Of a stretch of DNA of 64,000 nucleotides, positions 1 to 64,000 are shown in pieces. The notes beneath the pieces are model-generated. The model worked only from the letters and a program-made list of their open reading frames with translations, had not been told where the DNA came from and made no database searches. The number at the start of each line of letters is the position of its first letter. Positions within the stretch are counted from its first letter, which is position 1. Location of the stretch: assembly GCA_033763455.1 (NCBI GenBank), contig JANRKO010000043.1, positions 32,001 through 96,000 on the forward strand, read 5' to 3'. The position numbers were made by a program, and so were the translations under genes. This DNA comes from Polyangiaceae bacterium. Lineage in GTDB: Bacteria; Myxococcota_A; Polyangia; Polyangiales; Polyangiaceae.

Positions 1-2
1 TG

Positions 3-347
3 TTAGCTGGTGCTGACATCTATCTGAGCACGGATACTTCGCGGCTGGCCTCGATGTTACCCGTGGTGGCGCAGCGGTATGGAGCTGTTCCGGTTGCTCT
101 GGCTACCCCGCGTACCGTCGACCAGGTGGTCGACACGGATGTTGACCTTCTCACGGGTACCGGCTTTCTGTACGACGAGGCCTCTCCAACGGCTCTGGTC
201 GGTGCGCTCGAACGTGCGCTTGGAGCGTTTGCGTCGCCCAAGTGGGCCACGCTGCGTCGCCGCGTCATGCGGCTGGATATCAGCTGGGATAGGCCGGTTC
301 GGCGCTACTTGCAGGTGTTTCGGCAGGCACTAGCGCCCCGGGCTTGA
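3..347 (+). CDS. Glycogen synthase-like GT-B protein, C-terminal part (5' end outside the window)
   Basis: Open frame from the window edge: LAGADIYLS...AQRYGAVPV...TGTGFLY...VMRLDISWD. This resembles the GlgA C-terminus, but the EPCGL motif is absent. Confidence 0.7.
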   Translation, partial: LAGADIYLSTDTSRLASMLPVVAQRYGAVPVALATPRTVDQVVDTDVDLLTGTGFLYDEASPTALVGALERALGAFASPKWATLRRRVMRLDISWDRPVRRYLQVFRQALAPRA

Positions 348-1161
348 TCCTTTTTTGCGCGCTGGCTAGCGCCCGCTCAATAATTGAGAACCAAAAAAGG
401 CGAATCCCGATCAAGATCAGGCAGAGCAGCTGTTGAAGCCCGAACGTAAGGCTCGGGTGCTCCGCAAAACCTCGTGACGCAAAAACGGCGGATGCTCCGA
501 CGAGGGAGATGCACAGACTGGCGAGAAGCGCCCAGGAGATAAGTAACTTCACCCCTTCGGAACGCAGGGCCCGAAGGCTCAGGCCAAACGCACCGGAGAA
601 GTGCGGCGACACTGCATCACGCACCAACGCCACACGGAGCACATCCTGGACACAGCCGACAATAGCGCCAAGGCCAAGGCCGGCAGCAACGAAGGAAAGT
701 GTGCGCAGATCGGCTTGCCGGACGTCAGCACTCGTCGCTCGAAACCACGCCTGAACCACGTAGACCCCGCCGAAGAGTAGTGCTTGGACGAGCGATGTTC
801 CCAGCCTAAGCAAAGCGAACCGCCACCAATGCTCCACGGCGCGGGTTGCTAAGGCGTTGGGCCCCAACTTTTGCTTCGAAGACGCAGCTAGGGCGAGCCC
901 TGCCGTCGGTACCAAGCTTACCAAGGCGACGCCAACGCCCAGCACCAGCGTCGGAAGGAGGAGGCTTTGGAAGTGCCCGAACCCCAGGCGCAGTGCCTCG
1001 AGGAAGTACGCGCCTCCTGCACTGAGCAGGCGCGCATCGCCGTCTGCAAATTGAGAAAACCCCTGGGCTTTTAGCCCCTGAGACCAGGGCCACGCCAACA
1101 CGAAGCCGAGAAACAACGTTACAAGCCAGTTGCCAAACACGGCCCACGTTTTGGTACTCAT
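280..1161 (-). CDS. Hypothetical multi-pass membrane protein
   Basis: About 6 hydrophobic segments. The ATG at 1161 overlaps the upstream stop (ATGA). Confidence 0.75.
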   Translation of the reverse strand: MSTKTWAVFGNWLVTLFLGFVLAWPWSQGLKAQGFSQFADGDARLLSAGGAYFLEALRLGFGHFQSLLLPTLVLGVGVALVSLVPTAGLALAASSKQKLGPNALATRAVEHWWRFALLRLGTSLVQALLFGGVYVVQAWFRATSADVRQADLRTLSFVAAGLGLGAIVGCVQDVLRVALVRDAVSPHFSGAFGLSLRALRSEGVKLLISWALLASLCISLVGASAVFASRGFAEHPSLTFGLQQLLCLILIGIRLFWFSIIERALASAQKRIKPGALVPAETPASSAEPAYPS

Positions 1162-3218
1162 GGTAGGGCCCCACTCACGAAAAGGTGCGCGAGCGAAGTC
1201 AGGATGTAAGAAATACGGCTTTCTCCCGCGGGGGTAACAGCTTTCGAATTGTTGAGCAGGTTTTGGTCCAGAGGGATCTTGAGATCCGGATCCACCTCCA
1301 CAGAAGCTAGCTCCGAAGGGCCGGTGTAATCGACAACGAAGCTCGCTCCCTGCCCATTCCACTTTCGTCGGAGCACAGCGCCAGACTTAAGGTGAAGTGC
1401 TATTTCGACAGGAATTTCCAGGTTTCCGCGCCGGTAGACGACTGCTCGCCCAAGCCAATCTTTGCTGCCGGAAGCTGCGGAAGCTCGACTGCTTTGGGGC
1501 CCACCTTCGGCGAACAAACCTAAGTCAGCCAACGATCGCCGACTCGCGACGCTTTCGACGCGATAGTCGACCCATCCGCGTTCGAATAGGCCAACCCGGA
1601 GTGCTCGGCCGAAGCTTGGTTCGAGCTCCTTTTCAAGGGTGGTTACGAAGTCATCGGGGGTGGGATGCCCGAACCGAAACTTCTCAGCATAGAGCTTGAG
1701 GGCCGCCCGAAACTTCTCAGGGCCGAATACGCGTTCTAGCGTCAAAAGGAGGGTTGCGGTTCGGGAATAAACGAGCCCCCCCATGGCGGAAAACCCCCTG
1801 AAACCGCGCGCGGGCTGGGCGACTACGTCGTCCCCACCGTACCAAGCGGCGTTTACTCGATGTAAAGCTGCAATGGAGATATCTAGCCCCGCGCCTCGGA
1901 ACGCGGACCCAACACCCAAAAGATCCTCAAGAACTCCGATCTCCGCATAACTGTTAACGCCTTCATCGAGAAACGGCGCTTCTGATTCATTGGACGCAAG
2001 CAGCCCATAGAACCATTGGTGCCCGAGTTCGTGCACCGTAACGGCTTCAATCGCATGACTGCCCAGGTAGGGTTCAAACCAAACTCCCCCGGTGGTGATC
2101 AAGCTGGGGTACTCCATCCCTCCGGCACCTTCGCCGGCTTCCGGTGGGTGCACTACCGTGAGCGTCGGGTAGGGGTAGGGGCCAAAACGTCTCGAAAAAT
2201 TAGGAAGAGCTTGGCGCACGGCCGAAAGTGACAGGAGGGCGTTCTCACGCTGCCACGCCGGAAAAAGCAGCTGCACGTGAACATCGCCTACCTTCTCGGA
2301 GATGCGCTCGAACTTGTCCCAAGCGGTAAACGCAAAATCATGGGCCCCCTTTAATGAAAAGTGGCTAGTTGTTGAGTTCTTCCGCTGCGTGGTTTCCACA
2401 AGCGAGCCTGTGGCACCAATCACGAACTCATTGGGCGCGGTGATCCGTACGTCATAGTCCCCGAAGTCTGCGTAAAATTCCGCGTTGGGGTGGAACGGAA
2501 AGTGCGCAAAAGTGCCGTCCAATTCGAGCTTGGCGAGTTTTGGGAACCATTGCCCCGCGAAGTGAAAACTCCCTGCGTATCCAGTGCGCTCCAATACAGG
2601 GGGTAGGTGTGAGGTGAATTCGAGCTCAAGCTCGAGGCTCTCACCCGGTTCGAGGGGAGCGGGCAATGGAACCGATATGTCGGTCGTGTCGTCGGGATCC
2701 GCTGGGCTGTGCTTGGCACTGTTGGCCCAGAGATTCTGTGTGCCAAATCGCGGAGATGTTAGCTTGTGTACTTCTATGTAGCCGTAGCTCGAAAGCGTTC
2801 GCCCGCTTCGACCAAGAGCGAATGGGTTTCGAAGAAAGAGTGAGCGGTTATTCTTGAAGGCGTTGAGGTAAAGATGGAACCACAGCTCGGTGAGGGCCCG
2901 CGTACTGCGATTGGTGAAGTGGATCGTGCCCGTGGCGTGGATAGTGTGTTTTCCCACATCGAGGTTGGCATCCAGGTTGTAGGAAGCCACCCGTAGAGGC
3001 GCTTCCAGAGCCATGGGGGTTTCGGGAGCGATGGGAGCAACGGGAGCGATGGGAACAACGGGAGTTGCCGGAGCGATGGGAGTTGCCGGAGCAAGCGGCC
3101 TCCCTTGACCGGAACCGGCCCAACCTAAGGCGAGCATCCCAAGGAGGATCAATATTCTCTGCCGAAACCTCTGCCGCTGCACCGAGCAGGCGTAGCGGCT
3201 TGCCGGTGGGCTTTGCAA
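1158..3218 (-). CDS. M1 family zinc aminopeptidase, secreted
   Basis: GAGGMEYP motif, HELGHQWF followed by FLDEG, YSRTA region, N-terminal signal-like segment. Start uncertain. Confidence 0.9.
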   Translation of the reverse strand: MQSPPASRYACSVQRQRFRQRILILLGMLALGWAGSGQGRPLAPATPIAPATPVVPIAPVAPIAPETPMALEAPLRVASYNLDANLDVGKHTIHATGTIHFTNRSTRALTELWFHLYLNAFKNNRSLFLRNPFALGRSGRTLSSYGYIEVHKLTSPRFGTQNLWANSAKHSPADPDDTTDISVPLPAPLEPGESLELELEFTSHLPPVLERTGYAGSFHFAGQWFPKLAKLELDGTFAHFPFHPNAEFYADFGDYDVRITAPNEFVIGATGSLVETTQRKNSTTSHFSLKGAHDFAFTAWDKFERISEKVGDVHVQLLFPAWQRENALLSLSAVRQALPNFSRRFGPYPYPTLTVVHPPEAGEGAGGMEYPSLITTGGVWFEPYLGSHAIEAVTVHELGHQWFYGLLASNESEAPFLDEGVNSYAEIGVLEDLLGVGSAFRGAGLDISIAALHRVNAAWYGGDDVVAQPARGFRGFSAMGGLVYSRTATLLLTLERVFGPEKFRAALKLYAEKFRFGHPTPDDFVTTLEKELEPSFGRALRVGLFERGWVDYRVESVASRRSLADLGLFAEGGPQSSRASAASGSKDWLGRAVVYRRGNLEIPVEIALHLKSGAVLRRKWNGQGASFVVDYTGPSELASVEVDPDLKIPLDQNLLNNSKAVTPAGESRISYILTSLAHLFVSGALP
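3020..3092 (-). repeat. Imperfect 9/18-bp coding tandem repeat (APATPIAPATPVVPIAPVAPIAP linker)
   Basis: Repeated gggagcgat / ggagttgcc units on the + strand. Confidence 0.7.
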
Positions 3219-3227
3219 GGGAGGCCC

Positions 3228-4028
3228 TTAGGAGGCCGGAGAAAGCAGGATGATTTGCTGTTCGAACAAGCCGTGCAGGATTCGCAGTGCATCTAGGTGT
3301 GGCATCCCGCTGATATCTAGGAGTTGTTCCAGGCTCAGGTTCCCATCTATGAGCGACAACAAGAAGCCTGCGCGATGGTCGAGCGATAGCCACCGAACTT
3401 GTGCTGGGTCCACGCGGAGCGCGACGACCTGAGAGAGAGCTCCCAGGCGGGCACTATACATTTGAATGAGAACGTTTTCGGAATGCCGAGCGTAGCGCGC
3501 AGCTTCTACATGCTCCGGCTCGGCGTCGAGGATGCCCGAAGCGAGGGTGAGAGCGCCCGTGAAATCCCCCATGGCAATCTTGTCCTTCACCACCCGGAGG
3601 GCGTCTTCAACGCTCGTGACCGGGGGAACGTCGGGAAGAGGCGCCATAGCGGGCTTGGCTGCTACCAAACTTGGCTTGCGAACCGCGTGCATATCCGCAA
3701 GCTCCAAGGCGGAGGTGCCCGGTCCATCTCCGAATTCAATCTGGACCATTCGAGGAAGCGTGATGCCCACGGCTTCAGGTGGGGGCAACGTTGAGGCCAG
3801 GGCGCTCCGCTCTGGCGGGTTACCCTGTAGAGCAGGCGTTTGCGCTCTAGGCGGTAACGTCGGCGCATCCGACGGGGGCGTGGTGACGGCGGGCGGCCAA
3901 GCAGAGTCGATCGACTCAAGCTCCTGAGAGTTGTGAGCTAGCGGCGGCTCCTTAACGCCCGGGAACTGACTAAGAGTGGGGCTCGGTGGTTTCGAACCTT
4001 CGCCCCGGTTGTCGTCGTTGCCAGTCAT
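3228..4028 (-). CDS. Hypothetical protein: Pro-rich N-terminus, TPR-like helix pair, C-terminal winged-helix-like domain
   Basis: 266-aa ORF directly downstream of dnaK. C-terminus LSLDHRAGFLLSLIDGNLSLEQLLDISG. Confidence 0.75.
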   Translation of the reverse strand: MTGNDDNRGEGSKPPSPTLSQFPGVKEPPLAHNSQELESIDSAWPPAVTTPPSDAPTLPPRAQTPALQGNPPERSALASTLPPPEAVGITLPRMVQIEFGDGPGTSALELADMHAVRKPSLVAAKPAMAPLPDVPPVTSVEDALRVVKDKIAMGDFTGALTLASGILDAEPEHVEAARYARHSENVLIQMYSARLGALSQVVALRVDPAQVRWLSLDHRAGFLLSLIDGNLSLEQLLDISGMPHLDALRILHGLFEQQIILLSPAS

Positions 4029-4056
4029 CAGCGGGTTGTGGCTCCGTTCGACTTCC

Positions 4057-5883
4057 CTATTCGGAGCGTGCGACTACGCCTTTGAACATGCGCTGGGTTC
4101 GAGCCAGCTGCTCCACCTGCTCCTTGAGCGCTACGGAATCCTTTTGAGTTATCGCGGTTCGCGTCTTGGCCACGACGGCGCGCGCCTTGGAGATGGCATC
4201 TCGCCCGAAATCCGCAGAGCCCACCACTCGCTCGATTTCAGGAAACATCTGCTCGACCTGCTCCATCAGGCTATCGGCTTCTTGACGCAACCCTTCGAAC
4301 TTTTCGTCTGTTCTTCGCTCGACCATGTATTGGTCGGCGTTGTTGAGCATGTGCTTAATTTCGTCCGGCGTGAGCCCGCTACTCGCTGTAACCTGAATCG
4401 ACTGCTCTTTTCCGTTCTCGAGATCTTTTGCCGAGACACTTACGATACCGTCCGTATTGATCTCGAAGGTAACTTCGATCTCAACTTCACCTTTCGGTGC
4501 CCGCCGCAGGCCAGTCAAGATGAACTCGCCCAAGAGCTCATTCTCCTTCGCCTTCGAGCTGTCCCCCTGCATCACGATGATCTTCACGGCCGTTTGGTGA
4601 TCTCGGCTGGTGGTGAAGATCTTGGCGCGTTGGGTGGGTACAGTGGTGTTGTGCGGGATGAGTTCCTCGAAGTTACTGCCAAACGTCATGATCCCGAGCG
4701 CGTGTGGCGTGACATCTAGCAGGATCATCTCCTGTCGATCTTCAACTAGCGCGGCCCCTTGAATCGCGGCTCCTAGGGCGACCACTTCATCTGGGTGTAC
4801 TCCGCGGTTAGGCGTGCGCTGGAAAAATGTAGTCACTGCCTCTTGGATTATCGGCGTGCGCGTCATGCCGCCCACCAGGATCACATCTTCCACCTCGCCA
4901 ACGCCGAGCTTGGCATCTGCCAGTGCCTGCCGACAAATATCCACTGTGCGTTCGACGAGATCTTCTACCAAGCGTTCGTACGTGGCGCGGTCCAGCGTGC
5001 GTTGAAGGTGCAGCGCTTCGTTGCGCCCAGTTGAGATAATGAAGGGCAGGTTGAGCTCGGTTTCCTGCATTTGGGAGAGCTCACACTTGGCTTTTTCCGC
5101 GGCATCACGCAGGCGCTGCAATGCCATGCGATCCTGGCGAAGGTCGATACCGGTTTCCTCTTTGAAGCCCTCCACCAACCAATCCATGATGCGTGCGTCA
5201 AAATCTTCCCCGCCGAGAAAGGTGTCGCCCGTGGTGCTTATCACCTTGAAAACACCGTGCGCGCCGATCTCCAGAATACTGATGTCGAAAGTTCCTCCGC
5301 CCAAGTCGTAGACTGCGATGGTGGTGTCGAGATCTTTTCCGTAGCCGAATGCCAAAGCAGCAGCAGTAGGCTCGTTGATGATGCGAATCACGTCCAAGCC
5401 AGCGATGGCCCCGGCGTCTTTGGTAGCTTGGCGTTGGTTGTCATTGAAGTAGGCGGGGACGGTGACGACGGCCTTCTTCACCGGTTCACCGAGGTAATCC
5501 TCCGCGATGAGCTTCATTTCCTGAAGCACCATCGAGCTCACCTCGGGTACCGAAAACACTTTATTACGCAGCTTGAGCCGAACGTCGTCGTGCGGACCCT
5601 CCACGATGGTGTAGCTGCACGTCATGATGGCGTTCTCTACCTGCGGAGATTTCCACTTCCGCCCGATCAGGCGCTTGGCCGCGTAGACGGTGTTTTCGGC
5701 GTTGGTGATGGATTGGCGTTTTGCGATGTGCCCCACTAGGCGTTTGCCAGCTTCCGTGACGGCCACGATGCTCGGTGTGGTCTTGTATCCACCCCGATTG
5801 GAAATAACAGTCGGGGTATCCCCCTCCAAGATGGCGACACACGAGTTGGTGGTCCCAAGATCAATTCCGATGACACGCTCCAT
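4057..5883 (-). CDS. dnaK: Hsp70/DnaK family chaperone (paralog)
   Basis: IGIDLGTTNS, TVPAYFND, NEPTAAAL, DLGGGTFD and LLDVTP linker. AGAGAAGAG precedes the ATG at 5883. Confidence 0.95.
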   Translation of the reverse strand: MERVIGIDLGTTNSCVAILEGDTPTVISNRGGYKTTPSIVAVTEAGKRLVGHIAKRQSITNAENTVYAAKRLIGRKWKSPQVENAIMTCSYTIVEGPHDDVRLKLRNKVFSVPEVSSMVLQEMKLIAEDYLGEPVKKAVVTVPAYFNDNQRQATKDAGAIAGLDVIRIINEPTAAALAFGYGKDLDTTIAVYDLGGGTFDISILEIGAHGVFKVISTTGDTFLGGEDFDARIMDWLVEGFKEETGIDLRQDRMALQRLRDAAEKAKCELSQMQETELNLPFIISTGRNEALHLQRTLDRATYERLVEDLVERTVDICRQALADAKLGVGEVEDVILVGGMTRTPIIQEAVTTFFQRTPNRGVHPDEVVALGAAIQGAALVEDRQEMILLDVTPHALGIMTFGSNFEELIPHNTTVPTQRAKIFTTSRDHQTAVKIIVMQGDSSKAKENELLGEFILTGLRRAPKGEVEIEVTFEINTDGIVSVSAKDLENGKEQSIQVTASSGLTPDEIKHMLNNADQYMVERRTDEKFEGLRQEADSLMEQVEQMFPEIERVVGSADFGRDAISKARAVVAKTRTAITQKDSVALKEQVEQLARTQRMFKGVVARSE

Positions 5884-5920
5884 TGGTTCTCTTCTCTCGT
5901 AAGCGCAAAAAGGGGGCTGC

Positions 5921-7429
5921 CTAAAGCTCACCATGCTTCGCGCGCTTCAGCCAGTCCTTGATTTCTGGCCCTTCCGGATTCATGGCTTCTATGCGCTCGA
6001 TTTCGGCCAATGCGCTGCTTTTTAGCCCGGCTCCCAGGTAGGCCTGGATCAAGGTTTGACGGTAGCGGACGCTCCCAGGCTCTGCGCGCACCGCCTTTCG
6101 CCCGAATTCGACCGCTGTGTGGAGCTCATTGCCGGCCCTGAGCGCGCACTGCGCGACCTTATCGAACAGCTTGGCCTCTGGTTTGCCGCGGGCGGCCTTC
6201 TCGTATGACCGCGTTGCATCCAAGAACCTCCCCGTGCGCTCTTCGTAGGCGCCTTGCGCCAAATAGGTGTCAGAAAGTTCGGCGTGAGCCTGCTGCTCTG
6301 CTTCCTCGAGGCGGGCTCGGAGCGCAGGGTCATTGCCGGAGAGCTGGACCGCTAGCCGCAGAGTTGTGGTCGCGCTGACGAATTTTCTTGCCGCAAGTGC
6401 TTCGTCCGCCATCTTCACGTACTGGTCGATCTGCTGCTGCCGCGCTTGATTCACACGCCCCTCGTGGCGCGCACGAAGGCTAAGGAGTGCTTGACGTTTC
6501 TGCTCCTCTGCTGAGAGCGGTTCCGCCCGCGGGCGGGCAGCAGCCCCACGGCTTACCGCTCTCAGCTTACGAGATATGGCGCGACGGCGGGCGTCGGGAT
6601 CGGGCGCCATATCGTACTCTGGCGTTGATCGAACGCCTAAGTCTGGACTGTCAGTTGCAGAAGCTCCGTCGTCCCGAAGTGCCCTCACTTGCAGCTCGCG
6701 GAGTGTGGCCTCCAGTTGATCGCCCCGCTCGCTTTCTTCGATGGCGCGCTCCAACTCGCGAGTCATCGTCTGCGCTGCCAAATATTCGTCATATTCGGCG
6801 CGCGAAGCGGCTCGCGTCAGGACATCATGCGCCTCGGTAATGCGAGCGAATACTCGCTCGAGCTTAGACTTGAAGCTGCCGAGGTTCTTACCGAAGTAGC
6901 GATCGGGATGAAAGACATTCACCGCGTCGAAGTAGGCGGCTTTGATGGCTTTGCGATCGGCGTCGCGCGCTAGTTCGAAAATCTGATAGTGAGTTAACGT
7001 ATCAAGTTTGTAAAAGACGTCGAGGATCCTGCGGCGTCGCTCGACGACGAGATCCACCGGCTCGTCTAGCTCGGAGGGATCGTAGAGGGCTGAAGGCTGG
7101 GCGGGCGAAGGAGGCGCCTTGACCGCTTCTACGATGGTTCGGTTCGGGCGGTGAAGGCCGGTTGGTGCGGGGTGTGGCCGGGGCTGAAGCGGCTCGCGCG
7201 TGGGCTCGTTCAAGAATTGAATGGCTCCAAGCTTATTCAGCCGGCCAAGGATTTCTTCGATGCGTGCTTCGTCGAGGCCCGTTGCGGCGCAAAGGTCAGA
7301 CTCACGGGTAGAGCCGTCGACTCGGGAGAGCACAAATGCTTCTTCGGGACCAATCGGCAGCGCGCGAATGTCAGCTCCTTCCACCAAGGAGGGAACCCGA
7401 ATTACTTGGGTTGGGTCGAAGGAACTCAC
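5921..7429 (-). CDS. J-domain co-chaperone with N-terminal winged-helix-like domain and C-terminal TPRs
   Basis: THYQIFEL...FHPDRY...ITEAHDVL J-domain with HPD motif; helical repeats. GTG start inferred. Confidence 0.85.
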   Translation of the reverse strand: MSSFDPTQVIRVPSLVEGADIRALPIGPEEAFVLSRVDGSTRESDLCAATGLDEARIEEILGRLNKLGAIQFLNEPTREPLQPRPHPAPTGLHRPNRTIVEAVKAPPSPAQPSALYDPSELDEPVDLVVERRRRILDVFYKLDTLTHYQIFELARDADRKAIKAAYFDAVNVFHPDRYFGKNLGSFKSKLERVFARITEAHDVLTRAASRAEYDEYLAAQTMTRELERAIEESERGDQLEATLRELQVRALRDDGASATDSPDLGVRSTPEYDMAPDPDARRRAISRKLRAVSRGAAARPRAEPLSAEEQKRQALLSLRARHEGRVNQARQQQIDQYVKMADEALAARKFVSATTTLRLAVQLSGNDPALRARLEEAEQQAHAELSDTYLAQGAYEERTGRFLDATRSYEKAARGKPEAKLFDKVAQCALRAGNELHTAVEFGRKAVRAEPGSVRYRQTLIQAYLGAGLKSSALAEIERIEAMNPEGPEIKDWLKRAKHGEL

Positions 7430-7492
7430 GCGTGCACAAACCCCACGAAATGACGCTTGAGTGTAACCGGTTCCGTTGAGGCCCCGCAACGC

Positions 7493-8077
7493 TCAAGGAG
7501 CACTCTTGCTCCTCGGCTCAGCGGCTGCCTTATGAGCTTGTTCGATAACGGCGGCCTGGATCCGCATCGAGCGTTCCAGCGCAGAGATGGCGCGTTGCTT
7601 GGCTGCGAGCGCCCCGGCCTGGTCGCCTTTGGATTGCAAGGCTGCTGCGCGGGCCTCCTCGTTCAGGCCTCGTACTTCGAACAGGTAACCCTCGAAGTAG
7701 CTATCATGGGGGGCGTGAGCGAGCCCTTGCTCCAGGGCCCGATCGGCGTCGTCGAATGCTCCGCGCTTCGACTGGAGGTGGGCGATACGGCCCAACGTAT
7801 CGGCGAGCACTTCGCGTGTTTCCGGTGCGAGCTGCCCTGGGGATGGTAGGGGCCCACGGACGACAGCCTGTAGCGAATCGACCGCTTGCCCCAATGCTCC
7901 TCTTTGCTCCGCCTGATCGGCCAAGTGGTGAGCCGCACGTGTTCGACTGAGGAATGCAACGAGAGCGCTATCTACAGGCCGCGCACTACTTTGGCCGCAC
8001 TCATCATTCCGCTCCTTTGAGCAACCGATGCACAGGATCCAGAAGGCTGTAAACAGCCAAGCAATGGCTCGCTTCAC
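7493..8077 (-). CDS. Lipoprotein with TPR-like helices
   Basis: Lipobox CIGC. GTG start overlaps the upstream stop (GTGA). Confidence 0.7.
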   Translation of the reverse strand: MKRAIAWLFTAFWILCIGCSKERNDECGQSSARPVDSALVAFLSRTRAAHHLADQAEQRGALGQAVDSLQAVVRGPLPSPGQLAPETREVLADTLGRIAHLQSKRGAFDDADRALEQGLAHAPHDSYFEGYLFEVRGLNEEARAAALQSKGDQAGALAAKQRAISALERSMRIQAAVIEQAHKAAAEPRSKSAP

Positions 8078-8652
8078 TTGATGCCCCACTGAGCGTAGCG
8101 ATTGTTGCGAAGATCTTGCGTGCGAAGTTCGGCAACGCGATCCATCCTGGCCGAGGTCGCTTCAAGGGCTAGCGGTCCGCTGAGCAGCGTTTGGGTGGAG
8201 GTTTGAACTCGTAGGTTGCCGAAACTGGAGGCGGGCGAAGGTGCGCCGTTTTGGAACAGGAGGAACAGAGCGGCAGCGGCGGCAAGCCCGGTGACCAGCA
8301 ATGGCGCACGACTTCGCATGAACGACGGATGTTCGCGGAGGGCAGCAGCCACCAACCTTCGGTCGGTGAACTCATCTACCTTGGCGTTGTCAGATGGAAC
8401 CGTCGCCCGGAGCAGCTGAACGACCTCCAATAGAGCGTGCTTGCCCCCTGTTTCGAGGGCCTGCCTCAAAGCCTCTGCAGCTTCCAGCTCGCTCGCTGTG
8501 GGCTCATCCTCGACCCTGGTTGAGGCGAATGCGGCGTCGAAGGCACGCGCGACGAGCTCCGCGTTGCGCTCAGGTGAGAGCTCCGCCGGAACACTGGCGT
8601 GGCGCAGGAGAGTGCCGAGTTCGCTGGGATCAGATTTGCGTTCGGAACTCAT
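8074..8652 (-). CDS. Putative anti-sigma factor (single TM helix)
   Basis: ATGA-coupled to the ECF sigma gene. TM segment LLVTGLAAAAALFLLF. Confidence 0.6.
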   Translation of the reverse strand: MSSERKSDPSELGTLLRHASVPAELSPERNAELVARAFDAAFASTRVEDEPTASELEAAEALRQALETGGKHALLEVVQLLRATVPSDNAKVDEFTDRRLVAAALREHPSFMRSRAPLLVTGLAAAAALFLLFQNGAPSPASSFGNLRVQTSTQTLLSGPLALEATSARMDRVAELRTQDLRNNRYAQWGIK

Positions 8653-9236
8653 GCTGCCTCCTCCTCGCGCGCGAGCACCTTCTTGAGGGCGGAGAGTGCT
8701 CGGTGAAGCACAACATCGAGCGTTGAGACGCTCAAACCAAGCTCTTGTGCCAGCTCCTCGCGCCCTCGTTCCTCAAGGATGCGTGCGCGAATTACGTGAG
8801 CGTAGCGTGGGTTGAGGTCACTCAACGCCGTGTCCACTTTTGCCCGAGCCGCCAAAAGGTCGAGCCGCTCTAGGTCATCGCTCTGGGTCGGCTGGTCACG
8901 CTCAAGCTCACGCTCAAGATCTTCGGGCTCAAACAGGCGAAGGCGCTTATCGCGCCGCAGGTGGTCGAGCGCCACGTGGAACGCAATGGTGCGTAGCCAG
9001 GGGTAGATCCCCACATTTTGCCACTCGAATTGACTGAAGTTTTGCACAACTTTCACGTAAACCTGAGACAGAGCTTCTTCTGCATTCGCAGCGTTGCCCA
9101 GCCGGGGCAACAACACCGATCGATAAAGCCTGGGGCCGTGGGTGCGCAGCAAAGACCCTAGCGCCGCTCGGTCTCCACCGGCGGCCGCTTCACAGAGCCT
9201 CCGCTCCGCCTCCAGGCCAGTTAGGTCATCTTCCAA
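8649..9236 (-). CDS. ECF-type sigma-70 factor
   Basis: Region 2 (GDRAALGSL...AEEALSQVYVKV...PWLRTIA) and region 4 (EELAQELGLSVSTLDVVLHRAL). TTG start at 9236 is a guess. Confidence 0.88.
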   Translation of the reverse strand: MEDDLTGLEAERRLCEAAAGGDRAALGSLLRTHGPRLYRSVLLPRLGNAANAEEALSQVYVKVVQNFSQFEWQNVGIYPWLRTIAFHVALDHLRRDKRLRLFEPEDLERELERDQPTQSDDLERLDLLAARAKVDTALSDLNPRYAHVIRARILEERGREELAQELGLSVSTLDVVLHRALSALKKVLAREEEAA

Positions 9237-9358
9237 GTAATCCGCATACCAATGGAACGCACCACGAGGCCAGAAGTTACGCTGTAGTCCGGAAAAAGAC
9301 GTAGGCTTCTGGTAGGACTTGAAATGGTGCCCCAGGCAGGCCACATCCACCCCCAATT

Positions 9359-10240
9359 ATGGGAACCTTAGCGCGCGTCTGTCCCCATTGTGGCGCGCTG
9401 AACGCCCAGGAGGATAAGGCTTGTTACCGCTGTAAACGGCGCCTCATGGCGCCCTGGGTTTACGCGGCGTTCGGGTCCTTGCGGGGTCTCCTTGGCGATC
9501 GAGCGCCACTTACAGCTCTCTTCTTCTTGCTGTGTGCCCTCGCGTTCACGCTAAATAGCCTTGTTTCCGGGTTTGCTTTCTTAGGATCCAGCTCCGGCTC
9601 CGCCCAGTTGCGTTGGGGGGCCTTGTTGATCGATTCTAGCGGAACCTTCGTGGCTCACGAGCCTTGGCGCTATCTCTCCGCTGTTTTTTTCCATTTTGGG
9701 GCTATCCATCTGGCGTTCAACATGATGGCGCTTGGGGGCCTGGGGGGGGCGCTTGAACCAAAACTCGGCTCGGCGCGCTTCGCTGTGGTGTTTGTTGTGG
9801 CGGGCACGCTCGGCTTCGTCGCGAGCGACTATTTTCATCGCTTCATGGGTGACACTCTGGTGACGGGTGGGGCGAGCGGGGCTTTGTTTGGATTGATGGG
9901 TGCTTCGGCAGCCTACAAATTTGCCGTTCGGGAACGTGACTGGAAACGCTCCATGTTCGGTCTGTTGGCCTTAGTTGTCATCATGACCTTCCTGATCCCA
10001 AGCTCGATGATGAATCTGGATCACGCGGCCCATCTTGGCGGGCTCGGCGCGGGGCTGGTTTTGGGGTACGGCTTGGGGCGCGAGCGTCGCCCAGAGCGGT
10101 TGGGTAGGCTATTTCAAGTTGGTGCGGCGGCGTGTGTCTTGGCTTCGGGCATCAGCTTAGTCGCGTGTCAACTTTCGACAGAATGGAAGCTGCAGCGTCA
10201 ATTAGAGCTCCAGTGGGGGCTCGATTCGAACTCGCCTTAA
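9359..10240 (+). CDS. Rhomboid intramembrane serine protease with N-terminal zinc ribbon
   Basis: CPHC..CYRC, EPWR, HFGAIHLAFNM, GASG catalytic Ser, AHLGG catalytic His. Confidence 0.9.
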   Translation: MGTLARVCPHCGALNAQEDKACYRCKRRLMAPWVYAAFGSLRGLLGDRAPLTALFFLLCALAFTLNSLVSGFAFLGSSSGSAQLRWGALLIDSSGTFVAHEPWRYLSAVFFHFGAIHLAFNMMALGGLGGALEPKLGSARFAVVFVVAGTLGFVASDYFHRFMGDTLVTGGASGALFGLMGASAAYKFAVRERDWKRSMFGLLALVVIMTFLIPSSMMNLDHAAHLGGLGAGLVLGYGLGRERRPERLGRLFQVGAAACVLASGISLVACQLSTEWKLQRQLELQWGLDSNSP

Positions 10241-10262
10241 GCGCCGAAAATGAGGCGGTGCT

Positions 10263-11855
10263 TTAAGGCATTCGGTAGCCGTTAAGAGTTCCCGTAACCG
10301 ACGCAGCAAGCGGCGCGTCCCCTAGCATTCCGAGCCAGTTGCCCTTGAGTTCTACCACTTGAGCCATTGAGTTGACCGTTGCCTGTGCGCTGGAGTTAAC
10401 CTGAAGTGTGCGCGCTTCGGCTCCAGAAGCCTTTCTTGCCCGGTCCCAAAGCACCGCCCCTGCATCCTGGCAAAGGCTGGAGAGGCAGGTGGCGCCACAG
10501 GTTTCGTACGCAACACCACTTGGCGAAAGCGCCGTGGCAAGTGCATCGCACTTCAACGTAGTGCGGAGCGCGTCTACGAATACACTCGTGGAGGTTGCAG
10601 ATTTTGCCTGACGTTCAGCCAACGCAGTAACAAGTTCCGAGGGATGCCAGAAGAGGTTTAGGCCCAGCTGCAGCGTGTCCCCTGGTTCCCCTGACCACGT
10701 AGCGGTCGCGTTCGGTGAAAATCCGGCGCGAGCGCCGTCCACCTGGCCCACGGTGAGGAGGTCAAACAGCGCTTGCTTAGAACCGTCAGAGGCCGCGGCC
10801 AGCGTGCCGGTGATTGCAGCTGTATCCTCTAGGGCTTTTACCCCGGCGCTCATCCACTGATTGGCGAGCATTCTTAGGTGCATCTGTGCCGAGCTTCCCC
10901 AAACTTGGGCTACGCGTTCGTCCCATTTTCCTTGGGTTCGCGCCGCGGCGAACAGGGGCCCTCGGGTTCCGCTTAAACTCTGCATGGAGTCGAGCAGCTC
11001 CTTGACGTCACCGGAACCGGCCGGTGCAAGCGCCGTCACTGCTTTGGTAATATCGCTGGCAAGGGTGTCGTAGAAGGCCTGACTCGGCGCACCGATCCCA
11101 AATTCGGTCAACAACCCCGGTGCCTCAAAGCTGAGTGGTCGATCGGCCGCCGATATGCTCGCGCGCTCAGTCTTTCCTGGCAATAAAGGCCCGAGCTTTA
11201 GGCACCCCGCCGCAACTCCATCGGCACGCACGAGCACTGTCAGCTTGGTTCCTGCAGGGACTCCTTCGAGAAGGAGCGGCTGGGTAGAGGTTGAAGCCCG
11301 CGCCATGATGTCTCCATCGACGATGGCGCTCCCAGTCAACGCCGCGCACTCCATGTTCGCGGATGCGCTTACGATCCATTCGGAAATTTTCCGTTTGCCG
11401 AGGTATTCGGGAGATACGAGCAACCTCGCGAAGCCGCTACCACTGACCGACAGCCCGCGCTCTACGCTGAGCGTCCCGACGCTGGCACGCACGCGAAAGG
11501 TCGCAGCCTTGGTCGGGGCGGTAACCTCCACACTGGCTGTGCCGTCGTCGTTCGTAACAACTTCGTCCCTGTCGAGCGAGGCGTCCGTGGCCGTCCCTTT
11601 TGACTCGGCTCCAATCGCGAAGCGGACGACGTACGTTCCGGGGGGGGCTACGCGGAGCAAGAGCGACGCCCTCTGCATGGGCTGGAGCGTCAAGGTGGAA
11701 GGGGGCTCGAAGGTGAGCTCTGTCGGTCCCATAGCGCTCGTAGCTCCGGCAGGAGCGTTAGCCACGAGGCCACCAGACTGGGGATCTGCGCTGCAAGCTT
11801 GCGCCGTACTTATCAGGCCCCACCCGATCAGTCGTTTTAAGCGAGAGTTAGCCAT
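10263..11855 (-). CDS. Hypothetical lipoprotein with Ig-like N-terminal domains
   Basis: Lipobox AQAC; VTNDDGTASVEVTAP Big-like strand; 530-aa ORF. Confidence 0.7.
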   Translation of the reverse strand: MANSRLKRLIGWGLISTAQACSADPQSGGLVANAPAGATSAMGPTELTFEPPSTLTLQPMQRASLLLRVAPPGTYVVRFAIGAESKGTATDASLDRDEVVTNDDGTASVEVTAPTKAATFRVRASVGTLSVERGLSVSGSGFARLLVSPEYLGKRKISEWIVSASANMECAALTGSAIVDGDIMARASTSTQPLLLEGVPAGTKLTVLVRADGVAAGCLKLGPLLPGKTERASISAADRPLSFEAPGLLTEFGIGAPSQAFYDTLASDITKAVTALAPAGSGDVKELLDSMQSLSGTRGPLFAAARTQGKWDERVAQVWGSSAQMHLRMLANQWMSAGVKALEDTAAITGTLAAASDGSKQALFDLLTVGQVDGARAGFSPNATATWSGEPGDTLQLGLNLFWHPSELVTALAERQAKSATSTSVFVDALRTTLKCDALATALSPSGVAYETCGATCLSSLCQDAGAVLWDRARKASGAEARTLQVNSSAQATVNSMAQVVELKGNWLGMLGDAPLAASVTGTLNGYRMP

Positions 11856-12068
11856 TTCGGCTCCGGAGTGCACCGTTCCGCGGGTGCACAATTTTCTATA
11901 AGCGTAAGGGCCCGCGCTCGCTACGAGCGCGGGAGGTGCACTCTGTCACAGATCCACGGAAGTGCTAACTACCGAGTGAGCGTGTCGCTTGGCAGAGCGC
12001 AGTGGGAGAAGGTGGGACAGTAGTCCGCTAGGCCCGGCCAGGCCTAGCTGCTACCTTCAAATTCGAAA

Positions 12069-13532
12069 ATGACGTCGTTGGTACCTCCGCCCGTCCGCCT
12101 CCTGATCGTTGACGACGAGCCAGGCCTCCGGCAGATGCTTGAAATCCTATTTCGACGAGAGGGCTACGCTGTATCCACGGCACCCGGCTACACGGCAGCC
12201 GTCCAGGCCATTGAGACCTCGCCGGACCCGTTTTCGATCGTGCTCACCGATCTTGCCATGCCCGACGGCACCGGGCTGCAGGTGCTGGCAGCAGCCAAGA
12301 AACGCAGCGCAGCAACCGAGGTTATCCTCATTACAGCGCATTCTTCCGTCGATAATGCCATCGAAGCGATGCGCCAAGGTGCCTACGACTTCGTCACCAA
12401 GCCGTTCGAGCCCACCGAGCTTGCGGCCCTCGTAACGAAAGCTCTTGAAAAGCAGAGCTTGGTCTTTGAATACCAGCGCCTCAAGGCCCAGGTCGAGCAA
12501 CTTTCCGACAAGAACATCATCGGGAAGAGCACCAAGATGCGCGGCGTGCTCGACATGATCGATCGCATCGCCCCCATGAAGACAACAGTGCTCATCACAG
12601 GCGAGAGCGGCACGGGCAAAGAACGGGTGGCGCGAGCCATTCACGAGCGTTCGGAGCGCCGCCGGCATCCGTTCCTAGTAGTTAACTGCGGAGCGCTCCC
12701 CGAGGCACTCATGGAAAGCGAGCTTTTTGGCCACGAAAAAGGCTCTTTTACAGGTGCTTCTGCCAAGAGCCTGGGCCTATTTCGCGAGGCCGAAGGTGGC
12801 ACGGTGATGTTGGATGAGGTGGGGGAGTTGCCGCTGAGTTTGCAGGTGAAGCTCTTGCGAGTGCTGCAGGAACGAGTGGTGCGCCCCGTTGGTTCATCTC
12901 AAGAAGTTGCGGTGGATGTGCGGGTATTGGCGGCCACCAACCGCAATGTGGAGGGCGACGTCGCGAACGGCAAGTTTCGTCAGGACCTCTACTACCGTTT
13001 GAACGTGATTCGCATTGAGCTGCCGGCTCTGCGGGAACGCCGGGAAGACGTGCCGCTTCTAGCCGAGCGCTTCATGCGCCGGTTTTCCGAAGAGTTTGGC
13101 AAAAACGTGGTGGGTTTCACTCCCGATGCGCTGCGCGCACTTCAAACGTACGCGTTTCCCGGCAACGTTCGCGAGCTTGAGAACATGATGGAGCGAGCCG
13201 TTGCTCTAGCCGGTTCGCGCGTGATTGGCCTCGGGGATTTTCCGCCGGAAGTGAGCGGAGCTGCCGCCTCTACCGGCCCATCTATTCTGGAGTTGCCGCC
13301 GGGCGGCTGCAATTTGGACGAGGTCATGACGGAGGTCGAACGCCGTTTGCTGGTGGAGGCGCTTGGCCGCACGGGTGGCGTGAGAAAAGCGGCGGCTCGG
13401 GTGCTAGGCATCAGCTTTCGGTCCCTCCGCTATCGGCTGGAGAAACACGGGCTTGATGCCGACGCGATAGGGTCAGAAGCGCTGGACGAGGACGACGACG
13501 ACGCGGCGAGCGGATCGGCGGCGGCAAGATGA
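12069..13532 (+). CDS. pilR: Sigma-54-dependent response regulator, PilR-like
   Basis: Receiver (VDDE, TDLAMP), GESGTGKE, ELFGHEKGSFTGA, PGNVRELEN, C-terminal HTH. Lies directly upstream of the pilins. Confidence 0.85.
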   Translation: MTSLVPPPVRLLIVDDEPGLRQMLEILFRREGYAVSTAPGYTAAVQAIETSPDPFSIVLTDLAMPDGTGLQVLAAAKKRSAATEVILITAHSSVDNAIEAMRQGAYDFVTKPFEPTELAALVTKALEKQSLVFEYQRLKAQVEQLSDKNIIGKSTKMRGVLDMIDRIAPMKTTVLITGESGTGKERVARAIHERSERRRHPFLVVNCGALPEALMESELFGHEKGSFTGASAKSLGLFREAEGGTVMLDEVGELPLSLQVKLLRVLQERVVRPVGSSQEVAVDVRVLAATNRNVEGDVANGKFRQDLYYRLNVIRIELPALRERREDVPLLAERFMRRFSEEFGKNVVGFTPDALRALQTYAFPGNVRELENMMERAVALAGSRVIGLGDFPPEVSGAAASTGPSILELPPGGCNLDEVMTEVERRLLVEALGRTGGVRKAAARVLGISFRSLRYRLEKHGLDADAIGSEALDEDDDDAASGSAAAR

Positions 13533-13571
13533 ATCCCGGTACGGTTCACAACCACTCCATGCTGAGCTCAG

Positions 13572-13587
13572 TGGCACATGGTGTGCT
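13572..13587 (+). promoter_or_regulatory. Sigma-54 (-24/-12) promoter of pilin 1
   Basis: TGGCACATGGTGTGCT = GG-N10-GC. Confidence 0.65.
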
Positions 13588-13600
13588 AGGCTGGATGGCT

Positions 13601-14152
13601 ATGCGTCCGCCACATGGCTCCCCAGCGCGACCGCGAGGCTTCACCCTTGTAGAGCTGATGGTGGTGGTCGCGATCATGGGGATCTTGGCAACGGTGGGGA
13701 TCGCCGCGACGCGCAAATACATCCATTCCTCCCATTCCACCGAAGCGCTCAGTACGATCCAAGCGATCCGTGGCGCGCAGGAACAGTGGCGAGCCCACAC
13801 CCAAGGCTATTTGGACGTTTCTACCACCACCACGTCCTGGTACCCGATGGCCACGCCGGGGGACACACGTTACGCCTGGCGTCAGGCCACGGGCGCGAAC
13901 TACGCCCAGTGGGAGCTTCTGCGACCCCGAGTGGATTGGAGTGTGCGTTTTGGCTACACGACAGTGGCGGGCCAAGCTGGCACGGCCATCGATGCTCTGA
14001 ACACCATCACGGCCAACCCCGGTTTCGGAGTACCCGATCAGCCTTGGTACATCATCCAAGCCAAGGCAGATCTCGATAAGGACGGTACGCCCGCGTATTT
14101 CGTCGCTACGAGCATGTCCAGCGAGATCTACAGCGAGAACGCCGGAGAGTAG
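13601..14152 (+). CDS. Type IV pilin-like protein 1
   Basis: Prepilin site RG|FTLVELMVVVAIMGILA; C-terminal DLDKDG. Confidence 0.9.
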   Translation: MRPPHGSPARPRGFTLVELMVVVAIMGILATVGIAATRKYIHSSHSTEALSTIQAIRGAQEQWRAHTQGYLDVSTTTTSWYPMATPGDTRYAWRQATGANYAQWELLRPRVDWSVRFGYTTVAGQAGTAIDALNTITANPGFGVPDQPWYIIQAKADLDKDGTPAYFVATSMSSEIYSENAGE

Positions 14153-14241
14153 GCAGCAATTAGCGGTCAGTTTGAGGCCCCACGCGTGATGTGTCGCTGT
14201 GGAGTGGCTGAGGCCGCAGAATGTCACTCGGACCGCCGGCC

Positions 14242-14260
14242 AGTGACGAATATTGTCACT
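14242..14260. promoter_or_regulatory. Palindromic candidate enhancer (PilR UAS)
   Basis: AGTGAC-gaatatt-GTCACT, with an extra TGTCACT half-site at 14222, about 130 bp upstream of a sigma-54 promoter. Confidence 0.6.
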
Positions 14261-14387
14261 CGTCTTGGGTTTGCCCGCCTTGACAGCTATGCGTGAATTG
14301 TCTCCGGGGGGCGAGCAGGGGCGTGGCGCAGCTTGCTCGTGTGGGATTCAGCGAGGTTCGCATTGTCTGGAGGGATCGCAGTCGCAA

Positions 14388-14403
14388 TGGCACGCTTGCT
14401 GCT
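14388..14403 (+). promoter_or_regulatory. Sigma-54 (-24/-12) promoter of pilin 2 (and probably pilin 3)
   Basis: TGGCACGCTTGCTGCT = GG-N10-GC. Confidence 0.75.
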
Positions 14404-14417
14404 TTGGCTAGGATTGC

Positions 14418-14969
14418 ATGCCAACCTATAATCCCAACGAACGCGGGTACACACTCGTCGAGTTGATGATCGTCGTTGCGATGGTCGGCGTACTAGCCAC
14501 GCTCGCAACCTACGGTGTGCGCAAGTACATCCTTGCCTCGAAGACTGTCGAAGGCCCCGAGATGCTCCGATCCATTAAGGAAGCCGAAGAGCTGTATCGG
14601 CAAGAGACGTTTACGTATCTGCCAACCAGTACTTCGCCCGGCTCATCTTACTTTCCCTGGGGTACGACCGTTCCTACGGGAGGGAAGAAGATGAACTTCG
14701 ATTGCGCCACTTGTACGGACCAAAGTGCGTGGAACAACCTCAACGTTTCAACGAACCATCCAGTGCAGTTTGGGTACGAGGTGGTTACGGGCCCGGTGGG
14801 CACCGCACCTAGTGCTCATCCCAAATGGACAATAGCAGGTTTCCCAGCTTCGCCAGGGGACATCTGGTACGTGGCGTATGCCACCGCGGATCTCGATGGG
14901 GACGGGGAAAGCCTCGTTTTTGCAGGGTCCAGCTTCACGTCTGAGATTATATCGAACAATAATGATTAG
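14418..14969 (+). CDS. Type IV pilin-like protein 2
   Basis: RG|YTLVELMIVVAMVGVLA; C-terminal DLDGDG. Confidence 0.9.
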   Translation: MPTYNPNERGYTLVELMIVVAMVGVLATLATYGVRKYILASKTVEGPEMLRSIKEAEELYRQETFTYLPTSTSPGSSYFPWGTTVPTGGKKMNFDCATCTDQSAWNNLNVSTNHPVQFGYEVVTGPVGTAPSAHPKWTIAGFPASPGDIWYVAYATADLDGDGESLVFAGSSFTSEIISNNND

Positions 14970-15057
14970 CTATTCACTATTCGAGCTGGCGCCTACCGCC
15001 AGCGGGCTGCACGTCATGTCGACACAGCCGCGTTACCAAGAACAGAAGGAGAAACCA

Positions 15058-15645
15058 ATGTTAGCAAAATCAACGTTAGCTAGACTGAGAAATAAGCGCG
15101 GCTTCACCCTCGTGGAGCTCATGATCGTGGTGGCCATTATTGGCGTGTTGGCGGCTCTGGCCATTTATGGCGTCACTCGATACCTTGCCAGTGCCAAGAC
15201 CGCTGAAGCAAGGAACAATGTTGGAAGGTTGGCTAAGGATGGAGCGGCCGTCTACAACGGGGAGACGATGGCAGGTACGGTGCTGGCTGCCGGCGGGACG
15301 GCTGCGCCTAGCCACCGCATGTGCCCCGCTGCGCTGAAATCCGTGCCAGACACCAAGACCAAGATAGCCAAGATGAAGTATCAGTCCGACCCTGCCGAGT
15401 GGGAGGATGGTGCTGACGCTACTACCAAGCTACCTTACGGCTGGAAATGTCTCAAATTCGCAATGGATTCTCCACAGTACTTCATGTACAACTACACGAC
15501 TCCTAGTGCTACTTCATTTTTGGCGACCGCCCAAGGTGACCTTGATGGGGATGGAAACTTGTCCACATTCTCGATGGAAGGCGTAATCACCGGAGATACG
15601 ATGAAGCTCGCTCCGGGCATCAAAGAAGAAAATCCTGACGAATAA
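15058..15645 (+). CDS. pilA: Type IV pilin, probable major pilin
   Basis: Strong RBS (AAGGAG); KRG|FTLVELMIVVAIIGVLAALA; Cys pair; followed by a terminator. Confidence 0.85.
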   Translation: MLAKSTLARLRNKRGFTLVELMIVVAIIGVLAALAIYGVTRYLASAKTAEARNNVGRLAKDGAAVYNGETMAGTVLAAGGTAAPSHRMCPAALKSVPDTKTKIAKMKYQSDPAEWEDGADATTKLPYGWKCLKFAMDSPQYFMYNYTTPSATSFLATAQGDLDGDGNLSTFSMEGVITGDTMKLAPGIKEENPDE

Positions 15646-15658
15646 TTCTCCGAAAAAT

Positions 15659-15697
15659 AAAGCCTCCGTGTGGGTTGACGCGCACCGGGGGCTTTTC
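15659..15697 (+). terminator. Intrinsic terminator after pilA
   Basis: AAAGCCTCCG...CGGGGGCTTTT stem-loop with U tail. Confidence 0.65.
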
Positions 15698-15825
15698 ACT
15701 TGGTTGAGAACTGCCCCCGGGAGCGCCAGCGCACCGGGGGTTTTTCAATTGCTTGAGTAGAGCAAGTTCTTGCTGCGCGCGCGGATTACCGGCTTCCACG
15801 TCGGCGTTCATGCTACTTGCCAGTA

Positions 15826-16347
15826 ATGCGGAGTTTTTCGGTTTTGGAATGGGCGCTTGGCGTATCGGTCGGAGGGTCCGTGTTGGCCGTAGTTTTGCCC
15901 ACGTTCTTGAAGAACGTGCATGCCTCGCGCGTGAATGAGCCCGTCGAATCTCTGAATCGGATAGCCCAACGTGCCACGGCCCTTGCCGCGGGCCGGAGCA
16001 TTGAGTCGGCGTATCCAGAATCGGTACCGCTCACTCCGGCAAAAGTTCCGAGGGGGGAGGCTGTGGTGGATCCACCGGGAACCTGGGACCACCCCACTTG
16101 GCGACGGCTGAACTTCGGCTTTTCGGTGCCGCACAGCTATAGTTTCAGCTTTGAAAGCCAATCGCCTCAGGTCTCAGGGGATGGCGCTGCTGCCCAAGCG
16201 CCGCGGGATTACGCTACGTTTGTGGCCCGCGCGTTTGGCGATCTGGATGGGGATGGAGCACTCAGCACTTTCGAAATCAGTGGGGAGTCACGGCAGGGGC
16301 AGACGCCCTTGATCCGACCCTTGGTGGTGCACCGCGAGGTCGAGTAA
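15826..16347 (+). CDS. Pilin-like protein 4 (non-canonical leader)
   Basis: MRS|FSVLEWALG keeps F+1/E+5 but has Ser at -1. C-terminal GDLDGDGALSTF is nearly identical to PilA. Confidence 0.75.
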   Translation: MRSFSVLEWALGVSVGGSVLAVVLPTFLKNVHASRVNEPVESLNRIAQRATALAAGRSIESAYPESVPLTPAKVPRGEAVVDPPGTWDHPTWRRLNFGFSVPHSYSFSFESQSPQVSGDGAAAQAPRDYATFVARAFGDLDGDGALSTFEISGESRQGQTPLIRPLVVHREVE

Positions 16348-16356
16348 TCTCAACGA

Positions 16357-17268
16357 GTGCGCCTGTTCCGATTCGTCGCCCTTGCCGTTGCTAGTCTTGG
16401 CGTGTTGCTCGTGGTCCAGGTTCGGGCTCCGCTGGCGGAGACCTTCCACGAATTGAAAACCGAGAAAGATGTCTATCCGCTGCCGCCCCCAGAGCAGGCG
16501 GTGGCGCTCAGCCTAGGTTATCGCGCCGCGTTGGCCGACATGATCTTCGCGCAGCTACTGGTTTCTTATGGGCTCCACTTCCAGGAGCGGCGCCTACTCG
16601 AATTCACTGGCAGCTACCTAGACACCATCAACGCGCTCGATCCACAGTTTCGCACACCCTACATGTTGGCGGACACGCTGCTCACGATTCAGCCCGTGCC
16701 TCCTCCGCGACGGAACTACTGGAAGGCTCGTGAAGTGTTAGAGCGTGGAATGCGGTCGTTTCCATTCGATTCCGAGCTTCACATCAACGCTGGCCAATAC
16801 ATGCTCTATCTCGGCATGGATGCCGTTAAGGAACCGGCCGAAAAGGAAGAATGGAAAGCCGCTGGAGGTCGCGCATTGGCGCGCGCATGCGAAGTTTTGG
16901 GTGACCAGAAGAACCTTCCCTTTCACTGCATACACGCTGCGGCTTTGCTTGAAAAAGAGGGAAAACGCGCCGCGATGCTGGCCTTCGTGCGTAAGGTCTT
17001 GGCGGTGGTGGATGATCCTGAAATCCGCGAGAAGGCGCTGCGTTACCTGGAGTTCGCAGAAGGCGAGGAGCAGCGTGCCATTGCGGCCGCCCGACTCGAT
17101 CGAATCGGCAAGGAACGGGCAAAAGATGCGCCGTATCTTTCGCGAGATCTTTACGCACTCTTACCGCCGCCATACAGCGCTTTGGCGTGTTTAGGCGCCC
17201 GTAGCACCGAGCCCGCTTGCGCAACCAGTTGGTACGAACGAGGCGATGCTCTCGCCTCGCGGCCTTAG
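16357..17268 (+). CDS. Pilus accessory helical/TPR-like protein (Myxococcus PilG-like)
   Basis: N-terminal TM; LGYRAALADM...INALDPQF pattern; position downstream of the pilins. Confidence 0.6.
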   Translation: MRLFRFVALAVASLGVLLVVQVRAPLAETFHELKTEKDVYPLPPPEQAVALSLGYRAALADMIFAQLLVSYGLHFQERRLLEFTGSYLDTINALDPQFRTPYMLADTLLTIQPVPPPRRNYWKAREVLERGMRSFPFDSELHINAGQYMLYLGMDAVKEPAEKEEWKAAGGRALARACEVLGDQKNLPFHCIHAAALLEKEGKRAAMLAFVRKVLAVVDDPEIREKALRYLEFAEGEEQRAIAAARLDRIGKERAKDAPYLSRDLYALLPPPYSALACLGARSTEPACATSWYERGDALASRP

Positions 17269-17274
17269 CGAGCT

Positions 17275-19038
17275 CTACTGAAACCGAACCGCTGCCGTTT
17301 TCGTTTCCCCGGCTTCGACAGTTACCGTTTGCACCTTACGACCGAGCTGGGCATGTACGAACACGACCGTGTGCGTCCCGGCGGGGACAGAGATACCTAG
17401 CTTCGGCGTCGCGCCGAGGGGGCGCCCGTCCAAAATAACGTTCGATACGGGGATTGAATTGAGATTCAGGCGCGCGCCGCCCGCCGCAGTGGCAGGGGCC
17501 GCCTTCGCAGCGGTGGCGACCGCTGTGCTGGGGGTTGGCGAATGCGTGGGGGAAGACACGGCAGCTGTGCTGGGCTCAGGTGCACCCTTGCGCTGAAGCC
17601 GAACGGTGTAGGTTCGCGAGGGTTGCCCATCTTCGAAGCGGATGTCTTCCTTGTAATCTTCGAAACCATCTCTCGTTGCTAGGATGGAGTAGCCCTTGGA
17701 AACATCGATGAGCTTGAGATTCGCCGGTAATACGGGCACGCGCCGACGTTCGGAGCCGGTGACGAGAAGCACGGAAGCCTTGGAAGCATTTTCGCCCTCC
17801 TCGATCTTCACTTGCCCCATTAGGACCTTGAGCTTCGGCTCTAGCTTAATAATCTTGTCGGCTACGACGGTGACGGTCTGTTCGAAGGGGGCGAGCTCGT
17901 AATTTTCGTTCTTGTCGCTCTCAACGCGGATCTTGTGCTCGCCGGGCGTCATGTCGCTGATGGGTTGCGCTAATGGCAACGCGCCGATCTTCTGACCATC
18001 AATGAATAGATTTAGCCCAGGAATATCTGCGGAAACGCTGATCCCGGTGCCTTGGCTCGCATTGCGCAGTGTGAGCTGCACGGGCGATTCTTTTCCGGCC
18101 TCAATGACCACCGGAAGTTCGGCGAGTGTCTCGTAGCCTGGCGCACTGGCGTAGACGGTGTGGTTGCCCTTCGAGAGCTCCGCGGCTCGGCATGGTGAGC
18201 TTTCGCAGGCGAGCTTGCCGTCAACGTAGACCTGAACCTGATCGAGCTTCTTATCGCGAGGGCCAGCCACTGCCACGAGGAGCGAGCCCGGCCGAGAGCC
18301 TAGGTAGACCGCGACTCCCGCCACGACCCCGAACACTACGAGCACTAGCGCGGCGAGCCAAACAAGACCCTTGGCTGAACTCGGTGCCGGAGCCTGCACC
18401 GGCGCAAACACGGGGGCTGGGGCTGCGGCGACTGCGGGTGCGGCCGTGGGCGGACGCAACCCTGCCGGCTTCCCATCGTTCAGTAACGAAGTGACCGAAG
18501 GCGCACCAGAGGGTCGCGCAAGTGGAGGCATCGCGGGAGTCCCCGCTGCCGGCCCTGGTGCCCGCAGAAATGACGGCGCCATATCTTCCCGCCCAAACAC
18601 GGTGGTTGCCTCATCCTCGTCGTCCCAATCCATCTGCACCCCAGTGCCAGGGGCAGAAGGGGGCGGTGGTGGGGGTGGCGCAACGATGCCGTGAGGAATT
18701 GCGGCGGAAGGCGGTGGCGGTGGTGGAACCGTTGTTGGGATGGACGCAGGACCAGAACCCGCAGCTGACTCGGGCGGACGACTCGTGACCCGGGAAGGTG
18801 GCGGTGCCGGTGGCTTACTAAATTTCGATGGAGGAGGCGGGGGTGCCAACGGTGCTGCCGATGATGCTTTGCTACCGGGCGGTGGAGGAAGTGGCGGTGC
18901 CGCCATTCCCAGCAGCGTTTTTTTGCCAGGAGGCGGCGGCGGCGCCGGCGCACGCGTGGCAGCGGCGGGCATACTTGGCCTGCTCTTTTTGGTCAGGCTG
19001 TCAAAGACTTCTAGATCCGATCCGCCCTTCTGGCTCAT
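17275..19038 (-). CDS. PEGA-domain membrane protein with Pro-rich cytoplasmic N-terminus
   Basis: TM WLAALVLVVFGVVAGVAVYL; repeated VYVDG / LFIDG / VILDGRPLGATP PEGA motifs. Confidence 0.85.
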   Translation of the reverse strand: MSQKGGSDLEVFDSLTKKSRPSMPAAATRAPAPPPPPGKKTLLGMAAPPLPPPPGSKASSAAPLAPPPPPSKFSKPPAPPPSRVTSRPPESAAGSGPASIPTTVPPPPPPSAAIPHGIVAPPPPPPPSAPGTGVQMDWDDEDEATTVFGREDMAPSFLRAPGPAAGTPAMPPLARPSGAPSVTSLLNDGKPAGLRPPTAAPAVAAAPAPVFAPVQAPAPSSAKGLVWLAALVLVVFGVVAGVAVYLGSRPGSLLVAVAGPRDKKLDQVQVYVDGKLACESSPCRAAELSKGNHTVYASAPGYETLAELPVVIEAGKESPVQLTLRNASQGTGISVSADIPGLNLFIDGQKIGALPLAQPISDMTPGEHKIRVESDKNENYELAPFEQTVTVVADKIIKLEPKLKVLMGQVKIEEGENASKASVLLVTGSERRRVPVLPANLKLIDVSKGYSILATRDGFEDYKEDIRFEDGQPSRTYTVRLQRKGAPEPSTAAVSSPTHSPTPSTAVATAAKAAPATAAGGARLNLNSIPVSNVILDGRPLGATPKLGISVPAGTHTVVFVHAQLGRKVQTVTVEAGETKTAAVRFQ

Positions 19039-19305
19039 CCGGTGCGTTCTCCTAAAGGTTTCTTAACAACCGTTGGTATTGGTTGCAGGTTACCAACAGT
19101 CAAAAGTTCTTGTACGGCCCGAAGCGCCACGGCTTGCGGGCTCTGCCTGCTCTGGCGTTGCTTGGCCCCTTACATTCCACAGGAGCGTGCAGTGTTCTAG
19201 TCCAAATTTCGCAAAAACGCTGCTAATTTGCGATCAGACGGTGGCTTTTGCCAAACGGCATGAGAGCTCGCCTCCAATGTGGGCACCGCAACGACATCTA
19301 GTATT

Positions 19306-21846
19306 TTACGGTCTTTGAAGTGGAGCCCACTCGCTTGCTGGCACGACGGGAGTATTCGGGAATAGGCGTTCTACTGCACTATTCCGACCCCGAACGAGCT
19401 GGATGACGCCACGCGCTAAGGGCGCACCTCCTTCGGAGAGGCCAAGCTTTCGGGCAAGAAGCAGGATCGTATCGGCTCCTTGAAGCTTCATGAAGTCAGA
19501 GAACTCGGGCCCAGAAAGCTCCGCAGCACCCGGGAGCTCGATGACCAGCAGCATGCCTTCACGAGTGACGGCGAGCGCGCCGGTGGCAGCGGTTAGCCGG
19601 GGGTCCGTGTCGGCCCAACCACTGGTAAGCCACTGAACGCTTTGCCCGTTCGGTGCCAACTTGGAGATGACGAATGCCCCGTCAGCCAGCCAGAGGCTTG
19701 AGCTGCCCACGAAGGGCTGCGTCGGCGTCCGCAGCGCGCAGACAAGGGAAGGGGAGGCGGGCACATCTCGCACGACCTCGAGGAGCTTTGGGTCCAGAGA
19801 GATGGCCGTGGCTGCGAGCGTGGGCTTTTTGGGGCTAACACGGATCTCGGTTCGAGCAAGAGCCGGGGGCCAGGCCTTGGGCCCCGCGTGGCTCGTTGAC
19901 CACTGGCCTTCATTGGGTAACGGCGGCGATATAACGCTTGTGAGCGCCGGCCCCGGTAGTAGCTGCTTCAATGTCAGGTAGAAAAAATCGCGCGTTTGAC
20001 GCGTTAAATAGCGCGGGAAATGCATCAGCGACATGTATCTGAGCATGCGCCGCGCCTGAAACTCGTATCCGGGCAGCTCGGGCACGCTTCCCTGGCTTTC
20101 CCACTCGGGTTCAAGTGCGCGGCGTAGGATGGGCAGTTTACCCGCGCGCTCAATGTGGTAAAATTCAAGCCCTACATGCCCCGGGTTCATGTCCAGGTGC
20201 ACACCGTAGTCGCAACGCGCCTGTTGCATCGCCGAGCTAAGTTGCTTCGGCGCTAACGCGTTTCCGTAAAAATACGCCACGAATGCCTCACGCGTCAGGC
20301 ACAGCCCACTGCGAAGAGTGCGAGCATCGTCTTCCCAGCCTTCGGGCGTTCCTCCCCAGAAGTGCCGAGCGTAAGGATTCTGAACCCCATCTGCGATGAG
20401 CGGCGTTAAATTTTGTCTCAAGGAAATGAAACGTGGACCTGCTGGCGTGGGGGTGGCGGGCCAGGTTCCGAAGCCTGTGACACCCCCCGGCAACTCTGCG
20501 ATGGTGGCGGCAAACGGCTTTGGGGGGATCAGTACTTCGCCTTCGCTCTTCATTCCAAAACGACCATGGCGTCCCAAAAAAGCGCCGTTAAAGGCAGCAA
20601 CCAAGTGCCCGATGCGTGCTCTCGGTATCAGTCCGGAACCTGTGACCCCAGTCGCGGATCTCGGTTCGTCCGTGCCACTCACTGCGGACAGCGCCACTTG
20701 CCTCGGGTCCCAGAGCGTGATGTACACCTCCGACATTGGTTGGTTCCGATCGGTTCGCAGGAATGTTGTAGCGAACGGATTCGGATAGGTGGCATTGGTT
20801 TTGATGAAGGGATCACCTTCAAGTGATCGCCATTCCCCTTCACCAGGCAGCGATGGCGTAGCCAGGGGAGCGAGGGCCAACGGCGGAAAGCCCAGTTCTA
20901 GCCTCTGCTCTTCCGTCCGCGCCGCTTCCACACGCCTGGGGGGGCCGAGCTCGGCCTGGATTTCCTCCGCACCGTTGTCGGAGCTCTGAAACACACCGCG
21001 GGCGCGCTCCAGGAGCTTGAACCCCAGGGCTTTTAGCAGTTGCACTTGCTCATCGCCGACCCAGGAGATCGCACGCAGGCGGTCGATTCCCCAGTTAAGC
21101 AGGCGGGGGGGTAAGGCCTGGGCCTTTGGGTACGCGCGCACGGCATCGAACTTCGATTCCGAACCCATCGAGCCAGGTACAAATTGGGTGTGTGTGCCAC
21201 GGAGGAGCGCCAGCCTGTCTCGATCGAAGGCGTACGCGTCGGGTGCATCGTTGGTTTCAAAGAGCAACGTGGTGCGCCGAATGCCAGTCCAGGTTCCGGC
21301 TTCTTGAAGGTTGGTTACGCCAGCCTGAAGTCGAGCGAGCCAGGGCCAGTCGAGCGGGGGCGCTTGTCCAGAAAGATCGAGAAACCCGAGTCGCACGGAC
21401 CCCGCGGTGCCAGCCGTGAACAACACTCGGCTTCCTGCGACCTTTACCCGCGATTCGTCTGCCGCTTCGGTGTCGGTGAGCGTGTAAACGTCTGTTGCTC
21501 GCAACAGGTACCCTTCGGGCGAAAGCTCGCCTTTGACGAGAAATAGGTCATTGGGAGAGCCTTTGGTGTGAGCTCTTAAAAGCGCGCTGATGCCGCGGCG
21601 TAGCCCTGGAGATTGGTCGAGGATGCGCACTTCCTCGGGGCTAGCCTCCCGAGCTTTCTCTGCTCTTACGATACCTACGAGGGCCCTTCGGATATCGCGT
21701 TCATGAGTGATGGCTGAGGGTAGGGTGGTCTGCGTCGCTGCAGCCACGCCAACGCAAAGGGCCACGACAGCGAGGCGATAGCCGTATCGCGTTTCCTGCC
21801 TACGTTTGTGGCTACTTGGGGCTTGAAACGTCAACTCAGTTGGCAC
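19306..21846 (-). CDS. Large exported protein with a phosphodiester-glycosidase (NAGPA/DUF2233)-like domain
   Basis: LVAAFNGAF, TLRSGLCL and GVHLDMNPG motifs; N-terminal TM. Confidence 0.55.
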   Translation of the reverse strand: MPTELTFQAPSSHKRRQETRYGYRLAVVALCVGVAAATQTTLPSAITHERDIRRALVGIVRAEKAREASPEEVRILDQSPGLRRGISALLRAHTKGSPNDLFLVKGELSPEGYLLRATDVYTLTDTEAADESRVKVAGSRVLFTAGTAGSVRLGFLDLSGQAPPLDWPWLARLQAGVTNLQEAGTWTGIRRTTLLFETNDAPDAYAFDRDRLALLRGTHTQFVPGSMGSESKFDAVRAYPKAQALPPRLLNWGIDRLRAISWVGDEQVQLLKALGFKLLERARGVFQSSDNGAEEIQAELGPPRRVEAARTEEQRLELGFPPLALAPLATPSLPGEGEWRSLEGDPFIKTNATYPNPFATTFLRTDRNQPMSEVYITLWDPRQVALSAVSGTDEPRSATGVTGSGLIPRARIGHLVAAFNGAFLGRHGRFGMKSEGEVLIPPKPFAATIAELPGGVTGFGTWPATPTPAGPRFISLRQNLTPLIADGVQNPYARHFWGGTPEGWEDDARTLRSGLCLTREAFVAYFYGNALAPKQLSSAMQQARCDYGVHLDMNPGHVGLEFYHIERAGKLPILRRALEPEWESQGSVPELPGYEFQARRMLRYMSLMHFPRYLTRQTRDFFYLTLKQLLPGPALTSVISPPLPNEGQWSTSHAGPKAWPPALARTEIRVSPKKPTLAATAISLDPKLLEVVRDVPASPSLVCALRTPTQPFVGSSSLWLADGAFVISKLAPNGQSVQWLTSGWADTDPRLTAATGALAVTREGMLLVIELPGAAELSGPEFSDFMKLQGADTILLLARKLGLSEGGAPLARGVIQLVRGRNSAVERLFPNTPVVPASEWAPLQRP

Positions 21847-21980
21847 TCTAACTCGGTAGCTTGAGGCTGGTCGCCCGGGTTCAAGCAGACTACCACCGAC
21901 TTTTTCGCAGGAAGAAGAATACCTGCGTGGCGTTTCGGTACGGCCCGCAGTTCGGCACGCGGCGTGCTAATGTGCACCCG

Positions 21981-22313
21981 ATGTTCCGCCGCCGCGCCCT
22001 ATTTGCCGTATCACTCGCGCTGGTCGGAGCGAGCTGCCTTTCCCCCACCTTGCCGCTTCCGCCGCCAAGTCAGCCCTCCGTACAAGGGCCGGACGCCAAC
22101 GGGCAGGTTCGCCTGTCTGGAACAGTCCTTCCGCGGTCTCAGGTGGTGGCTATCAACCTACGAACCGACGAAATCGCGGGGCAGAATACCGAGAGTGGAA
22201 GTTACGACTTCATGATTCGCGCGCAGATCGGGGACAACCTCAGCTTCTTCTACATTACCAAGACTCACGAAAGCTCGCCGCTCAATTTGGTAATCCGCGC
22301 GCCGCAGCCTTAA
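21981..22313 (+). CDS. Small lipoprotein, beta-sandwich
   Basis: MFRRRALFAVSLALVGASC lipobox. Confidence 0.7.
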   Translation: MFRRRALFAVSLALVGASCLSPTLPLPPPSQPSVQGPDANGQVRLSGTVLPRSQVVAINLRTDEIAGQNTESGSYDFMIRAQIGDNLSFFYITKTHESSPLNLVIRAPQP

Positions 22314-22383
22314 GTGTGTTGCTCGGCTCAGCCGTGGCCCCGCCCCAAGAGCGCTGGCGTGTTGCCCATCATGGGCTGCCGAT

Positions 22384-23844
22384 CTAGGCCAGTGTTCGCA
22401 GGGGCCGGCGACTGGGATTTGTGGGGGCGCGCTTGTGCCGCACAGCAGCGACCGGAAGGAGTGGTTCTTCGTCCAAGACCTCGGCGTGTAGATCGTAGTC
22501 CTGGGCCTCTACCACCTCGGCCCGCCGGATCTCTCCGGGAAGTGCGGGACCGGACAAGAACACTTGGCCGTCGATATCCGGCGCCTGCCCGCGGTGACGC
22601 CCCACCATGACAAGTTCGCTTTCCTCGCTTGGCCCTTCCACCAAGATCTCAAGTGTCTTCCCGATCAGAGCGTCGTTAATTTCGCGGCTAATCGTGCGCT
22701 GGACTTCAGTGAGCTCAAGGGCTCGCTCGTGGGCGAGCTTAGGATCTACCTTTCCGGCAAGCTCAGAAGATGCGGCGCTACTCTCATCCGAGTACTCAAA
22801 AACACCGACTCGATCGAAGCGTGCCCACTTCACAAAATCCACTAGCTCTCGAAACTCCGTTTCGGTTTCGCCTGGGTGCCCCACAATGAAGGCGGTTCGG
22901 AATGTGAGCTCCGGTACGTGGGTGCGCAAGCGTGTAACGAGGTCGCGCAACCGTTGCCCACCGTGGCCACGCTTCATCCTTCTTAACATGTTATCTGCCG
23001 CATGTTGGATTGGCATGTCCACGTACGGCACGACTTTCGGGTGATTCGCCAAGAGGTCCACGAACGCATCATCTAATTTTTCTGGGTATAAGTAGAAGAC
23101 ACGGACCCAGTGCACCCCGTCGATATCAGCGAGCTCACGAACGGTGTTGGCTAAAGTGCCGCCGTCTTTCAGATCGCGCCCGTAAGCTACGGTGTCTTGT
23201 GACACCAGGTTGAGTTCGCGCACTCCGAGATCCACCAAACGCTTGGCTTCCGAGACGATGTCGATAGCCGTGCGGGACCGTTGTTTACCTCGGAGTTGCG
23301 GAATCACGCAAAATGAGCAGCTGCGATTGCAGCCCTCCGCCAGCTTCAAATACGCGCTCGCGCCCCGGGTGCTGAGAGTCCGCGGGTCATCCGCGCTTAC
23401 GACCCAATCCTGCGGTCTGCCCACGAACATGCGAGGGGCGGTGCCGCCGAAGACGTCTTTCATGCGCAGCATGTCGCTTGACCCCAAGAAGTGGTCGACC
23501 TCTGGCATCCCTTCGGCCAACTCGTTCGGGTACCGCTGGCTCAAGCAACCTGTGACCACCAGCCGTTTGCAGTTGCCGGATGTTTTTAGCTTGGCGAGCT
23601 CCAGGATGGTTTCGATGCTTTCTTGCTTGGCGGCATCGATAAATCCACAAGTGTTCACCACGATCACTTCGGCGTCCTCGGCGTCGTTCACCTGCCGATA
23701 CCCGGAAGCTTCAGCCACCCCCAGCATTACCTCCGAATCAACCCGATTTTTCGGGCAGCCAAGGCTCACAAAGTGTACCTTGCCAAAACCCGAAGAGGCT
23801 GCCTTCGTGCCGGCCTTCTTTTTGGGGGCAGTGGTAGAAGCCAT
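22384..23844 (-). CDS. rimO: Ribosomal protein S12 methylthiotransferase
   Basis: SLGCPKNRVDSE, NTCGFI, CNRSCSFC radical-SAM motif, QAPDIDG TRAM end. Confidence 0.95.
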   Translation of the reverse strand: MASTTAPKKKAGTKAASSGFGKVHFVSLGCPKNRVDSEVMLGVAEASGYRQVNDAEDAEVIVVNTCGFIDAAKQESIETILELAKLKTSGNCKRLVVTGCLSQRYPNELAEGMPEVDHFLGSSDMLRMKDVFGGTAPRMFVGRPQDWVVSADDPRTLSTRGASAYLKLAEGCNRSCSFCVIPQLRGKQRSRTAIDIVSEAKRLVDLGVRELNLVSQDTVAYGRDLKDGGTLANTVRELADIDGVHWVRVFYLYPEKLDDAFVDLLANHPKVVPYVDMPIQHAADNMLRRMKRGHGGQRLRDLVTRLRTHVPELTFRTAFIVGHPGETETEFRELVDFVKWARFDRVGVFEYSDESSAASSELAGKVDPKLAHERALELTEVQRTISREINDALIGKTLEILVEGPSEESELVMVGRHRGQAPDIDGQVFLSGPALPGEIRRAEVVEAQDYDLHAEVLDEEPLLPVAAVRHKRAPTNPSRRPLRTLA

Positions 23845-23855
23845 GTTGTTCGGAA

Positions 23856-24992
23856 CTATCCGTTCATTGCTCGCGTGAAGCGCTCGAAAAGGTAGAGGGC
23901 ATCGTGGGGGCCAGCGGCCGCCTCGGGGTGATACTGCACACTGAACGCGTTTGCTTCGGGGGCTTCCAGACCCTCGCTGGTGCCATCGTTAAGATGAATA
24001 TGAGTGCTCTTGGCGAGCGCTCCGAGAGATCCTACATCGACCACAAAACCGTGATTTTGACTGGTAATTTCGATGCGCCCAGTCTTCAGATCTTTTACCG
24101 GTTGGTTAATGCCTCGGTGACCGAACTTGAGCTTGTAGGTCTTGGCTCCAAGGGCGAGGCTCAACAACTGGTGCCCCAAACAGATCCCAAAAATCGGCTT
24201 TTTACCCAAAAGCTCTTTGATAGTCTGGACGGCGTAGCCTACGGCCGCCGGATCGCCTGGCCCGTTGGAGAGAAAGATCCCATCCGGGTTTTGAGCTAGA
24301 ATATTAGTCGCGCTGGTGCTGGCGGGCACGGCTGTTACGTCGCAGCCGGCGTCTACCAGGCAACGCAAGATGTTGCGCTTCATTCCAAAATCTAGCGCCA
24401 CCACCTTGTGGCGTTTGGCGAGCACTGGTGCTGGCGTTGCGCCGATCTCAAAGGGGGTGCCCCATATGCCGCGCGATTCTGAGAAGTGGTACGCTTGTTT
24501 GGGCGTTACCCTGGCGACCAGATCGAGGCCTTCCATGTTGGGGGCCGCTCGCGCGCGATCTACAAGTGTTGCTGGGGCTTCCGTTCCAATGCAGGCGTTC
24601 TGGCTACCGTGGTCCCGTAGGTGGCGCGTGAGTCGCCGGGTATCCACCCCGGTGATAGCGACGATATTATGCCGGGTGAGGTACGCTTCTAGCGTCTCCT
24701 CCGAGCGCCAGTTGGAGACGATGGGGCTGAGGTCGCGCATCACGAATCCTGCTACTTGCGGCGCGCCATCAACGCTCTCAGCATCTTCGCTGTTGATGCC
24801 CGTATTGCCAATTTGCGGGGACGTCATCGTTACCAGTTGCCCCGCGTATGACGGGTCGGTGAGTACCTCTTGGTACCCGGTCATGCCGGTAGTGAACACC
24901 GCTTCGCCCAAAGTGTGGCCCGCGGCTCCGCACGCGAAGCCGTCGAATATCGTCCCGTCTGCTAGGGCTAAGTAGGCGCGTTCTCGCTTCAT
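23856..24992 (-). CDS. carA: Carbamoyl-phosphate synthase small subunit
   Basis: TGMTGYQEVLTDPSY, SNGPGDP, GICLGHQ, QYHPEA. Confidence 0.97.
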   Translation of the reverse strand: MKRERAYLALADGTIFDGFACGAAGHTLGEAVFTTGMTGYQEVLTDPSYAGQLVTMTSPQIGNTGINSEDAESVDGAPQVAGFVMRDLSPIVSNWRSEETLEAYLTRHNIVAITGVDTRRLTRHLRDHGSQNACIGTEAPATLVDRARAAPNMEGLDLVARVTPKQAYHFSESRGIWGTPFEIGATPAPVLAKRHKVVALDFGMKRNILRCLVDAGCDVTAVPASTSATNILAQNPDGIFLSNGPGDPAAVGYAVQTIKELLGKKPIFGICLGHQLLSLALGAKTYKLKFGHRGINQPVKDLKTGRIEITSQNHGFVVDVGSLGALAKSTHIHLNDGTSEGLEAPEANAFSVQYHPEAAAGPHDALYLFERFTRAMNG

Positions 24993-25009
24993 ACAGTTAC
25001 TTCTCGAGC

Positions 25010-26332
25010 TTAACGGACGTGGTGAGCGACGGCCCCGTGGGCAATCGTCATCAACACTTTTCCGGTGAGCTCCTTTCTGAGAAAAGGGGTGTTGTGGCTT
25101 TTGCTTTTAAGGTGATTCGAATCAACCAAGAAGCGCGTTTCAGGGTCCACCAACGTAAGGTTGGCCACGCTTGCCGGTTTTAGGGTCGGTGCCTCAATTC
25201 CAATGATTCGAGCGGGTCGCAAAGAGAGCGCTTCAATCAGTCGGGTGAGCGTGAAATGGCGCTCGCGCACCAGGCCAAGCATCAGGGCAAAAGAGAGCTC
25301 AAGCCCGATCAGCCCGGGAGAAGCCGCAGAGAATTCGCAGTCCTTCTCAAGTGGGGAATGGGGAGCGTGGTCGGTCGCGATGGCGTCGATGGTGCCATCG
25401 GATAGGCCTTCTCGCAGCGCATCCACGTCTTCACTTTCGCGGAGCGGTGGATTGACTTTGCAGGCCGTATCGTAGCCGAGCAGCGCTTTGTCGGTGAGCA
25501 GAAGATGATGAGGGGTTACCTCGCAGGTAACCTGTATCCCGCGGCTCTTGGCTTCCCGCACGATCCTCAAGGCTCCGTGAGTCGAGATGTGCGCGACGTG
25601 GTACCGGGCCTTTACGTACTCAGCAAGCAACACATCGCGTGCGACGATGACGTCTTCGGCGACGCGGGGCCAACCCCGAAGCCCAAGCTGAGCGCTTACG
25701 GCGCCCTCGTGCATTTCAGCGCCGGCCGTGAGTTCATGATCTTCAGCGTGTTGGATCACCAGGAGGTCGAAATTTTTGGAATATTCGAGCGCCCGACGCA
25801 TCACGCCGCTTGACGTGACGCACACCCCGTCGTCGCTCACGGCCACGATGCCGGCCTCTTTGAGCTCCGCCATCTCGGTGAGTTGTTTGCCCGCTTGCCC
25901 TAGGGTGATGGCGCCGATGGGGTGGAGCCTGGGGCCACCGATTTCGCCTGCGCGGCGCAGCATCATTTCGGTTACGGCCCTAGTGTCGTTCACCGGGCGC
26001 GTGTTCGGCATCACGCACACGTGCGCGTAGCCGCCAGCGGCCGCGGCTCGTAAACCGGAGGTGATGTCTTCCTTGTACTCGTGTCCGGGCTCGCGCAGAT
26101 GAGCGTGGAGATCGACGAATGCCGGCAGCAGCCATTTCCCGCGTCCGTCGATGACTTGTGCACGCTCAGACTGTATCAATCCAGCCCCGGCGCCTTTGCC
26201 AGCGCGAGTAATGACTCCCTGTTCGATCACGAGATCCCCTTGCTCGTCGATACCACGGGCGGGGTCAAAGAGCCGGACGTCTCGGAAAATGATGAGATCA
26301 GCGGGGCTTGTCACGGCGGCGGTTGATAGCAC
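25010..26332 (-). CDS. pyrC: Dihydroorotase
   Basis: DLHAHLREPG, MPNT, CEVTPHHL, KVNPPLR, ATDHAPH. Confidence 0.95.
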   Translation of the reverse strand: MLSTAAVTSPADLIIFRDVRLFDPARGIDEQGDLVIEQGVITRAGKGAGAGLIQSERAQVIDGRGKWLLPAFVDLHAHLREPGHEYKEDITSGLRAAAAGGYAHVCVMPNTRPVNDTRAVTEMMLRRAGEIGGPRLHPIGAITLGQAGKQLTEMAELKEAGIVAVSDDGVCVTSSGVMRRALEYSKNFDLLVIQHAEDHELTAGAEMHEGAVSAQLGLRGWPRVAEDVIVARDVLLAEYVKARYHVAHISTHGALRIVREAKSRGIQVTCEVTPHHLLLTDKALLGYDTACKVNPPLRESEDVDALREGLSDGTIDAIATDHAPHSPLEKDCEFSAASPGLIGLELSFALMLGLVRERHFTLTRLIEALSLRPARIIGIEAPTLKPASVANLTLVDPETRFLVDSNHLKSKSHNTPFLRKELTGKVLMTIAHGAVAHHVR

Positions 26333-26450
26333 GCCCCACCACTAGGGGGCAGAGCTTTGGCTACGAGTCGTTTTATTGAGCTGGGTGACCCCTGCCAGGT
26401 TTCTTGGCGCCGCGATCTCGCCTACTGTCGGGTCAGCTGGAGCGAAGAAA

Positions 26451-29400
26451 ATGGCCGACGATTCCTCAAGTCCTACGAGCAAGGCACCGCCACCCCCGCC
26501 GGTGCGTTCTTCTGTGTCCAAGGCTCCCCCACCTTCCCCCCACGGGCGGTTGGTGAAACCCAAGTCGGCCCTGCCACCGCCACCGCCACCCCGCCGGTCC
26601 GATGTTTCGACGCCATCGCGGCCGCCACCTCCGCCGGTGCGTTCGGCGGCTCCGGCACCGGTGGAGGTCCCGCTCTCGGTTTCAGAGCCCGAGGTACCCA
26701 AACTCGGAGTGGAAGCTCCCCAGGTCGATGCTCCCGTGGATATTGCGCCCCCGCCGTCGATGGATGCGCCGCTGCCTCGCCGAGTATCCTCGATCCCTCC
26801 ACCGCTGCCCTTTGCAGATTCGGCAGTTTCGGCGCCGATCCCATCCCCGCTTCCCGCATCTTCGCCGCCCGTCATTCCGCAGCTCTCCCAGCCGGAAGCT
26901 GCTTCCGGTAGCGGCGTCTCGCGGCCTGCGCCGCCGGTCCGCACCGCTCCCTCTAGGCCACAGGCCCCGGCCGCTGCCACTGGGTCAGTTGCAACGCCGA
27001 GCCCGCTTTCAGTCATTGGTGAAGCACAGGCCGTGGGGCCTTTAGTCCCTGCCGCAAGTTCGCTTGGGGCCTCGGAGGCTGCGGCAAAGGTCGCTGCCCA
27101 GGCTTTTGGTAGTCGGCCCGCTCCGGCAACTGATCCGGGTAGTCAAGCGCGCAGCTTGCGCAACGCGGAAGATGTCGTGGCGCTTTGTTTGGCGCAGTTG
27201 GAGCGCCGTCCCGAAAAGACGCGTGAAGCGCGACTGCATTTTGAGTTGGGGCGCCTTTACGAATCGCCGCTCGGCGACGCGGCCAAGGCGGCGGAGCACT
27301 ACATGCGCGCTCGCACCGCCGTGGCTGACCATCGACCGACGTTGAGCGGCGCTCGCCGAGTGCTCATTATCCTCAAGCAATACCAGCAGGCTTTGCCGCT
27401 GTTTGATGAGGAGATCCGGCTCGCACCAGATCAGCGTGAGAGGGCCGTGCTTCTCTATCAAAAGGGGCAGCTCTTGGAAGATCAGATGGGGCAGAAACGG
27501 GAAGCTCGCGAGGCTTATCAAGCGGCTGCGGCCCTTGCGGCGATGGATGCCACTTTCCTGAAAGCAGTTGAACGAAGCGAGGCCCAAGCTGAGGCATGGG
27601 ATGCGCTCGACAAGACCCTGGAAAGTCTTGCGAGCGCCGTGAGTGAGGACATTCGTTATCGCGCAGCCCTCATTGCGGAGCGCGCACGGTTGGTTGAAAC
27701 GAAGAAGGGCGATCCGGTCCGTGCCACGGAGCTCTATCGAGCGGCGTTCCAGCTAGATCCCCGAGCCCCAGGTGCGCTCGAAGCCCTCAAGCGACTTCAT
27801 TACGCTCAAGCCCAATTTCTGGACCTTGCGCAGGTCTTGGAAGAAGAGGTGAGGCAACTCAAGCGGGCAGAAGATCGCGCCCTTAGCCTGCTCCAACTTG
27901 CAGAGCTGCACGCCAGCAGGTTCGGCAACCACGAGGCCGCCGAAAACGCGCTGATGCGCGCCCACAAGGAAACCCCGGAGGATACCCACATCTTGGAGCG
28001 CTTGGCGTCGCTCTTTGAACGCCACGAACGACATGAAGATTTGGTCTGGGCCCTTGAGCGCCTTGAAAGCCTAGCTTCTGGGCCCGAGGAGCACGTGATC
28101 TTGCTCGAGCGTATCGGACGAATTTGCGAAAAGGAACTCGGGCAGGGCGATCGGGCCGTTGCCTATTACCTGCGTGCCTTGAGCTACAACCCAGGGTATC
28201 GGCCCGCACTCACAGCGCTCGGGTGTCTCTATGAGAGCAAACAAAAATGGCTCCCATTGATCGACATGCTGCAAAAGGAGGCGGAGGTTATTCTAGATCC
28301 GCTGCGCCGGGCCGCTTGTTACGCACGAGTTGGGGAGGTGTTCGAGGTCGAGCTCGGAGATGCGGGGCGGGCGGTGGAATACCACGCGCGAGCACTCGTG
28401 ATCGTTCCGGGTTATGAGAGCTCGTTCAAAGCTCTAGTGCGCTTGTACTCCGTAGCTGGGAAATACCGCGACCTCGTGGAGCTCTACGAGGGTGCGGTGG
28501 AGTCGGCCAAAGACAACGAGGGCCGCATTACGTACCTCTTCAAGATTGGCCGTATTCACGAAGATGCACTTGGCGAGCCGGCGCAGGCCGTGTTCGCATA
28601 CCAACGCATTCTGGCTCTGGATGCCAAGATGGTCGCCGCCATGCACGCGATCCAGCGCGCTGCGGAGCGTGGGGGGCGCTTTAAGGATCTTGTCAAAGGC
28701 CTCATCGATGAGGTGGCGGAGGTTCAAGAGAAAAGCATAAAGGTGCAGTTGCTGCACCGGGCAGCGGAAGTTACAGAACGAAAGCTTGAAGACGATGACG
28801 CCGCCTTGGCGCTGTATCGCACCATCGCCGAACTCGATCCGGGGTACTTGCCCGCCCTCGTCACTCAAGGCGAGCTCCTTCTGCGCCTTGGGCGCTTCGC
28901 GGATCTTGTCGAAGTCTACCGCGCAGAACTCAAAGTAACACCTAAGGGACCGAAGGCTGCCACGGTGCTCCACAGGATTGCGGAGGTCTTGGAGCGGCTC
29001 CCCAATCGGCAAACGGAGGCTGTTGCCAGCTATCGCAGCGCCGTGGAGATGGATCCCTTTAATCAGGCCGCGCACCGCTCTCTTCGCAGAAAGCTCTATG
29101 AACTGGCTCAATGGCCCGAGCTCGTACGGTTGCTTGAGCTTGAGCTGAGCGCGACGAAGGAACCGGAGGAACGGGCACGAGTTTGCGCGAACCTCGGTGA
29201 AATCTTCGAAAATCGACTAGCGCGTGCGGACAAGGCGCTCGCGGCCTACGAACAAGCGCTACAAGCGGATCCGGGTTGCGGTAGCGCCAACGACGGCCGT
29301 CGCCGGCTGCTCGCTCAGGCACAAGATCGAAAACGGCTGGTGGAGGTGCTGGAGAGCGAGGCCGAAACAGCGCTTGACCCAGCGCTCGGCATAGCTGCTC

Positions 29401-32081
29401 GGCTCAAGCTCGCGGAGGTCTTTCGGGATGAACTCAAAGACCCTCGCCGTGCCGTGGCTGCTTTTGAGCGGGTGCTCGCGGCTGAGCCAGATCACGTCGG
29501 TGCGTTATTGGGGCTTGAAGGTCTCTATACGGAGCTTGCGGAGTGGGAAGGCCTTGCCGTGGTCCAGGCTGCGTTGGCGCGTGTCGCAAAGGATCCTGGT
29601 ACTCGGTTAGCATCACTTCGCGAATTAGCCCGCACCCAGGAGACGAAGTTTCTCGTCGGCGTTGAGTCAGCGCGCGATAGTTTGCTGGAAATATTGGCAC
29701 AAGATCCCTCTGACCAAGAGGCGCTCCTTTCGCTGGAACGCATAGCGCTAAAAAGTGGCGATCAGCCGCTCTTGGCTCGCGTGGATGCGCAGCTAATTTC
29801 TGCAACCTCCGACGCTTCGCTCATGGCCCTACACTACACTCGGCTCGGAGAATCCCTTGAAGCCCACGGTGACCCTTCCGCGCTTAACTTCTATCGCGCG
29901 GCACTGCTTGCGGCTCCGCTCGATTTTGCCGCGGCACGAGGGCTAAGTCGGCTTGCTCGGGCTGCCCAAGATCCTCAGTTGTTCGAGGAAGCGGCTGAAG
30001 GCGAAGCTCGCGTCGTTCAAGATTTAGCGGCAGCGGCGGCACTCCTCCTTCAGGCGTCTCAGGCGCGCGAGGCACGCGGCGATGCAAAGGGAGCAGTGCG
30101 AGCACTCATGCGTGCCCTTGAGCTCTACCCGGGCGAAGAAGCCGTCGCCACGCAGCTCACCCGCCTGATGCTAGAGGTCGGGGAGGTGGATGCACTGCTT
30201 GCGTCCCTAGCATCCGCTGCGCGTTCGGCACCGGAGCCTGAGACATCCAGCCGCCTCTGGCTTCAAGTCGCTGGGCTGCTTTCGGAGCAGAAGGGCGATA
30301 TTGGTGGCGCCATAGCAGCACTCAAACGTGTTGTTGCGTCGGCACCGCGGAACTTTGACGCGCTCCTCGGGCTTGCTGAATTTTACGCGAAAGATCGGCA
30401 GTTTGGGGAGGCGATTGCGCGGCTTGATGAGGTGCTGCGGCTTTCACCGAAAGGGCCTTTGGTGCTGCGCGCACAGATGAAAAAAGCCACGCTGCTCTTC
30501 GATCACTCCGAAGACAAGGCAAGTGCTAGGCCGAGCGTCGAGGCGGTTCTGAAGGCTGAACCAAAGAATCCGCAAGCCTTGAGGTTGTTGCTCTTGCTTC
30601 AGGTTCAAGCGGGGCAGAGCGAGGAAGCTAAGGCCACTGGTGAAACGCTGCTGGCCGAGAGTGCTGACGTTGCAGGCCGCGCAGAGGTCCTGGCCTTGCT
30701 CGGCGGCATCGAACGCTCCCGGGGTGATGCTGATGCTGCGCTCCACTATCTTGAGCAGGCGCTCGCCCTTGTCGGCCCCGGTGGACCTATCGCGGCCGAA
30801 TTCAAGGCGCTCGTTAAGTCTCGAAAGGGTGCTGAAAAGGCCGTCTGGGCACGCTACGTCAATGCTTTGGTGGCCTATCTCGAGTCGCGCCCGCCGTTGG
30901 AAGCAGCAAGTCAGGCATTTTTCGAGTTGGGCGAAGTTCTGGGAGACCAACTAAACCAGCCGGACCAGGCTGTGGCGGCCTTAGAGGGAGGGTTGCGGGC
31001 GGATCCTATGAACAATGTCCTCCGCCGCGCACTCGCGATGAGGTTGAAAGGACAACGTCAGTTCGATCGCGCCATCACGGAGTTTCGTTCCCTTCTGGAT
31101 GTTGACGCGTTTGACGGCGACACGTGGCGCCAACTTGCAGAATGTTTTGCTGGCCTGCAGCGCTCGACAGAGGCTGTCTTAGCGATTGCGCCCCTGGCCC
31201 TGCTGGGTGTTGCCAATGATCTGGAAGTTGCGAGCCTGGGTGCCCGAAGTCCACGCCCAGCAGGTGGCGTTCCGGGGTCTTTGGATGCGAGCGTCTTCGC
31301 CGCACTCGACCAATACGGAGCGGATGCTCCAGCGCTCCAGTTGGCGAGTACCACGCAAGAGACTCTCGAAAAGATGTTCCCGGCCGATCTCGCTCGGTTT
31401 GGAGTGACGTCAAAGGACCGTTTGGGCAGTCGCTCGGGGCATCCCCTCCGAGCCCTGGCCGACCGGATCGCGAGTGTCGTTGGGGCGGGTGAGTTTGAGC
31501 TCTACCTGGCGCCACAATATCACGGCGGAGTAGCCGTCGAATTCTCGGACCCCGTCGCCATTATTCTTCCAGCCTCATTCGCCGAGTTGAACGACGCGCA
31601 ACGAGCATTCGCTCTCGGGCGCGTGCTTATCAATGTAGCCCGGCGTATTTCGATCGTAGAGAAGCTTCCACCCCAGGAAGTGAGCGCGTTCTTAGCGTCG
31701 GCGGCCCGCAACGTGGATCCAAACTTCGGACGCCAGTTGGGAGCTGAGGAGTTCTTGAATACTCAGGCGCGCAAGATCCATAAAGCGACTTCCTGGGGCA
31801 AGCGCCGGGCGCTTGAAGATGCGGGCCAGAAATACGCGCGCCAGGGTGAAGTGGATGCCGCTGGGTGGTTGGGGGGCGTGCGTCTAGCAGCCGCGCGTGG
31901 CGCGTTGCTTTTAGCTGATGATCTGGTCCAGGCCTTGGATTTCTTGCGGAGAACTGAGGGAGATCTCTCGGGGCTTCCTCCAGAGCAAGCTAAGCTGGGG
32001 ACGGCCCTTGTGGCAGATCTGCTTCGCTTCTGGATCAGCGACACCGCAGTTTCGCTCCGCCAACGCATGGGCGTGCTTTAA
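26451..32081 (+). CDS. Giant TPR-repeat protein (~1,876 aa) with Pro-rich N-terminus
   Basis: Long ORF of tandem TPR-like helical repeats, typical of myxobacterial scaffolds. Confidence 0.85.
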   Translation: MADDSSSPTSKAPPPPPVRSSVSKAPPPSPHGRLVKPKSALPPPPPPRRSDVSTPSRPPPPPVRSAAPAPVEVPLSVSEPEVPKLGVEAPQVDAPVDIAPPPSMDAPLPRRVSSIPPPLPFADSAVSAPIPSPLPASSPPVIPQLSQPEAASGSGVSRPAPPVRTAPSRPQAPAAATGSVATPSPLSVIGEAQAVGPLVPAASSLGASEAAAKVAAQAFGSRPAPATDPGSQARSLRNAEDVVALCLAQLERRPEKTREARLHFELGRLYESPLGDAAKAAEHYMRARTAVADHRPTLSGARRVLIILKQYQQALPLFDEEIRLAPDQRERAVLLYQKGQLLEDQMGQKREAREAYQAAAALAAMDATFLKAVERSEAQAEAWDALDKTLESLASAVSEDIRYRAALIAERARLVETKKGDPVRATELYRAAFQLDPRAPGALEALKRLHYAQAQFLDLAQVLEEEVRQLKRAEDRALSLLQLAELHASRFGNHEAAENALMRAHKETPEDTHILERLASLFERHERHEDLVWALERLESLASGPEEHVILLERIGRICEKELGQGDRAVAYYLRALSYNPGYRPALTALGCLYESKQKWLPLIDMLQKEAEVILDPLRRAACYARVGEVFEVELGDAGRAVEYHARALVIVPGYESSFKALVRLYSVAGKYRDLVELYEGAVESAKDNEGRITYLFKIGRIHEDALGEPAQAVFAYQRILALDAKMVAAMHAIQRAAERGGRFKDLVKGLIDEVAEVQEKSIKVQLLHRAAEVTERKLEDDDAALALYRTIAELDPGYLPALVTQGELLLRLGRFADLVEVYRAELKVTPKGPKAATVLHRIAEVLERLPNRQTEAVASYRSAVEMDPFNQAAHRSLRRKLYELAQWPELVRLLELELSATKEPEERARVCANLGEIFENRLARADKALAAYEQALQADPGCGSANDGRRRLLAQAQDRKRLVEVLESEAETALDPALGIAARLKLAEVFRDELKDPRRAVAAFERVLAAEPDHVGALLGLEGLYTELAEWEGLAVVQAALARVAKDPGTRLASLRELARTQETKFLVGVESARDSLLEILAQDPSDQEALLSLERIALKSGDQPLLARVDAQLISATSDASLMALHYTRLGESLEAHGDPSALNFYRAALLAAPLDFAAARGLSRLARAAQDPQLFEEAAEGEARVVQDLAAAAALLLQASQAREARGDAKGAVRALMRALELYPGEEAVATQLTRLMLEVGEVDALLASLASAARSAPEPETSSRLWLQVAGLLSEQKGDIGGAIAALKRVVASAPRNFDALLGLAEFYAKDRQFGEAIARLDEVLRLSPKGPLVLRAQMKKATLLFDHSEDKASARPSVEAVLKAEPKNPQALRLLLLLQVQAGQSEEAKATGETLLAESADVAGRAEVLALLGGIERSRGDADAALHYLEQALALVGPGGPIAAEFKALVKSRKGAEKAVWARYVNALVAYLESRPPLEAASQAFFELGEVLGDQLNQPDQAVAALEGGLRADPMNNVLRRALAMRLKGQRQFDRAITEFRSLLDVDAFDGDTWRQLAECFAGLQRSTEAVLAIAPLALLGVANDLEVASLGARSPRPAGGVPGSLDASVFAALDQYGADAPALQLASTTQETLEKMFPADLARFGVTSKDRLGSRSGHPLRALADRIASVVGAGEFELYLAPQYHGGVAVEFSDPVAIILPASFAELNDAQRAFALGRVLINVARRISIVEKLPPQEVSAFLASAARNVDPNFGRQLGAEEFLNTQARKIHKATSWGKRRALEDAGQKYARQGEVDAAGWLGGVRLAAARGALLLADDLVQALDFLRRTEGDLSGLPPEQAKLGTALVADLLRFWISDTAVSLRQRMGVL

Positions 32082-32103
32082 CGTTCCAGAAAAACGAACT
32101 GGC

Positions 32104-32340
32104 TCAAGGGGCCCGATGGCTTCGATGCAGGCACCAGATAGGTGGTTGCCCAGCTGCGGCGACGAGCTCCCAACCCTTTTCAGCCGCGGCATTTGCGCGA
32201 GCGGCAACCTTCTCGGGAGATGTTTCCTCGAAGCATAGGTATTCTGCGGCGCCTTCGTGTTTTGCGTCAGGCATGGTTCGATCGGTTACGCAAGCCGAAG
32301 CCAGAAGGCCTACCACCATTCCAAGAGTTCCAACGCGCAT
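32104..32340 (-). CDS. Small lipoprotein (DUF4177-like)
   Basis: LLASAC lipobox; EYLC...ANAAAEKGWELV. Confidence 0.6.
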   Translation of the reverse strand: MRVGTLGMVVGLLASACVTDRTMPDAKHEGAAEYLCFEETSPEKVAARANAAAEKGWELVAAAGQPPIWCLHRSHRAP

Positions 32341-32421
32341 GCTCCAGCCTCTAACTCAGGTTGCGGTGTGAAATCCAGTCGGGTTGGCCAGCCGCCATTC
32401 TGTCGGCGCGGCGGAACACGC

Positions 32422-32916
32422 TCAGTGATGGTGGTGATCTCCAGGCCCATGAACATGACCGTGAGCTAACTCTTCCGGGAGCGGAGCTCGTATGCCCACA
32501 ACTTCGACGCTGAAGTGAAGCGTCTTGCCAGCCAGAGGATGGTTGCGATCCACCACAACGCGGTCGCTTTTCACTTCTCGGATCCACACCGGCACTGTCT
32601 GCCCGCGTTCGCCCTCTACCGCAAACTGCATTCCTACAGTCACGTTCTTTGGAAATGAGCTCTTCGGATAGGTCTTGGTGGAGTTCTGCTGGAGGTTGCC
32701 GTACGCATCCGCTGGCGCCACCTTAACCTCAAATTTTTCGCCAACGCTCTTGCCCTCTAGCTCCACCTCGAGCCCGGGAACGATGCCACCGTGCCCGTGA
32801 AGGTAAGCTAAAGGCTCATCACCGGAACGATCAATCTCCTTGCCGTCAGGAAGCCGAAGTACGTAGCGGAAGGAAACTACCTGGTTTGGTCTGACTCGTT
32901 CAGCAATGTCGCCCAT
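32422..32916 (-). CDS. slyD: FKBP-type peptidyl-prolyl isomerase SlyD
   Basis: YLHGHGGIVPGLE, DRNHPLAGKTLHF, His-rich tail. GGAGG RBS precedes the ATG at 32916. Confidence 0.92.
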   Translation of the reverse strand: MGDIAERVRPNQVVSFRYVLRLPDGKEIDRSGDEPLAYLHGHGGIVPGLEVELEGKSVGEKFEVKVAPADAYGNLQQNSTKTYPKSSFPKNVTVGMQFAVEGERGQTVPVWIREVKSDRVVVDRNHPLAGKTLHFSVEVVGIRAPLPEELAHGHVHGPGDHHHH

Positions 32917-32995
32917 TGAATCCTCCCGGTAGCAAGGCCCCGAGCGCCTGCCAACTCCCAGAGCATCCTTCCGCTGGGCTCTCGCTCCAATCTTG

Positions 32996-33079
<84 letters not shown>

Positions 33080-33199
33080 AAAGCCGGATCAGGCGTCCGG
33101 CCACGTTTCTAAACTGCCCAGTGCCCTGTGCCGCTCATCAACGCGGCCGCTACCTACAACGCGCGGCCAGGTTACACAAGCCCGTTTCGTCTGATTGGG

Positions 33200-34792
33200 C
33201 TAGCGCGCTTTCTTCAAAACCGACGCACTACCCCCCAAGGCACCCGGCCGTGGCAAAGGCGGGGGGGAACCCGACGCGCGACGGCCGTTATCGCCTTTAG
33301 GAGAACTCACCGGGAGGGGGGGGGGACTGGAAACTCGGCGCGCCGCAGCTGCAGGGGGAGCAGCGGCCGCGGCGGTTGCTTGCTCGTAGCGGAGGCGTTC
33401 CTCGAACACGACGACACTGATCAAAGAGTCTACGTCGGCATCGGAAATCACCGCGTCGCGGGTATCAATGTTGGGATCCAAGAGTTCAATGACGGCGAGC
33501 ATCGCCGTGCGCAGGATAGATTCGTTGGGAAACGAGTCGCGAATGATCTCCTCGCGCGCTTCGTCGGTCGAAGCGGCGACGAGTTCTGCATACATTGAGT
33601 CTACTGATAGGAGGACGGGCGTGGGGAGCGAGTTCCAATTGGGGGGGAGGCGGTCGATGCCTCGCAGGCGCTCGGCTGCTCGTTCGCGGCTCTGTTCTTC
33701 CTGAGGTGTGCGCGCGACCACTTCAGCTTCCGCTTGATCTGGCTCGCTTCGAGCCATCGAGCCCGACGCCGGAGCTGCCTCCTGTGCAGTGGCAGGCTCG
33801 TCTGAAGGTGTCACCTCGGAGCCGTTTTCGACCATTGCACCGGCGTGCATCTCATCATCCTCTCCGACCTCTTCGAAGAGCTCGTCAAAGCTCGGGGCCG
33901 CGGGCTCCGGTTCAGCAGCGTCCGGCAATGCGTTCGATGCTTCAGCTGTGGTGGCTGAGGCCGGTGCCTTCACCGCGTCGGCTGATGCCGCCGACGCGGT
34001 CGGAGTAGCCGGGCTCGGAGCCACGGCACCAGGAGCTTTCGCGCTCGTGGCCTTCCCGGCACCCTCTGGAGCTCTAACTTCATTCTTAGAGGTCGGTTCT
34101 GGGCTTGGCGTGGCTGGAGATGCCTCCACTAGCCCACATGGAACGGCCACGAGCTCCACGATGAGCTCTTGCCATAGGCGCTCTACCGACGAGAACCCGA
34201 AAAGCTTCTCCATCGAAAGGAGCTCCAGAATACCAAGCTCAGTGACGGCTTGGTTCTGCCTCCCAAGCTCCAATCCGAAACGCATTATCGTGCGCAGTTC
34301 AGCGGGCGGAAGTACATCCACGAGTGCGTCAATATTAAGGCTCTTGAGCACCTGCTCGAGTGTAAGCAGGCCCTCATCAACAGCCGTACTCACGACAAAA
34401 GTGACGCGCGAAACGGAGTCCGCCCTGCCGTCCGACCAGAAGGGCTGTTCAATTAGATAGCGCCAAGCCTGCGGGCGCGGAAGGTAGCGTGCCTGATCGT
34501 CTGCAGGGAACAATCCGACAATCATCTCAGCGCTAGCAACGCCCTCATCCAGCGCAATCTGGAGATCTTCAATTGCGGACTCAGGCGATTTTTTTGCCGC
34601 GATGCGCGCGTGCACACCGGCGGCCTCGACCAATAGTCGGGAGCGAACTTCAGGGGCGTCCGCTAGGGCGGTGATAAGCTGTGTGGGTCCAAAGTGGCGC
34701 AGGAAGTCTGCGGGAGTCCGCCATTGTTTTTCGAGCGAGCTCGCAAAAAATTGACCAAGAAAACTTTCTACACCGGGCTTCAGAGCAGTCAC
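33200..34792 (-). CDS. Hypothetical protein (two helical domains joined by an A/P/E-rich linker)
   Basis: 530-aa ORF; GTG start with AAGGAAGG RBS. Confidence 0.75.
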   Translation of the reverse strand: MTALKPGVESFLGQFFASSLEKQWRTPADFLRHFGPTQLITALADAPEVRSRLLVEAAGVHARIAAKKSPESAIEDLQIALDEGVASAEMIVGLFPADDQARYLPRPQAWRYLIEQPFWSDGRADSVSRVTFVVSTAVDEGLLTLEQVLKSLNIDALVDVLPPAELRTIMRFGLELGRQNQAVTELGILELLSMEKLFGFSSVERLWQELIVELVAVPCGLVEASPATPSPEPTSKNEVRAPEGAGKATSAKAPGAVAPSPATPTASAASADAVKAPASATTAEASNALPDAAEPEPAAPSFDELFEEVGEDDEMHAGAMVENGSEVTPSDEPATAQEAAPASGSMARSEPDQAEAEVVARTPQEEQSRERAAERLRGIDRLPPNWNSLPTPVLLSVDSMYAELVAASTDEAREEIIRDSFPNESILRTAMLAVIELLDPNIDTRDAVISDADVDSLISVVVFEERLRYEQATAAAAAPPAAAARRVSSPPPLPVSSPKGDNGRRASGSPPPLPRPGALGGSASVLKKAR

Positions 34793-34865
34793 GCCAGACC
34801 TTCCTTTTTAGAACAAACGGGCGGGGATGCTAGGTCGGGATGTCTCGGTGAGCTAGCGAAAGGTG

Positions 34866-35198
34866 CTACGTAGGTAGCCTCTTTTTCTTGGTGCTCCGAG
34901 CGCGGCTTTGCTCAGGCGGGATCTTTGCAGCTCCGTGGTTTTTGGGCGCCTGGCGCCCGTCGGCCCCGCGCCGTGCCAGGAGTTTTGCGCAGGCCTCAGC
35001 GGCAGCGTCGTCGAGTGCCGCGAATAGCTGCGTGGTTTCGGCATTTTTGAGAGGCGTTCCAACAAACAGCACGCCACTTAGCCCAGCTTCCCTAGAGAAA
35101 CGGCGGAGCACAGACAGCGGGATATTTGACGTCACATTCAGGAGCAGTTCCCCGGTAGAACTGAGTGCGATGATCGCCCCGAGAGCTTGCTTGGACAT
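34866..35198 (-). CDS. Small hypothetical protein
   Basis: ORF with GAGG before MSKQALG; fills the gap between neighbours. Confidence 0.45.
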   Translation of the reverse strand: MSKQALGAIIALSSTGELLLNVTSNIPLSVLRRFSREAGLSGVLFVGTPLKNAETTQLFAALDDAAAEACAKLLARRGADGRQAPKNHGAAKIPPEQSRARSTKKKRLPT

Positions 35199-35380
35199 CC
35201 CTCGCCCAAAGCGAAGTTCGTGCCACCGACTAAGCGCGATCGCAGGCCCAAAGAAATAGCGTTTTCTTGGCTTTTCATGGGGCACCGATGTGCGGGTTCG
35301 GGACACCGCGTCTCAGCGCAGGCCAATATTCTGGTACGCTGCCTCGCTTTGAGACTACGTTTGCGGGAACCGAGCGAGCT

Positions 35381-36664
35381 GTGGCTGCTGATTCTGGATC
35401 TGTAGAACCTGGCGTAAGAAATCGCTGGATCTTGCACGCCGATATGGATGCTTTCTATGCGTCGGTGGAGCAGCGCGAGCATCCTGAATATCGCGGAAAA
35501 CCTGTGATTGTGGGAGGCCGGGGGGGGCGCGGGGTGGTAGCGGCAGCTTCCTACGAGGCCCGCGTGTTTGGGGTGCGTTCTGCAATGCCCGGCTTTCGCG
35601 CCTTCGAGCTGTGTCCACATGCCATATTTGTTCCCCCCAACATGGACCTCTACGCCCAAGTGTCCCAAGAAATCGGGGCGATCTTTGCCGAGTTTACGCC
35701 CGACATTGAGCCTCTTTCTTTGGATGAGGCATTCCTGGATATTTCGGGGTCCGTCGGGCTCTTTGGCGGGCCCCTGACGCTGGCTCGTCGCCTCAAGCAG
35801 CGTGTTTTGGAGGCGACGTCACTCCGAATTTCGGTCGGCGTTGCCTCTAACAAGTTAGTCGCAAAGATCGCGTGCACTCTTTCGAAGCCTGACGGTTTGT
35901 TGTTGGTGCCGCCCAGCGCCGTGAAGTGGCTCCTCGATCCGTTGCCAGTGCGCCGCCTGTGGGGGGTAGGGCCGGCTCTCGCAGCGGAGCTCGAGCAGCT
36001 AGGGGTGAGAACCTTTGGTGAACTTGCGGAGTATGATGCTTACAAGCTGAAGAACGCTTTAGGTAGCCGGGGTCCGCTTCTGCAGCGCTTGGCCCGAGGC
36101 GACGATGTTCGCTCGGTGGAGCCGAACCGCGACGCACGCTCCATTGGTGAAGAAAACACATTCGGGGTTGATATTGTCGACCCCCAGGTCATCTTAGATA
36201 CCTTGACGCAGCACTCGCATGCGGTGGCTCAACGGCTGCGTCGCGCCGGCTATCGTTGCAAGACGATATCGGTGAAGCTCAAGCTCGCGCGTTCGCGCTC
36301 ACACCGCCCGAGTCGGTTCGCCGGGTTGTCGGAGCCGGTCTATCCGCTGCTGATACGGAGCCGTACGCTCGCCGCAGCTACGCTTGATGCTGCCGAGATA
36401 GCGCGGGCCGCCCACGAGCTCTGGAACCAGGCGAACATTCGTGGCGCGGTTCGGCTAGTCGGTGTTTCACTTTCCAATCTAACTCCAGTGGCCGAGGAGC
36501 AACTGGACCTATTCGGCCCGAATCCGGCAGAGGCGCTCGCGCACACACTCGATGCGATTGCAGCGCGTTACGGTAGTAAGATGATCGGCCCAGCAGTCGG
36601 AAGGATCGAGAAGTCAGGAGTCTCATCTCGCAAAGAGCCGATGAAACCGCTAGTTAAGGGCTAG
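35381..36664 (+). CDS. dinB: DNA polymerase IV (Y family)
   Basis: HADMDAFYASVEQ, SYEARVFGVRSAMP, SLDEAFLD, KPDG. Start uncertain. Confidence 0.95.
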   Translation: MAADSGSVEPGVRNRWILHADMDAFYASVEQREHPEYRGKPVIVGGRGGRGVVAAASYEARVFGVRSAMPGFRAFELCPHAIFVPPNMDLYAQVSQEIGAIFAEFTPDIEPLSLDEAFLDISGSVGLFGGPLTLARRLKQRVLEATSLRISVGVASNKLVAKIACTLSKPDGLLLVPPSAVKWLLDPLPVRRLWGVGPALAAELEQLGVRTFGELAEYDAYKLKNALGSRGPLLQRLARGDDVRSVEPNRDARSIGEENTFGVDIVDPQVILDTLTQHSHAVAQRLRRAGYRCKTISVKLKLARSRSHRPSRFAGLSEPVYPLLIRSRTLAAATLDAAEIARAAHELWNQANIRGAVRLVGVSLSNLTPVAEEQLDLFGPNPAEALAHTLDAIAARYGSKMIGPAVGRIEKSGVSSRKEPMKPLVKG

Positions 36665-37022
36665 CCGCTCGGTCAGTACAGCTTGCTTTGCGGAAGTCGC
36701 AGTAAATCGAAATACCGACTTAGAATGGCACTAGATTGACTTTCGCGTAGGGTTGCGAGATTCGCCATCTTCGCGTAATGAATGAATTGTTACTTTTATC
36801 GTTGCGTCCGTGCATGTCATCCCAAAAGGGTGCGTCCATATGACACAACGATCCTGGTCCTCGGGTCCTCACCCTGGACACGAGCTCAGGGTAGCAGCAG
36901 TAAACCCCAACATTATTCCAATCCTTGACGCTCCACGCCCGCTAGGGCATGAAGCGTGCAGGTGGCGGCGGGGCAAGAAGCCCAAAGCTTAACTAACAGG
37001 GAATGGAGGAGCCTTAAATCCA

Positions 37023-37352
37023 ATGAAAAAAATCATCTCACTTTTGGCACTCGCGGCAATCGGCGCGGGTTCAATGGTAATCGGCTGTAGCGACGACGAG
37101 TCTGATCCAGTGGTTACACCCAAGACCGGCGGCGCAGGTCCCGGAGCTGGCGGCGCTAAGTCTGGTGGCGCAGGCCCAGCAATGGGCGGAGCTAAGTCTG
37201 GCGGCGCAGGCGGCATGACAGCCGCTGGCGGCACCGCCTCCGGTGGCACCGCCTCCGGCGGCGCACCGGCAGCAGGTGGCGGCGCAGGCGCACCGGCAAG
37301 CGGTGGCGGCGCAGGAGCACCTGGCGGCGGCGGCGCAGGCGGCGCAGGCTAA
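37023..37352 (+). CDS. Small Gly/Ala-rich lipoprotein
   Basis: GGAGGAG RBS; MKKIISLLALAAIGAGSMVIGC lipobox; GGAKSGGAG repeats. Confidence 0.8.
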   Translation: MKKIISLLALAAIGAGSMVIGCSDDESDPVVTPKTGGAGPGAGGAKSGGAGPAMGGAKSGGAGGMTAAGGTASGGTASGGAPAAGGGAGAPASGGGAGAPGGGGAGGAG

Positions 37353-37374
37353 GTCGTCATCAGCGTAACCAGCG

Positions 37375-37409
37375 AAACGCCTTCGAACCTTTTGGTTCGG
37401 GGGCGTTTT
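37375..37409 (+). terminator. Intrinsic terminator
   Basis: AAACGCCTTCGAACC-tttt-GGTTCGGGGGCGTTTT. Confidence 0.8.
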
Positions 37410-37542
37410 GCTGTTTGTTGCGCCTGTTCGGGATGCGCTAAGCGAATTCGCTGATGGGTGCGCCCGTTCGGGCGGGTTAAGGAGCGCATTCTCTGACAAG
37501 GGGCCGTGCCGTGGCGGCAAAAACGGGTAGAGTCGCGGCCAA

Positions 37543-38208
37543 ATGAAACTGCTCTTGGTGCGGCATGGGGAAAGCGTTGGGAACGCCGAGGAGCGCCTTC
37601 AGGGGCAGCGGGATTATCCGTTAACTGAGCGTGGTGACGCCCAGGCGAGCGAACTCGGGCGTGCATTGGCGCGGTTGGATCTGAGCTTTGATGCGGCGTA
37701 TGTATCGCCGCTTAGCCGTGCCAGGCTCACGGCTGAACGCATAGCTCGAGAAGTGGCGCTTCCAGAATTCAGCGTTCTGGAAGATCTGCACGAGATCGCG
37801 TTTGGTCGGCTCGAAGGGCTGAAGCGTTCCGAGATCGAGGCGAAGGCGCCGGAATTTTTGCGGCGGGGTGTGGAAACGCTGGCGGACTACGGAGAGTTTG
37901 GCGGGGAATCCTACGAGGCCGTGCAAGCCCGCGTGGATCGCGTGCTCACTACGCTCATTTCGCGCCACCGTGACACGGAGCACACCGTGTTAGTAGTTGG
38001 GCATGGAGGCTTCAACTTTCAGCTGGCCAAGAGCTTGGTGTGTGTGCCCGTGCCGCGCGTTTGCTTGTTGAAGATAGGCAACTGCACGTCAACGCTTATT
38101 CGAATGACGGAGCGCAGGGGCACGTACATGGGCGAGCTCTTGTGGCACGTGCCTCTGGAATTGTGGGCGGGTAAAGCGGTGAGCCAGAGCGTTTCGGTGG
38201 GCATTTAG
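37543..38208 (+). CDS. Histidine phosphatase (phosphoglycerate mutase family)
   Basis: LVRHGES, SPLSRARLTA, GES, VVGHGG. Confidence 0.9.
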   Translation: MKLLLVRHGESVGNAEERLQGQRDYPLTERGDAQASELGRALARLDLSFDAAYVSPLSRARLTAERIAREVALPEFSVLEDLHEIAFGRLEGLKRSEIEAKAPEFLRRGVETLADYGEFGGESYEAVQARVDRVLTTLISRHRDTEHTVLVVGHGGFNFQLAKSLVCVPVPRVCLLKIGNCTSTLIRMTERRGTYMGELLWHVPLELWAGKAVSQSVSVGI

Positions 38209-38214
38209 GCAAAG

Positions 38215-39594
38215 GTGATGGCTCGGCTCCGTTTCGATGCAGGTACGCTCCTCTTGGGCGGGTTAACGGAGGCCGAAGGCCAAGAGCTAGGTTTACCGTT
38301 CAGCTGCCAGTGGGACCGCCGGACGGAGTGTTTTCGAGCCCCCGCGCAGGCCTATGCTGATCTGGTACTAACTTTCACCAAGCTGAAACGGCCACTTGAA
38401 GATGAAGCTCGAGCGTACGCAAAGCTTGAGCTCGCTCCCCAGGTTGAGCGTGAGCCCCGGCCGTTTCAAGTTGAAGCGCTGAGTGCCTGGAAACGTGCAC
38501 AGGGCAGAGGTGTGGTGGTGCTTCCCACGGGTTCGGGCAAAAGCCACATGGGATGCATGGCCATCTTGGACAAGCAAAGGAGTGCTATGGTGGTGGCCCC
38601 GACGCTGGATCTGGTGCGTCAGTGGTACGATAGCTTGCGCGTCACGTTCGGAGTCCCAGTTGGCGTGCTCGGCGGCGGGGAGCATGACATTCAGAATTTG
38701 ACCGTAGCCACCTACGATTCGGCCGCGATCCACATGGATCACCTGGGTGCGCGCTTCGGGCTCATTATTTTTGACGAATGCCACCATTTGCCGGGGCCCA
38801 CCTATTCGCTCGCCGCGAAGCTTTGCTTGGCCCCTTATCGGTTGGGGCTCACCGCCACGCCTGAACGCCAGGACGGAAAAGAGTCCCTCCTTACCCAGCT
38901 AGTGGGCCCGATTGTATACGAAAAAGCGATCACTGAGCTCTCGGGGAGTTACCTTGCAGATTACGATACCGAACGGGTACAGCTGCTTCTGAGCGAAAGC
39001 GAACGCGCTGAATACGAGGCGGAGCGGCGCATCTATACGCAATTTCTCCGTACCGCTGGCGTTACTCTGAGGCAACCCAGCGACTGGAATGATTTTATTA
39101 TCCGTTCTTCGCGTAGCCCCGAGGGTAGGCGGGCTATGCAGGCGTACCGTCGACAAAAAGAGCTCGCAACCGCGGCGCCAGCCAAGCTCCAATATTTGCA
39201 GCACTTGTTGCGCATCCATTCAGGGGATCAGATCTTGATTTTTACGCATGATAATCGCACGGCTTACAAGATATCTCGGGATTTTTTAATTCCTGTGATC
39301 ACCCACCAAACAAAAACGAAAGAAAGAAGCCGCGTGCTGGAGCTTTTTTCCAACGGCACCTATGACGCTATTGTTACGTCTAAGGTGCTCAACGAGGGGG
39401 TAGATGTGCCAGATGCGAGCGTGGCCGTCGTGATGAGCGGGAGCGGTTCGGTGCGCGAACACGTGCAGCGCTTGGGGCGAATTTTGCGCAAAAAGGCTGG
39501 AAAGCGGGCAATCTTGTACGAGCTGGTTACCCAAAATACGGGCGAAGGGTTCACGAGCGAACGCCGTCGCGACCACCTAGCGTACGGCGACTAA
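38215..39594 (+). CDS. XPB/Rad25-like SF2 helicase
   Basis: LPTGSGKS, DECHH, GLTATPER, LNEGVDVP, QRLGRILR. Confidence 0.9.
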   Translation: MMARLRFDAGTLLLGGLTEAEGQELGLPFSCQWDRRTECFRAPAQAYADLVLTFTKLKRPLEDEARAYAKLELAPQVEREPRPFQVEALSAWKRAQGRGVVVLPTGSGKSHMGCMAILDKQRSAMVVAPTLDLVRQWYDSLRVTFGVPVGVLGGGEHDIQNLTVATYDSAAIHMDHLGARFGLIIFDECHHLPGPTYSLAAKLCLAPYRLGLTATPERQDGKESLLTQLVGPIVYEKAITELSGSYLADYDTERVQLLLSESERAEYEAERRIYTQFLRTAGVTLRQPSDWNDFIIRSSRSPEGRRAMQAYRRQKELATAAPAKLQYLQHLLRIHSGDQILIFTHDNRTAYKISRDFLIPVITHQTKTKERSRVLELFSNGTYDAIVTSKVLNEGVDVPDASVAVVMSGSGSVREHVQRLGRILRKKAGKRAILYELVTQNTGEGFTSERRRDHLAYGD

Positions 39595-39598
39595 GGCT

Positions 39599-40933
39599 AT
39601 GTTGACGGTAGATTTGGTACGAGCTCGGCGAAAGAACGGTGAGCTCCAGCTCCTAAAAGTATCACCCGCTCAAGCGGCGGAGGCCACAAGCCTCGTGCAG
39701 AGGCTTATCGCGGTTGCTCAAGAAAGCGTTGGTGATTCCAGGGAGGACGTTGCTCTGCGCTGGCGGGAGCTAACAGCGGGCTTTCAAGATCGCAAGCTCG
39801 GCGATGGTGTCCTCAAGCTTGTGGAAGATCGTTGTGAGTTTTCCTCGGAGAATGCCGAACAAAGCGAAACATTGCGAGGCGAAGTGTTTGCTTTGGCCAC
39901 CGAGCGCCGGCGTTTGTCGAGCTTCGAGCGAGACGATATCTTGCGCACAGTCGGGGAGAAGTATGAGCTTTCTTCCGAGCAAGTAGATGCGGCTCTTTTC
40001 GCCGATCTGCGTGGCGCAGATCGTTTAACACGAGCTCCCAACATCAAGCCTGAGCTCATTTTGGGCAGCTATGTGTTTGCGCAACAGCAGGCGGTGCTGC
40101 TGCGTGCAGTGAGCCTTGAAGCGAGGCTGCACTGCAAGGACCCAGCGCGTTACAGGTTGATCTTTCAGAAGCTTAAGTTCCGCCGCCTGCTGTTTGAGGT
40201 GGAGGCACTGGATGGGGCGTTCCGTGTCCGCATTGACGGGCCATACAGCTTATTCGAGTCCGTTACGAAATACGGCTTGGCACTGGCTCTCAGCCTGCCA
40301 GTATTTTTGGCCTGTGATGAGCTTGAGCTAGTGGCCGATGTGCGTTGGGGGGCAGCTAGGGAAGCGCTCAAGTTCTTCATCCGCAAAGGGGACATCGCCG
40401 CGGTCAGCCTCGATGAAAAGGCGGGGGCGGGCTCAGACACGAGTGCTGAGGCTGACTCTCCGAGCAGCGAACTCGATAGGCTGGTCGATGCGTTCAATCA
40501 CTTAGGCTCGGCGTGGAAAATAGAGCGGGCACCGCAGATCCTCAATTTGCCCGGAGTTGGCGTGTGCGTTCCGGATCTGCTGTTTCGCCACTCTGTTTCT
40601 GGCGAGCGCATCTTTTTCGAATTGATGGGCTACTGGAGCCGCGATGCCGTGTTTCGACGGGTGGAGCTCGTGGAGCGTGGGCTTGGCGTGAAGCTCCTCT
40701 TTGCGGTGAATCAAAAGCTGCGAGTGAGCGAAGGGGTCGCGAACTTGGAAGAAGGAGCCGCTCTCTATGTTTTCAAGCGCACCCTCAATGCTCGTGCGAT
40801 ATTCGAGAAGCTCGAGGCATTGGCGGGAGCTGCCAGCCAGGCCCCGGGTCTCAGCCCTGGGGTGAGTTCGCAGGGGAGCGCCATTGCATCGAAGAAGGCC
40901 ACCACTCCTTCGCGGTGGCCCAGAAGTACTTAG
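39599..40933 (+). CDS. DUF790 / Bax1-like PD-(D/E)xK nuclease
   Basis: MLTVDL start, DGPYSLFESVTKYG, VPDLLF...FFELMGYW. Lies 4 nt after the XPB-like gene. Confidence 0.82.
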   Translation: MLTVDLVRARRKNGELQLLKVSPAQAAEATSLVQRLIAVAQESVGDSREDVALRWRELTAGFQDRKLGDGVLKLVEDRCEFSSENAEQSETLRGEVFALATERRRLSSFERDDILRTVGEKYELSSEQVDAALFADLRGADRLTRAPNIKPELILGSYVFAQQQAVLLRAVSLEARLHCKDPARYRLIFQKLKFRRLLFEVEALDGAFRVRIDGPYSLFESVTKYGLALALSLPVFLACDELELVADVRWGAAREALKFFIRKGDIAAVSLDEKAGAGSDTSAEADSPSSELDRLVDAFNHLGSAWKIERAPQILNLPGVGVCVPDLLFRHSVSGERIFFELMGYWSRDAVFRRVELVERGLGVKLLFAVNQKLRVSEGVANLEEGAALYVFKRTLNARAIFEKLEALAGAASQAPGLSPGVSSQGSAIASKKATTPSRWPRST

Positions 40934-41086
40934 CATGCTTAGCATCTTGAAGGTCTCTACAGGTGGCGCGCTGCACCTCTGGTCGCAAGCCGTGCCGTAG
41001 CCTCTACCAGGAGCGAAGTCCTGACGAAATCGTGCACTAGAGACATGGCACAAACTGTTCTAAAGAGGCGCTGAAGGAGAAAGAAA

Positions 41087-41863
41087 ATGGCATTTTCGGG
41101 CTTGAGTCTTGTTGGGCGAACAGCAGTAGTAATTGGTGGAACGAGCGGGATAGGGCGCGTTATTTCGCTCGCCTACGCGGACGCGGGCGCCAACGTGGTG
41201 GCCACTTCTCGCCGGAGCGAGCAGGTGGCTGAAGTTGCCAAGGAGCTCGGAGCCCGGGGCGCGAAAACACTGCAGATCTCGAGTGACGTGACGAATCGGC
41301 CAAGCCTTGAAACCTTGCTCACTGAAACGGTGAAAGCTTTCGGTAAGGTAGACATCTTGGTCAATTGCGCCGGCAAAACTCAAAAAGTGCCCACCGTAGA
41401 AATGGACGAAAAGATCTGGGCAGACATCATGGATACCAACCTCACGGGCACGCTTCGAGCCTGTCAGGTATTCGGACGCCACATGTTGGAGAAGGGTTAC
41501 GGGCGCATTATCAACATTGCGTCACTTTCAAGTTTTGTGGCGCTTTACCAGGTAGCCGCCTATTCAGCGAGCAAGGCCGCCGTGGCTTCTCTCACTAAGT
41601 CTCTTGCTGTTGAGTGGGGTAGAAAAGGCGTCTGCGTGAACGCTATTGCTCCGGGTGTGTTCCGAACCCCGCTGAACGCCGCCTTGTTGGATGGCACCGA
41701 TAGGGGCGCTGAGTTCAAGCTTCGCACTCCACTCGGGCGCTTCGGGCAACTCGAAGAGCTCGGGGGCGCGGCCATTTTTCTGGCGTCTGAATCGGCGAGC
41801 TACGTGAACGGCGAAGTGCTCGCCGTTGATGGCGGGTTTTTGGCGAGTGGTGTGAATCAATGA
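41087..41863 (+). CDS. Short-chain dehydrogenase (KduD / gluconate 5-dehydrogenase-like)
   Basis: GGTSGIG, YSASK, NAIAPG, DGG. Coupled to eda. Confidence 0.85.
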   Translation: MAFSGLSLVGRTAVVIGGTSGIGRVISLAYADAGANVVATSRRSEQVAEVAKELGARGAKTLQISSDVTNRPSLETLLTETVKAFGKVDILVNCAGKTQKVPTVEMDEKIWADIMDTNLTGTLRACQVFGRHMLEKGYGRIINIASLSSFVALYQVAAYSASKAAVASLTKSLAVEWGRKGVCVNAIAPGVFRTPLNAALLDGTDRGAEFKLRTPLGRFGQLEELGGAAIFLASESASYVNGEVLAVDGGFLASGVNQ

Positions 41864-42522
41864 AGGCAGAGCCGAAAGTGAGCACCCGGGCCCAGGTCAC
41901 GGCGGCGGTTGAGAAGAGCGGCATCGTTGCCATTGTGCGTATGAGCGATGCCAGTAAGGTCGAAGCCGTCGTGGAAGCCTTGCTCAAGGGCGGCGTCACC
42001 AGCCTGGAGGTGACGATGTCGGTCCCGGGTGCCGTCGAAATCATCTCTGAACTTTCCCCGAAGATGCCGAAGGAAGTGATGTTCGGTGCTGGCACCGTGT
42101 GTGACGTGAAGACGGCCAAGCGCGTTGTAAAAGCGGGCGCTGCGTTCATTGTGTCGCCGATCTTCAAGGAGGGGATCGTGAAGTACTGCGTCGAGCAAGA
42201 TGTGGCATCGATGCCCGGATGCTTCACCCCCACCGAGATTTACGCCGCTTGGGAAGCCGGGGCGGACGTGGTCAAAGTGTTCCCAGCCACTTCACTTGGC
42301 CCGGATTTTTTCCGAGATATCAAGGGCCCGCTCCCTCACATCAAGCTCATGCCCACTGGCGGCGTACAGCTCGACAACGTGCGCGATTGGATCCGCGCGG
42401 GTGCCGTGGCTGTGGGCGTTGGCAGTGCCCTCATGGATCCCGCCGCCATCGCCTCGGGCCGCTACGAAGTACTCACAGAGAAGGCAAAAGCGTTCGTCGA
42501 TGCGGTGGGATCTGCACGCTAG
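41860..42522 (+). CDS. eda: KDPG/KHG aldolase
   Basis: LEVT, GAGTV, FIVSP, TPTEI, VKVFPA, MPTGGV. Confidence 0.92.
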   Translation: MKAEPKVSTRAQVTAAVEKSGIVAIVRMSDASKVEAVVEALLKGGVTSLEVTMSVPGAVEIISELSPKMPKEVMFGAGTVCDVKTAKRVVKAGAAFIVSPIFKEGIVKYCVEQDVASMPGCFTPTEIYAAWEAGADVVKVFPATSLGPDFFRDIKGPLPHIKLMPTGGVQLDNVRDWIRAGAVAVGVGSALMDPAAIASGRYEVLTEKAKAFVDAVGSAR

Positions 42523-42558
42523 CTAACGGCACTTAGAATGCGGGGGCGGTGGCTCGTG

Positions 42559-42822
42559 CTAGGCGTACCGACGCTTAAGCTCCGCCACGAAGTCTACGTA
42601 GCCCTGCATACAGGCGTCTTTCGATTGCCCCTTCTTTTGCTCCCAAGCGTCGAATTTGGCGCGGCCTTTGAAATCAAGCATGCCAGGTCGGGCTCCACTC
42701 ACATCCCCTACAGTCGCCTGCTTGAAGAAGGCGTAGAGGGTCAGAAGCTCGTTGGGGGCGGGGGTTGCCTTCAGTTGCTTCACCTCTGTCTGGGCTAACT
42801 CAAAATCGTCGATCAAAGCCAT
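42559..42822 (-). CDS. Acyl-CoA-binding protein
   Basis: LLTLYAFFKQATVGD...RPGMLDFKGRAKFDAW. Confidence 0.92.
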   Translation of the reverse strand: MALIDDFELAQTEVKQLKATPAPNELLTLYAFFKQATVGDVSGARPGMLDFKGRAKFDAWEQKKGQSKDACMQGYVDFVAELKRRYA

Positions 42823-42989
42823 CTTCTGCGGTCCTTTTGGTTGGGTTAAAAATGGGCCGGCGGATGCTCCAGCCGGCACGCGGGCGAGTCAAGTCATCGG
42901 GTGGACTTGAGAATGGTCGTGGCGTCCGGAGGCAGCCGTTCCGAACCCACCTGTTCACGCCGATGCCGGAGTGAGTACGCTCGCCCCAG

Positions 42990-43802
42990 ATGAGCGCCCC
43001 CCAGATTTCGAACGGCTTGAATGTTGAGGTTCTTGGGCAAGGCCCCGCAACTACGGTGCTCCTGCACGGGTTCCTAGGCTCGGGCAAGAACTTGCGTCCG
43101 CTTGCGCGCCTCTGGGCTGAGCGGGATCCTGCGCGAACGATGGTTGTGGTCGATTTGCCCGGCCACGGAGAATCCATGCCTCTTTCGGCTGGAGCCACCC
43201 TGGATTCTATGGCTCGCTCAGTGCTCGACGGTGTGCGTGAGCTAGAGCTTCCCGAACCATTTCAATTGCTCGGCCACTCTCTCGGAGGGCGTGTCGCCCT
43301 TGCTGCGCTCGGCATAGAGCCAACGCTCATTGGTACAGCGACCCTTTTGGATATTGGCCCAGGTCCAATCGATCCGAAGATGTCCGAAAGTCGCCGGGTA
43401 CTCGATATTTTGCTCGATGCGCCTGAAGTTGTGAGCGACAGAATTGAGATGCGAAATTTCCTCATGGGGCGCGGCCTTTCTAAGCCACTCTCGGATTGGA
43501 TTATCATGAACCTCAAGCTGAGATCTTCGGAGGGCCCAGCCGAATTTACGTGGCGCATTGATCGACGCGCGTTAGGGGAATTGCACGGCACGTTCAATCG
43601 CGCCGATCTTTGGCCAACAGTCGAGCGTTTTGGTTCAAAAATCGCCTGTGTGCGTGGCGAACATTCGGCGTATGTGAGCACCGAGGAATTGCGGCGAATG
43701 GCGCAGCTCGGAGTGAGAACCCACACCTTGGCTGGCGCTGGGCACTACGTGCATGTGGACGCTCTGGCGGAGCTCGTGGAGTGGTTGCTCGAGTTCAAGT
43801 GA
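42990..43802 (+). CDS. Alpha/beta-hydrolase (YbfF-like esterase)
   Basis: LHGFLGS, DLPGHG, GHSLGG nucleophile elbow, AGHYVH. Confidence 0.9.
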   Translation: MSAPQISNGLNVEVLGQGPATTVLLHGFLGSGKNLRPLARLWAERDPARTMVVVDLPGHGESMPLSAGATLDSMARSVLDGVRELELPEPFQLLGHSLGGRVALAALGIEPTLIGTATLLDIGPGPIDPKMSESRRVLDILLDAPEVVSDRIEMRNFLMGRGLSKPLSDWIIMNLKLRSSEGPAEFTWRIDRRALGELHGTFNRADLWPTVERFGSKIACVRGEHSAYVSTEELRRMAQLGVRTHTLAGAGHYVHVDALAELVEWLLEFK

Positions 43803-44163
43803 GTTGCAGAAGTTTTCGCGGGGAGGCCGTGAGCTTCGGCCCCCACTTCGCCTCTCGTTGAGAATTGCTCCGAGTCCTTTTGGCGGGCTTAGGCACACGG
43901 ACACCCTTTTCGTTGCGACTCAGATACTTCGCATGACAAGTACCTGTCGCGGTCCGAAAACCCTCGCTGGTTGCTTCACTGATAGCTCCAGAAGCCCTTT
44001 CGCGCGTCATCGGTAGTGAGAGCTTGCCTCCATTCAAAGTCATCGATCGCCTCCATCAAGGAATGGAGCTGCGACGGCTTAGTTTCGTCACTTGCGTCGA
44101 ACGACTCTTCCTCCCCACCACCGGGCGAGAAGAACCCGAAGAACCCTCTCCACTCGGGAATTC

Positions 44164-44211
44164 TGGTGTCCAGGGACGGAATTGAACCGCCGACACGAGG
44201 ATTTTCAATCC
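44164..44211 (-). pseudogene. 3' half of tRNA-Phe(GAA); att core at the island boundary
   Basis: Minus strand reads GGATTGAAAATCCTCGTGTCGGCGGTTCAATTCCGTCCCTGGACACCA. No D-arm or 5' acceptor strand is present upstream. Confidence 0.88.
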
Positions 44212-44271
44212 CAGAGCCACGCGGGGTAACTCCGCGAAAGGATGTGGGGTTTGGGCGTAAGCTTCGGGCGG

Positions 44272-44290
44272 TGTAGCGGATTTGTAGCGG
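44272..44290 (+). repeat. Tandem direct repeat TGTAGCGG, candidate integrase arm-type sites
   Basis: Copies at 44272 and 44283, about 60 bp inside the att core. Confidence 0.55.
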
Positions 44291-44342
44291 GCGGATGGCG
44301 TCGCGGCAGCGTGGAGGCCCCAGCCTTTCAGCAAGCGAAGCG

Positions 44343-44771
44343 TCAGCGCGGCAAACCCCGCATGGCCTCAATGTAGGCTCGAAGGCGTGCCTCCCTAAAT
44401 TCACGATCCCGAAGGAGGCCGGTGAGGTCAGCCGGTTTAGTCTCCGAGCTCAACCTGGCCTGCCGGATAACTCCATCAAGAACCTCAATGGCCCGGCGAT
44501 CACCTTCAGTCATGGCTCGGAAGTACTCCTTGGCCTGTTCAGGACGGCCAAATTGGGGGATCTCAAAACCCGGCGATCGGCGATGTGTGTCCGCCGCCGT
44601 AAGTTGTACTGGCTCTGCTGCTGAACAGGCGTGCGCTGCGAAGAGGCTCGCCGCTGCAGCGAGGCCCGCTCCGATGAGCACTTTGGGAGCGCGCGTAGTC
44701 GTAGCGCGCCCGCGGAAGGTCCTTGCCATAGGCGTGCTCGCTTCAGTCGTCATCGCCGCGTTTCTTATCAC
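44343..44771 (-). CDS. Hypothetical exported protein / lipoprotein
   Basis: Hydrophobic segment ending AAHAC; helical C-terminus. Start uncertain. Confidence 0.5.
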   Translation of the reverse strand: MIRNAAMTTEASTPMARTFRGRATTTRAPKVLIGAGLAAAASLFAAHACSAAEPVQLTAADTHRRSPGFEIPQFGRPEQAKEYFRAMTEGDRRAIEVLDGVIRQARLSSETKPADLTGLLRDREFREARLRAYIEAMRGLPR

Positions 44772-47700
44772 TCAGAGAACATTCTTTTGAATCGTCGTTA
44801 TCACCATGTTCACCTCCGTCTTCATGGCTGCCGTCGTCGTCGTCGTGTTCGTCGTCACGCTCTCGGCAAAGGCGAATGACTGTTCTCCGAGGTAGGGGAT
44901 GCTCCCGGTCGGGTTTTGTGAGTTGGCCTTTGCCAAGAAGCCCGCGTGCCCGATCCCCGTCCAGCGGATGGTCATCATCGTGGTCGCCTCGGTCACTGTC
45001 GCCTTTGTTGGAGCACTTTGACGCCTCGCCGGGGCGCCTAGAGCTCACGCTCACCCTCTGCTTCTTAACAGTTTCATTGCCAAATCGGTCTATTGCGCGC
45101 CAAGTGACAACATGGTCGCCAGCAGTGAATTGAGCCGGGGCATCATTTACGACGGTGACTTCACCGCCACAGGCATCAAAGGCTTTGGCTTCACCAAGAT
45201 CAACACAATTTTCGCATGGTCCAAGGATGATCGACGGGGGAACGTTCAGCACGGGAGGCGTCGTGTCGCGAACAGTAACGACCGATGTATCACTCTTGCT
45301 GCTCGACCCCACGCTGACGACAAGCGACGCAAGCGTGCTTCCGATAGGAAAACTCCCCGTGGCTATGACTGCCGTCGAGTTTGTGAGCTTCACCCTGCCC
45401 GCGGACCACAAGTAGGATGCGTTACCCTGCGGTCCGGAGTTGGAACCATTCAGCGTCACCAACGCCTTGCCGTGGGCTTGGCATTCGACCACCTGATCGG
45501 GTCCCGCATTGGCGATGAGCGCGACCGCCGGATCGATCCTGTCCGGGACATCATTGTTGTTGGCGTCAGCATCTCTAACGTTGGGAATTCCATCGTTATC
45601 GAGGTCCCCCGGAAGCTCTTCGGCATTGGGGATACCGTCTCCGTCGGCGTCACCGAGGAAAGGTACATTCGGTGCGAACTTTGGACCCAAGCCGCGCGCT
45701 AGCAGCAGAGAGGGGTCTTGCGTGGTTTCGCCCGGCAAGGGAGCTTCTTTGGTCGAGTTCAAGTAGAACGACGTGTCCGAGTCCCGCTGGAAAGCTTTAG
45801 CCACTTTCACTGCGGGATTGCTCGCCGATCTTGTCCCCGAATGGTCGACGTTCTCGCCTCGAATCAATGTCGCACCGTCGCGAACGTCACAAGTAACGTT
45901 GACAAAATACTGCCCTCGACCAACGAGGTCAGCGGGCTGGACTTCGGCCTCGTATTCTCCGCTCACCGAATTGCGAACAAAGTTTAGCGCCACAAGGATT
46001 TTGTCGGGGCGGAGCAGTGTCCCGGTGTAGCTCGCACCTTCGACGATATCGCGCTCAAAAGCGGCCTTTGCCGTAACGATGACTTTCTCTCCGTCTCGGT
46101 AAACGCGCTGTTTGGCGAAGCTGGTGCACTCTGGTGTTGTTGAGCTGTCTACGGCAGCACTCACGTAATATCCGGGTTGACGGACCTCCACAGGGTCACC
46201 GCCAGCTTCCCGCACGCGCCACGTGCCAGCTTGTGGGGTCGGTACGGTGAGCACGGCGTAGGCCCCGTCTACAGTCACGGGAACATTGGGGTTGAAATTG
46301 GGTACGAAGCGGTATGCCTGCTCACTCGGAGACAACAGAATAGCCCTCCCGACGTCGACAGAAAACGTCTGGCGGGTGGAATCGTAGTCCGAAACCGAAA
46401 CGGTCAGGGCCTTAGCGCCTTCCTCCACCTTGAACGTGTAATCAATGGGCGTGCTGTAACTGTCGCCATTCATCTCGGGGAGCCGGAGGTGGCTTCGGGC
46501 TTGCGCTTGACCTTTAAGCTCCGCGGCCCCCGCGAAGAAAAGTGGCACCATGTCGTCGCCCGCGGGACGTTGACCTGGGAAGATACGGGCGGGAGTTGGC
46601 TGGCTTTGGGCGGCACCAGAAAACCCATCGTAGTAGACTGGAAATTCCCAGTACTGGACCTCCGGATGGCTGGCAATCGCGTCATTAACTTGAGCTTGCG
46701 CATCAGAGCATATGCCGCCACAATTCACCTGAGTACAGTTTACACCGTCGTCAGGCTTGCCGGGATTGAGGCAGGTTCCTGTGTTTGGAATGTTGGCCAA
46801 GCCGTCGCTCAAGTGAATCACCACCAGGGTGTCTTTTTGCCCTGGAACGGGCGGGCCGATGCGGCCATCGAACACATCCGCGGCCAGAGCAAGGGCCCTT
46901 CCGGTTTCAGTCCCACCGTTTGCAATGGGATCTTCCCCAAACGGATCATCAGTCGGCCGTAACAAACCATTGAACTGCTCTTGCGAGATGCCAGTTACTC
47001 CGCCACTGAGCGGCACGGCGAATCGCAACGGATCTTTGCATCCTCCATTTTAGCAGACGCCGACAAACGGGGGAGATCCGCAGTCTGTGGCCTCTGTCGC
47101 CGTTGAGCAGGACGGCCCGCTTACCTGCGGAAACTTCAAGAACGTCCCAGCGCTGTAGAAAGAGAGGCCAATCCGGGGGCCAAGCGAGGGCTTAGCAATC
47201 GTAGTGAAGAAGTTCCGGGCTGCGAACTTGGCAAAATCCAGGCGTTTACGCCCCGCCGGGTTTAGCGTAGTGGCGTCAGTCGTGTTCATGCTTCCGGACT
47301 TGTCCATCACGAACACGACTTGGGTGTCACTGTCGAAATTGGGGGTCCGCTCGGCAATGAAATCATCATTGAAGCTGACGTTGCCGCAATCGGCAGGTGG
47401 ATCTGGATTGATGTTTTGCACGAAAAACGGGCGACGTATTGTACCCTGGGTTACGTCAATACCGAACCGATCACAGAGGGTCGCCTGGAGATTATCCCAG
47501 TCTGACTGCACAGCAGCGGCGCCGCCCCCGAGGGCCTGGCGAATCGTACCTTCGGAGGAGTCGTAACGCTTCAGCGTATCGTTGAACGAAACGGCGTGAA
47601 GCCTAGCAGCCGCTTCCGCTGGATTGGGTGCCTTACGATTAACGTAAGTGAGGCTTGGGTATTGTGGTGCTTCGTACTCCTGCGCCGACCCCGGCAGGGT

Positions 47701-50195
47701 GAACAAATCGTTGCGTGCGTACATCTGAACGATGCCAGGCGAGGCCGCTACGCTTGGCCCTCTGCCTAGCAGGTCGCAATTAGGAGTGCCAAACGTAGGC
47801 ACCGCAAGCGGCGGGGGTGAACCCGCCCAAGCCTTGGAACAATTCCAATCACCACGCCGTGCAACCGCAAGCCCCCTAAGATCCACGCGCAGCTGAAAGG
47901 GCTCGACGATGCCGGACGTGGTGGCTCGATCTTTGAGTGGTCCTGTGGGCACTTGGGTGCCCCAGGCGTCACTGAGGGCCGTTCCCAAGTTATCTCCGAC
48001 GTTTAGAACTGGCCAGCTTCCTGGATCAAAAGCCTGCCCATTCACCTTGATGAGCGTGCTTGTGTTGTTTCGATAATCCATCGCAAATTCTAGCGTGAAG
48101 CTCCGCACCTCGTGCAAGACTCCGGAGAAGTGTTGTTCGCCGGCGGCGCTTGCGAACTCGGCATCGTCCATTGCGAAGGTAACACCCCACACTTCGCTAT
48201 AAGAAAGGTTTCCCGGCGCAGTGCCCACAGGCCACCCTTCGGGGTGATACCTGGAAAGGCGCTGGATGAACGCAAACATCCCGTGGTTGGAAGGGCCCAT
48301 CTCGGCTAAATTGAGTCCACGGCCATTGCTAGCTCCAGGGGCCGGAGAAAGGGCGTCGAGTGCGCCCGTCTGAACGTTGGGCCGCTTTTCAACGCTACCG
48401 CGTTTGTCGAATACCTCAGCGAAGAGCGTCGTAGCGCTCTGCTTGTGAGCTTCCCACAGCTGCACCACACCATCCGGCTGCGCTGGAGTAGTAGCGCCCC
48501 CGGAATCGGTGAAGCCCTGTGTTCGAAATGGCAGAACACACTGCGAGAGATCGAACAGGCAGTTAGGGCGGCAGCGTACCACGCCGCCTGTAAGCTTACG
48601 ACCTGGAGTCGCTTGTTCGCGGGTTTGACCAAGTGCTTTGATTCGGAACTGGCTGTATACACGGTCGCAAGTCAACGGTGTGATCCCGTCGTCATCGAAC
48701 ACGGCGCCCCCGGCGGCTCCCACGTCACATTGCTCGAAGAGCGCGTCTGCTCCCGTCGTGAAATCGACAACACCGTTGCCGCAGCCAGGAACCGCGGGAT
48801 TAGTACTCACTCCCAGCGCGGGGCTACACGCCGACGTTTCCGCGAGCACCGCTGAATCGCATGAGGTCAAATACGGAGCCGCGTGGTTGGGATGGCCCAG
48901 CGCGTCCGACCCCGGGCACTTAAAACCTGAAGCCTGCCCTCCTTGAAAACAAGCGAATTCCACGCCTGGACTGTTAGATAGCGTGGGCACTTCGCCGTCG
49001 CCGACTCTGCCCGAGGTCCCCTGCGGGTCGGGCTTGGGGATCTCACGACCCGACGGCGAAAAGCCGTTGGGCTGGTCGTCGGTTGAAGGGTATAAGAAGC
49101 CTGCCAGAACCAGTTGATTGCCCGGAAATTGATACGTGTCCGGGCGGGCTGGCTCCGCAGATACATCGCCTCGGGTTCGGTCAAAACGATCCACATCGTG
49201 ATTCGGTGAGACGGAGTACTCGCTGTTGTTGGGGATACCAGCGGTCAGGCAGAGTTGGAAATCTCCCGCTTGAGGCGTTCGCGCGCCGGAAGTACCGCCG
49301 GTGTAGTAGGTGGCACAATCCGCATCCGTCATGCATGCCTTATCGGTCCACGTGGGATCCACCTCGCTCGGCGCCAAACGGTCCGTATCGGATCGGCAAG
49401 CTGCCCGCTGGCTTGTTGCATCAGCGAGTTGTTCTGCGCCCACCAGGGCGCGCCAAAGCCCTCATACAGAGGGGATCCATCCAACTTGAGCGCAGGATCC
49501 GGAGGCAGCGAAGCTTCAGAAAATGGGTAACCATAGCGAGGATTCACAAAGAGCGACAAGCCACCAATGGTGCGGCTAGGACGCCCAGTGAACCCCGTTG
49601 AGCGAAAGTGCGGGTTATCATCGCCACGTTGATCTGAGTAGTAATCTTCAAGGCCGAACAGCAAATGCCCCAGCTCGTGCGCCATCAGCTGAGCCTCGTG
49701 CCCGTGGCTCCCCGCAAGGCCAGTAACAGTGAGCCTGCCAACGTTACTGAGTGCTTGCTGCACGTTCCTGCAGGTCATTGGGCTTCCTTCGCCGAAGCTT
49801 CCTGAGGAGAACGCGCGCTCGTCTTGGCCGCGCCATAGAATATCCGCATTCTTCTTCTCTGAAGGATGATTGACGAATTCGACACGCTCGATGCTGACCA
49901 GGCCGTCGGTGGTGTCGCAAATGGTCTTCGAAGCGCCTGCCATCTGCTGCTTGAATTCGCTAAAGTCAGAAGCTGTGCGCGGAGAATCCACGAACACTTT
50001 GAGTGCCACGTTGACGCGTGCAAGAGACCCATCTGCTCCAAAAACCGGTGTCATCGTGCCCTTGCCGGGGAGCGTGGACGCGCCACCAGGCATTGCCTGC
50101 CCGGAAGCTGGCGTTCTCTGACTGCAAACCGCCCCAATACCGATGCCCAAAGCGCAAGCTGCGCCAACCCAAGTTCGTTTCCGTGTCCCGCTCAT
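44743..50195 (-). pseudogene. CLCA-like secreted zincin-vWA-TSP3-PKD/HYR protein (~1,817 aa), broken by a frameshift (~49,399) and an in-frame TAA (47,050-47,052)
   Basis: AHELGHLLFGLEDYY; vWA DKSGS before the stop, GGTETGRAL and LSDG after it in the same frame; DADGDGIP repeats; ANAGPDQ; DTTPPVL. Confidence 0.8.
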
Positions 50196-50360
50196 GAGCT
50201 CCAGCTAGCGCGAAAGCGATAGAGCTTGCAACCCTTGGCCGTGTTACAAAAGTGTTGCGAATCGCCGAGCACAGCTGGAGTGGAATGGGGCAAGAATAGG
50301 CAGCATCAAGTTGACGCCTTTTGCGGCTCGTGGGACCATACCGCCTAAGGTGGCACCAAC

Positions 50361-51503
50361 GTGAACCAGGCGAAACGAAGGCTAGGTTTCTGGATGGCGG
50401 CGGGGCTGCTCGCACTGGGTGGAGTGAGCACTGCTGGGTGCCGGGGCGGGACGAGCGCGGCACCTTCAACGTCTCCAAGCACAGGTGGAGGAGGTGATGG
50501 TGCGGCTGGGGCGCCTGTCGGTGCCGTCGGTGGAGCTCTGGTGCCGGGCACCGGGCTACCGTGGCCGCCGCCGAACCTGCTTCTGTTCATTGGTTATCAC
50601 AATTCTTTGGGCATCCAGGTAGACGACAAGTACCTGTATTGGTCTGACGCAGCGGGTTCGTCGTTCATGCGAGCCGACAAGACTGGCGCTGGCGAGCCCC
50701 AAGAAATTGTGCGATGCGCATGTCACCCCCTGCGGTTCGTTGCTGACAAGGCGACGGCCAGCCTTTACGTTCTCAATAGGGATCGTGTGCTGCAAGTGGA
50801 CAGGGAGACATTCGTTCAAACAGCGTTGCCCCTGGACTGGGACCACACTAGTGGCGACCTCTTCGCCGATGACCAGTACATTTACACCGCCATGCACGGT
50901 TGCGCAGCTATTACGCGCTTCGACAAGCTCTCGCACGCAAAGGAGGTAATGGGCATCTCTGGGGTCAAATACCCAGCGCGCGCAGGTTATACAACGCTTG
51001 GCAAGGCAGGCGGAAAGCTCGTCTGTAGTTCCCCCACCGAAGTTTATGTGATCGACACCTGGGGCCAGGGCGGCCGGCGTGTTTACGATCAGGGCAACAG
51101 CTTGTGGGGCATTACTGGGGTATCCGACAGCGCATACTGGGTTGACTCGGATGTGGTCACAAGAGTGGGATGGACGACGGTGGGCCCAGAAAGTGTTAAT
51201 CTGATTTCAAAGGAAGCCAGGGGTCGACCCAGCCGGTTGCTCTACCTGCCAACCCTTGAGAAACTGGCTTTCGCCTCCGGCTTTGGCATCCAGAGCTTCA
51301 GCCCCGCGACGAACCAGTTTGACGGTTTCGCAGCGGTTGGCGTCTTGGCTCAGTTTGGAAGTTCGGCTATCATTGATTTCGCTGTGGACTCCGAGTTCGC
51401 GTATGCCACCATGTCAGGCGGCAGAACTCATATCGTTAACGGAGTATTGCAAGGCGACGTTGCCTCATGGATTGCGCGCGTTCCGTTGGATGCGTTGAAG
51501 TAG
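50361..51503 (+). CDS. Lipoprotein with beta-propeller-like repeats
   Basis: STAGC lipobox; VDDKYLYWSD, ADDQYIYTA and VDSEFAYAT blade-like motifs. Confidence 0.75.
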   Translation: MNQAKRRLGFWMAAGLLALGGVSTAGCRGGTSAAPSTSPSTGGGGDGAAGAPVGAVGGALVPGTGLPWPPPNLLLFIGYHNSLGIQVDDKYLYWSDAAGSSFMRADKTGAGEPQEIVRCACHPLRFVADKATASLYVLNRDRVLQVDRETFVQTALPLDWDHTSGDLFADDQYIYTAMHGCAAITRFDKLSHAKEVMGISGVKYPARAGYTTLGKAGGKLVCSSPTEVYVIDTWGQGGRRVYDQGNSLWGITGVSDSAYWVDSDVVTRVGWTTVGPESVNLISKEARGRPSRLLYLPTLEKLAFASGFGIQSFSPATNQFDGFAAVGVLAQFGSSAIIDFAVDSEFAYATMSGGRTHIVNGVLQGDVASWIARVPLDALK

Positions 51504-51554
51504 AGCCACCATCGCGGGACGAGCCTAGCCAACCCGCGTGCCAGAGAAGATATG

Positions 51555-51700
51555 CAGGTTATCATCGCCACGTTGATCTTGATCTGAGTAGTAATCTTCT
51601 AGACCGAACAGAAAATGCCCGAGTTCGTGCGCCATCAGCTGGGCATCGTGCCCGTGCCTCCCTGCAAGTCCGGCTTCATTGGTGAGCGCCTGCGGCACCT
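51555..51700 (-). pseudogene. Relic of a second CLCA-like gene (HExxH segment only)
   Basis: GLAGRHGHDAQLMAHELGHFLFGLEDYYSDQDQRGDDN, versus GLAGSHGHEAQLMAHELGHLLFGLEDYYSDQRGDDN at ~49,615-49,720. Confidence 0.85.
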
Positions 51701-51740
51701 GCGAAACTTGTGGTGCCCGCTGAACCGCCAGCCCCAACCC

Positions 51741-52262
51741 TTAAGGATACAACGGGGAACATACTAGTTGCTCAGTCTCCAGCCGATCGCACTTCTTGCC
51801 AAACCGCCCACTCACGCTTCCCAGTTGGCACGGAGCGAATAGGGTGGATTGGACGCCGACCAGCTGAAGTTGCGCATCAAAGTGATAGCCGGTGCCACGC
51901 TCCGCAACTACTGAGATGCCACCACACGAATTCTTATAGCGGTAAATGTCACCATAGATGCGGTTAAACACTTGGTCGCAGACTGAAAGAGCCTCGTCAG
52001 GGCTTTTCGGACAGTTCTGCCCGGGGCCTCCGCACACACAACTGAGAACCCTCGCTGAACATTCGTCAGAACAATCGCTACTCAGGCTCTCTGTGGCTCC
52101 ACCCACTCCGACAGATCCACCACTTCCCGTGGCTCCGCCGATCCCCGTCGGCAAGCTACCGGCGAGCGCTGGGTTCACACCGTCGTCAATCGCGGTGCCA
52201 CCACAGCTGGCAACGGCGACGCCCGTTGCGAATATAAAACTCTGCATCATCTTCATGGGCAC
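51741..52262 (-). CDS. Cys-rich lipoprotein with Gly/Ser/Thr linker
   Basis: VAVASC lipobox; Cys-rich C-terminal domain. Confidence 0.7.
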   Translation of the reverse strand: MPMKMMQSFIFATGVAVASCGGTAIDDGVNPALAGSLPTGIGGATGSGGSVGVGGATESLSSDCSDECSARVLSCVCGGPGQNCPKSPDEALSVCDQVFNRIYGDIYRYKNSCGGISVVAERGTGYHFDAQLQLVGVQSTLFAPCQLGSVSGRFGKKCDRLETEQLVCSPLYP

Positions 52263-52353
52263 GTTGCCTGGTCAGCTTCCGGTAAACGCGTACTCTGCGT
52301 GGATTCCATGAGAGCACAACAAGAGAGGAAGCCTCGCCCAAAAGTAACGACGT

Positions 52354-52873
52354 TCCCGCTCATGACCTCCAGCTAGCGCGAGAAGCGATGAGCTTGCAAC
52401 CCTTGCTTGCGTTACAAAAGTGTTGCGAATCGCACAGCACAGCTGGAGTGGAATGGGGCAAGAATACGCGGCATCAAGTTGACGCCTTTGGCCGCGTGTG
52501 GGACCGTACCTCCTCAGGTGACACCAACGTGAACCAGGCAAAACGAAGGCTAAGTTTCTGGATGACGGCGGGGCTGCTCGCACTGGGTGGAGTGAGCACT
52601 GCTGGGTGCCGGGCTGGGACGAGCACGGCACCTCGGGCGCCTGTCGGTGCCGTCGGTGGAGCCCTGGTGCCGGGCACCGGCCTACCGTGGCCGCCGCCCA
52701 ACCTGCTTCTGTTCATTGGTTATCACAATTCTTTGGGCATTGAGGATTTCGCCGCGGACTCGGAGTTCGTGTATGCGACCATGTCAGGCGGAAGAACTCA
52801 TATTGTTAATGGAGTGTTGCAAGGCGATGTTGCCTCATGGATTGCCCGCATTCCTTTGGATGCGTTGAAGTGA
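52354..52873 (+). repeat. Direct-repeat copy of 50,186-50,614 joined to a copy of 51,374-51,503
   Basis: Near-identical by eye, including the intergenic DNA and both gene starts. Confidence 0.9.
52529..52873 (+). pseudogene. Internally deleted (in-frame) copy of the propeller lipoprotein, 114 aa
   Basis: Same N- and C-termini as 50361..51503; net deletions of 42 and 756 nt. Confidence 0.8.
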
Positions 52874-53697
52874 AAGCCACATTGAATCCCGCCACACCGG
52901 CGCCGTGGGTGGTTGCGGTACTTGTCCCCGCATTCAATGAGGCGGACGCCATCGCGGGAGTAATTCGGGAATATCTGGCCCTCTCCCGGGACTTTGCTGG
53001 GCATAACCTCCGCTTTGAACTGCATATTATCGACAACGGTTCGACGGATGGAACGGCCAAAGTTGCTGCATCTGAATTGCATCTGGCACGGGACTGCCAC
53101 GTGCACCGCGTCGCTGTTCGCGGCAAAGGTAACGCCGTTCGATGGGCGTTTTCGAATATTCAGGGTGACTTCTACGTACTCGTGGACGCCGATCTGAGCT
53201 ACTCCATGACCGATATCCCGGCGCTTGTCGCGATTGTGGCCAACGGCATCTGTGAGATGGCAGTAGGCGATCGGCTTATCGGCGGCGCATACCGCAAGGC
53301 GCACGGTCCGGATTTTCGATGGGCTGCAAACGAATTTGTATCTTGGGTCATCGGGTGGAGCCTTCAGCAATCCCGCGTCGATGCGCTGAGCGGGCTGCGC
53401 GTCCTCCATGGACCGCTAGCACGTTCCATGGACCTTCGTGAAGGTGGCTTTGCCCTTGAAACTGAGCTGATGTTCGAAGCTGCGCGGTTGCGTGCGCGAA
53501 TTCATTCGTTGCCTGCTGTCTATCGGGGGCGGCCAGCTGGGCAGAAGTCGAAGCTCGTCACCTCGAAAGATGGCCCGATTATCCTTTGGACTCTTGTTCG
53601 ACGACTACTCGCCCACCACACTAAGTCCAAACGCGCGTCGGTTGCCCGCAGCGCAGTAGTCCGTCACCGGGGCTCCGATTCCAGCATGGAGCGGTAG
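52870..53697 (+). CDS. GT2 polyprenol-phosphate glycosyltransferase (DPM1/GtrB-like)
   Basis: VPAFNE, IDNGSTDGT, GKG, VDADLSY, SGLR, GFALETE. GTG start overlaps the upstream TGA. Confidence 0.88.
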   Translation: MKATLNPATPAPWVVAVLVPAFNEADAIAGVIREYLALSRDFAGHNLRFELHIIDNGSTDGTAKVAASELHLARDCHVHRVAVRGKGNAVRWAFSNIQGDFYVLVDADLSYSMTDIPALVAIVANGICEMAVGDRLIGGAYRKAHGPDFRWAANEFVSWVIGWSLQQSRVDALSGLRVLHGPLARSMDLREGGFALETELMFEAARLRARIHSLPAVYRGRPAGQKSKLVTSKDGPIILWTLVRRLLAHHTKSKRASVARSAVVRHRGSDSSMER

Positions 53698-55361
53698 TAG
53701 CTGAGCGCGCGGGCAGTACTGGGTTGCGTTGGGTCCAGTTGTTGGGCGCGCTCTAGAGTCTCCACGGCCTTTCGGTAGTGCCCCGTTGCGCCGTAGGCCT
53801 CGCCTAGGTTGTGGTGTATTTTCCAGTCACCAGGGCGCCCCGATGCCGCCCGTTCATAGAATGGCAATGAGGCGTGATGCTCACCATCGCGAAAGTACTG
53901 GTTGCCCAACAGGTAAAAAAACGAGGCCTCTTGGAGCCTATACGCGGGAGACCAAGAGACTAAGGACAGTGATGTTGCGACCCCGCCTAACGCCCACCGG
54001 AGCGGAGAAGCGCTCCGAGTAATGGCGGCACGCAAACCGTGCGCGGACATAATGCACAGCACTGGAACGGCCGGTACTCTGTAGCGGCTAGAGAAAAAGA
54101 AAATCAAGACTGACACAAGGTTTGTGAGCACTATGCACCCGAGGAGCGCGGATTTTCCAAACAAGAAACGCCTCCTCATTCCGAGCATCGCGAAACCTAA
54201 AAGCGCTCCAAACGGGAGCGGCATCAACCAAAGGCTGGGGTGAATCGAGCGTTCCGCAGAGAGTACGTATTCCATCGAGATTTCGTCGCTCCCGAACCAG
54301 CCCCGGAGTTTCTTTGCCCAGAGGATCGCCGCGTCTCCGAGGTTCGCACGCAAGTAGCTCAGCCCTTGTTGATACCAGTAGGCGTCCACTTCCTGGGTGG
54401 TAGCTCTCCTTCCAAGAGCTTTCTGTGCGACTTTAGTCGCTTCGTCCGCCTGCGTTATCGGATCCCCTGAGAGCCCAGCTAGCTGAGCGTAGGCACCTTC
54501 CGAGTTAGGGTTGTTGCCTTGAGCGAACGTAACGCCGCCTTGTGCGGAAATGAGGACCCACTCGCCCGAAACAGCACGGTTGCGAAATGTGGCAGGGGCG
54601 ATACCGACGCCAATGCCTGCTAGCAGAATGATCACGGGCCCCGAGCGTTTCCCTATTTGTCGGGCGCGCCAGGTACCTCGCGTCAGAAGCCACAGGCCAG
54701 CGAAGGGGGCCAAGAGTAACGTATTCGGTCGGGCAAGGCAAGCCAAGCCCAAGGCGAGCCCACCGAGTAAAGGCCATCTTAGGTTTCTTCCACGCGACGG
54801 AAGCATTAGGTACACGCCTAAGAGCGTCAGGAAAGTTCCGAGAGTTGTTTCAACGACGGTGAGCTCCAGCACTCCCGCAGCCCCATATAGGCACCAAAGA
54901 AGGGCTGCAATGGTCGCAGTGTGGTGGCCGAATGTGGCCAACCCGAGCTTGTATACGAGCCAGACCGTCAGCGCCGAGAGCCCTACCTGCGAAAGATAGA
55001 CAGCCCAGATGTTACCGCCCACAAGTTGGATCGCCCCTAGGTAATACGCATACAAGGGCGCAAACGAAAATGGCTGCGATCCCAAGAGAGTAGATCCCTT
55101 GGCGATCGATGTAGCCGCTTCCCAATATCGCTGCGAATCTAATGGTAGGAAATGCTGCTCGGTCGGGCTTGATGTCGCAAGATCCCACAAATAGGCGCCA
55201 CGCGTTAATGCGAACAACAGCACCACGGCATGCCACTGTTGCCACTTGGTCCGGCCTCCGATGGGCGGCGTTGCCGGGGACCTGACGTCCAGGGACTGGG
55301 ATGCGTCCGGCAACCTTTTCTTTGCACCTCCGCGCTTGGGGCGGGCCCGAGTGCGGATCAC
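53664..55361 (-). CDS. GT-C fold glycosyltransferase (ArnT/PMT-like) with C-terminal TPRs
   Basis: LDSQRY loop, APLY, many TM helices, LARPN, SRYRVP, TPR HHNLGEAY. Confidence 0.82.
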   Translation of the reverse strand: MIRTRARPKRGGAKKRLPDASQSLDVRSPATPPIGGRTKWQQWHAVVLLFALTRGAYLWDLATSSPTEQHFLPLDSQRYWEAATSIAKGSTLLGSQPFSFAPLYAYYLGAIQLVGGNIWAVYLSQVGLSALTVWLVYKLGLATFGHHTATIAALLWCLYGAAGVLELTVVETTLGTFLTLLGVYLMLPSRGRNLRWPLLGGLALGLACLARPNTLLLAPFAGLWLLTRGTWRARQIGKRSGPVIILLAGIGVGIAPATFRNRAVSGEWVLISAQGGVTFAQGNNPNSEGAYAQLAGLSGDPITQADEATKVAQKALGRRATTQEVDAYWYQQGLSYLRANLGDAAILWAKKLRGWFGSDEISMEYVLSAERSIHPSLWLMPLPFGALLGFAMLGMRRRFLFGKSALLGCIVLTNLVSVLIFFFSSRYRVPAVPVLCIMSAHGLRAAITRSASPLRWALGGVATSLSLVSWSPAYRLQEASFFYLLGNQYFRDGEHHASLPFYERAASGRPGDWKIHHNLGEAYGATGHYRKAVETLERAQQLDPTQPSTARALSYYRSMLESEPR

Positions 55362-55702
55362 AACGTCGCATTCCCGTGCTCGGCAATGTGCCTAGCCATA
55401 TGCAGGGGTGGTTACACCAGTGCCGTCAGGTACTCAATGGGAACGAGCCCGTTCCGAACGGTTCCCGCTCTTCGTCAACCTCGGCAAGTGGTTTGCCTCA
55501 GTTGACGGGCCCGCAGAAAATGCTTTTAAATTCTGGCTTTTTGGGCATCTACAGTCATGAGCAGGGTGTAGCGGAGCTCTGCCAGCCCGGTCGTTCAAGT
55601 CATATCGGCCTGGCGACGGAAGGTCACAGCGGTGGATTCATGGTCTGGCAGCGGGTGACTCCACCGCGTGAACGTGCTGGGTCGGCCAGTCGCCACTAAC
55701 GT

Positions 55703-56587
55703 CTATCGATACGCTAGAGCCGACGAGGAGATCCTCGGCCCATGACAAGATTTCTTGCAAAGCCATTTCGCAGACCACACATTTTCTGGAGATAGCTTCG
55801 GTCCGAGGATCAGCTCAACGAGCGACACGCCATCTCGAAAAGCGAGCGGCACGTACGGCGCGATTCCAAAACGGTTGTTACCGATTTCATACAGGCCCAC
55901 CGACTCCACGACGGTTCGGGCGATGATCCGCCACTCGCGTTCCTCGTAGTAGGGTTCTCGCTTCACCGTCGGGTTAAGCTGATGCATGAGCGCGATGAGA
56001 GTATTCTCTACCTCCGTGGGGCTCCGGAAGCTTGGGAGATACTTTTTGAGCAAGGCTGACACCAGCGGCCGCAGGTTGCTTGAAGCGTGGTCCTCCTTCG
56101 CGCCATCGTAGCGTACGCGAACCAGCTCGGTTGCCGTGCGCCATGGCTTGCTTGACGCACCTGGAAGTTTGTCCCCTTGAATTCTAAATCCAAGCGCGAC
56201 GCCTGATCCATTGTCACCATAGCGAGACCATTGACTCAGTGAGTCGCGAAGTTCGGTGAGGCTAAACAAGAAGGTCGGCGGTAGCTCCGGACGGCTGAAA
56301 TCAAAGTATGAAAGAGCCCCCGTGGCTTTGCCAAGGTGCAAAAGATCGATCGTCTCGTGGCGCGGTGAGGCGGCAACTGCGTTCGCCCAACACTCGGAAA
56401 CCAGTTGGGGGGCGACGATGCTATCAGCCGGGTCATTCATAAATGCGTGGCAGCCTAGGTGGAGCGAAGATGTTGAGAGAATCGCTATGGCAGCTGGGAT
56501 CGTTGTGTAGTGCCACAAGACGTCCGGTGGCGTGACGTCTACCAAACCATCGGCAAGATCTTTCAGCAGCCGAACGTCGAGCAACAT
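55703..56587 (-). CDS. DUF2971-like protein
   Basis: LWHYTT, MNDP, FSLTE..DSLSQWSRYG..G.GVALGF, K...Y.EEREWR. Confidence 0.8.
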   Translation of the reverse strand: MLLDVRLLKDLADGLVDVTPPDVLWHYTTIPAAIAILSTSSLHLGCHAFMNDPADSIVAPQLVSECWANAVAASPRHETIDLLHLGKATGALSYFDFSRPELPPTFLFSLTELRDSLSQWSRYGDNGSGVALGFRIQGDKLPGASSKPWRTATELVRVRYDGAKEDHASSNLRPLVSALLKKYLPSFRSPTEVENTLIALMHQLNPTVKREPYYEEREWRIIARTVVESVGLYEIGNNRFGIAPYVPLAFRDGVSLVELILGPKLSPENVWSAKWLCKKSCHGPRISSSALAYR

Positions 56588-56801
56588 GATCCAAATGCTA
56601 ATGGCGTTCGGTTGCGTGCGCTAGCGCAAGGTGAAGAACGACAGAGCGTTTGGATTGCCAGTAAGTTCGTGGCCGCCGCGTGCACGCGCCTCGTCGCGGA
56701 TACCAACATGGCCAAGGCTCTATTTCGGTGCATCGTCAATCATGGCAAGGGGGTTGACAACGTTTGACTGTCGTCGCTAGGTCCGCAGCTTTTGTGCGGG
56801 T

Positions 56802-57788
56802 TCACTGTCGTTGAGAGCTGCCGCGCGGGAAGGCCTCGCCACGGAATTCAGGTGTTGGTGGTTGCTGTGTTCGGCCCTCGGCTCCGGCCTCACTCCCCGG
56901 CTCCAAGAAGAATGTCACGCGCGCGACGCTACCTGGGGTTTCCCCGGGGAATTCGAACTTGGAACCCACACAGAGGCTGGTGCGTTTGAGGCCGCCCGCA
57001 TGCCGTGCGTGGAAGGAGGCCAAGACTGGGCCTCCCCCGCTGCCTTCCCGGAACTCAAGATCGAGTCCAGTGCTCACTAGATCGGCGCCCACGACACGAA
57101 GAAAAGCGAGGGTTCGTGCATCGTGCTGGCAGGCGTCCTCCTGCGACAAACATACTCCCTCAGCGGCAAGACTACTGCGCGCGCACATCCACAGGTTTCT
57201 CGACTCTGTGCACGGGTTGTTTGCGCCACGCAAGTAGATTGCGGAGAGATGAAGATGCCACGCCTCGTCATCCTGAAGCTGAACGCCACACACACCGGGA
57301 ATGCACAGTGCTCCGGATGTACACGGATTGCAGTGGGTGCTCCCAGCTTCGCACCCGCCTTGGCCAGCATTATCGGTCGTTACTGGGCACGACGCACCGC
57401 CGCAGCAAGGCACGTCACAGGAGGCCGAGGTTAACGCGCCGGTCCAGCCGTTTTGCGATGAGGCTGCAGGTGGTGGTGCCGTTGCGCTCGCAGGAAATGT
57501 TGTCACGGTTGACGGCGCCGCGGGTGCTTGCACAGTCTTGCTTGAGCCGGAGCACATCCTTACCGCAACGACGGATAGCACAGCAGCCCCAGCGACCAGA
57601 CCAAGCAAGGGCCAACCAGGTCGCTGTCCGTTGGAAGAGGTAAGCAAGTCACGGTTCGATGGGGTGATGCGGGCCTTGCCAGTCTCGGCACGGAGCGCCG
57701 AGCGAGAAGTCTTTTGCTCCGCCGCCGCCGCCGGCGCATCAAGGACCAGAGGCGCCAAGCGTTTGCGTCCAGTTTTGGGCTCGGTCAC
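56802..57788 (-). CDS. Single-TM protein with Cys-rich extracytoplasmic domain
   Basis: TM WPLLGLVAGAAVLSVVAV, P/T/A linker, many Cys. GTGA-coupled to the upstream gene. Confidence 0.7.
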   Translation of the reverse strand: MTEPKTGRKRLAPLVLDAPAAAAEQKTSRSALRAETGKARITPSNRDLLTSSNGQRPGWPLLGLVAGAAVLSVVAVRMCSGSSKTVQAPAAPSTVTTFPASATAPPPAASSQNGWTGALTSASCDVPCCGGASCPVTTDNAGQGGCEAGSTHCNPCTSGALCIPGVCGVQLQDDEAWHLHLSAIYLRGANNPCTESRNLWMCARSSLAAEGVCLSQEDACQHDARTLAFLRVVGADLVSTGLDLEFREGSGGGPVLASFHARHAGGLKRTSLCVGSKFEFPGETPGSVARVTFFLEPGSEAGAEGRTQQPPTPEFRGEAFPRGSSQRQ

Positions 57789-59509
57789 TCCGTTGCTCCC
57801 TGGGTGCGGATCGCAAGCACGGGGGGCGAGCCTGTGACGGAAACTTGGAGGTGGGAAAGCTTCAGATCGAGGCCGCCATAGGTAAGCTCGGGGAGCGCCT
57901 TCAGAACTTGGCTTCCGTTAAACGAGTAGGCCGCGCCTTTCCGTTGAGCAAACTGTGCGGCGATGGGCAGCAAATCCCCAAGGCAAGGGGACAACACTTG
58001 AGTCTCGCCCACCTTGCTCGCGCAATTTACGTGAAGGTCCGAGACCTTGCCCGTCAATTCAAGAATGTCCGCTTTCTGATTTACGTCCATGTTTAGTTTG
58101 GCGTGCCCCCAAACCGTTCGCGTGTCCATGCTCCCGAGCTTTACGGCGCCCAGGGCCATGCTAAGCGGACTGCCAGCAGAACTCGACGCCGCTAGGGTCG
58201 GAGGAAGCATGGGATCCACCCCATCGAAGGTGAAGGCCGCAATCTTGAGTCGATCACTGAGTGCGTCGAATACGAACGCGGATTTTCCCCACTCGCTGAG
58301 GAACCCCGTGTCCCACACATAATGAAGGATCTGGCTTGTGGCGTTAGCGTTGAGGGATAGAGTGATAGCGGCGTCTCCCGTGGTCACTGTTTCTGCGGGA
58401 GCGAGGCCTGGAAAATAACTTGAGCTCGGGCTACCGGCACCGTGCGTTCTCGCCGCTGGCGCAATTCGGAGGCACATTGGGAACGAGAGCCCGGTCGGAG
58501 AAACTTTCGGAGCATCTGACAGACGGATCTCAAATGCGTCGTTGGGGCGTGCTTGCAGTGGGTAAATCGGGCGGGTCATGCCACTAAGCGTTCGGGATAG
58601 GTCCGCCAGGGCCCCGTATAACGTATCGTTCACCTTCTTCTGCGTTTCGAGCGGGATCTTCTGAGTGGCTGTGCCGGAGCCAGCGTTCGCGCCCAAGTCT
58701 GCTCCGGCGAGGCCCCCTAAAGCCGCGCCGACCGGGCCCATTAGCGCACCAACAGCCAATCCCCAAAATCCGCCCTGTCCCGCCCCGCACTGTTCAGCTT
58801 GGGCAAGGATCTGGTTTTTGAAGTCACCGTCGAACAAGTGTACCACCGGCACTTCACCAGGTCTCAGATGGATCTGAATCGCCCCTTCACGCTCCTCCAT
58901 TTCTAAAGCGGCGGAGAGCCAGAGCCAGGGGGTCCCTCCAGACCAGATGGTAATGCCTACTCGCGCAAAGCCCTCCTCGAAATCGATTGTTGTGCTAACG
59001 CGCTCTACCTCGGGGTAAGGCACATCAATGATGCATCCAGATTCTTCGGTTTGAAGCCTGCCGTGAATCTTCGACTTCACCATCCGTTCCACGGCGTTCG
59101 CTATTCCGCTCCCTGCTCCCGCCGTCTCAAAAAGCCCCGCACCCATGCTCACCGAGTAGCCGCAAACGAAATCATCCGCCTTGTAGGAGGGGCCAACCAG
59201 CACCGGCCAGGTGACTTCACGTTGATAAGTGGGCCCGTAGTTCATTTGCCATGTTGTCAGGGAAAGGCCAGTGTTCATCAATCCTAGGAACTTTTGGTCC
59301 TGGGTCGCGCCATGGGGATATAGACTAACACCCAATCCAGATGGCTCTATTTGGGTGAGTGATCCCGCGGTGCCAAAAGGAAGCGAAGCTGGAACTGTAA
59401 CTTGGAGATCCTTCTGACCAGAGGTAGCCCCCAGAAGGGCTGGCAAGCTGATCCCCAACGCGAGGAGAACTCCAAGCCCCACTTGTGTCGATGTCTCCAT
59501 TGCTCTCAT
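57785..59509 (-). CDS. Exported 574-aa protein with internal glycine zipper; possible BPI/TULIP-like lipid-binding fold
   Basis: N-terminal signal/TM; GLAVGALMGPVGAALGGLAG; ITLSLNANATSQILHYVWDTG. ATGA-coupled to the upstream gene. The fold is an inference. Confidence 0.65.
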   Translation of the reverse strand: MRAMETSTQVGLGVLLALGISLPALLGATSGQKDLQVTVPASLPFGTAGSLTQIEPSGLGVSLYPHGATQDQKFLGLMNTGLSLTTWQMNYGPTYQREVTWPVLVGPSYKADDFVCGYSVSMGAGLFETAGAGSGIANAVERMVKSKIHGRLQTEESGCIIDVPYPEVERVSTTIDFEEGFARVGITIWSGGTPWLWLSAALEMEEREGAIQIHLRPGEVPVVHLFDGDFKNQILAQAEQCGAGQGGFWGLAVGALMGPVGAALGGLAGADLGANAGSGTATQKIPLETQKKVNDTLYGALADLSRTLSGMTRPIYPLQARPNDAFEIRLSDAPKVSPTGLSFPMCLRIAPAARTHGAGSPSSSYFPGLAPAETVTTGDAAITLSLNANATSQILHYVWDTGFLSEWGKSAFVFDALSDRLKIAAFTFDGVDPMLPPTLAASSSAGSPLSMALGAVKLGSMDTRTVWGHAKLNMDVNQKADILELTGKVSDLHVNCASKVGETQVLSPCLGDLLPIAAQFAQRKGAAYSFNGSQVLKALPELTYGGLDLKLSHLQVSVTGSPPVLAIRTQGATE

Positions 59510-61035
59510 CCTCCAAACATCTGGAGCAACATGATCGTAAAGAGCTCGGTGATCACGACAAAAAGAGTCGCGCGCATGACCGACGAAGTCATGGCTGCAG
59601 TAACCTGATCGGAGCGCGACTTTGGCTCAGCGCCCTTGGCGACAACGACCGATGCAAGCGCGAGCTTGTAGGCAATTACCGACCAAAGAGCACGAATGAG
59701 GTAAGGACGCCGTTCTGGCGGTCGAGCGACGAAGTCTGTGAGCAGGACTTCCATCGCATGTTCAACACCGTGTGATTCGTACAAGACGTAGCCGCCAACG
59801 GCCATGGCAATGGTGAAGATCGCAAAGGTTGCCAGATAGGAAAGAGAAAGCCCGAGCCACGCCGGTGACCATAAATACCGACGCGCTGGCACGCCCAAAC
59901 CCTCCAGCGCCGCTACCTGACCATTCACGCGCAAGCCGCCAAGCCAAGCACTGATAGCCGAGCCGCTGGTGGCGACGAAGATGATCGCCGAAAGCGGTGG
60001 TGCTAGCGACAGGATGTACGTGCCTTTTATCAAGGTGAAGACGGCCCGGGGTTCCAGGTCCTTGCTGATATTCGCTATGACATAGGGAACGGTGAACCCG
60101 AGCAACATACCGACGACTGCGTAGAACAGCGCCGGACGAACAAGGCTTTGGATCAGCGTTCGCCGCAATACAACCATGGACTCGCGGAAGAGGTGCGGCT
60201 CTCCAATGCCACGGATCGCTTCACCCGCGATGCGAAATGGAGCCAGAAAGTCGCCAAAATTGGGAGCTTTGGCTTTGCCGCTAGCACTTGGTTCTCGCTC
60301 CCGGAGCAGTAACTCTTCCACCGTGGCGTCGAGTTGAACCTGCCGTTGCTGTCGAACTTCGGGGTCATCCAGTTCGGTTGGGCCAGACCAAGGCTCAATC
60401 CGGGTGAGCGAGTGATCGTTGGGCTCAAGAAAGTAGATCTCGTCAGCAGCGCCACCCGCCAGTGAAATATCATGGGTAATGACAATGACACCCAGCTTGT
60501 GCTTCCGCGCTTGGGTTACCAGGAGCCGAGCGAGCATTCGGACGCCCACCGGATCGAGCCCGACGGAGGGTTCGTCCATCACCACAAGCTTCTTGCCAGC
60601 CGCTAGAACCCTCGCCACGGCGAGGCGCTGGGCCTGTCCGCCACTGAGCGTATCTACGCCCCGTCCGGCGCTCCCAATCGCGCCATCCAAGTCGACAGCT
60701 TCAAGCCATGCGGTAGCGTCAAGCTCAGCGCCGCAGGCAGCTTGGGCAAGCTTGATATTGTCCGCGGCATCCAAGTGGTCTAGCAGCGCACCTCGCTGCG
60801 GGACGTAAGCCGGCTCACCGGTGACGATCCGCTCCACCCAGTCCACCGTGTAGCCCAACCGTTGCAGCTCATCTGGCGCAAAAATAGCCTTTAGAAGGGT
60901 ACTTTTGCCAGCGCCAGACGGGCCGAGGAGAACCACCACCTTGCCCTCGTGGAGGCTGAGCGCCACGCGCTCAAGCGCCAGCGATCCGTTGGGAAACTGG
61001 ACCGTTAATCCTTGGACGTCAGCAAGTGTGCCCAT
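59506..61035 (-). CDS. Fused ABC ATPase + MlaE-family permease (MlaF-MlaE-like single chain)
   Basis: GPSGAGKS, LSGGQ, VVMDEP, ITHD; then LAPPLSAIIFVATSGSAISAWLGGLRVNGQVAALEGLGV..RYLWSP and VTAAMTSSV. Confidence 0.85.
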   Translation of the reverse strand: MGTLADVQGLTVQFPNGSLALERVALSLHEGKVVVLLGPSGAGKSTLLKAIFAPDELQRLGYTVDWVERIVTGEPAYVPQRGALLDHLDAADNIKLAQAACGAELDATAWLEAVDLDGAIGSAGRGVDTLSGGQAQRLAVARVLAAGKKLVVMDEPSVGLDPVGVRMLARLLVTQARKHKLGVIVITHDISLAGGAADEIYFLEPNDHSLTRIEPWSGPTELDDPEVRQQRQVQLDATVEELLLREREPSASGKAKAPNFGDFLAPFRIAGEAIRGIGEPHLFRESMVVLRRTLIQSLVRPALFYAVVGMLLGFTVPYVIANISKDLEPRAVFTLIKGTYILSLAPPLSAIIFVATSGSAISAWLGGLRVNGQVAALEGLGVPARRYLWSPAWLGLSLSYLATFAIFTIAMAVGGYVLYESHGVEHAMEVLLTDFVARPPERRPYLIRALWSVIAYKLALASVVVAKGAEPKSRSDQVTAAMTSSVMRATLFVVITELFTIMLLQMFGG

Positions 61036-61152
61036 CTGGAAATTCTCTCTCAGGTCTTTGATTATCTAATCTGTGGGTCCAAGCGGCCGCACAACTTCGG
61101 GCGTGTGCGTCCCATCACAGTCAAAATCGTAAGATCCATTGATGGCGGTGCG

Positions 61153-62136
61153 TTAGCGACAGGCCGCGGGCGCAAGGGCTTGCGGGAAGCACCCGACTCC
61201 GGGCACGGCGTAGCAACTGGCCACCGCTCCGCCACAGTACGCATTCCCACCTGGAGGCAGCTGACGGCTTGTTGCAGTCACACCTCCACCGGCACAATTG
61301 GTGCCGCCCGTTGACACGCAAGAAGAAACCGGTGTGAGTTGGTCTGCGAGGTCCTCAACGCCATCACAGTTAACGTCAAAGCTACCGTTAACCGGAACGC
61401 GCGTGCTGCCGAGAGAGTTTGGATGCCACAGGTAGTCATCGTCGTTGCAATCTCCCGAGACGTCGACCCAATTCGTCACATCAATCGGCGGCCGCTCGCA
61501 AGAATCAACAAATTCGACGCCTCCGTATTCATCGAAGTCTTCGTCTTTGTACCATCGCTTCGTAACGCATGTCCCACCGGCGCCCGCTGATCCGCTGGTC
61601 GAGCCACCAAGGCTTGACGTTCCCCCCGGGGCCGAGCGTCCGCCAGTAGGCGATGAAGATTCGCCTCCCGAGGATGGGAACCCGCCGCTGGATGAGCCCC
61701 CTTGATCGAACCCCCCGCCACCAATTTGGGCCGCACCCCCAAGTGAGATGAGAATCCCACCAAAACTTCCTGTAGCAAGGCTCCCCCCCGAGCTCGACGG
61801 ACCTCCGTTGCCCCCGAGCCCTGACGACGCTGCGCCCCCTACGGAGTGATTGCCTCCGAGCGCAGATGCAGTCGCGCCTGAAGCGACAGGTGTTCCCGGC
61901 GTTCCGCCGCTCGGGCTCCCACCCGCGGCATTGGCCGCGTTGAACGCGCTGTCATTACCGCAGCCCGCGGCATGCCAGGCGCTGAAGCAGGCGAGCGCGA
62001 GCAGACGAAACCTTCGGCCGCCACTTCCGAGCCTAAGGGCAGCCAGGACAGATCTGTGGGCATTGCGCGGAAGAGCGCAGAGCGGCTTACTTTTGTTTCT
62101 CACGGTGACCCTCTCTGAGTACCTTGAGGGAATCAC
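61153..62136 (-). CDS. Lipoprotein with long Gly/Ser linker and MopE-like putative metal-binding repeat
   Basis: HAAGC lipobox; WYKDEDFDEYG...GDCNDDD...HP...DVNCDG. Start uncertain. Confidence 0.72.
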   Translation of the reverse strand: MIPSRYSERVTVRNKSKPLCALPRNAHRSVLAALRLGSGGRRFRLLALACFSAWHAAGCGNDSAFNAANAAGGSPSGGTPGTPVASGATASALGGNHSVGGAASSGLGGNGGPSSSGGSLATGSFGGILISLGGAAQIGGGGFDQGGSSSGGFPSSGGESSSPTGGRSAPGGTSSLGGSTSGSAGAGGTCVTKRWYKDEDFDEYGGVEFVDSCERPPIDVTNWVDVSGDCNDDDYLWHPNSLGSTRVPVNGSFDVNCDGVEDLADQLTPVSSCVSTGGTNCAGGGVTATSRQLPPGGNAYCGGAVASCYAVPGVGCFPQALAPAACR

Positions 62137-62139
62137 ATA

Positions 62140-62179
62140 TTTTACTGCCAGGCAACGTCCTAATTGTCTGTCAGTAAAA
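62140..62179. promoter_or_regulatory. Inverted repeat, candidate operator
   Basis: TTTTACTGCCAGGCAAC-N6-ATTGTCTGTCAGTAAAA. Confidence 0.55.
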
Positions 62180-62193
62180 GTTACAGCACTGGC

Positions 62194-62589
62194 CTACCTG
62201 CGCGGTTTCTTGTTCGAGCCGCGGCGGGGCTTCGTGGGTGGGGAGGCGACATGTGGGCGATGACTGGCTGCCGCTCGCAGAAAGTCGTGCACCAAGGGGC
62301 GGATTTCGTCAGGAATACTCTCAGCAAGCTGGGAAACCTGCTCGGACCAGGCATTGGTTGAGGGGGCGGGCTTCTCCAGAAGCCTACCCAAGGATACGCC
62401 AAGCGCTCGGCCAAAGGCCGCTACAGTTTTCAACGTTGGGAGCTTTCTGGCGGTCTCGATCAGCGCGACGTAATGAGGGCTGATCGACGCTCGCTCGGCT
62501 AGCTCGGCTTGTGTGTACCCGCGACTCTGTCGGAGTTCCTTCAGGTTTTCCGAGAGTTGCACGGCTAGGGCGGCCTCAACCTTGTCCAT
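62194..62589 (-). CDS. XRE/Cro-C1 family HTH regulator
   Basis: NLKELRQSRGYTQAELAERASISPHYVALIETARKLPTL. Confidence 0.9.
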   Translation of the reverse strand: MDKVEAALAVQLSENLKELRQSRGYTQAELAERASISPHYVALIETARKLPTLKTVAAFGRALGVSLGRLLEKPAPSTNAWSEQVSQLAESIPDEIRPLVHDFLRAAASHRPHVASPPTKPRRGSNKKPRR

Positions 62590-62649
62590 TGGGCACAGGA
62601 AAGCCCGCTTGGGTGGGGTCTGACGATGCACCACGGGGGCACAATCAAT

Positions 62650-62666
62650 GTTGCCTGTCAGTAAAA
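62650..62666 (+). promoter_or_regulatory. Third copy of the 17-bp motif, upstream of the XRE gene
   Basis: GTTGCCTGTCAGTAAAA. Confidence 0.55.
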
Positions 62667-62772
62667 CTCGTATGATTGGATCGGTCCCACTGCGAGCCCT
62701 TCTTGGCCCGTGACCTCTTCGGGCGTGCTCCTATGACTTGGCGGAGGTAGCATCGCTTCTTAATCGCCACCC

Positions 62773-63549
62773 ATGAGACCCGACGTTGCAAGCCTTGCCG
62801 AGTTACACTCCTACCAAGAAGCGCACGTCCGCTGGCTGGGGGCGCATGGCATTCGCCTTCATTGCGACGTCGAAACATTGACGGCTGTTTCCAGCATTCC
62901 AGATCTCGATCTCAGTGCCGCGGACAGTTCCCAATCGGCGCTTTTGGGCGCAGTGCTAGGGAGCCTCCAACGGCTTGCGGCCATGAGATCGCTGATTCAA
63001 GGCCCGCGCTCTGCGCTCCGAGCCTACGAGGCGGCAGTCACAACTGCTACGGAAGATCACGCAGCCTACCTAAGAAAGCACCGCGTGAGCATTGAAGCTG
63101 CCCACGACGATTCGGGCGTCGAAGCCTTGCGACCGCAACTGATGGAGGCAGGCAAACGCTTACGTACGCTCACCAAGGGGCTGTCGATGTATCAATCTGC
63201 ACAGGTGGCAAAACATGCGAAGTTCTCGGCTACTTTTCGAAAAGAAGTGCACCAGTTAGATCGATATCTGGCGCTGTCAGAATGGATCAAGGTTCAGGTC
63301 AGTACGCTTGAAGCGGTCTTAACCGAGTTCGAGGCAAGTATCTCGGGAACCGCAGAGGCCATGGCTAGTGTAGTTGATCTGCCTGAAGCGCGTGTTTGGG
63401 GTGCTTCGATGGGGAAGTTGAAGGCTGCAATCAAGGACGCCGGTGGCACCAATGCCGACATCGCGCAATTGTTTCCTTCAAAGTCCGCTCCCGAATCGCA
63501 ACGTGAAGTGAATCGGCAACAGATCCGCCGCGCGAAATCCCGCCGCTGA
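62773..63549 (+). CDS. Hypothetical helical protein
   Basis: 258-aa ORF divergent from the XRE gene; no recognised motif. Confidence 0.55.
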   Translation: MRPDVASLAELHSYQEAHVRWLGAHGIRLHCDVETLTAVSSIPDLDLSAADSSQSALLGAVLGSLQRLAAMRSLIQGPRSALRAYEAAVTTATEDHAAYLRKHRVSIEAAHDDSGVEALRPQLMEAGKRLRTLTKGLSMYQSAQVAKHAKFSATFRKEVHQLDRYLALSEWIKVQVSTLEAVLTEFEASISGTAEAMASVVDLPEARVWGASMGKLKAAIKDAGGTNADIAQLFPSKSAPESQREVNRQQIRRAKSRR

Positions 63550-63732
63550 CGGGCTTTGCGGAACGAGCTGCATCAATTCTTGGGGCGCGAGTAGGTAGTT
63601 GGGCAGTGTCCAGTGAAGGACGCTTGGGCCAAATTTTGTCCACTTCCGCGGCTGCACTGTTGCTGAGACCCTCTCGGTACGTAAGAAGCCCCCACCACTC
63701 GGGGGTTCATGCTCAGAGCACTCAGACCCCCG

Positions 63733-64000
63733 ATGCCCGCTCCTCGCTACTTGACCGCACGCGACATTGCCGCAGAGCTCAGCGTGTCGCGGGCCCACGC
63801 CTACCGAATGATGCGGGAAATGTTGCACTTTCGGCGTGGGCGCCTTCTTCGGGTCCCACGAGCAGCGTTCGAAGTGTACATTCACCAGCGAGAGAAAATC
63901 GGATGGGCCAGCGCCTCTTCAAGCGAAATGGAACTTGGTACGGGTGGGTCTTCGACTGCGAAGGCAAACGCATCCAGCGCTCCACAAAGTGCCGCGACAA
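63733..64000 (+). CDS. Excisionase-like HTH protein (3' end outside the window)
   Basis: Own translation: MPAPRYLTARDIAAELSVSRAHAYRMMREMLHFRRGRLLRVPRAAFEVYI. Not in the ORF track because it has no stop in the window. Confidence 0.8.
   Translation, partial: MPAPRYLTARDIAAELSVSRAHAYRMMREMLHFRRGRLLRVPRAAFEVYIHQREKIGWASASSSEMELGTGGSSTAKANASSAPQSAAT
63903..64000 (+). CDS. Probable tyrosine integrase, N-terminal arm-binding segment only
   Basis: MGQRLFKRNGTWYGWVFDCEGKRIQRSTKCRD, a three-strand W-Y...G.R...ST pattern. Confidence 0.6.
   Translation, partial: MGQRLFKRNGTWYGWVFDCEGKRIQRSTKCRD

Follow-up and report, generated by a model that had tools for sequence, protein, structure and literature searches.

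To our knowledge, all described MlaE-family systems use an MCE ring (MlaD, Mce or TGD2) as the partner of the permease, and this MCE-domain partner is usually encoded alongside it. How lipids pass across the periplasm is debated; the known machines are MCE rings, AsmA-like bridges and the jellyrolls of the Lpt pathway, in which LptC receives LPS from LptB2FG. Proteins of the BPI fold kill or bind Gram-negative envelopes, and DUF4403 is said to be a bacterial homologue of BPI. TULIP proteins are known from bacteria; we know of no energy source or membrane partner for them. LptB2FG is an ABC transporter whose transmembrane domain (TMD) has a fold related to the MlaE type (PMC7790496). TipA of Bdellovibrio is reported to be a secreted, BPI-like double TULIP with a proposed role in predation (10.1101/2025.09.09.675085).

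We analyzed a 64,000-nucleotide stretch of Polyangiaceae DNA (the window), in which an earlier note had described three coupled genes, one of them for an ABC ATPase fused to an MlaE-like permease, with a lipoprotein gene upstream. All four ORFs were recovered on the minus strand (Table 1). The ATGA overlap joining the fusion to its 574-aa partner and the GTGA overlap joining the partner to a 328-aa ORF could both be read directly, as the note had it. So could the ATPase motifs in the translated fusion (GPSGAGKST, VPQRGAL, LSGGQAQR, LVVMDEPS and ITHD) and its MlaE-like strings (LAPPLSA, GSAISAWLGGLRVNGQVAALEGLGV, RYLWSP and VTAAMTSSV).

Table 1. Features in the window and directly beyond its right end (L071:1606 corresponds to window position 63606)
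Feature	Position	Strand	Details
tRNA-Phe(GAA) 3' fragment, 53 nt	44159..44211	-	sequence read
Cys-rich single-TM ORF, 328 aa	56802..57788	-	GTGA overlap with partner ORF
Partner, 574 aa	57785..59509	-	N-terminal hydrophobic anchor/signal 2-30; small beta domain 36-105; predicted BPI/LBP/CETP-like double TULIP 115-574, with long helical hairpin inserted at 229-312
MlaE-like TMD of fusion, residues 250-509	59509..60288	-	phmmer matches to solved MlaE chains
Fused ABC half-transporter, 509 aa	59506..61035	-	ATPase ~1-245; linker ~245-264; MlaE/YrbE-fold permease ~250-509
Gly/Ser-rich putative lipoprotein, 327 aa	61153..62136	-	117 nt upstream of fusion
XRE-type HTH regulator	62194..62634	-	Pfam HTH_31 and HTH_3
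Tyrosine integrase ORF, start	63606..64000, continuing to window-equivalent 65024	+	L071:1606-3024; Phage_integrase 64.3 bits
HTH_17 (excisionase-type) ORF overlapping integrase ORF	63709..63999		28.1 bits
ISL3 transposase, just outside window	L071:3064-4287		DDE_Tnp_ISL3 205.6 bits
tRNA-Cys, just outside window	L071:4349-4423		

The fusion is a genuine ABC_tran plus MlaE chain, since both domains scored above their Pfam cut-offs: ABC_tran over residues 21-157 (75.9 bits; cut-off, 25) and MlaE (PF02405) over residues 294-500 (64.6 bits; cut-off, 22.5), the latter spanning positions 9-209 of a 212-position profile. A whole-genome scan with PF02405 gave the fusion 66.8 bits. Among the matches listed, 119 of 120 homologues likewise carried PF00005 and PF02405 on one chain. 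By phmmer, the TMD matched the solved MlaE chains 6ic4/6z5u (E = 7.7e-8, covering 46-256 of the 257 chain residues) and also 7ch8 and 6xbd; it corresponds to the whole-chain fold of solved MlaE, with interfacial helices and five TM helices. In the gene tree, the fusion clade was monophyletic (support 100/100), and long branches set it apart from the three canonical MlaE that this genome also encodes, which supports the note's proposal of a distinct class.

One point against our preferred reading, given below, is that the ATPase does not appear specifically MlaF-like. Its best sequence matches in the PDB were the NBDs of ABCA3 and ABCA1 (6e-26 to 5e-22), with MlaF at 1e-17 to 4e-17, and no MlaF model was among the best 25 NCBIfam matches of the fusion. 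The VIA Z to MlaF (7ch8_J), 21.4, was level with those of many other chains, at 20-22.6. Among full-length Foldseek matches of the fusion, ABCG half-transporters ranked best (E ~1e-11). These proteins (ABCG1, ABCG5/G8 and ABCG2) handle lipids and sterols and, like the fusion, place the NBD before the TMD on one chain. However, ABCG has six TM helices plus re-entrant helices, whereas the TMD of the fusion is of the five-helix MlaE type (PMC7790496).

The 574-aa partner is, according to its predicted model, a BPI/LBP/CETP-like double TULIP whose two barrels form a pseudo-dimer. At E ≤ 1, none of 19 partners matched PF01273, PF02886 or DUF4403 in Pfam, and the best match of the partner profile in the PDB was an unrelated chain (E = 0.034), with no BPI chain found. 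A further point against the preferred reading is that sequence does not connect the partner to BPI, DUF4403 or any solved structure, so that its TULIP assignment comes from a model predicted with 19 sequences. The partner further differs from BPI/LBP/CETP and DUF4403 proteins in three additional elements (the N-terminal anchor, the beta domain and the long helical hairpin) and in being genetically coupled to an ABC transporter. Its family currently has no name and lies outside Pfam. Word-indexed searches, started from the single protein or from an alignment, returned the query alone; since an exhaustive profile search found 670 clusters at E ≤ 1e-3, that result reflects a limit of sensitivity and not an absence of relatives.

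The MCE domain (PF02470) matched 0 of the 19 partners at E ≤ 1, and hhalign of the partner against this genome's MCE proteins gave a probability of 0.04%. A hidden MCE barrel in residues 36-105 appears unlikely, sequence and profile tests being negative. The VIA list for the partner has no MCE row, although it scarcely probed region 36-105 of the model. The N-terminal hydrophobic helix is conserved among partners, and in many of them no A-x-A-like site follows it. The window's own partner carries LLGATSG at its N terminus, a possible signal-peptidase site, and its N-terminal segment could be a cleaved signal peptide.

Fusion genes occurred at 99 loci in 97 of 401 sampled genomes of the class, close to a single copy each, and all 97 genomes also encoded the partner, which lay directly downstream of the fusion at 77 of the 99 loci. 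The extracytoplasmic, non-MCE partner that the note had postulated is thus conserved with the fusion. Two observations count against the preferred reading: in genus g109 and in genomes G087 and G254 the partner was unlinked or ~20 kb away (unlinked in g109), and in four genomes from other classes that carry a more divergent fusion, the partner profile found no adjacent full-length partner. Only two sediment-metagenome DNA runs, and no RNA run among those listed, contained shares of the sequence, and these were small.

The other two genes behaved differently. Neither the 328-aa ORF nor the lipoprotein had a blastp match in 20 related loci, and both were missing from G001 and G003, congeners that carry the pair. 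The 328-aa ORF, which has no Pfam or NCBIfam match, had a single match elsewhere, at 34% identity and unlinked, in G024; it is lineage-specific and lies outside the conserved module. The lipoprotein was found in G002, a genome without the fusion. Its ORF and a lipobox-like AAGC stood up in translation, as did a Cys/Asp-rich C terminus, but the MopE-like repeats attributed to it were not confirmed, there being no Pfam or NCBIfam match at E ≤ 0.1. We conclude that the fusion and its partner together make up the conserved unit; the 328-aa protein and the lipoprotein were added locally, and the view of them as parts of the system is unsupported.

The note's statement that the locus lacks an MCE gene held: a scan of 52 window ORFs gave no PF02470 match, and our survey of related loci, covering 150 neighbour ORFs from 20 of them, found no MCE gene either. 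Neither the MCE partner nor the separate polypeptides of MCE systems (Mla, Mce and TGD) are found here. In MlaFEDB of E. coli, A. baumannii and P. aeruginosa, the ATPase and permease are separate and the partner is an MCE hexamer, whereas the fusion is a single chain with a predicted double TULIP, and no MlaB, MlaC or MlaA is encoded alongside. Its permease domain scored ~65 bits against PF02405, whereas the canonical MlaE of this genome reached 234-268 bits. Mycobacterial Mce systems (YrbEAB, MceA-F and MceG) differ from the locus in having MCE proteins, in lacking the fused architecture and in their host, which here belongs to Myxococcota.

With the domain make-up, folds, gene coupling and co-occurrence of the two proteins observed, and no MCE domain in the partner or its neighbourhood, we regard one reading as probable: the MlaE-type ABC half-transporter exchanges its cargo, a lipid or another hydrophobic molecule, in one direction or the other with a TULIP tube that is anchored in the membrane and replaces the MCE ring. 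The fusion would act as a homodimer, and the partner would be held at the inner membrane by its N-terminal hydrophobic helix, the double-TULIP body being extracytoplasmic. Spending ATP, the permease dimer would lift a hydrophobic molecule from the inner membrane, or push one into it, and exchange it with the putative hydrophobic tunnel of the partner. By this exchange the partner would stand in for the MCE ring, occupying the position of MlaD, Mce or TGD2, much as LptC takes LPS from LptB2FG. There, as in the proposed pair, an inner-membrane lipid is handed to a periplasmic lipid-binding protein with a single-pass anchor; however, LptC is a beta-jellyroll and the partner a predicted TULIP, and LptF/G have six TM helices, making this an analogy and not membership. 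We infer physical contact between fusion and partner, the cargo and its direction, and a lasting anchorage of the partner. A complex prediction with two copies each of fusion residues 250-509 and partner residues 1-230, using a separate alignment for each protein, gave no verdict (score, 0.02; mark, 0.32) and speaks neither for nor against binding. More tentatively, the pair could be a previously unrecognised envelope lipid conveyor of myxobacteria, with the MlaE-type ABC transporter feeding the anchored BPI/CETP-like tube; what it carries to the outer membrane may be a lipid typical of the lineage (sterol, ether lipid, sphingolipid or carotenoid). In openly accessible full-text papers, we found no description of an MlaE-type transporter linked to a partner of the TULIP or BPI-like kind.

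Perhaps the fusion is instead served by an MCE ring encoded elsewhere, with the TULIP protein acting as a released, MlaC-like periplasmic shuttle or as an accessory? The description of the system as MCE-less holds for the locus, its neighbours and the partner but not for the genome, which carries three MCE genes, on contigs C78, C33 and C28 (the locus is on C43), and three canonical MlaE. These canonical parts are scattered, with MlaE alone on C39 and C35 and MCE alone on C33; hence, adjacency is not required, and an MCE protein could serve the fusion in trans. The possible signal-peptidase site of the window's partner and the unlinked partner of genus g109 agree with this. However, the three MCE genes match in number the three canonical MlaE, from which the fused clade is divided by its long branches, no MCE gene is among the neighbour ORFs of the 20 related loci, and many partners have no A-x-A-like site behind the hydrophobic helix. 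We therefore consider service in trans unlikely and favor the anchored TULIP tube.

A secreted role for the TULIP protein, as a BPI-like weapon or lipid scavenger in predation, with the ABC fusion loading it, releasing it or protecting the producer, strikes us as rather improbable. The action of BPI-fold proteins on Gram-negative envelopes fits such a role, and an Atlas neighbour cluster is most frequent in Bdellovibrionota. TipA is a bacterial precedent for a secreted double TULIP; its gene is reported to overlap that of its operon partner by 4 nt, as in our pair (10.1101/2025.09.09.675085). However, TipA is described there as secreted and paired with TipB, a small beta-sandwich, and in the passages covered no tie to a transporter was found, Mla appearing as background only (10.1101/2025.09.09.675085). 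Among the 150 neighbour ORFs, no gene for a TipB-like small beta-sandwich is conserved beside the partner, and secretion-system genes are not conserved nearby. The conserved N-terminal helix and the tight coupling to a permease suit a resident complex better.

Still less probable is a role of the pair in efflux or tolerance, directed at hydrophobic xenobiotics or the cell's own secondary metabolites and not at membrane lipids. The first descriptions of Mla homologues were as Ttg2 proteins of toluene tolerance, and in one clade the pair adjoins an MMPL/RND pump and an FAD oxidoreductase. However, flanking genes vary between loci, with no biosynthetic cluster conserved among the 150 neighbour ORFs of 20 loci. 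Moreover, the near-single copy number and a gene tree in which copies cluster by taxonomic family fit a housekeeping envelope function.

The local copy sits in island-like DNA: the integrase, ISL3 transposase and tRNA-Cys lie together within 2.8 kb, placing an integrase next to a tRNA. A direct repeat of the tRNA-Cys was not found at the far border; its 26-nt 3' end has no copy in the window at ≤3 mismatches, and the fragment at 44.2 kb is tRNA-Phe instead. This 53-nt fragment, not called as a tRNA, shows 96% identity in three congeners, against ~70-75% otherwise, and the intact tRNA-Phe lies near the end of contig C20. The fragment, which marks the left edge of the variable region, could be an att scar. 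Rfam gave only a sub-threshold sRNA match on 43.7-44.7 kb. Repeats within 40-64 kb were rejected as island borders, being an internal duplication. In all three congeners the left and right flanks are on different short contigs, so an empty site cannot be demonstrated. Elsewhere, members of the family mostly lie on the chromosome and their tree follows taxonomy, so that the claim of spread by an integrative element has no support. That all four genes form one machine spread in this way, as the two overlaps, the tRNA-Phe fragment and the integrase, HTH_17 gene, transposase and tRNA-Cys within ~1.5-4.3 kb might suggest, is largely refuted and highly improbable: the 328-aa and lipoprotein genes are absent from 20 of 20 related loci and from pair-carrying congeners, 0 of 150 neighbour ORFs belong to integrase or transposase families, the tree follows taxonomy, there is no att repeat of tRNA-Cys, and window positions 45.0-55.2 kb are shared with a congener without the fusion.

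Since the genes of an MlaE-type ABC transporter and a BPI-like TULIP protein are conserved as a pair, the MlaE family gains a second kind of partner and bacterial TULIPs a candidate motor. With no more than two genes, the pair offers a compact target for purification and imaging. If the model is true, the MCE ring would not be the sole extracytoplasmic adaptor usable by MlaE-family permeases, and the pair would parallel, in bacteria, the hand-off by which eukaryotic ABCA/ABCG transporters supply lipid transfer proteins of the BPI family; it may also bear on the origin of that hand-off. For myxobacteria, the pairing points to an undescribed lipid transport route.

The earlier note read the 509-aa ORF as an ABC ATPase joined to an MlaE-type permease, and Pfam bears this out: both families score above cut-off, ABC_tran at residues 21-157 (75.9 bits) and MlaE, over almost its full profile, at residues 294-500 (64.6 bits; cut-off, 22.5). 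The AlphaFold2 model of this fusion, which rests on an alignment of 21 relatives, is confident (pLDDT 90.6, pTM 0.86), and its helix layout agrees with the interfacial helices and five transmembrane helices of MlaE as set out in passages of PMC7790496. As for the N-terminal half, it is an ABC ATPase of ordinary type with no specific likeness to MlaF. Its closest solved relatives by sequence are the nucleotide-binding domains of ABCA3/ABCA1 (6e-26 to 5e-22), with MlaF ranking behind them (about 1e-17); by fold, MlaF ties with many other structures. Over the whole chain, the top Foldseek matches are ABCG half-transporters, with which the fusion shares the NBD-then-TMD order.

The fusion is a family, not a single occurrence. 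Both domains lie in one chain of ~500-580 aa in 119 of the 120 best homologues listed, and the named hosts among those listed are Polyangiaceae, Sorangium, Minicystis, Myxococcales or Deltaproteobacteria. One fetched locus (L064:9261-10810, on G024:C15) carries the fusion as two overlapping ORFs of 414 and 149 aa, with an apparent frameshift near residue 384 and an intact 558-aa partner downstream; we excluded this copy from our tree of permease domains. The fused permease domains group together in that tree as one clade (support 100/100), and long branches set it apart from the three canonical MlaE encoded by the window's own genome (G000), which score 234-268 bits versus 66.8 bits for the divergent fusion. 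Copies inside the clade cluster by taxonomic family, and the window's copy falls among members of its own family and order (96/92).

Four ORFs stand consecutively on the minus strand of the window. The fusion overlaps the 574-aa partner ORF through ATGA, the partner overlaps the 328-aa ORF through GTGA, and 117 nt separate the end of the lipoprotein gene from the start of the fusion.

Features of the window and predicted parts of the partner protein
Feature	Position	Strand	Basis or remark
Putative lipoprotein, Gly/Ser-rich, 327 aa	61153..62136	minus	ORF
Fusion, 509 aa	59506..61035	minus	ORF
Partner, 574 aa	57785..59509	minus	ORF
Cys-rich protein, 328 aa, one hydrophobic helix	56802..57788	minus	ORF
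Tyrosine integrase	starts inside window at about 63.6-63.9 kb, continues beyond		overlapped by HTH_17 gene
tRNA-Phe(GAA) 3' fragment, 53 nt, anticodon arm to CCA	44159..44211	minus	not called as tRNA
Partner N-terminal helix	residues 2-30		AlphaFold2 model
Partner small beta domain	residues 36-105		AlphaFold2 model, lower confidence
Partner two barrels, helix wrapped by sheet	residue 115 to C-terminus		AlphaFold2 model
Partner long helical hairpin inserted between barrels	residues 229-312		AlphaFold2 model

The partner matched nothing in Pfam or NCBIfam, and a word-indexed homologue search returned no protein besides itself. We collected 20 neighbourhoods of fusion homologues, drawn from different families. 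A counterpart of the 574-aa ORF follows the fusion in 18 of the 19 uncut neighbourhoods, as an ORF of 487-620 aa that mostly overlaps the fusion stop. Identity of these downstream ORFs to the partner is only 14-35%; an iterative profile search unites all of them with it. The resulting 19-sequence profile, searched exhaustively against 1.84 billion representatives, found 670 clusters at E<=1e-3, of which 198 reach E<=1e-30. Cluster members are nearly all 500-620 aa long, and the named ones that we looked up are all annotated "hypothetical protein." Many Myxococcota genomes also have weak partial matches, at profile positions of about 270-490, in other ORFs of larger size (for example, G227:C6:287890-288591, G623:C105:44614-45288, and G575:C36:8761-9342); this suggests a wider family with a common C-terminal TULIP barrel.

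How regularly do the two genes occur together? In 401 genomes spread evenly over the class Polyangia, the fusion is present in 97 and the partner in 103, and every one of the 97 fusion genomes has the partner. Of the six genomes with the partner but no fusion, most are incomplete assemblies or have a match that is weak and partial or lies at a contig edge. At 77 of 99 loci the two matches share a strand, and that of the partner starts between 3 nt ahead of the point where the fusion match ends and 281 nt past it. At ten more, which include g109 loci and two genomes with a gap of about 20 kb, it is on the same contig, farther off or on the opposite strand, and at the remaining twelve it is on a different contig, several with a match at the contig end. 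These tallies take in two unpublished genomes, G365 (adjacent pair) and G395 (partner only); leaving both out gives 96/399, 101/399, and 76/98 for fusion, partner, and adjacency. The genes became unlinked in some lineages. In genus g109 the partner lies 91 kb off in G252:C1 (L056), on other contigs in most other genomes, and 1.4 kb away on the opposite strand in G090; in G087:C94 and G254:C101 it is about 20 kb away, again on the opposite strand. The pair is concentrated in two families (34/71 and 50/67 genomes) and rare in the window's own (1/33, plus 2 of 3 congeners). A 401-genome sample of the phylum gave 16 positives, seven of them outside the class; the partner is adjacent in three of these seven, and with this profile no adjacent partner was found in the four most divergent.

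Beyond the partner, Pfam recognized no MCE protein, integrase, or transposase among the 150 neighbour ORFs of the 20 loci, and no neighbour kept across families. The proposed absence of MCE genes near fusion homologues is upheld in this set. An MCE protein encoded elsewhere could conceivably serve the fusion in trans: the canonical Mla genes of G000 are dispersed over contigs C39, C35, C78, C33, and C28 (L076-L079, L002/L007) as two MlaE genes alone, one ABC ATPase gene beside an MCE gene, one MCE gene alone, and one MlaE gene beside an MCE gene. None of the three MCE genes is on the window's contig.

The 328-aa protein and the lipoprotein, previously counted as parts of the system, no longer qualify. 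Blastp matched neither of them in the 20 loci, and in both congeners with the pair the partner adjoins the fusion while both other genes are absent; the fusion-less congener carries the lipoprotein gene. Because an unlinked, 34%-identical relative of the 328-aa ORF exists in another genus, this ORF is probably a real gene, if a local passenger. Directly downstream of the operon are genes for a DUF2971 protein, a GT2 glycosyltransferase, and a PMT_2/TPR membrane glycosyltransferase (Pfam; 55703-56587, minus strand, and 52837-55361); the glycosyltransferase part recurs in congener G002. In one clade (families f43/f38), an MMPL/RND transporter with sterol-sensing-domain matches lies directly upstream of the fusion in two of three f43 loci (L059:7001-9727, L061:6135-8861), and a lycopene-cyclase/halogenase-like FAD oxidoreductase lies downstream of the partner, right after it in L060 (12196-13563) and L061 (12263-13624) and about 1.1 kb away in L059 (939-2480). 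This pump and oxidoreductase beside the pair are a possible hint at cargo.

The system had also been proposed to spread on an integrative element. Positions 1-43.8 kb of the window are housekeeping (DnaK/DnaJ, carA, dihydroorotase, MiaB-like, DinB), and from 44 kb onward most ORFs have no family. An ISL3 transposase and a tRNA-Cys lie just outside the window, followed by housekeeping genes such as uvrB. The surroundings of the pair are thus variable and island-like, with the integrase, ISL3, and tRNA-Cys at one side, the tRNA-Phe fragment at 44.2 kb, and mostly family-less ORFs. This fragment is 96% identical in three congeners, where the flanking DNA is only about 70-75% identical, and an intact tRNA-Phe lies on G000:C20, about 214 nt from the contig end; the fragment may mark a past integration, or else point to rearrangement or misassembly. 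Left of the operon, the ORFan region holds an internal direct duplication (49609-50619 and 51553-52871; several blocks of 27-280 nt, 89-96% identical, about 1.4-2.2 kb apart). A single mobile element carrying the system is disfavoured: a search of the window turned up no repeat of the tRNA-Cys end, 45.0-55.2 kb is common to the window and the congener without the fusion, every congener has its left and right flanks on different contigs, and the gene tree follows taxonomy. The island-like setting stands locally, and spread by an integrative element is not supported. In our reading, the family is chromosomal and has been retained patchily, and the local copy lies in a region prone to recombination.

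What kind of protein is the partner? Its AlphaFold2 model (pLDDT 78.6, pTM 0.76) has BPI, CETP, and LBP as top Foldseek matches (E 1.6e-11 to 5.1e-10, probability 1.00). Independently of Foldseek, its ESM Atlas neighbours are in clusters carrying LBP_BPI_CETP families. From this predicted model, built on a shallow alignment, we call the partner a double TULIP. None of 19 partners matches PF01273, PF02886, or DUF4403 at E<=1, and a PDB search with the partner profile turned up no BPI chain. Of the 19 partners, 18 carry a hydrophobic 19-mer at the N-terminus, as do 114 of 134 full-length representatives. C496, inside a conserved C...PC motif, is invariant, which fits an extracytoplasmic location. 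The hairpin contains a glycine-zipper-like hydrophobic stretch (window 58630-58760, residues about 250-295), with weak C19orf12-like and Gly-zipper matches in a few partners and absent from several members of family f32; it could be a membrane-dipping element. The partner as a disguised MCE protein is rejected at the sequence and profile level, since none of 19 partners matches PF02470 and profile-profile comparison with the three MCE proteins of G000 gives a probability of 0.04%; the non-MCE partner of the earlier note is retained.

In every described MlaE/YrbE system, according to PMC7790496, the permease dimer has an outward-open pocket from which it offers lipid to an MCE ring held by N-terminal helices; the proposed ancestral core is MlaEFD (PMC10665443). 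Known TULIP-fold members, as PMC5507252 and PMC6791001 describe them, transport lipids in a hydrophobic tunnel. The sole conserved companion of the fusion is, from its predicted model, an N-terminally anchored double TULIP. The fusion, the folds, the gene coupling, and the co-occurrence are shown here. In the simplest mechanism that we infer, the fused half-transporter would form a dimer and contact the partner. ATP-driven pocket closure would then load the TULIP tunnel with a lipid or another hydrophobic cargo, or take cargo from it; the anchored tube, perhaps long enough by itself, or else paired end to end, to reach the outer membrane, would relay cargo towards or from that membrane, by analogy with the LPS relay of LptC.

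A full-text literature search found no paper that connects a transporter of the MlaE type with a BPI-like or TULIP partner. Two works come nearest: TipA of Bdellovibrio TipA-TipB is a secreted double TULIP, and the available passages of the preprint (10.1101/2025.09.09.675085) name no transporter partner; Levine predicted DUF4403 to be a bacterial BPI homologue. What the finding adds is that an ABC transporter of the MlaE family is paired with an extracytoplasmic lipid-handling partner of another class.
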